Shown here piece after piece: positions 1-23,163 of a stretch of 23,163 bases of DNA; position 1 is the stretch's first letter, and each line of letters opens with the position of its first letter. The stretch is from Desulfobacterales bacterium (GTDB lineage Bacteria > Desulfobacterota > Desulfobacteria > Desulfobacterales > YD0425bin50): NCBI GenBank assembly GCA_015228675.1, contig JADGCZ010000052.1, forward strand, positions 1 through 23,163. The letters run 5' to 3'. The notes beneath the pieces are model-generated. The model searched no databases. It saw nothing but the letters and a program-made list of their open reading frames with translations, and had not been told where the DNA came from. The position numbers and the translations under genes were made by a program.

Positions 1-8469: not shown

Positions 8470-9356
8470 GGGAATTTTGATTTCCATACACCCAAACCAT
8501 AGGCTATGCGAAATGGGATAAACATAAGGGATAACACACATTGATGCCATAATCGCCATGATCCAGACCAGAGACGTTTTATATCTATGGCAAATCGAGC
8601 TGTGGATATAACGAAAGGTGCAATTATTCCTAAATTTAAAATTCGGCTCCCCGGTAATGAAGGGTCTATTTTTCGGGAAAGCCATGCAACTTGTCCATAT
8701 CGAAATTCTCTCATCGGGATTTTTTTCCATGTTTGCCCATGATCATGGAAAACGTTTAATGTTGGGATGAATGCAATTTTACCTTGATGTGCAAGTTGTG
8801 AAGCTAAAAGCCGATCACCCGCATATCCGCATTCCTGAATAGATGGATATGACTTGATGGCTGATGAGCGTACAAACAGATTGCATCCCGGAGCATTTTT
8901 TAAAAATTTTATGCGATTATCTTGAAATTCACCGAAATTAGCTACTGCCAAACAAGTGCCAATCAGGTTGTCTTGATGTAAAACCGGCCCGGTAACAGCA
9001 ACAAGATAAGAATGAGATATCATCATGTGCCATCCTGTCCATAACCAATCCTGACAAGGACGACAATCATCATCAAGAAATGCTAAAATGTTTCCATGTG
9101 CTGCCTGACGTCCAAATTCTCTTGATTGATCCGAATTTCCATAGGATACAGCATAACATTTCCACGAATGCTTTTCTTGAGAGATGCACCAGTGTTGAAC
9201 AAATTGAAACACATTCTCTGGGCATTGATCAATAATAAAGATAAATTCTGCTTTCAAATTGTGACAATTCTGTTTGTTTAATGAATAAAACAGGTTTAAC
9301 AGAGAATTACTAGCAGAATGAACTGGTATAATAATCGTAATATCGATTAAAGACAT
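8466..9356 (-). CDS. Family 2 glycosyltransferase
   Basis: The N-terminus ITIIIPVHSASNSLLNLFYSL is GT-A type. There is a DxD-type motif FLDDDCRP, and the size fits GT2. Confidence 0.7.
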   Translation of the reverse strand: MSLIDITIIIPVHSASNSLLNLFYSLNKQNCHNLKAEFIFIIDQCPENVFQFVQHWCISQEKHSWKCYAVSYGNSDQSREFGRQAAHGNILAFLDDDCRPCQDWLWTGWHMMISHSYLVAVTGPVLHQDNLIGTCLAVANFGEFQDNRIKFLKNAPGCNLFVRSSAIKSYPSIQECGYAGDRLLASQLAHQGKIAFIPTLNVFHDHGQTWKKIPMREFRYGQVAWLSRKIDPSLPGSRILNLGIIAPFVISTARFAIDIKRLWSGSWRLWHQCVLSLMFIPFRIAYGLGVWKSKFP

Positions 9357-9513
9357 CTATTTATTTTGTTTCAATTAACTGTTTACTGTTTACATATGAT
9401 AATCTCTTGATGATCAATTATTATAATAATATCAAATAGAAACATTTCTAAGCAAGATAAAAAATAATTAATTTTTCTGAACGCTGAACAATTAACAATT
9501 TATCAATGATCGA

Positions 9514-9542
9514 TTGACATTTAAAAATTTAGCATTTAAGGT
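9514..9542 (+). promoter_or_regulatory. Candidate sigma70-like promoter for the receiver/CheC-like/kinase operon
   Basis: TTGACA at 9514-9519, a 17-nt spacer, then TAAGGT (weak -10), about 65 nt upstream of the 9606 ATG in an AT-rich divergent intergenic region. Confidence 0.2.
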
Positions 9543-9605
9543 AAAAAAATTAAAAGAGACAGGATAGCTATAAGATAAAAGAAAAAAAATAACAGGTGAT
9601 CGTAT

Positions 9606-9965
9606 ATGGCTATAGTGATGATTGTGGATGATTCATGGTTAACAAGACGCGTATTAGCTAACATACTTAAATTAGATGGTTATCAAATCATTGAAGCCAA
9701 TGGGGGGATTCAAGCACTATCCCTTATACAACAAACGCCTCCTGATTGTATGCTTCTTGATCTTTTAATGCCAGATATGGACGGTTATGAAACATTAAAG
9801 CTCATTAAAGATAAGGGATATCATTTTCCAGTGATTATTTTAACTGCCGATATTCAGGATACAGCAAAAGAAAAATGTTTTCAATTAGGTGCTGCGGATT
9901 ACATCAACAAACCTGCCGATGAAAAGACCATTAGATCATTAGTTCATCGCTTCATCAATTCTTAA
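9606..9965 (+). CDS. Stand-alone CheY-like response-regulator receiver domain protein
   Basis: Acidic pocket IVDDS, phospho-acceptor context LLDLLMPDMDG, a T in ILTADIQ and a K in YINKP. It is 119 aa with no output domain. AGGTGA RBS. Confidence 0.85.
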   Translation: MAIVMIVDDSWLTRRVLANILKLDGYQIIEANGGIQALSLIQQTPPDCMLLDLLMPDMDGYETLKLIKDKGYHFPVIILTADIQDTAKEKCFQLGAADYINKPADEKTIRSLVHRFINS

Positions 9966-9982
9966 TTTTTGGAAATTAAATC

Positions 9983-10594
9983 ATGGAATTAACACGTATC
10001 CAGATGGACGCGCTTTCAGAGATCATTAATATCGGAGTAGGTAAAGGCGCAGCAGTATTAAATAAGATATTAAATTCACATATTCAATTACGGGTACCAT
10101 TAGTTAAGATTTTAGATTCTACTGAGTTAATCAATGAATTAAAAGAAATGGGTAACGACAAACTTTCATCAGTGAATTTAGGGTTTAAAGGCACATTGTA
10201 TGGCACAGCACAGTTAATTTTTTCATCTGAAAATGCGTCTGAACTCGTTGCTACGGTTACGGGTGAAGATATACATAATTTGTCTATGGATGATATTAGT
10301 TTTATGCGTTCAGGGACACTTTCTGAAATTGGTAATATTGTATTGAACAGTGTTATGGGAACATTTTCGAATATGCTGTCTTTGCCTCTTCATTTTGTTG
10401 TACCGGGTTATATTGAGGATTATGCTTCGAATCTTTATTTTAAAATGGTTGAAAAAAATACAGCAATCCTTCTTGCAAAAACACAATTTTCAGTTGAAAA
10501 ACTTTCAATTCATGGCGATATTGTGCTCTTGTTTGAAGTGCCATCTATGGATGTCCTAATTCATAGGATTGATCAATATTTTTCACAGGTTTAA
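9983..10594 (+). CDS. CheC/CheX-family CheY-P phosphatase-like protein
   Basis: The N-terminal MDALSEIINIGVGKGAAVLNKIL matches the CheC D-x3-E-x2-N motif plus the NIG(A)G..A consensus. A second degenerate copy is LSEIGNIVLNSVMG. The protein is ~200 aa and sits directly downstream of a CheY-like gene. Confidence 0.6.
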   Translation: MELTRIQMDALSEIINIGVGKGAAVLNKILNSHIQLRVPLVKILDSTELINELKEMGNDKLSSVNLGFKGTLYGTAQLIFSSENASELVATVTGEDIHNLSMDDISFMRSGTLSEIGNIVLNSVMGTFSNMLSLPLHFVVPGYIEDYASNLYFKMVEKNTAILLAKTQFSVEKLSIHGDIVLLFEVPSMDVLIHRIDQYFSQV

Positions 10595-10614
10595 GTTAAA
10601 ATAATATAATATTC

Positions 10615-11841
10615 ATGGACATTTTTAAATTAGCTTTGGAAAAATTCGATGTACTAAACCATACTCCTGTTGGTATGGTGGTTATCAACAGTGAATATCA
10701 AGTTCTGTTTTGGAACCAATGTATTGAATATTGGTCAAATAAACACAGTAATGAAATTCTTGGCACCTCCCTGTTATCACACTACTCTCATTTGAATACA
10801 GACCGATATCTAAGCCGAATAGAAACAATCTTTGAAGGCGGCCCACCCGTCTTATTTTCTACACATCTTCATCAGTATTTTATTCCATGTTTGCTTTCAA
10901 ATGGTCAATGGATGAATCAGAATACAACAATATCGGCGTTTCCTTCATTTGATGGAAATGGACATTACGCATTAATTGCAATTGAAAATGTAACTGAGCT
11001 CACCCAGCGCGTTTTTGAATACAGGCAAATGAGAGACAAAGCATTAAATGAAATCAAACAGCGCGAATTGGCAGAAAAAGAAAAAGAAAAAATTCAGGCT
11101 CAAATGTTACGTGCTCAAAAATTAGAAAGCCTTAGTGTTTTAACAAGAGGAATTGCACATGATTTCAACAACCAATTGATGGGGATTCTTGGCAATGCAT
11201 CAATATTAAAACAACTCGTCCCACAAGATTCAACTTTAATCAAATATGTGGATAAAATTCAGCAAGCTACATTAAAATCAGCCGATTTAACCAAGCAGCT
11301 TATAGACTATACTGGCAAATCTAAAATCATTGCCAATTTTCTTAATTTTAATCAGGTACTTAAAGAATTAAAACCGATCATTGATTCAACGGTATCACCT
11401 CATATTATCGTGAATTATGAATTAGAAAAAGAGTTACCTGATGTCAAAGCAGATACCGCGCAAATTGAAAAAGTCATTATGCACCTTGTGACCAATGCAG
11501 ATGAAGCCATAGGCAATCAGTCCGGACTAATTACCATCCGAACCCATGCAAAACATTTTTCAAAAGAAGAATTGTTTAATGCTCACATTGAAATGAAACT
11601 CCAAGAAGGATTTTTTTCGTATTTTGAAGTTCAGGATACTGGACATGGTATGGACGATAATACGATGTTAAAAATTTTTGATCCTTTTTTCTCCACACGA
11701 TTTATTGGCAGAGGGCTTGGATTAACAATGGTTCTTGGAATAGTGCAAGGACATCGCGGAACTATTTTAATCGAAAGCACTCCTCAAAAAGGATCGTGTT
11801 TTCGAGTATTATTGCCTTCACAGGTCAAAAAACCAGCTTAA
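10615..11841 (+). CDS. PAS-domain sensor histidine kinase (PAS-HisKA-HATPase_c), cytoplasmic
   Basis: An N-terminal PAS-like region is followed by a coiled-coil and the H-box LTRGIAHDFNNQLMGILGNASIL. The N-box is HLVTNADEAI, the G1 box is VQDTGHGMD and the G2 box is GRGLGLTMV. There are no TM segments. Confidence 0.85.
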   Translation: MDIFKLALEKFDVLNHTPVGMVVINSEYQVLFWNQCIEYWSNKHSNEILGTSLLSHYSHLNTDRYLSRIETIFEGGPPVLFSTHLHQYFIPCLLSNGQWMNQNTTISAFPSFDGNGHYALIAIENVTELTQRVFEYRQMRDKALNEIKQRELAEKEKEKIQAQMLRAQKLESLSVLTRGIAHDFNNQLMGILGNASILKQLVPQDSTLIKYVDKIQQATLKSADLTKQLIDYTGKSKIIANFLNFNQVLKELKPIIDSTVSPHIIVNYELEKELPDVKADTAQIEKVIMHLVTNADEAIGNQSGLITIRTHAKHFSKEELFNAHIEMKLQEGFFSYFEVQDTGHGMDDNTMLKIFDPFFSTRFIGRGLGLTMVLGIVQGHRGTILIESTPQKGSCFRVLLPSQVKKPA

Positions 11842-11851
11842 TCCATTTTGG

Positions 11852-13927
11852 TCATTTCTGATCAGCTATATATTCCGATAGAATGGATTGTAAGATAAAA
11901 AATTGATGTTCAAGTTCAAGAATAAGGTGGGGCATCAGCGTTTGTTCTTTTTTATGCGCGAATGATTCTAATCGGTCTGCTGCTTTTTGCATTGATTTTA
12001 GTGATAAATTGGCTGACGCACCTTTAATTGTATGTGCAAGCATTTCGATTCTATCTAACTCATTCGTTTGGCAAGCATCTTTAATCGATTTAATTCTATT
12101 GGGGATATCTGATAAGAAACGGTGTATGAGTTGTTTTATAAGTTCGGGGTTATTATTCGTTCGTTCCAACAATTCCTGATGATTAAAAAAAATGGGGGTA
12201 TCATTGATTTCAGTTTCAGATGGTTGTTTTTTTTCTAACTTCTCCGATTGATGTTCAGAGATCGTTGGATGGTTCAACGTTCTTAAAAAGAGTGCTTGTT
12301 CGACTGTCTGCCTTAAGTCATCAGCAGTAAAGGGTTTTGATAAGTAACCACTCATTCCAGCGTTTAAAAAACGCTCTTTATCACCATCTAACCCATATGC
12401 AGTCATGGCAATGATCGGAATATCTTGGGTATGAAGTTGGATTTCCTGATTTCTAATTTTTTTTGTAAGCTCTAATCCATCCATATCCGGCATCATAATA
12501 TCCATGAGAACTAAGTCATAGGGAATTGACTCAAGCATTTGAATTGCAATTTTTCCATTCGATGCAAAATCCACATTGTATTTCTCTTTTTCAAGTATTG
12601 CCTGTACAATCATTTGAGTTTCATATGTATCCTCTACAACGAGTATATGGGCTTGTAATCCAGAAGAAGACTTTGAACTGGGTTGTTTATGATGTTGCAC
12701 AACAGGTACCCTATTGATTTGGTCTGTAACAGGCTCTTTATGGGATTGCTTTTCAAATATCAACGAAAGCCAAACGGTTGTACCAACACCGTATTTACTT
12801 TTTACATGAATATTTCCTCCCATCATCTCTATTAAACGCTGACACGTAGCCAGTCCAATACCAAGCCCCGGATATTTTCGGGTTAAAGAAGTATCTGCGC
12901 GATAAAATAGCTGGAAGAGTTTCTGTAAATTCTCATCTGATATGCCAATCCCGGAATCAGAGATGGATATATTGAGTTTAATACAGTTATCATGAAGAGG
13001 ATTTGTGAACACATTCATCGTTATTTTACCCTGATGGGTAAATTTGATTGCATTATCCAATAATTGCTGGAGAATATTGAATAATTTACCTGAATCTCCG
13101 CAGAGCTGTAACTCCACGTTTTCTTTGATGTCACAAGTCAATTCTATGTTTTTTTTGTTGGATTTAGGTAAAAACTGCTTCATTAAATCGTCAATCAACA
13201 TCTGTAAATCAAAATTCGAATATTCTACAAGTAAGTCTCCTGATTCAATTCGTGTAAAATTAATGATATCATTGATCAGTTTTAATAATTCATTGGCACT
13301 GTTGTTTAGAATCGTTGTATATTTTATTTGTGTTTCATTGAGTCTTGTTTCCTGTAACAGGCTTGCAATTCCAATAATACCATTCATCGGTGTTCTGAGT
13401 TCATGGCTTATCGTTGCCAGAAAATCTCTTTTTGCCAAATTGGCAATATTGGCAACTTGTTTGGCTTGGATCAATTCAACGTGTTGTCTTTCAGTAATAA
13501 AGGTTAGTTCTATCTGTTTTTTGATTAAATCATTCTTGGTTCTTTTTAATTCAGAGATTAAGTTAACGATTCGTGTTGCGGCTTTTAATCGATAATGCAA
13601 GGTTTCAAAATCAACCGGCTTGATTAGATAATCATCTGCACCAATTTGCATACCTTTTGCTATGGATTCAGACGAATTCGCTATGGTTAAAATAATAATG
13701 TAGGTATAAACGCCAATTTCATTATTTCGGATATGTTGACATAGAGAAAAACCATCCAACTCAGGCATTAAAATATCTGTGATAACGATGCTTGTTTTAT
13801 GATTCTGCCATAGTTCCCATGCTTCCTTCCCATTGTTGGCTTTGAGTACTTCAAAGCCAAGCGTTTCGGAAAAATTATCTAAAACATCCAACGTAATGGG
13901 ATCATCATCAACAATTAATATTTTCAT
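11852..13927 (-). CDS. Hybrid sensor histidine kinase: REC - HisKA - HATPase_c - REC - Hpt
   Basis: The N-terminal receiver is MKILIVDDDPITLD...ITDILMPELDG...LIKP. The H-box is ISHELRTPMNGIIG. The ATPase boxes are LLDNAIKFT, DSGIGI and GLGIGLATCQ. The second receiver is HILVVEDTYE...LMDIMMPDMDG...LSKP. The C-terminal Hpt domain contains LAHTIKGASANLSL. AAGGA RBS. Confidence 0.85.
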   Translation of the reverse strand: MKILIVDDDPITLDVLDNFSETLGFEVLKANNGKEAWELWQNHKTSIVITDILMPELDGFSLCQHIRNNEIGVYTYIIILTIANSSESIAKGMQIGADDYLIKPVDFETLHYRLKAATRIVNLISELKRTKNDLIKKQIELTFITERQHVELIQAKQVANIANLAKRDFLATISHELRTPMNGIIGIASLLQETRLNETQIKYTTILNNSANELLKLINDIINFTRIESGDLLVEYSNFDLQMLIDDLMKQFLPKSNKKNIELTCDIKENVELQLCGDSGKLFNILQQLLDNAIKFTHQGKITMNVFTNPLHDNCIKLNISISDSGIGISDENLQKLFQLFYRADTSLTRKYPGLGIGLATCQRLIEMMGGNIHVKSKYGVGTTVWLSLIFEKQSHKEPVTDQINRVPVVQHHKQPSSKSSSGLQAHILVVEDTYETQMIVQAILEKEKYNVDFASNGKIAIQMLESIPYDLVLMDIMMPDMDGLELTKKIRNQEIQLHTQDIPIIAMTAYGLDGDKERFLNAGMSGYLSKPFTADDLRQTVEQALFLRTLNHPTISEHQSEKLEKKQPSETEINDTPIFFNHQELLERTNNNPELIKQLIHRFLSDIPNRIKSIKDACQTNELDRIEMLAHTIKGASANLSLKSMQKAADRLESFAHKKEQTLMPHLILELEHQFFILQSILSEYIADQK

Positions 13928-13966
13928 GCCTTATTCCTTAACATATAGCAGATCATTTTATCCTTT

Positions 13967-14785
13967 TTATTCTTTAGTAGGTATCGGAGTAGGCGTAGGT
14001 GATGGTGGTGATGATGGCGTAGGCGTAGGCGGTGTACTTGATATTTCAGATAGCAATCTATCGATGATTAAACTAAAATAATTGAGGTCTTGAGCACCTT
14101 GGACAACCACACCATTCACAATAAATACAGGCGTTCCTGTGAATTGAAGTTTATTAGCCTGAGCTTTTTCCTCTTCAATTTGTTTTTGAATGGCTTCAGA
14201 TTGCCGATCTGCATTAAATTGGACAAGATCAAGTCCTAATTGTTTTGCAAATTCTTCAAACATGGGTTCTTTAAGCATAGTTGAATTTTGAAACAGGATA
14301 TCATGATATTCCCAGAATTTTCCCTGTTTATGAGCTGCAAGGCTGGCCTGTGAAGCCATCATCGCTAATTGATGGGAACTCAATGGCAAGTTTTTAAACA
14401 CCAGTTTCACCTTGTCAGAATATTTTTGAAGAACAGAATGCATGGTAATCGCCCCTCTGGAACAATATGGGCATTGAAAATCAGTATATTCAATGATAGT
14501 AATAGGCGCATTGGCAGGCCCTTTAACCGGGTTATTGGGTCTCGGTTCATCAATAACTCTGTTTTTAAAACTCTCATCAATTTTCTGAATTAATTGTTTT
14601 TCACGCATTTGTTTAACATATTCATTTGCGGTTTTATAAATCAGTTCAGGATTGTCTTTGATGACTTGAATAATGAACTCCTTTAAGGCTTTTTCATCCA
14701 TTGATATTTCAGTTGCATAAATCATGTTCTGAGAAAACAAAAACATGATGATCCATAGAGCAAAAAACAAAGTTACGCGTTTCAT
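13967..14785 (-). CDS. DsbA-family periplasmic thiol:disulfide oxidoreductase with a C-terminal Pro/Thr-rich tail
   Basis: The start is taken at the second Met (MKRVTLFFALWIIMFLFSQNMIYA signal peptide), which has AGGAGA 9 nt upstream; the ORF opens at 14806. CxxC active site FQCPYCSRG. The C-terminus is SSTPPTPTPSSPPSPTPTPIPTKE. Confidence 0.75.
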   Translation of the reverse strand: MKRVTLFFALWIIMFLFSQNMIYATEISMDEKALKEFIIQVIKDNPELIYKTANEYVKQMREKQLIQKIDESFKNRVIDEPRPNNPVKGPANAPITIIEYTDFQCPYCSRGAITMHSVLQKYSDKVKLVFKNLPLSSHQLAMMASQASLAAHKQGKFWEYHDILFQNSTMLKEPMFEEFAKQLGLDLVQFNADRQSEAIQKQIEEEKAQANKLQFTGTPVFIVNGVVVQGAQDLNYFSLIIDRLLSEISSTPPTPTPSSPPSPTPTPIPTKE

Positions 14786-14890
14786 TAAACTATTTCTCCT
14801 CTTCATTTAAAAAATTTTGAATTGATGAATTTCAAGAATTAATCTTTTATGCCTTCATTTGTCTTTATGTCAAGCAATTATCTAAGTATT

Positions 14891-14920
14891 TTTGTAAAAG
14901 CAGGCAGGTAAAAGGCCTGC
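14891..14920 (-). terminator. Rho-independent terminator downstream of the YiaAB-like gene on the minus strand
   Basis: On the minus strand: GCAGGC-CTTTTACCT-GCCTGC followed by TTTTACAAAAATAC. Confidence 0.4.
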
Positions 14921-14954
14921 ATCTCCAAAATTCCGCTTATAGCCGAACGGCCGA

Positions 14955-15236
14955 TTATGAAATGTCCTGATCATATTCTTTAAGTATTTTTTCAGTTTTT
15001 GCTGAGCTTATTTTTTTAATCAGTGTTTGAGCTTCATGTTCATCTCTAAGTGTTTTGGAAAGCGTTATGGATGAGCCAATTAAAAAAATCATACCCATTG
15101 TCATATAGCCTTTAACCCAAAAATCTGTTGGTAAAAAGTAAATGCCGCATAGCATCGCCATCACCGATGCAACAAATGAGAGCTTTACAAATAATATCCA
15201 CGATGCAGAATCTCGTTGAATGCCATAGTTTTCCAT
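14955..15236 (-). CDS. Small two-TM membrane protein, YiaA/B two-helix-domain family
   Basis: SWILFVKLSFVASVMAML ... VKGYMTMGMIFLIGSSITLSKTLRDEHE parallels the YiaAB consensus W-TM...EKGYYF..L.LGLF.A.S.QKTVRD. The start is placed at MENYG (AAGGAG 6 nt upstream). The ORF formally extends to 15278, but those extra 14 codons lie inside the palindromic repeat. Confidence 0.5.
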   Translation of the reverse strand: MENYGIQRDSASWILFVKLSFVASVMAMLCGIYFLPTDFWVKGYMTMGMIFLIGSSITLSKTLRDEHEAQTLIKKISSAKTEKILKEYDQDIS

Positions 15237-15261
15237 GTCTATCTCCTTTTTAGGTATCATT

Positions 15262-15400
15262 TTTTTGGCATTGATCATCGTTTCTGCCAGACATTATTCG
15301 TGCCGTGACAGAATTGTAGGGGCGAACCTTGTGTTCGCCCTCCAAAAGGGCGATGACAAGCATCGCCCCTACATTGTGGCCGAAACGAAGATCAATGCCA
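15262..15400. repeat. MITE-like palindromic element, intact copy: imperfect ~20-bp terminal inverted repeats flanking a double-hairpin core
   Basis: The TIRs are GGCATTGATCATCGTTTC ... GAAACGAAGATCAATGCC. The core is TGTAGGGGCGAACCTTGTGTTCGCCCTCCAAAAGGGCGATGACAAGCATCGCCCCTACA. Hairpin 1 is GGCGAAC/GTTCGCC and hairpin 2 is GGGCGATG/CATCGCCC, enclosed by TGTAGGGG/CCCCTACA. The left ~80 bp recur at 21446-21528 with ~95% identity apart from a 12-bp indel. Confidence 0.65.
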
Positions 15401-15428
15401 TTTTTCTATTGGGTTGGTTACAATAAGT

Positions 15429-16100
15429 TTATGAATTCATCGCTTTTTTCATTTCAGCCAATTCCATTTCTACGCGATACTGTTCTTGCTCATGAGCGAT
15501 ATCCATATCCAGCGATTCGGTTTCATTTTCCAATTCATTTAAGGCCTCAATACGCATTTCCATTCCTTCAACCCGATCTTCCATGCGATTAAATTGATCG
15601 ATCAGGCTTGGAAGCGTTTCCAGTGGCATGGATGTAGTATTCAATTGTTCACATGCCATAACTGCCCGCTGACGTGCAACAATAATTTTTTGACGATGCT
15701 TGAGTTGAATCATCTGATTCTGAATTTTCTTTAAGCGTTCCTTTAAGTTATCGCTATTTTTTTTAGCATGTTCCCATGCGATTTCAAGCTTTTCCACAAG
15801 TTGTTGATGCTCATTTTTTCGTAACAATGATTTTCGTGCAAGTTCTTCTTTACCTAAATGAAGCATTTCTTCAGCTTTTTTCTTATAATTACCACATAAT
15901 AGTTGATGCTGATTCAACTCACGTTCAATTCTTTTTTCAGCAGCTATCGCATTAACCACATCTGATTTGGTTTTTACTAAAGCGCATTCCATGTCTTGAA
16001 TAAGCATACTTGAAATGGATTCAGGGTCTTCTATACGTTCAATAGACTGGTTAAGTTTGGCTTTAAATACATACTGTAAACGGTGCATAAAACTTGTCAT
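15429..16100 (-). CDS. pspA: PspA/IM30 (phage-shock protein A / Vipp1) family protein
   Basis: The N-terminus RLQYVFKAKLNQSIERIEDPESISSMLIQDMECALVKTKSDVVNAIAAEKRIERELNQ parallels E. coli PspA [52 protein letters not shown]. It is all-helical coiled coil, 223 aa. AAGGAG RBS. Confidence 0.8.
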   Translation of the reverse strand: MTSFMHRLQYVFKAKLNQSIERIEDPESISSMLIQDMECALVKTKSDVVNAIAAEKRIERELNQHQLLCGNYKKKAEEMLHLGKEELARKSLLRKNEHQQLVEKLEIAWEHAKKNSDNLKERLKKIQNQMIQLKHRQKIIVARQRAVMACEQLNTTSMPLETLPSLIDQFNRMEDRVEGMEMRIEALNELENETESLDMDIAHEQEQYRVEMELAEMKKAMNS

Positions 16101-16416
16101 GATGATTTCTCCTTTTTTAAGTATTATTTTATATCATGTACATTTTTTGTAGGTTGAATATAAAGTATAGCAAACGATATACCAGTCGTGTAATTATTGA
16201 TATCTATCTAATTTTATTATATTTTTTATAGAAAAGCGATCTAATTAAACAAAATAACATCATTAAAGATCAATTTGTGTATTCATTATCTGTAAATATA
16301 GATCATGAAATGTCCATTGAAAAAATAATTGAACTATTGAACTTATTTTGAATAGCTATTATAGATGGTTCATTATATCTTATCTTAATATGACTAAATA
16401 TAATAAGGAGCGAACC

Positions 16417-17925
16417 ATGAGAAAAAAAGTGATGATTATTGGTGCAGGCATTGCGGGGTTATCTGCTGGCTGTTACTTACAAATGAATGGATATGACACA
16501 GAGATAGTTGAACTTCACAATCAGCCCGGCGGCTTATGTACCTCATGGAAACGAAAAGGATATACGATTGATGGATGTATTCATTGGCTTATGGGGTCTA
16601 GTCCTTCTGATGAATTTTATTCACTGTGGAATGAGCTTATCGATATGAAAAGTATCCAGTTTATAAACCACGATGTGTCTATGCAATTTGAAGACAGGAC
16701 TGGAAATGTAATCCGTTTTTTTTCTGATGTGGATCGCTTGGAGAAGGAATTATTAGAAAAAGCCAAGCAAGATAAAAAGATGATTCTATCCATGACCAAA
16801 GCGATTCGAAAATTGCGAACATTTAAACTACCCGTTTCTAAGGCCCCTGAAACCTATACGTTTTTAGATTTTATACGCTTCTTTTGGGATTTAATTCCTT
16901 ATTATGGAGAACTCAACAAATGGATTCGTATTTCTGCATCTGAATATGCAAACAATTTCCAGACACCATTATTAAGAAAAGCGATTCGCGGCATGTTTTG
17001 GCCTGATATGAATATGCTGTTTATCATCTTAATGATGGTCTGGTTTGATAAAAAAACTGCTGGATATCCTATTGGAGGTTCATTGGCTTTTTCCCGACTA
17101 TTTGAAAAGCGATATTTGGAATTAGGAGGAAAAATCCACTATAAATCGAAGGTCATCAAAATTATCACAGAAAAATTCACAACGATCAAAGATAAAGCAA
17201 CAGGTATTCTGCTTGATAATGAACAATCCTATTCAGGAGATATTATTATTTCAGCAGCAGATGGCCATTATACGCTTTTTGAAATGCTTTCTGAAATATA
17301 TCATACTGACCAGATTAAAAATTATTACAGTACATACCCAATGTTTTCATCTTACATTCAAGTATCTTTAGGTATCCAACGTACCTTTGATCAGGAACCC
17401 CACATGGCTTCGATGGCATTGAATAGCCCTATAGTGATTGATCCCATGACATCAGTTGAAGACATTAGCCTTCGCATATTTAATTTTGATCCGACACTTG
17501 CTGACAAAGGATCGACTCTAATTACGCTCATGTTCACCACTTACAACCATGACTACTGGAATCAACTTCGCCAGCAAGACCCTGACACTTATAAAAAAGA
17601 AAAGGATCGTATTGCGAATGACATTATCGATGTTTTAGACAAACGCTACGGCAATATTCGTTCTCAAGTCGAAATGATTGATGTATCCACACCTGCTACT
17701 GTAATTCGATATACCAATAATTATAAAGGAAGTTATGAGGGTTGGGTTTGGACGCCTCAGATTGGTTTTAAAACCATGTCTAAGGAACTTCCCCGACTTA
17801 AAAATTTTTACATGATTGGACAATGGGTTGAACCGGGAGGCGGATTACCCCCTGCATTGTTGTCTGGAAGAAATGTATGCCAACTCATTTGCATGCAAGA
17901 CCATAAACCATTTGTGGTACGATAA
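16417..17925 (+). CDS. NAD(P)/FAD-dependent oxidoreductase, phytoene-desaturase (CrtI)-like family
   Basis: Rossmann dinucleotide motif VMIIGAGIAGLSAGCYL at the N-terminus. Start chosen at MRKKVMIIGAG with AAGGAG 7 nt upstream; the ORF opens at 16348. Length (~500 aa) and the C-terminal GGG..P...SG motif fit amine-oxidase/CrtI-type flavoproteins. Confidence 0.65.
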   Translation: MRKKVMIIGAGIAGLSAGCYLQMNGYDTEIVELHNQPGGLCTSWKRKGYTIDGCIHWLMGSSPSDEFYSLWNELIDMKSIQFINHDVSMQFEDRTGNVIRFFSDVDRLEKELLEKAKQDKKMILSMTKAIRKLRTFKLPVSKAPETYTFLDFIRFFWDLIPYYGELNKWIRISASEYANNFQTPLLRKAIRGMFWPDMNMLFIILMMVWFDKKTAGYPIGGSLAFSRLFEKRYLELGGKIHYKSKVIKIITEKFTTIKDKATGILLDNEQSYSGDIIISAADGHYTLFEMLSEIYHTDQIKNYYSTYPMFSSYIQVSLGIQRTFDQEPHMASMALNSPIVIDPMTSVEDISLRIFNFDPTLADKGSTLITLMFTTYNHDYWNQLRQQDPDTYKKEKDRIANDIIDVLDKRYGNIRSQVEMIDVSTPATVIRYTNNYKGSYEGWVWTPQIGFKTMSKELPRLKNFYMIGQWVEPGGGLPPALLSGRNVCQLICMQDHKPFVVR

Positions 17926-17937
17926 CTGGAGGAAATA

Positions 17938-18708
17938 ATGGATTTATCTTATTGGTGGTTATTCCCAACGGCTATTGTCATTGCTTCTTTTGCAATGACC
18001 GTAGGTGTGGGAGGACCTGTTTTTTTCTCACCAATATATATTTTAATACTACAATTGCCTCCACCAACCGCTTTTGGGACTGCCTTAATTACCCAGCTAT
18101 TTGGTTTCGCAAGCGGTGTGTATGGATATCAACGCCAAAATATGATCGATTATCGCATGTCTTCAAAGCTGTTGATTACTGCTATTCCTGCGGCCATTAT
18201 TGGTGTGTTAGTTTCGAATCAGGTGAATCATAATATTTTAAATGCAATATTTGGTGGATGGGTAGTTTTTTCAGGGATTGTTTTATGTTTAACAGCAGGT
18301 AGAGAAAGGGAAAACACAGAAGATTCTACGCCCAATAAAAAGCTTAGAATGTGGTGCGGCCTGTTTCTTTCTGCATTAGGTGGATGTATGGTGGGCATGA
18401 CTTCGACAGGCATGGGCAATCTCTTGGTTCCATGGATGAATGTGCTTGAACATGTGCCCATCCGTAAAACTGTTGCTACATGTGTATTTACTATCTTTAT
18501 TACGGTTAGCGTTTCTGCCGTATGTTATCTGTTTTTAACACCTGTGGATTACACTATTCTGATGTTTACCATTCCGGGGGTTCTTGTTGGTGGCCAAATT
18601 GGTCCATGGATTTCAAATAAACTGGATTCTGTAAAGCTCAAATTGTTTATGTCTGTGGTTTTTATTCTGGTTGGATTAATCATGTTACATGCAGCGTTTT
18701 TTAAATAG
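17938..18708 (+). CDS. TauE/SafE (DUF81) family membrane transporter, a putative sulfite/organosulfonate exporter
   Basis: There are 7-8 predicted TM helices. The family-typical glycine motif TVGVGGPVFFSPIYIL is present, with a second half-repeat around GGCMVGMTSTGMGNLLVP. GGAGGA RBS; it lies 12 nt after the oxidoreductase. Confidence 0.65.
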   Translation: MDLSYWWLFPTAIVIASFAMTVGVGGPVFFSPIYILILQLPPPTAFGTALITQLFGFASGVYGYQRQNMIDYRMSSKLLITAIPAAIIGVLVSNQVNHNILNAIFGGWVVFSGIVLCLTAGRERENTEDSTPNKKLRMWCGLFLSALGGCMVGMTSTGMGNLLVPWMNVLEHVPIRKTVATCVFTIFITVSVSAVCYLFLTPVDYTILMFTIPGVLVGGQIGPWISNKLDSVKLKLFMSVVFILVGLIMLHAAFFK

Positions 18709-18711
18709 GTT

Positions 18712-19329
18712 TTAGGTTTCTATTTCTAGTATTCCAAGTAATATGGAGAGTAATCTTTCCAAATCGGAGGGAATAATGTAGGCATTCATATCTTTTTTTA
18801 ACAATTTTTCTTCTCTCTGAAGCATTCCAAATCTCCATATATCACCCAGTGTAATTGCGCCGTATAATATCTTCTGCGCAGTTTCTTCACATTTGTCCAT
18901 TGCTATCAATTCTATCGCAAGCTGGTTGAACCCTTTTTCCAAATCTCCTTTTTTCGCTTCAATAATAACAATATTTCCCAAGTATTTTATAAGATAATCC
19001 ACTGTTCCACTGAGATTTTCTCCTGCATCCAACGGATATTCGACGTTGATTTCTGCATTCAGATAATCCAATATTTCTAGCAATAAAGGAGAAATATAGA
19101 ATTCCCGTTTGGCAATTTCTGAATTTAAAGAAATTAAAGGCAATTTTCTAACGTAAATATCTCTGAGTTTTTCAATAGAGTTTATTTTTATTTTTGTTTC
19201 AGGCAAGTTCAATTCCAGAAAAAGATACTTATAGCCAAATTCTTCCAGTATTTCTTTTGTCGGATTGTTCAGTTCAAAATAATCAGAAAATGTATATTTT
19301 TTGTCTTTTTTGAGAACAGACTTTTTCAT
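18712..19329 (-). CDS. Hypothetical protein with a possible PD-(D/E)xK nuclease-fold motif
   Basis: There is no recognisable named family. The segment TVDYLIKYLGNIVIIEAKKGDLEKGFNQL fits the D...(hydrophobic strand)-E-x-K...Q core of restriction-endonuclease-like enzymes. AAGGA RBS. Its 3' end abuts the TauE 3' end (convergent, 3-nt gap). Confidence 0.35.
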   Translation of the reverse strand: MKKSVLKKDKKYTFSDYFELNNPTKEILEEFGYKYLFLELNLPETKIKINSIEKLRDIYVRKLPLISLNSEIAKREFYISPLLLEILDYLNAEINVEYPLDAGENLSGTVDYLIKYLGNIVIIEAKKGDLEKGFNQLAIELIAMDKCEETAQKILYGAITLGDIWRFGMLQREEKLLKKDMNAYIIPSDLERLLSILLGILEIET

Positions 19330-19438
19330 TAGTCACTGTCCTTAATTAATTTAACACTATTTTTTGAAGCGTAAGTTGATCCCCATCAGTACTAAATACT
19401 CATGGGAATCAATAGCAAATGATTATGAAATCGTATAA

Positions 19439-21094
19439 TTAACTTGTAGATTCAGCTTCAAAAACAGCATTTATAATTTGTTTTGCCTCTTCTTGAATTC
19501 GAGTGAGATGCGATTTGTCTTTAAAACTTTCTGTATAAATTTTATAAACATCTTCAGTTCCAGATGGCCTTGCTGCAAACCAGCCATTTTCTGTAATCAC
19601 CTTTAATCCGCCAATTGAAGCATTATTGCCTTGTGCGTTGGTTATTTTTGCAATAATAGGATCGCCGGCCAATACCCCGCTTTGAATTTGATCAGGAGAT
19701 AATTTTTGAAGCAGTGCTTTTTGTTTAGCATTTGCAGGTGCATCAATCCGCTCATAGATTGGGTCACCGAATTGCTGAGTCAGGTGTTTGTAATGAATAC
19801 CAGGGTCTCTTCCGGTTTTTGCTGTAATTTCAGCCGCAAGTAAATTCATAATAATACCATCTTTATCAGTTGTCCACACCGTTCCATCTTTGCGTAAAAA
19901 TGAAGCACCAGCACTTTCTTCACCGCCAAAACCATAAGCGCTTGAAAGCAAACCATCGACAAACCATTTGAATCCAACAGGAACTTCACATAATTTTCGG
20001 TCTAAATACTGAGCAACACGATCAATCATAGCGCTTGAAACCAATGTTTTACCAATAGCTGCACTTTTAGGCCATTGATTTCGATGTTGAAACAGATAAA
20101 AAATCGCCACAGATAGATAATGATTTGGGTTTAACAAGCCGACACTTGGAGTAACAATTCCATGACGATCTACATCAGGATCATTCCCAAAGGCAATGTC
20201 GAATTGGTCTTTTAAACTAATTAACCCTGCCATTGCATAAGACGAAGAGCAATCCATACGAATTTTTCCATCTTTATCCACTGTCATAAAACCAAATGTT
20301 GGGTCGATGATCGTATTTACAATTTGAAGGTTCAGCTTATATGTATCAGCAATACGGGACCAAAATTCAATAGACGCACCACCTAAAGGATCAACCCCCA
20401 TTTTAAGAGAAGATACCCGAATTGTTTCTATATCAATAACGTTAATTAAGTCATCTACATAAGGCTTTATGTAATCATATTCATGAGTTGTACTTGCCAT
20501 ACACGCTTTTTCAAATGGAATGCGTTTTACTTGGCTATTTTTATTAATTAGATATGTATTTGCTGTTTCCTGAATCCATAAAGTGGTTTTGGTATCTGCA
20601 GGCCCTCCATGCGGTGGATTGTACTTAAATCCACCATCTTCAGGAGGATTATGGGATGGTGTAATCACAATTCCATCAGCAAGACCAGAGGTTTTACCTT
20701 TATTAGCGCATAAAATTGCGTGAGAAATCACAGGAGTAGGCGTGTATTGATGATGTTGATGAATCACAACCTCTACTCCGTTCGCTGCAAGCACTTCCAA
20801 TGCTGTGGCATGACTTGGCTCAGACAATGCATGGGTATCCTTTCCCATAAACAAAGGGCCTGTAATATTTTGACTTTGCCTGTAATCGCATATGGCTTGA
20901 GTTATGGCTAAAATATGGGCTTCATTAAAATTCCATTTAAAAGATGACCCTCTGTGGCCTGAAGTGCCAAATTCAATTCTCTGGCTTAAATCATCAGTAT
21001 CTATCTGTTTAAGAAAATAAGAACTGACCAGTTGCGGAATATTAACAAGCAACGAACGCGGTGCAGGTTTACCTGCAAGTTTATGCACTGCCAT
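19439..21094 (-). CDS. pgm: Phosphoglucomutase, alpha-D-glucose phosphate-specific
   Basis: GTSGHRG near the N-terminus, active-site serine loop [14 protein letters not shown], Mg loop and sugar-binding GGEESAG. 551 aa, the typical Pgm size. Strong AAGGAGG RBS. Confidence 0.9.
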
Positions 21095-21321
21095 ACTTAA
21101 GCCTCCTTAAAAAATTAATGTCTATTTATTGCTTTTTGTATTTTATTGACAATATCTTCAAGATGATACACATCTGCTTTTAATAATGATGCTGTTTGAG
21201 TGAGGTAAAACAAAAAATTAGGCTATACTAAAGCTAATATTTTTTCAAGATCATTATTACTTTGTAAATGAACATATTTTTCAACATGATTAGGGTGTGC
21301 AGATGATGACAGATGCTTCAT

Positions 21322-21462
21322 CTACCGCTTAGGCGGCAACGCTTCTTTAACTACCGCACCATCTTTTTCGCTTAACATCAGCAAAGCAAACTCAGCTACA
21401 GTGTCCAGTTCATCCGTACTTAAACTCGCATAATCAAACGTTCCATTTTTAGCCTTGATCAT
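21322..21462 (-). CDS. Possible 46-aa small ORF whose ATG lies inside the palindromic-repeat TIR
   Basis: MIKAKNGTFDYASLSTDELDTVAEFALLMLSEKDGAVVKEALPPKR. It is below the threshold of the ORF track. The first ~4 codons come from the TTGATCAT repeat end, exactly as for the 15278 start of the YiaAB-like ORF. Confidence 0.15.
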   Translation of the reverse strand: MIKAKNGTFDYASLSTDELDTVAEFALLMLSEKDGAVVKEALPPKR

Positions 21463-21528
21463 CGTTTCGGCCAGACGTGACAGAATTGTAGGGGCGAACC
21501 TTGTGTTCGCCCTCCAAAAGGGCGATGA
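21446..21528. repeat. Left part of a second copy of the MITE-like palindromic element, truncated by group II intron insertion
   Basis: CCTTGATCATCGTTTCGGCCAGACGTGACAGAATTGTAGGGGCGAACCTTGTGTTCGCCCTCCAAAAGGGCGATGA, then the intron GTGCG. The intact copy continues ...GGGCGATGACAAGCATCGCCCCTACA. The break is inside the 5' arm of hairpin 2, 17 nt after hairpin 1. Confidence 0.65.
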
Positions 21529-23163
21529 GTGCGCATGGGAGGGCGATTAATCAGCATGGTGAAAGTCCGTGTCATGGTAAACCACAAACCATGTAGCTGA
21601 AAGTAACTGCGTCGCAGTGATGCGGGGTGGAGAGCAACTGGAAGCGAAGAGACAGTCCGTAGGATAACGAACCTGATTCGGCGTGGTGTTAGCGGCGAGC
21701 CTGCTCATTCATGGCGAAGCCTGAAACTCATTTACCCCGTTGTCGTGGTGCCTGAAACGAGGGTAAAGCACATTGTGTGGTTGGGGACGGAATGTCAGGA
21801 AGATTAAGCGAGATAACCATGGAGACCTGCACATTTAGGTAAGATGTGCAGGAGTCAGAGCCTTCATAGTACCGAACATGATAAGATCATGTAGATGCAT
21901 GAATAGCAAACTCATGCTGAGGGAAGGGAGGTAGGAAAGTTGATACAGGAGGTACAAAGAGATGTTGCTTAAAAAGGAAGCAGTTTCGTCAGTGCAGGAA
22001 AATGCTAAACAAGGAATAGAAACAGAGAAACCATCGAGATGGGGCTTTGTAGAAGCATCGATTTGGACTGAAAGTATGTTGGCGGCTCTGAAAAATGGAG
22101 TTAAAGGAGGCAAATGGTTTAGCTTGATAGACAAGGTATATAGACCACAGACCTTAAACGTAGCTTGGCATCAAGTGGAGGCGAACAAAGGAGCTTCAGG
22201 AGTAGATGGAGTGAGTATCCACTTGTTTAAATCCAAGGAAGAAGAGTATCTCAAAGAATTATCCCAATCACTTCAGGCAGGTACATATAAACCCGAAGCA
22301 ATAAGACGGGTTTATATTCCGAAAGGAGATGGAAAAGTACGCCCATTAGGAATACCAGCGGTAAAGGATCGGATAGTTCAGACGGCAATCAAAATGGTTA
22401 TCGAACCCATATTTGAAAATGAATTTTTGCCAATGAGTTATGGGTTTAGACCAGGTCGAGGATGTAAAGATGCATTAAGAGAAGTAGATCATTTGGTGAA
22501 GAGTGGTTTACACCTGTTATGTGGATGCAGATTTGAAAAGCTATTTTGACAGTATCCCGCATACGAAGTTAATGGAAAAGGTAGAGGAAAAGATTAGTGA
22601 TGGAAGATTATTAGGACTGATCGAAAGTTTTCTAAAACAAGAGATTATGGAGGAATGTAAATGTTGGATACCACCAGCCGGTACGCCTCAAGGAGCAGTG
22701 CTAAGTCCTTTACTTGCTAATCTTTATTTGGATCCATTAGATAAGGTGATAACAGGCTCTGGCTATCGAATGGTACGTTATGCGGATGATTTTGTGATAT
22801 TAAGTAAAACACAAGAAGAAGCTAACGTGGCTCTAACCAAAGTAAAAGAGTGGGTGGTTGCACATGGATTGGAACTTCATCCCGATAAAACCCGAACTGG
22901 AAACTGTATATATGCAGGTGAAGGATTCGAATTTTTAGGCTATCGATTCGAGCAAGGAAGACGTCATGTACGTTGCAAGAGTATGAAAGCGCTAAAAGAC
23001 AAAGTGAGGGAGAAAACGAAAAGGACATGCGGACAGAGTATCAGCAGAGTAATCGAAACGCTGAATCCGACTCTTAGAGGTTGGTTTGAATACTTTAAAC
23101 ATGCACATAAAACAACATTCCCGACAATAGATGGTTTTGTTCGTAGAAGAATGAGAGCTATTC
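21529..23163 (+). mobile_element. Group II intron, 5' portion (compact domains I-III plus intron-encoded protein in domain IV); the 3' end lies beyond the window
   Basis: It begins GTGCGC, the GUGYG 5' consensus. About 433 nt of structured GC-richer RNA precede a reverse-transcriptase ORF at 21962. The RT carries VDADLKSYFDSIPH (RT block 3) and YADDFVIL (block 5, YADD), and the maturase-like region begins near the window end. The short 5' segment fits class C. Confidence 0.8.
21962..23163 (+). pseudogene. Group II intron-encoded reverse transcriptase/maturase, apparently interrupted by a +1 frameshift near 22505-22520
   Basis: Frame 2 reads ...RPGRGCKDALREVDHLVKSGLH and then hits a stop after LLCGCRFEKLF (22549). 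Frame 0, shifted by +1, reads YVDADLKSYFDSIPH...LSPLLANLYL...RYADDFVILSK...LHPDKTRTG... and continues to the window edge. Two frames are therefore needed for the conserved RT blocks. Confidence 0.7.

Follow-up and report, generated by a model that had tools for sequence, protein, structure and literature searches.

The predicted operon at positions 9606-11841 of the window, by which we mean the entire 23-kb stretch of Desulfobacterales DNA analyzed here, is probably a member of a conserved receiver/CheC/PAS module, in which a PAS-containing kinase would charge a CheY-like receiver and a CheC-type phosphatase would reset it. Judging from sequence comparison, the three genes are orthologous and strictly co-located across phyla. 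A receiver with its own CheC-type phosphatase and a PAS sensor protein appears to be a widespread but unstudied unit.

The original prediction described a compact phosphorelay island of four genes, and it was borne out at this level: all four ORFs were verified, with the respective Pfam domains present and the catalytic residues intact in each protein (Table 1). CheC lies between the single-domain receiver and the soluble PAS kinase, as described, with intergenic gaps of 17 and 20 nt, a spacing consistent with a single transcript, and the three plus-strand genes are predicted to form one operon. The gene for the hybrid kinase, which indeed combines a second receiver with an Hpt domain, faces the PAS kinase gene tail to tail, the two ending 10 nt apart. 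Upstream, AGGTGA is located 8 nt 5' of the receiver ATG, and the interval between the receiver and a divergent GT2 gene (8466-9356, minus strand) presumably contains the promoter; a promoter scan of this interval gave a signal no higher than shuffled background. One copy of the receiver-CheC-PAS unit is found within the window. Pfam analysis of every other large ORF in the 23-kb window detected no CheA, CheW, MCP, CheB, CheR or CheD, in agreement with the original prediction for the first three, and a CheD domain is absent from all ORFs of this 23-kb contig. A Che pathway in the full sense, with CheA, CheW and MCP encoded together with CheY and a phosphatase, is not found within these 23 kb, and the triad here is uncoupled from CheA, at least within the window.

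Table 1. Coordinates of the predicted features in the window.
Feature	Position	Strand	Basis
AT-rich divergent intergenic region, presumed to hold the promoter and RBS of the receiver-CheC-PAS operon	9357..9605	+	249 bp between the GT2 gene and the receiver
Single-domain CheY-like receiver, 119 aa, phospho-acceptor D52	9606..9965	+	Pfam Response_reg, 7e-30
Two-site CheC-type aspartyl-phosphate phosphatase (predicted), 203 aa	9983..10594	+	PF04509, motifs, predicted fold
Soluble PAS histidine kinase, 408 aa	10615..11841	+	Pfam PAS_4, HisKA, HATPase_c; catalytic boxes
Family-specific N-terminal PAS domain	10615-11049	+	HisKA (H182) and HATPase then follow
Hybrid kinase REC-HisKA-HATPase-REC-Hpt, 691 aa	11852..13927	-	Pfam HisKA, HATPase_c, two Response_reg, Hpt

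Assignment of the 203-aa protein to the CheC class, a central element of the original prediction, holds. The protein scores 27.9 bits against PF04509 CheC (gathering score 22), whereas the CheX profile stays below its cut-off (24.7 vs 27); NCBIfam CheC_Thtogales is matched over the full length (1.7e-20), with a score of 73.8 vs an equivalog cut-off of 250. When compared to the CheC-type consensus D/S-x3-E-x2-N-x22-P, which occurs in two copies in CheC, site 1 is exact (D9-x3-E13-x2-N16-x22-P39), and site 2 reads E115-x2-N118-x22-P141, with G111 replacing D/S; neither site varies in its E, N or P among 30 family members. An AlphaFold (AF2) model (pLDDT 84.6) has the CheC-like alpha/beta fold with internal pseudo-twofold symmetry, and a Foldseek search matched it to CheC (1xkr/2f9z, TM 0.81-0.82; E 1.8e-16 for 1xkr), to the CheC-like protein 3qta (TM 0.79) and to FliY (4hyn, TM 0.75), but to CheX structures with a TM of about 0.52-0.55 only. 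The Pfam score, the motifs and the predicted fold together mark the predicted protein as a genuine two-site CheC. Natural REC-CheC fusions (P0120, L020, L075 and L076) indicate a direct functional link and, along with the conserved catalytic residues, lend indirect support to dephosphorylation of the CheY-like receiver by this protein. Databases already name it "chemotaxis protein CheC".

The receiver retains D8, D9, D52, T80, A81 (T+1), Y99 and K102 and represents a distinct orthologous group, with 43-50% identity (126-130 bits) to receivers located upstream of CheC elsewhere, compared with at most 80 bits for other receivers; A81-D82-I83-Q84 is invariant and is part of the family signature. 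Given that it lacks an output domain, the receiver must act via protein contacts. The third protein, the 408-aa kinase, contains H182 and the N, G1, F and G2 boxes. Its H-box (H-D-F-N-N) retains E/D-x-x-T/N, a motif linked to phosphatase activity of the kinase itself, so that the need for a separate phosphatase is not obvious. The PAS domain of this kinase belongs to a family of 654 representatives (E<=1e-10), N-terminal in all of them, and its predicted model (pLDDT 94.8) shows a generic PAS fold. The window copy keeps W33, N34, W40, R68, G75, G76, P78, F81, H86 and T104, and its version of the family motif is PPVLFSTHLH.

We defined the triad as a same-strand receiver, CheC and a protein that begins with the FWNxCLExW...GGPPxIFSSQLH...IQHTTVT PAS domain, an arrangement present, in this order, in the window. 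Among non-redundant loci, of which the genome-scan part comprises the best 80 of 515 hits, such that more distant family members may differ in context, CheC was preceded by the receiver or fused to it in 86/86 cases, and at least 81 of the 86 had a third gene led by the PAS domain. Such loci were found in Cyanobacteria, Nitrospirota/Thermodesulfovibrionia, Desulfobacterota, Bacteroidota, Spirochaetota and one Halobacteriota MAG. Reciprocally, four of four proteins selected by the PAS domain alone have the receiver and CheC adjacent, and the best match of each window protein is its positional counterpart (receiver, 43-50%; CheC, 45-52%; PAS kinase, 32-35% over the full length). The receiver-CheC-PAS synteny is far beyond chance. 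Downstream of the PAS domain, the third gene varies (HK, HK-REC, HK-REC-Hpt, DHp-REC-GGDEF, DHp only, or GAF-GGDEF), with PAS-HK-REC hybrids making up the majority of family members. It lacks the ATPase domain in L012, L081 and L063 and lacks any DHp in L041 only, where it encodes a GAF-GGDEF protein; hence the PAS protein cannot phosphorylate the receiver everywhere.

A predicted Hpt-bearing kinase, usually CheA, frequently adjoins the triad. CheA is adjacent in 61/63 cyanobacterial loci and in 4/5 other Desulfobacterota loci, and in the Desulfobacterota relatives L012, L063 and L081 it is positioned tail to tail where the window has the hybrid kinase, 0-55 nt from the third gene. Of CheA, CheW and MCP, only CheA is present in L012, L063, L081, L082 and L090. 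In Nostocales, a complete cheA-cheW-mcp-cheB-cheR operon without its own CheY adjoins the triad, with the triad receiver being the sole CheY-like gene for this operon. Nostocales have no flagella, so that it is more apt to speak of a "Che-like pathway with an alternative output". The original prediction spoke of a non-chemotaxis phosphorelay; at the family level this is too strong in view of the CheA neighbors. We favor a reading of the triad as the branch of non-flagellar Che-like pathways that supplies CheY, a phosphatase and a sensor kinase.

In the proposed mechanism, the PAS kinase would autophosphorylate on H182, triggered by whatever the PAS domain detects, and D52 of the receiver would then take over the phosphoryl group. 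Either E13/N16 or E115/N118 of CheC would enter the receiver active site and the acyl phosphate would be hydrolyzed, making the receiver signal short-lived, as in chemotaxis. The hybrid kinase, which here occupies the position that CheA has in relatives, may feed the receiver from its Hpt domain (H632 to D52) or, alternatively, may accept the phosphoryl group from the PAS kinase on its N-terminal receiver. Most likely, the receiver is phosphorylated by the PAS kinase, perhaps also by the Hpt domain, and is reset by CheC. Involvement of the hybrid kinase as a second route, feeding or receiving phosphoryl groups, is the weakest step, and we consider it somewhat doubtful; an Hpt donor as part of the circuit finds indirect support in the location of CheA in the same slot of relatives and in the Hpt domain that 10 of 75 PAS-family representatives themselves possess. 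Counting against the mechanism are the Gly in CheC site 2, where CheC and FliY have Asp or Ser, and the potential membership of the hybrid kinase in a pspA-yiaAB-dsbA gene run.

The hybrid kinase, a possible second phosphodonor or acceptor whose membership in the circuit is uncertain, possesses D51, H175, N292, G1 at 324, G2 at 354, D476 and H632 (HTIKG), that is, the H1-D1-H2 layout of a multi-step phosphorelay. Synteny, which the original prediction set as a check on all four genes, extends to the receiver, CheC and PAS genes but not to this one: we found no close ortholog (identity <=38%), no REC or CheC near its best same-architecture relatives, and no conserved association with the triad. 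It could well be an unrelated neighbor, with chances only slightly short of even, namely the last gene of the minus-strand pspA-yiaAB-dsbA run, in an envelope or redox stress circuit, leaving the three plus-strand genes alone as the unit. A gap of 39 nt separates the hybrid kinase gene from a preceding dsbA-like gene of the same orientation, and the receivers of the hybrid kinase are only generically similar to those of triad loci. However, in three relatives CheA has the tail-to-tail geometry seen here for the hybrid kinase, the family repeatedly includes Hpt domains, and the triad is followed by N-terminal-receiver hybrid kinases in L001, L008 and L010, with an L081 copy upstream instead, and by plain REC-HK genes in L004, L076 and L077. 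L001 encodes a REC-PAS-HK-REC-Hpt protein two genes downstream, and Desulfamplus relatives of the hybrid kinase are located directly behind a plain sensor kinase, in line with a kinase-to-hybrid cascade. The CheA neighbors of the triad, the Nostocales operon without its own CheY and the database name of the CheC protein would also suit an ordinary chemotaxis accessory, with the receiver and CheC serving a CheA/CheW/MCP pathway elsewhere in the genome, the PAS kinase as a side input and the che core beyond the 23-kb contig. We regard this as possible but on the unlikely side: even in Nostocales, the absence of flagella implies a pathway other than flagellar chemotaxis, and the PAS protein is linked to the receiver and CheC at least as tightly as CheA is. 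Moreover, no CheA was found in 12/12 Nitrospirota-like loci (one from an unclassified bacterium), the archaeal locus, L001, L008, L010, L089, L091 or L092, within the 6-8 kb per side fetched where the contig allowed, and no CheD in the Pfam-annotated genes of 13 related loci (L001-L008 and L089-L092, with L002/L003 and L004/L005 being duplicates).

The role of the receiver within the module can also be construed differently. It might serve as a drained phosphate sink. A second-tier receiver, here the N-terminal one of the hybrid kinase, would then be the real output, while the 119-aa receiver and CheC would only siphon phosphoryl groups from the PAS kinase, sharpening and shortening the signal. 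Sink receivers are a known feature of other Che systems, the receiver lacks an output domain, most family members are PAS-HK-REC hybrids, and PAS kinases without a C-terminal receiver are usually followed by another receiver gene (L001, L004, L008, L010, L076, L077, L089 and L091). We nevertheless consider a sink rather unlikely: it leaves unexplained the persistence of the triad with the DHp-less third gene in L041, and the very high conservation of the receiver beta4-alpha4 face (A81-D82-I83-Q84) suggests a specific partner. Alternatively, the target could be the PAS domain itself, if receiver~P, or receiver-CheC, docked there to control the effector behind it, such as a kinase or diguanylate cyclase, with the neighboring Hpt-bearing kinase, which is CheA in relatives and the hybrid kinase in the window, as phosphodonor. 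Within the third gene, nothing but the PAS domain is constant, the transmitter having been swapped many times; the domain is reciprocally linked to the receiver and CheC, and Hpt-bearing kinases recur next door. Its conservation would, however, be explained equally well by a common small-molecule signal that it detects, and DHp is missing altogether in a single locus. That the PAS domain is such a target seems improbable to us, as does, to the same degree, the stronger formulation whereby it is a docking site rather than a ligand sensor and a Che-like pathway has the third gene as its direct output, with CheC setting the timing. If true, docking on the PAS domain would amount to a new class of CheY target as well as a general adaptor connecting chemosensory arrays to two-component and c-di-GMP signaling in non-flagellated bacteria and archaea.

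Among known systems, the hybrid kinase resembles proteins of the ArcB, BarA and TorS type in its H1-D1-H2 layout, complete set of phospho-sites and C-terminal Hpt, and the NCBIfam profiles most similar to it are those of BarA, TorS and ArcB, with scores far below every equivalog cut-off; it differs in its extra N-terminal receiver and in lacking a membrane or periplasmic sensor. The 203-aa protein is akin to CheC of Thermotoga maritima and Bacillus subtilis in its size of about 200 aa, monomeric pseudo-twofold fold (TM 0.81 to 1xkr), two E-x2-N-x22-P helices and gene location next to a CheY-like receiver. Yet it shares only 20% identity with CheC of T. maritima, site 2 starts with Gly rather than Asp or Ser, the window offers no CheA, CheW or MCP, and the family, without CheD in any annotated locus, is always paired with a PAS signaling protein. 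CheX of Borrelia burgdorferi and Vibrio vulnificus uses an E-x2-N catalytic mechanism on receiver~P (PMC12887009), the same motif as in the window CheC, but is a dimer of ~150-aa chains with one site per chain, from which the window protein is set apart by both fold and profile score. The Bacillus sporulation phosphorelay, a multi-kinase His-Asp-His-Asp cascade in which the single-domain receiver Spo0F is drained by an auxiliary phosphatase, likewise dedicates a phosphatase to a single-domain receiver (PMC3035606); its phosphatases, TPR Rap and Spo0E, have unrelated folds, Spo0A is a known terminal output, and there is no PAS-linked operon. The Che3 cascade of Rhodospirillum centenum comprises, according to the abstract, CheA3, the PAS-containing kinase CheS3 and CheY3, such that a non-CheA sensor kinase in the cluster phosphorylates a single-domain CheY and CheA communicates with the receiver of that kinase (PMC3868531). 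The window has a hybrid Hpt kinase in place of CheA, and a CheC-type phosphatase is not among the Che3 components named in the abstracts (PMC3868531, PMC4436063). Che3 is a Che-like pathway with an alternative cellular function in which a second sensor kinase is embedded (PMC3868531), as may hold for the triad as well.

Three genes at the centre of the window, encoding a stand-alone CheY-like receiver, a CheC-type protein and a PAS-led histidine kinase (hereafter, the triad), lie on the same strand with operon-like gaps of 17 and 20 nt and meet, tail to tail with ends 10 nt apart, the gene for a hybrid kinase. All four ORFs coincide exactly with those of the original prediction. The receiver retains the intact set of phosphorylation residues (D8, D9, D52, T80 and K102), with Ala at T+1 and Tyr99 at the aromatic switch position. 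In the remaining large ORFs of the window, Pfam detected no CheA, CheW or MCP, as predicted for these 23 kb, nor any CheB, CheR or CheD. No riboswitches, other RNA elements or tRNAs were found in the window, and a promoter and terminator scan yielded counts at or below the shuffled background, against which one possible internal promoter, matching the sigma-70 consensus at 11 of 12 positions and covering the end of cheC and the gap preceding the PAS kinase gene, has to be read.

Features of the window, with coordinates, strand and supporting detail
Feature	Coordinates	Strand	Detail
DHp protein, 285 aa	3385-4242	+	FixL-type DHp (AVCHELNQP)
Vault-like protein, 837 aa	5606-8119	+	Major Vault Protein shoulder domain (PF11978, 3.5e-27), vault repeat (PF17795)
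Stand-alone CheY-like receiver, 119 aa	9606-9965	+	Pfam Response_reg 7e-30
CheC-type protein, 203 aa	9983-10594	+	Pfam CheC 27.9 bits vs gathering score 22
Possible internal promoter	10582-10610	+	TTCACA-17-TATAAT
PAS-HisKA-HATPase kinase, 408 aa	10615-11841	+	Pfam; H182, complete N, G1, F, G2 boxes
Hybrid kinase REC-HisKA-HATPase-REC-Hpt, 691 aa	11852-13927	-	Pfam; D51, H175, D476, H632
PspA/IM30, YiaAB two-helix membrane protein, DsbA-like thioredoxin-fold genes	13967-16100	-	Directly upstream of hybrid kinase
Region of higher GC	21000-23163		GC 0.40-0.43, strong positive GC skew
Truncated reverse-transcriptase ORF	21962-22549	+	RVT_1, 1.6e-9

The 203-aa protein had been assigned to the CheC class, and the Pfam threshold, both active-site motifs and the predicted fold agree on this assignment. 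It matches the NCBIfam profile for T. maritima-type CheC from end to end (1.7e-20), far under the equivalog cut-off. Site 1 (D9-x3-E13-x2-N16-x22-P39) is an exact family motif, and site 2 (E115-x2-N118-x22-P141) has Gly111 at its first position. All members of an alignment of 30 homologues (45–53% identity) keep the E, N and P at each site, an argument for selection acting on catalysis. Among solved structures, T. maritima CheC is the closest in sequence (5e-10), and its two active-site helices both align; the AlphaFold model (pLDDT 84.6, pTM 0.84) resembles CheC (1xkr/2f9z) with TM-scores of 0.81–0.82, compared with 0.79 for an H. marismortui CheC-like protein, 0.75 for FliY and only about 0.52–0.55 for CheX structures. 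Fold, motifs and Pfam score thus place the protein in the CheC/FliY/CheX family, within which the TM-scores and motifs identify it as CheC. We rejected CheX on account of these low TM-scores, a match under the Pfam cut-off and the presence of two sites instead of one, and a FliY/FliM motor switch protein given the absence of a FliN domain, the length of 203 aa and the best fold match to CheC.

A search for relatives of the CheC protein in one genome per species gave 515 confirmed matches, among them non-flagellated filamentous cyanobacteria, relatives of nitrite oxidisers, sulfate reducers and a methanogen-related archaeon. We examined the loci of the best 80 of these 515 plus eight from metagenome look-ups, 86 of them non-redundant, mapping ORF domains with HMMs made from the proteins of the window and from the Che proteins of two loci. 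In all 86, CheC is either directly preceded by a stand-alone receiver gene in the same orientation or fused to the receiver (fusions occur in the homologous protein P0120 and in loci L020, L075 and L076), and a third gene starting with the same PAS domain is present in at least 81, the remainder being at contig ends or fragmented. The loci come from 63 Cyanobacteria (mostly Nostocales), 12 Nitrospirota/Thermodesulfovibrionia-like genomes, 6 Desulfobacterota, a Prolixibacteraceae, a Spirochaetota and a Halobacteriota archaeon. The best matches of the window proteins are their positional counterparts (43–50% identity for the receiver, 45–52% for CheC and, over the full length, 32–35% for the PAS kinase); against other receivers in triad loci, the scores of the window receiver are far lower. 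Judged by gene order and homology, the receiver, CheC and PAS protein are a conserved three-gene unit, whereas the predicted syntenic island of four genes is not conserved, the hybrid kinase falling away. In one locus (L001, 2300-5634), a second arrangement, located upstream of the triad within a cheR/cheB neighbourhood, consists of two CheX genes, a receiver gene and the gene of a kinase that carries the family PAS domain; in this locus, both CheX- and CheC-type phosphatases are paired with this PAS kinase family.

The third gene is marked by an N-terminal PAS consensus (FWNxCLExWT, R..xIFxGGPPxIFSSQLH, IQHTTVT and YALFAxxDVTxLTxR in the third-gene alignment), followed by diverse transmitters: HisKA-HATPase in the window, L082, L010, L004 and L077; HisKA-HATPase-REC in Nostocales and Nitrospirota; HisKA-REC-GGDEF without an ATPase domain in L012 (3009-4688) and L081 (8578-10272); HisKA alone in L063 (8596-9411), a complete chromosome; and PAS-GAF-GGDEF without a DHp or ATPase domain in L041 (4175-6109). 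The ATPase-less versions in the latter four loci point to a c-di-GMP output in some lineages. The window PAS domain gave a single match in a word-indexed protein search; the exhaustive HMMER search used instead gave 654 cluster representatives at E<=1e-10. Among the matches listed, the domain is N-terminal in 150 of 150, in proteins of 136 to 1,544 aa, and 75 scanned representatives included 51 with HATPase, 42 with HisKA, 23 with a receiver, 10 with Hpt, 9 with GGDEF and 1 with EAL. Proteins picked for the PAS domain without regard to CheC adjoin a receiver and a CheC gene in 4/4 cases, so the linkage is reciprocal; in L090, the receiver-CheC pair is divergent from an operon of cheA and the PAS protein. 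The PAS model (pLDDT 94.8) has only generic likeness to known PAS, LOV and FixL domains, and a PDB sequence search with the domain found no match. An invariant H86 lies in a short helix (83-86) after a strand (79-81), outside the long helix 63-73. A LOV or heme PAS is not supported, in view of this position of H86, the generic Foldseek PAS matches (12–20% identity) and the absence of an NCRFL motif. In L089 (3125-5503), the triad is followed by a 187-aa receiver and an Hpt-REC-sigma54 activator-HTH protein, an architecture that fuses an Hpt domain to an NtrC-type transcription factor. This protein is a candidate for the module's transcriptional output there.

Of the 63 cyanobacterial loci, 61 have the triad in divergent orientation to a cheA-cheW-mcp-cheB-cheR operon, CheR being confirmed, that lacks its own CheY (another receiver lies beyond cheR in one locus only). 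As the Nostocales che operon has no CheY, the triad receiver is the obvious CheY for a Che pathway that is complete and depends on methylation. The entire eight-gene locus, in which the triad half reads receiver-CheC-PAS-HK-REC, is present in nearly every Nostocales genome sampled. These Nostocales loci (L014, L017 and L019-L088, e.g., L030 1135-8000) constitute an uncharacterised Che-like system in bacteria without flagella. Among the Desulfobacterota, a CheA with Hpt, dimerisation, HATPase and CheW-like domains is convergent with the third gene at 0–55 nt in L012, L063 and L081, and CheA lies just upstream of the triad in L082; neither CheW nor MCP had a match in the domain maps of these four loci, nor in Pfam scans of the L082 flanks. 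CheA is absent near the triad in the 12 Nitrospirota-like loci, the archaeal locus and several others (6–8 kb of DNA fetched on each side where the contig allowed), and CheD did not turn up in any of the annotated loci. With the triad adjoining CheA in so many relatives, the description as a 'non-chemotaxis' phosphorelay is too strong and should be softened to a Che-derived module, locally uncoupled from CheA. The original interpretation is thus partly supported: it holds for the phosphatase and for a conserved unit of three genes, not for the island of four, and for the separation from chemotaxis only in this softened form.

By its distribution, the hybrid kinase is outside the conserved gene set. 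Its best non-self homologues reach <=38% identity, its receivers have only generic similarity to those in triad loci, and a search for a conserved partner found none and no close ortholog. The closest proteins of the same architecture (Desulfamplus, 32–34%) lie behind a plain sensor kinase, with no receiver or CheC nearby. The gene itself follows by 39 nt the dsbA-like gene of a minus-strand pspA-yiaAB-dsbA run; these genes suggest a unit for envelope or thiol stress, to which the hybrid kinase may belong. In favour of a link to the triad, the hybrid kinase fills the exact tail-to-tail slot of CheA in three relatives, the Hpt domain recurs in the family, hybrid kinases with an N-terminal receiver lie downstream of the triad in L001, L008 and L010 (the L081 copy is upstream), and plain REC-HK genes lie downstream in L004, L076 and L077. 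We consider functional membership in the triad circuit possible, at best an even chance and perhaps somewhat less. In a Desulfamplus MAG (L093, 3035-6327), the closest same-architecture relative precedes PilJ-SpoIIE, DUF6272, SiaC and GGDEF genes, which resemble the SiaABCD gene set.

The likeliest scheme is that the PAS kinase would pass a phosphoryl group to D52 of the receiver, and CheC would hydrolyse the receiver phosphate through its E/N pairs, as CheX acts on CheY phosphate through an E/N pair in the solved CheX-CheY complex (summarised in PMC12887009). Receiver output would be by protein contact, and an Hpt donor, CheA elsewhere and perhaps the hybrid kinase here, would provide a second entry point. 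Alternatively, the receiver-CheC pair may serve a CheA pathway encoded off-contig, or may be a phosphate sink with a drain for a second-tier receiver. The PAS domain itself may also be the target of the phosphorylated receiver, a reading suggested by the constancy of this domain across interchangeable transmitters, some of which are unable to act as kinases. The window is a useful natural experiment, because an Hpt-bearing hybrid kinase replaces CheA.

Elsewhere in the window, the 285-aa protein combines an unrecognised N-terminal part with a DHp domain and no ATPase domain; this DHp shares 48% identity with the DHp-only tail of the third gene in a Desulfobacterales locus (L011), and the protein may belong to the triad network as a stray component for phosphotransfer or dephosphorylation. 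The 837-aa protein, a bacterial homologue of the eukaryote-type MVP with no NCBIfam match, is encoded a few kb from the signalling genes. The reverse-transcriptase region had no match to Rfam group II introns or other RNA families.

To our knowledge, flagellar chemotaxis (CheZ, CheC/X) and sporulation (Rap, Spo0E) are the only settings in which dedicated aspartyl-phosphate phosphatases are well understood. Non-chemotaxis roles of CheC-type proteins and the existence of receiver-CheC fusions have reportedly been raised in general terms, in a 2008 review on CheC-type phosphatases 'and beyond' and in other work. Our literature search found no description of a receiver-CheC-PAS kinase operon, an absence that is not proof of novelty; one paper includes 'CheC-like' among the response-regulator types of Pseudomonas syringae. 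The triad, a module that is widespread but uncharacterised, is built on a known enzyme family and ties a CheC-type enzyme firmly to a receiver and one specific PAS domain, with effectors from histidine kinases to diguanylate cyclases. Understanding it would reveal how Che-type fast signal termination was reused outside motility, provide a function for the orphan che locus of Nostocales and put right the database practice of labelling all such proteins 'chemotaxis protein CheC'. The 203-aa protein does not form a pair of the CheC-CheD type, and in this window it does not lie in a Che gene cluster. The closest documented functional analogue is the R. centenum Che3 cascade, where a PAS-containing kinase within the che cluster, not CheA, phosphorylates the single-domain CheY (PMC3868531). 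The sporulation phosphorelay with its Rap phosphatases is a further analogue, in which a relay receiver has an auxiliary phosphatase of its own (PMC3035606).

Follow-up and report, generated by a model that had tools for sequence, protein, structure and literature searches.

A group II intron retroelement beside a DNA hairpin in a REP-type palindrome pair of a Desulfobacterales bacterium, from a lineage that is probably not class C

Near the end of the contig studied here, a palindromic repeat breaks off abruptly, and this raises the questions of what has interrupted it, to which kind of element the insert belongs, and what led it to that position. The window analyzed covers, from end to end, one 23163-nt contig from a Desulfobacterales metagenome-assembled genome (MAG), and the contig end lies inside the insert, within a reverse transcriptase (RT) open reading frame (ORF). 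The features described below are on the forward strand unless noted otherwise. The explanation that we favor is that positions 21529–23163 make up the first two-thirds, counted from the 5′ end, of a bacterial retroelement of the group II intron kind, with an RT and maturase protein, and that its lineage is large, for the most part unannotated, and distinct from the canonical class C (IIC) introns. Taken jointly, as one explanation that includes the mode of insertion proposed below, we regard this as quite probable.

The boundary of the insert was defined by comparing two copies of the repeat. Copy A is intact (15262–15402) and consists of an inverted pair of REP palindromes with outer arms; copy B is represented by its left part (21446–21528), which bears the outer arm GCCTTGATCATCGTTTCGGCCA and is the 5′ exon of the intron. 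The segment 21446–21476 is 90% identical to copy A, and 21476–21528 matches 15304–15356 at 53/53 nt. This identity ends right after ...GGGCGATGA (21528), where the repeat breaks off and copy B continues with GTGCGCATGG, beginning GTGCG. The identical target in copy A, 6 kb away (15356|15357, AGGGCGATGA|CAAGC), is empty and uninvaded. When 21529–21961 was used as an nhmmer query, related loci matched from query position 2 (best E 3e-54), and the homology to about 60 related introns begins at the same base as the repeat interruption. The boundary 21528|21529 is doubly and independently supported, because the identity between the repeat copies stops there and the homology to the relatives starts there. 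The first-pass annotation had placed the intron start, GTGCG, at 21529 and the insertion within a palindromic repeat; the first statement is upheld by the empty site and the onset of homology, and the second by the comparison with the intact copy.

The interrupted repeat has the features of REP/BIME-type palindromes, being short, GC-rich, imperfect, intergenic and repeated, with an inverted pair in copy A; its palindrome type can be written GTAGGGGCGA. The REP-type hairpin of copy B, GTAGGGGCGAAC-CTTGT-GTTCGCCCT, spans 21488–21513, and the GTAGGGGCGAAC motif was found six times in the window against 0.34 matches expected. Three REP-type loci are present (8443–8469, 15315–15373 and 21487–21528), and the one at 8443–8469, found by motif search and given no strand, is a simpler REP-like member, GTAGGGGCGAG-CATGC-CTCGCCCCTAC. 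Regarding a MITE, outer inverted arms exist in copy A (15266–15289 and 15377–15400, 92% complementary), 1.5 copies are visible, and no target-site duplication was identified. Beyond this genome, a degenerate REP pattern matched the hairpin GTAGGGGCGAAC-N5-GTTCGCCCY on at least 120 metagenome contigs, where inverted pairs are frequent, and no intron of the family is present on any of them. For GTTCGCCCTCCAAAAGGGCGATGA, the 24-nt target in its exact form, the JGI metagenomes gave no match. Paralogous genes marked by a common 'ATGATCAA...' at their left ends were also considered and rejected, as the ORFs concerned (107 and 46 aa) share repeat-arm residues only. On the far side of the repeat, the flank expected past the intron 3′ end would read CAAGCATCGCCCCTACA... 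and CAAGCATCGCCCCTACATTGTGGCCGAAACG..., and the sequences GTGCGCATGGGAGGGCG and GAGCCGTGTGCGG may serve as markers for finding further copies in the same MAG.

The ribozyme 5′ segment, with domains I–III and the start of domain IV, occupies 21529–21961, as defined by nhmmer against more than 50 related introns. It deviates at 4/141 highly conserved columns, which is the family median. Rfam model RF02003 gave a weak match at 21552–21667 (27.7 bits, E = 8.7e-4), and no Rfam model matched anywhere in the window at gathering thresholds. The RT start codon (ATG, 21962) lies 433 nt after the beginning of GTGCG and is preceded, 8 nt upstream, by AGGAGG. The contig holds 21529–23163 of the intron; domains V and VI, the 3′ splice site and the 3′ exon are beyond its end, and a search for downstream sequence found no matching contigs for the phosphoglucomutase ORF or a 195-aa RT fragment. 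The relatives end in ...CCCCUAU, bear domains V and VI (RF00029), the latter with a bulged A, and measure 1839–1942 nt, in line with the compact size claimed at first pass.

To learn how the site is chosen, the 5′ exons and introns of 60 independent sites were compared. One alignment column set, the 6-nt EBS1 loop (TCATTC, 21705–21710, in the window), was complementary to exon positions −4 to −1 at 45/60 sites, to −5 to −1 at 42/60 and to −6 to −1 at 28/60, and every other column reached at most 12/60. The corresponding IBS1 of the window is GATGA, the last five nucleotides of the 5′ exon (21524–21528), which forms four Watson–Crick pairs and one G-U pair with UCAUUC. Covariation indicating an EBS2-IBS2 pairing was sought in exon windows from −7 to −31 of the 60 sites, and none rose above 9–12/60. 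The first 3′-exon base (IBS3) is C in 28/31 relatives, which leaves little variation for EBS3 to covary with. Immediately upstream of the insertion is the hairpin TCGCCCT-CCAAA-AGGGCGA (21507–21525), the proposed recognition structure: it is a perfect 7-bp Watson–Crick stem with a 5-nt loop that ends at −4 (DNA fold −8.0 kcal/mol, z = −5.05), and the intron begins 3 nt past the stem end. When intact copy A was folded as single-stranded DNA, one long hairpin was obtained (−47.2 kcal/mol, z = −9.9), with TCGCCCT-CCAAA-AGGGCGA as its apex; the 5′ exon of the interrupted copy alone prefers the REP 1 hairpin (−10.2 vs −8.0 kcal/mol). The arrangement of two successive hairpins described at first pass is, in consequence of these folds, one possible conformation, and the intact element would, as single-stranded DNA, fold into a single long hairpin.

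The same geometry is a property of the family. Perfect hairpins of at least 6 bp ending at −1 to −5 were found at 36/60 independent sites and at 8/284 control positions (Fisher p = 4e-25), a count that refers to perfect Watson–Crick stems, since a looser version allowing G-U pairs and one mismatch failed to discriminate in GC-rich flanks. Moreover, the mean minimum free energy of −30 to −1 was −13.0 kcal/mol at family sites and −6.1 in controls. Across the family, the stem ends about 2–5 nt before the insertion site, and the apical hairpin of the window fits this position. The proposal of a stem-loop-guided insertion, made earlier for this locus, fits the whole lineage, and the comparative geometry suggests that the DNA hairpin may be recognized as a structure. 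Some observations weigh against the favored explanation: EBS1 can pair only if the hairpin partly opens, because IBS1 shares 2–4 nt with the stem's 3′ arm (the last 2 nt in the window); the 5′ exon of the interrupted copy alone prefers another hairpin, as noted; and the identical target 6 kb away has stayed empty. The suggested spread of the intron along a palindromic repeat family was borne out in relatives, where several copies per genome adjoin one REP family (Desulfosarcina alkanivorans, L032/L036/L037; MAG loci L018/L021/L022 and L035/L039/L041). For the window intron itself, searches for a second copy with the repaired RT and its C-terminal 133 aa gave nothing above 69% identity, and a scan of a collection of genome contigs gave 66% at best.

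Two other readings of the target site and of the intron class have to be weighed against this evidence. The hairpin might be incidental, with the intron homing by sequence into REPs through the 6-bp IBS1, IBS3 and protein contacts, so that a palindrome is always nearby. The full-length EBS1-IBS1 pairing, in which EBS1 changes together with the stem's 3′ arm, the copies adjoining one REP family within a genome, and the existence of insertion sequences that also target REPs (PMC1525189) would all agree with this. However, stem sequences are unrelated between the 60 sites and the stem-end distance is nonetheless fixed at about 2–5 nt; nothing in the intron pairs with exon positions −7 to −31; specificity would be very low if six base pairs plus one were all that provided it; and in one MAG the same intron follows different hairpin sequences (L020 differs from L018, L021 and L022). 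We consequently consider an incidental hairpin unlikely. The other reading, proposed at first pass, is a bona fide class C intron beside a stem-loop with a minimal IBS1, as in B.h.I1, GsI-IIC and the attC-associated IIC introns. Like class C (B.h.I1, GsI-IIC, E.r. IIC; PMC1702495, PMC4424553), the family has small introns, no endonuclease (En) domain, no EBS2-IBS2, a stem-loop where IBS2 would lie, right before the site, a single-base IBS3, and insertions in intergenic palindromes rather than genes; in IIC introns, the stem-loop replaces IBS2 (PMC1702495). The best PDB matches of the window RT are also IIC enzymes (7uim and 6ar1, 214 bits; TeI4h 168, LtrA 154), but this weighs little, as RTs of classes D, E and F are absent from the PDB. 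In addition, GUAGGAUAACGAAC of the window resembles, at the sequence level, the IIC epsilon-prime motif, an 11-nt bulge with conserved AGGAA (PMC1702495), for which the class C references read CUGAGGAACACGAAC or CUGACGAACAGAAAC, and may be its counterpart. Against this, domain V of 33/33 readable relatives is 33 nt long with an AGC triad (GAGCCGUGUGCGGGAGAACCGCACGCACGGUUC), and that of the window is expected to be alike from relatives of at most 69% protein identity, whereas in class C the domain V triad is CGC and the distal stem is shorter by 2 bp (PMC1702495), as seen in the references L084–L087 (AACCGCCGUAUACCGAACGGUACGUACGGUGGU-type, CCGCC). EBS1 is 6 nt and covaries over 5–6 positions, compared with an IBS1-EBS1 of 3–4 bp in class C. 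On RF02001, domain I of the family scored about 34 bits (33–35, some relatives barely reaching the gathering cut-off of 32) and the class C references about 140 (136–144), and RF01998 matched the references but not the family. The class C targets are intrinsic terminators with a T-run or attC sites, and the references L085–L087 have ...TTTTTTCTT, with its T-run, before the intron; family sites are REP-like palindromes with no T-run past the hairpin, which ends 2–5 nt before the site and overlaps IBS1. The RT phylogeny suggested by the first-pass annotation, a neighbor-joining tree with few references (one each for D, E, F/g3, g1 and CL; none for A, B, ML, g2, g4, g5, g6, U1 or U2), placed the family (99% bootstrap) outside the class C clade (100%), and the two were grouped in 15–21% of replicates. 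The window RT is 36–39% identical to class C, whose members share 46–65% among themselves, and similarly distant from F/g3 (37%), CL (35%), g1 (34%), E (32.5%) and D (32%). The 433 nt before the ORF stand as a length but not as a sign of class C: the references have about 400–500 nt, a rough value from Rfam match and ORF positions, and F/g3 Ni.ha.I1 has about 490 nt too. The class C reading is largely refuted, and we hold it to be very improbable.

The remaining alternatives concern the RT frame, which the first-pass annotation had described as switching by +1, as is the case. Frame 1 (21962–22508) encodes RT0–RT2, reads ...DHLVKSGLH, and runs on to a stop at 22549; frame 2 (22509–23163) reads YTCYVDADLKSYFDSIPH... 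up to the contig end and encodes RT3–RT7 (YADD) and then domain X, which is cut by that end. The change is located in GGTTTAC (22505–22511), where comparison with the family consensus shows one extra T in the TTT run at 22507–22509. When one T was removed, the sequence REVDHLVKSGYTCYVDADLKSYFDSIPH was obtained, which aligned without gaps to the family consensus REVDrLLKeGyThVVDADLKSYFDtIPH, and the repaired protein matched RVT_1 (1.8e-42), GIIM (1.2e-15) and TIGR04416 (385.6 bits, cut-off 300). The rest of the RT ORF is stop-free and deviates at 6/151 conserved positions (family range 0–9); apart from the frameshift, this copy is undecayed over the part present. Such preservation, the ribozyme deviations at the family median noted above, the position of the surplus base within a homopolymer, and the break of the contig within the intron, a typical sign of collapse in multi-copy repeats, which are more prone to consensus errors, are what one would expect if the frameshift were an assembly or sequencing artefact and the true element coded for an intact RT. 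On the other hand, about 30% of the intron-encoded proteins in complete genomes are reported to be interrupted or incomplete, real frameshifts being common (PMC8919778), and the identical target 6 kb away that is still uninvaded fits an inactive copy. An artefact is a substantial possibility, if not quite an even one. A programmed +1 shift of the ribosome, as a means of regulating RT synthesis, seems extremely improbable: the short U run looks slippery, and frameshifting has been speculated to express some interrupted intron-encoded proteins (PMC8919778), but all of the about 60 relatives examined have one continuous ORF here, with no indel, the position is nowhere conserved as a shift site in the family, and no conserved stimulatory element was seen. 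As assembled, the extra T would truncate the RT after RT2, and, if it is real, this copy would make no RT/maturase of its own and would need the protein in trans. The ORFs of the relatives are 431–472 aa long and their domain V follows about 170 nt past residue ~392, and therefore there is no space for an En domain in them; judging from these relatives, the window protein probably has none either.

Having favored a lineage outside class C, we compared it with other described introns. The class F/g3 intron Ni.ha.I1 (Nitrobacter hamburgensis plasmid 1; PMC3552965) is alike in its domain V (GCGG-5-nt loop-CCGC, 33 nt, AGC), in the RT motifs (K/R)(W/F)(F/Y)xLxDK and VVDADLxxYFDxIPH, in having no En domain, and in ORF and intron sizes. 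It differs in RT sequence (37% identity), in its place within an IS4 transposase gene with no adjacent hairpin, and in its RF02003 score (102 bits vs 27.7 in the window), and it was grouped with the family in 19–36% of bootstraps, as the sole F reference (g3). Class E/F introns have an apparent EBS2-IBS2 pairing (PMC3753933); the family has a class-F-like domain V but no EBS2 signal of this kind. The types g6, U1 and U2 (PMC8919778; g6 also PMC4244168) are reported to lie near class C in the tree of intron-encoded proteins and to follow directly on predicted rho-independent terminators, among them tail-less 'I-shaped' ones (PMC8919778), a placement similar to that of the family after hairpins. 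By comparison with class F, U1 and U2 are described as lacking portions of the RT domain, and segments of the window RT are also shorter than those of Ni.ha.I1. The stated IIC-like RNA of g6 is a difference, as the family is not IIC-like, a comparison with the published descriptions of these types. Published accounts of U1 and U2 yielded no EBS1 length, domain V type or REP association, and the supplementary tables of PMC8919778 and PMC3552965 listed none of the host genera of the family that were checked. The REP/BIME-targeting insertion sequences (ISPpu9, ISPpu10, IS1397, ISPa11; PMC1525189) also insert specifically in palindromes and spread along a repeat family, but they are DNA transposons with transposases and not ribozyme-guided retroelements.

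The favored explanation leads to the following proposed mode of insertion. The lineage would unite a domain V resembling that of IIB/class F and an EBS1 of the full 6 nt with two traits that recall IIC, i.e., no detectable EBS2-IBS2 and insertion 2–5 nt downstream of a GC-rich DNA stem-loop. The excised intron RNA, with its RT, would reverse-splice into single-stranded DNA bearing the extruded palindrome, probably at the replication fork, and the hairpin may stand in for the missing IBS2 contact. For the window, the target would be the inverted pair of REP-type palindromes, with entry 3 nt after TCGCCCT-CCAAA-AGGGCGA, EBS1 UCAUUC pairing with GAUGA, and C expected as the first 3′-exon base. 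Nascent DNA would then prime cDNA synthesis; En-minus introns use replication-fork primers (PMC4424553).

For this genome, the intron copy is genuine and rather ordinary, and annotating it is routine: a single mobile intron, probably multi-copy and possibly inactivated, lies in a REP pair, which would account for the contig break at this spot. The lineage is of wider interest. It comprises more than 8000 proteins at E ≤ 1e-60, in Proteobacteria, Desulfobacterota, Planctomycetota and Acidobacteriota, and we suggest, tentatively and at somewhat less than even confidence, that hairpin-guided insertion, a 6-bp EBS1 and an IIB/class-F-type domain V together define a large, so far uncharacterized group II lineage. 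If so, it would be a structural and functional intermediate between the sequence-homing IIB-like and the hairpin-dependent IIC introns, and stem-loop targeting would not be an invention of IIC alone. According to reviews, the choice of targets by DNA stem-loops is confined to class C introns (PMC4424553, PMC12584367), and a genome survey gave a statistical hint of such a habit for 'g6, U1, U2' types (PMC8919778); the relatives described here show it in a clade that departs from IIC in its ribozyme core and EBS1. If confirmed by experiment, this would offer another, independent system in which to study how DNA shape is read by a ribozyme-protein particle, and it would be relevant to the question of an ancestral or convergent origin of hairpin targeting. 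Together with the need for a hairpin, a 6-bp guide could prove more programmable than the 3–4-bp guide of IIC introns and HYER ribozymes.

The intron boundary was located by comparing two copies of the palindromic repeat, an intact one at 15262-15402 (copy A) and an interrupted one starting at 21446 (copy B). The repeat search showed that 21476-21528 and 15304-15356 are identical in 53/53 nt, and that 21446-21476 shares 90% identity with 15262-15292. Upstream copy A reads on as ...AGGGCGATGA|CAAGCATCGCCCCTACATTGTGGCCGAAACGAAGATCAATGCCA, closing a palindrome of about 140 nt, and the match of downstream copy B to it ends past ...AGGGCGATGA, followed by GTGCGCATGGGAGG. When 21529-21961 was used as an nhmmer query against 80 loci with a related reverse transcriptase (RT), most aligned from query position 2, with E values down to 3e-54. 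The break between the repeat copies and this independent alignment start thus set the intron 5' end at 21529, in agreement with the first-pass annotation, which had read an intron beginning GTGCG inside a palindromic repeat. An empty, uninvaded target site, 15356|15357, was observed within copy A on the same strand, 6 kb upstream of the intron; its 53-nt identity to the occupied site includes the hairpin, the IBS1 GATGA and the IBS3 C (intron binding sites). The window, a whole contig, has a phosphoglucomutase gene (19439-21094) upstream of copy B, and the assembly broke inside the intron, as usually happens with multi-copy elements. In a set of 5.8 billion clustered proteins, the RT and its last 133 residues had no match above 69% identity, and a scan of species-representative genomes gave a best RT identity of only 66%.

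The core hairpin of the repeat, GTAGGGGCGAAC-N5-GTTCGCCCY, was found three times within the window, in related forms. Metagenomes of many environments also contained it, on at least 120 contigs and frequently as inverted pairs, and this recurrence indicated REP/BIME-type behaviour. The exact hairpin GTAGGGGCGAACCTTGTGTTCGCCC(T/C) recurred in at least 120 contigs of many unrelated metagenomes (L089-L168; e.g., L091, L093, L114, L123), again with frequent inverted pairs, and a longer composite unit was present in dozens of copies in metagenome Ga0272440; for a REP, such sequence constancy between environments is unusual. On contig L149 (877-1502), a 69-nt unit with the same hairpin is repeated 9.1 times in tandem with 93% identity; it was rejected as a CRISPR array, as whole units are alike. 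Two minus-strand ORFs, 14955-15278 (107 aa, membrane-protein-like) and 21322-21462 (46 aa), start at an ATG within the repeat's left outer arm (MINAK and MIKAK, respectively); their common start is repeat-derived, so both start codons are questionable, as perhaps is the 46-aa ORF as a whole. Elsewhere in the window, a perfect 18-nt inverted repeat, ACATACCAGCCCAGGGCA / TGCCCTGGGCTGGTATGT, with arms 112 nt apart (8224-8371) and a 22-nt, 91% complementary palindrome inside it (8273-8324), was detected just upstream of a REP-like hairpin at 8443-8469.

The RT ORF, on the plus strand, begins at 21962 and is preceded by 433 nt of intron, as previously annotated, with AGGAGG 8 nt upstream. The annotated frame change was also recovered: the ORF runs in frame 1 to ...VKSGLH, where frame 2 takes over with YTCYVDADL and stays open as far as the contig end, and deletion of one T from GGTTTAC (22505-22511) restored a 400-residue product matching RVT_1, GIIM and TIGR04416, the last with 385.6 bits (cut-off 300). 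The repaired REVDHLVKSGYTCYVDADLKSYFDSIPH gave a gapless alignment with the family consensus REVDrLLKeGyThVVDADLKSYFDtIPH, and the repaired frame had no stop codons. The ribozyme departs from the family at 4 of 141 highly conserved columns (family median 4), and the RT at 6 of 151 conserved protein positions (family median 3, range 0-9). Apart from the frameshift this copy is healthy, so its damage comes down to one surplus T, which either arose by mutation very recently or reflects an erroneous consensus where a repeat was collapsed. Programmed frameshifting, another option in the first-pass annotation, finds no support in the comparison, since every relative has a single continuous ORF across this position. 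The G+C content was 49.7% in the ribozyme segment, 40.3% in its ORF and 36.4% in the rest of the contig (1-21445).

Intron positions in a domain I alignment of 60 non-redundant family members were scored for complementarity to the exon. A single column, the loop GCCUGC-[NNNNNN]-AUGGCGAAGCC, paired with the 5' exon at positions -4 to -1 in 45/60, -5 to -1 in 42/60 and -6 to -1 in 28/60 members. In the window, this EBS1 (exon binding site) loop is TCATTC (21705-21710), and it forms four Watson-Crick pairs and one G-U pair with GATGA (21524-21528). For exon windows from -7 to -31, no partner exceeded 9-12 of the 60 sites, which is background level, indicating that there is no EBS2-IBS2 pairing. 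The first base of the 3' exon is C in 28 of 31 relatives, and also at the window's empty site.

A GC-rich hairpin lies directly upstream at almost every family site. Perfect Watson-Crick hairpins of at least 6 bp ending at -1 to -5 were found at 36 of 60 sites, against 8 of 284 same-locus control positions (p = 4e-25), and the mean fold energy of -30 to -1 was -13.0 kcal/mol at the sites versus -6.1, in line with the earlier suggestion of stem-loop-guided insertion. The stems are unrelated in sequence, with a constant spacing from stem end to insertion site, and IBS1 overlaps the stem by 2-4 nt. The window's matching hairpin, TCGCCCT-CCAAA-AGGGCGA (21507-21525), ends at -4 and is neither of the two hairpins originally described; it is the apex of the long single-stranded-DNA hairpin of the intact repeat (predicted -47.2 kcal/mol, z = -9.9). 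In roughly half of the relatives, the ligated exons showed further pairing across the junction, with clear inverted REP pairs at L012, L070 and L079, so insertion inside a larger palindrome recurs in the family. Moreover, intron copies in multi-copy genomes adjoin copies of one REP family (L032/L036/L037; L018/L021/L022; L035/L039/L041), which supports the proposal that the intron may spread along a repeat family.

Other features were observed at relatives' loci. In a Chlamydiota MAG (L010), a HEARO RNA (RF02033, 85.5 bits; 5401-5635), an IS200/IS605-family guide-RNA element, starts within the last ~17 nt of a related intron's Rfam domain V/VI match (5345-5417), and this overlap suggests insertion beside an IS605-type hairpin end. 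On an Alphaproteobacteria MAG contig (L015), two distinct group II introns follow one another within 4 kb (1404-3282 and 3549-5405), the upstream one of RF02005 (D1D4-6) type (183.8 bits) and the downstream one from the window's family. Downstream of several related introns, tRNA genes lie within 100-3300 nt (L014 5505-5578, L036 8518-8685, L025 5692-5774).

The intron had been labelled class C (IIC). In that class, the distal stem of domain V is 2 bp shorter and CGC replaces AGC, the epsilon-prime bulge has 11 nt including AGGAA, EBS1-IBS1 comprises 3-4 bp, EBS2 is absent, and a terminator stem-loop occupies the would-be IBS2 position (PMC1702495). Our four class C references, with RTs 58-65% identical to the crystallised GsI-IIC RT, have domain V of AACCGCCGUAUACCGAACGGUACGUACGGUGGU type and scored 136-144 bits with Rfam RF02001, versus only 33-35 bits for the window's family; three of the four sit after ...TTTTTTCTT-type tails. 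In all 33 relatives with a readable 3' part, domain V is GAGCCGUGUGCGGGAGAACCGCACGCACGGUUC, 33 nt with an AGC triad, the same architecture as in Ni.ha.I1, the class F/g3 reference from Nitrobacter hamburgensis plasmid 1. With RF02003, the window scored 27.7 bits versus 102 for Ni.ha.I1. Within a reference set covering classes C, D, E, F/g3, g1 and CL, the window RT was 36-39% identical to class C, 37% to Ni.ha.I1, 35% to TeI4h, 34% to the g1, 32.5% to the class E and 32% to the class D reference. Bootstrapped neighbour-joining trees recovered the family (99%) and class C (100%) as monophyletic, and grouped both together in only 15-21%. In addition, family RTs and Ni.ha.I1 have in common, unlike class C, the motifs VVDADLxxYFDxIPH (RT3) and KWFSLIDKV (N-terminal). 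Collectively, domain V, the RF02001 score, RT identity, trees and motifs argue against class C membership, and the lineage appears to lie outside that class.

The pairings, the geometry and the absence of EBS2 are the observed part of the proposed targeting mechanism. In IIC introns, the stem-loop compensates for the absent IBS2 contact (PMC1702495), and En-less introns prime cDNA from nascent strands at replication forks (PMC4424553). Drawing on both, the intron RNP would most likely reverse-splice into single-stranded DNA at the extruded palindrome, guided by 6 + 1 bp from EBS1 and EBS3 and recognising the hairpin by its shape.

Reviews have described stem-loop targets as used by class C only (PMC4424553, PMC12584367). 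Miura et al. 2022 also placed intron-encoded protein types g6, U1 and U2, class C neighbours in their tree, immediately after predicted terminators (PMC8919778). Compared by published description, g6 is reported to have IIC-like RNA (PMC4244168), unlike the family. The RT domain of U1 and U2 is described as missing some parts that class F has, and the segments of the window RT that are shorter than in Ni.ha.I1 fit this. The window intron is thus best filed as a member of an under-described lineage within a known kind of element, not a new category. A domain V of IIB/F type and a 6-bp EBS1, joined to the absence of EBS2 and to a REP hairpin 2-5 nt upstream, make a combination that we did not find in the accessible literature and that merits specialist follow-up.
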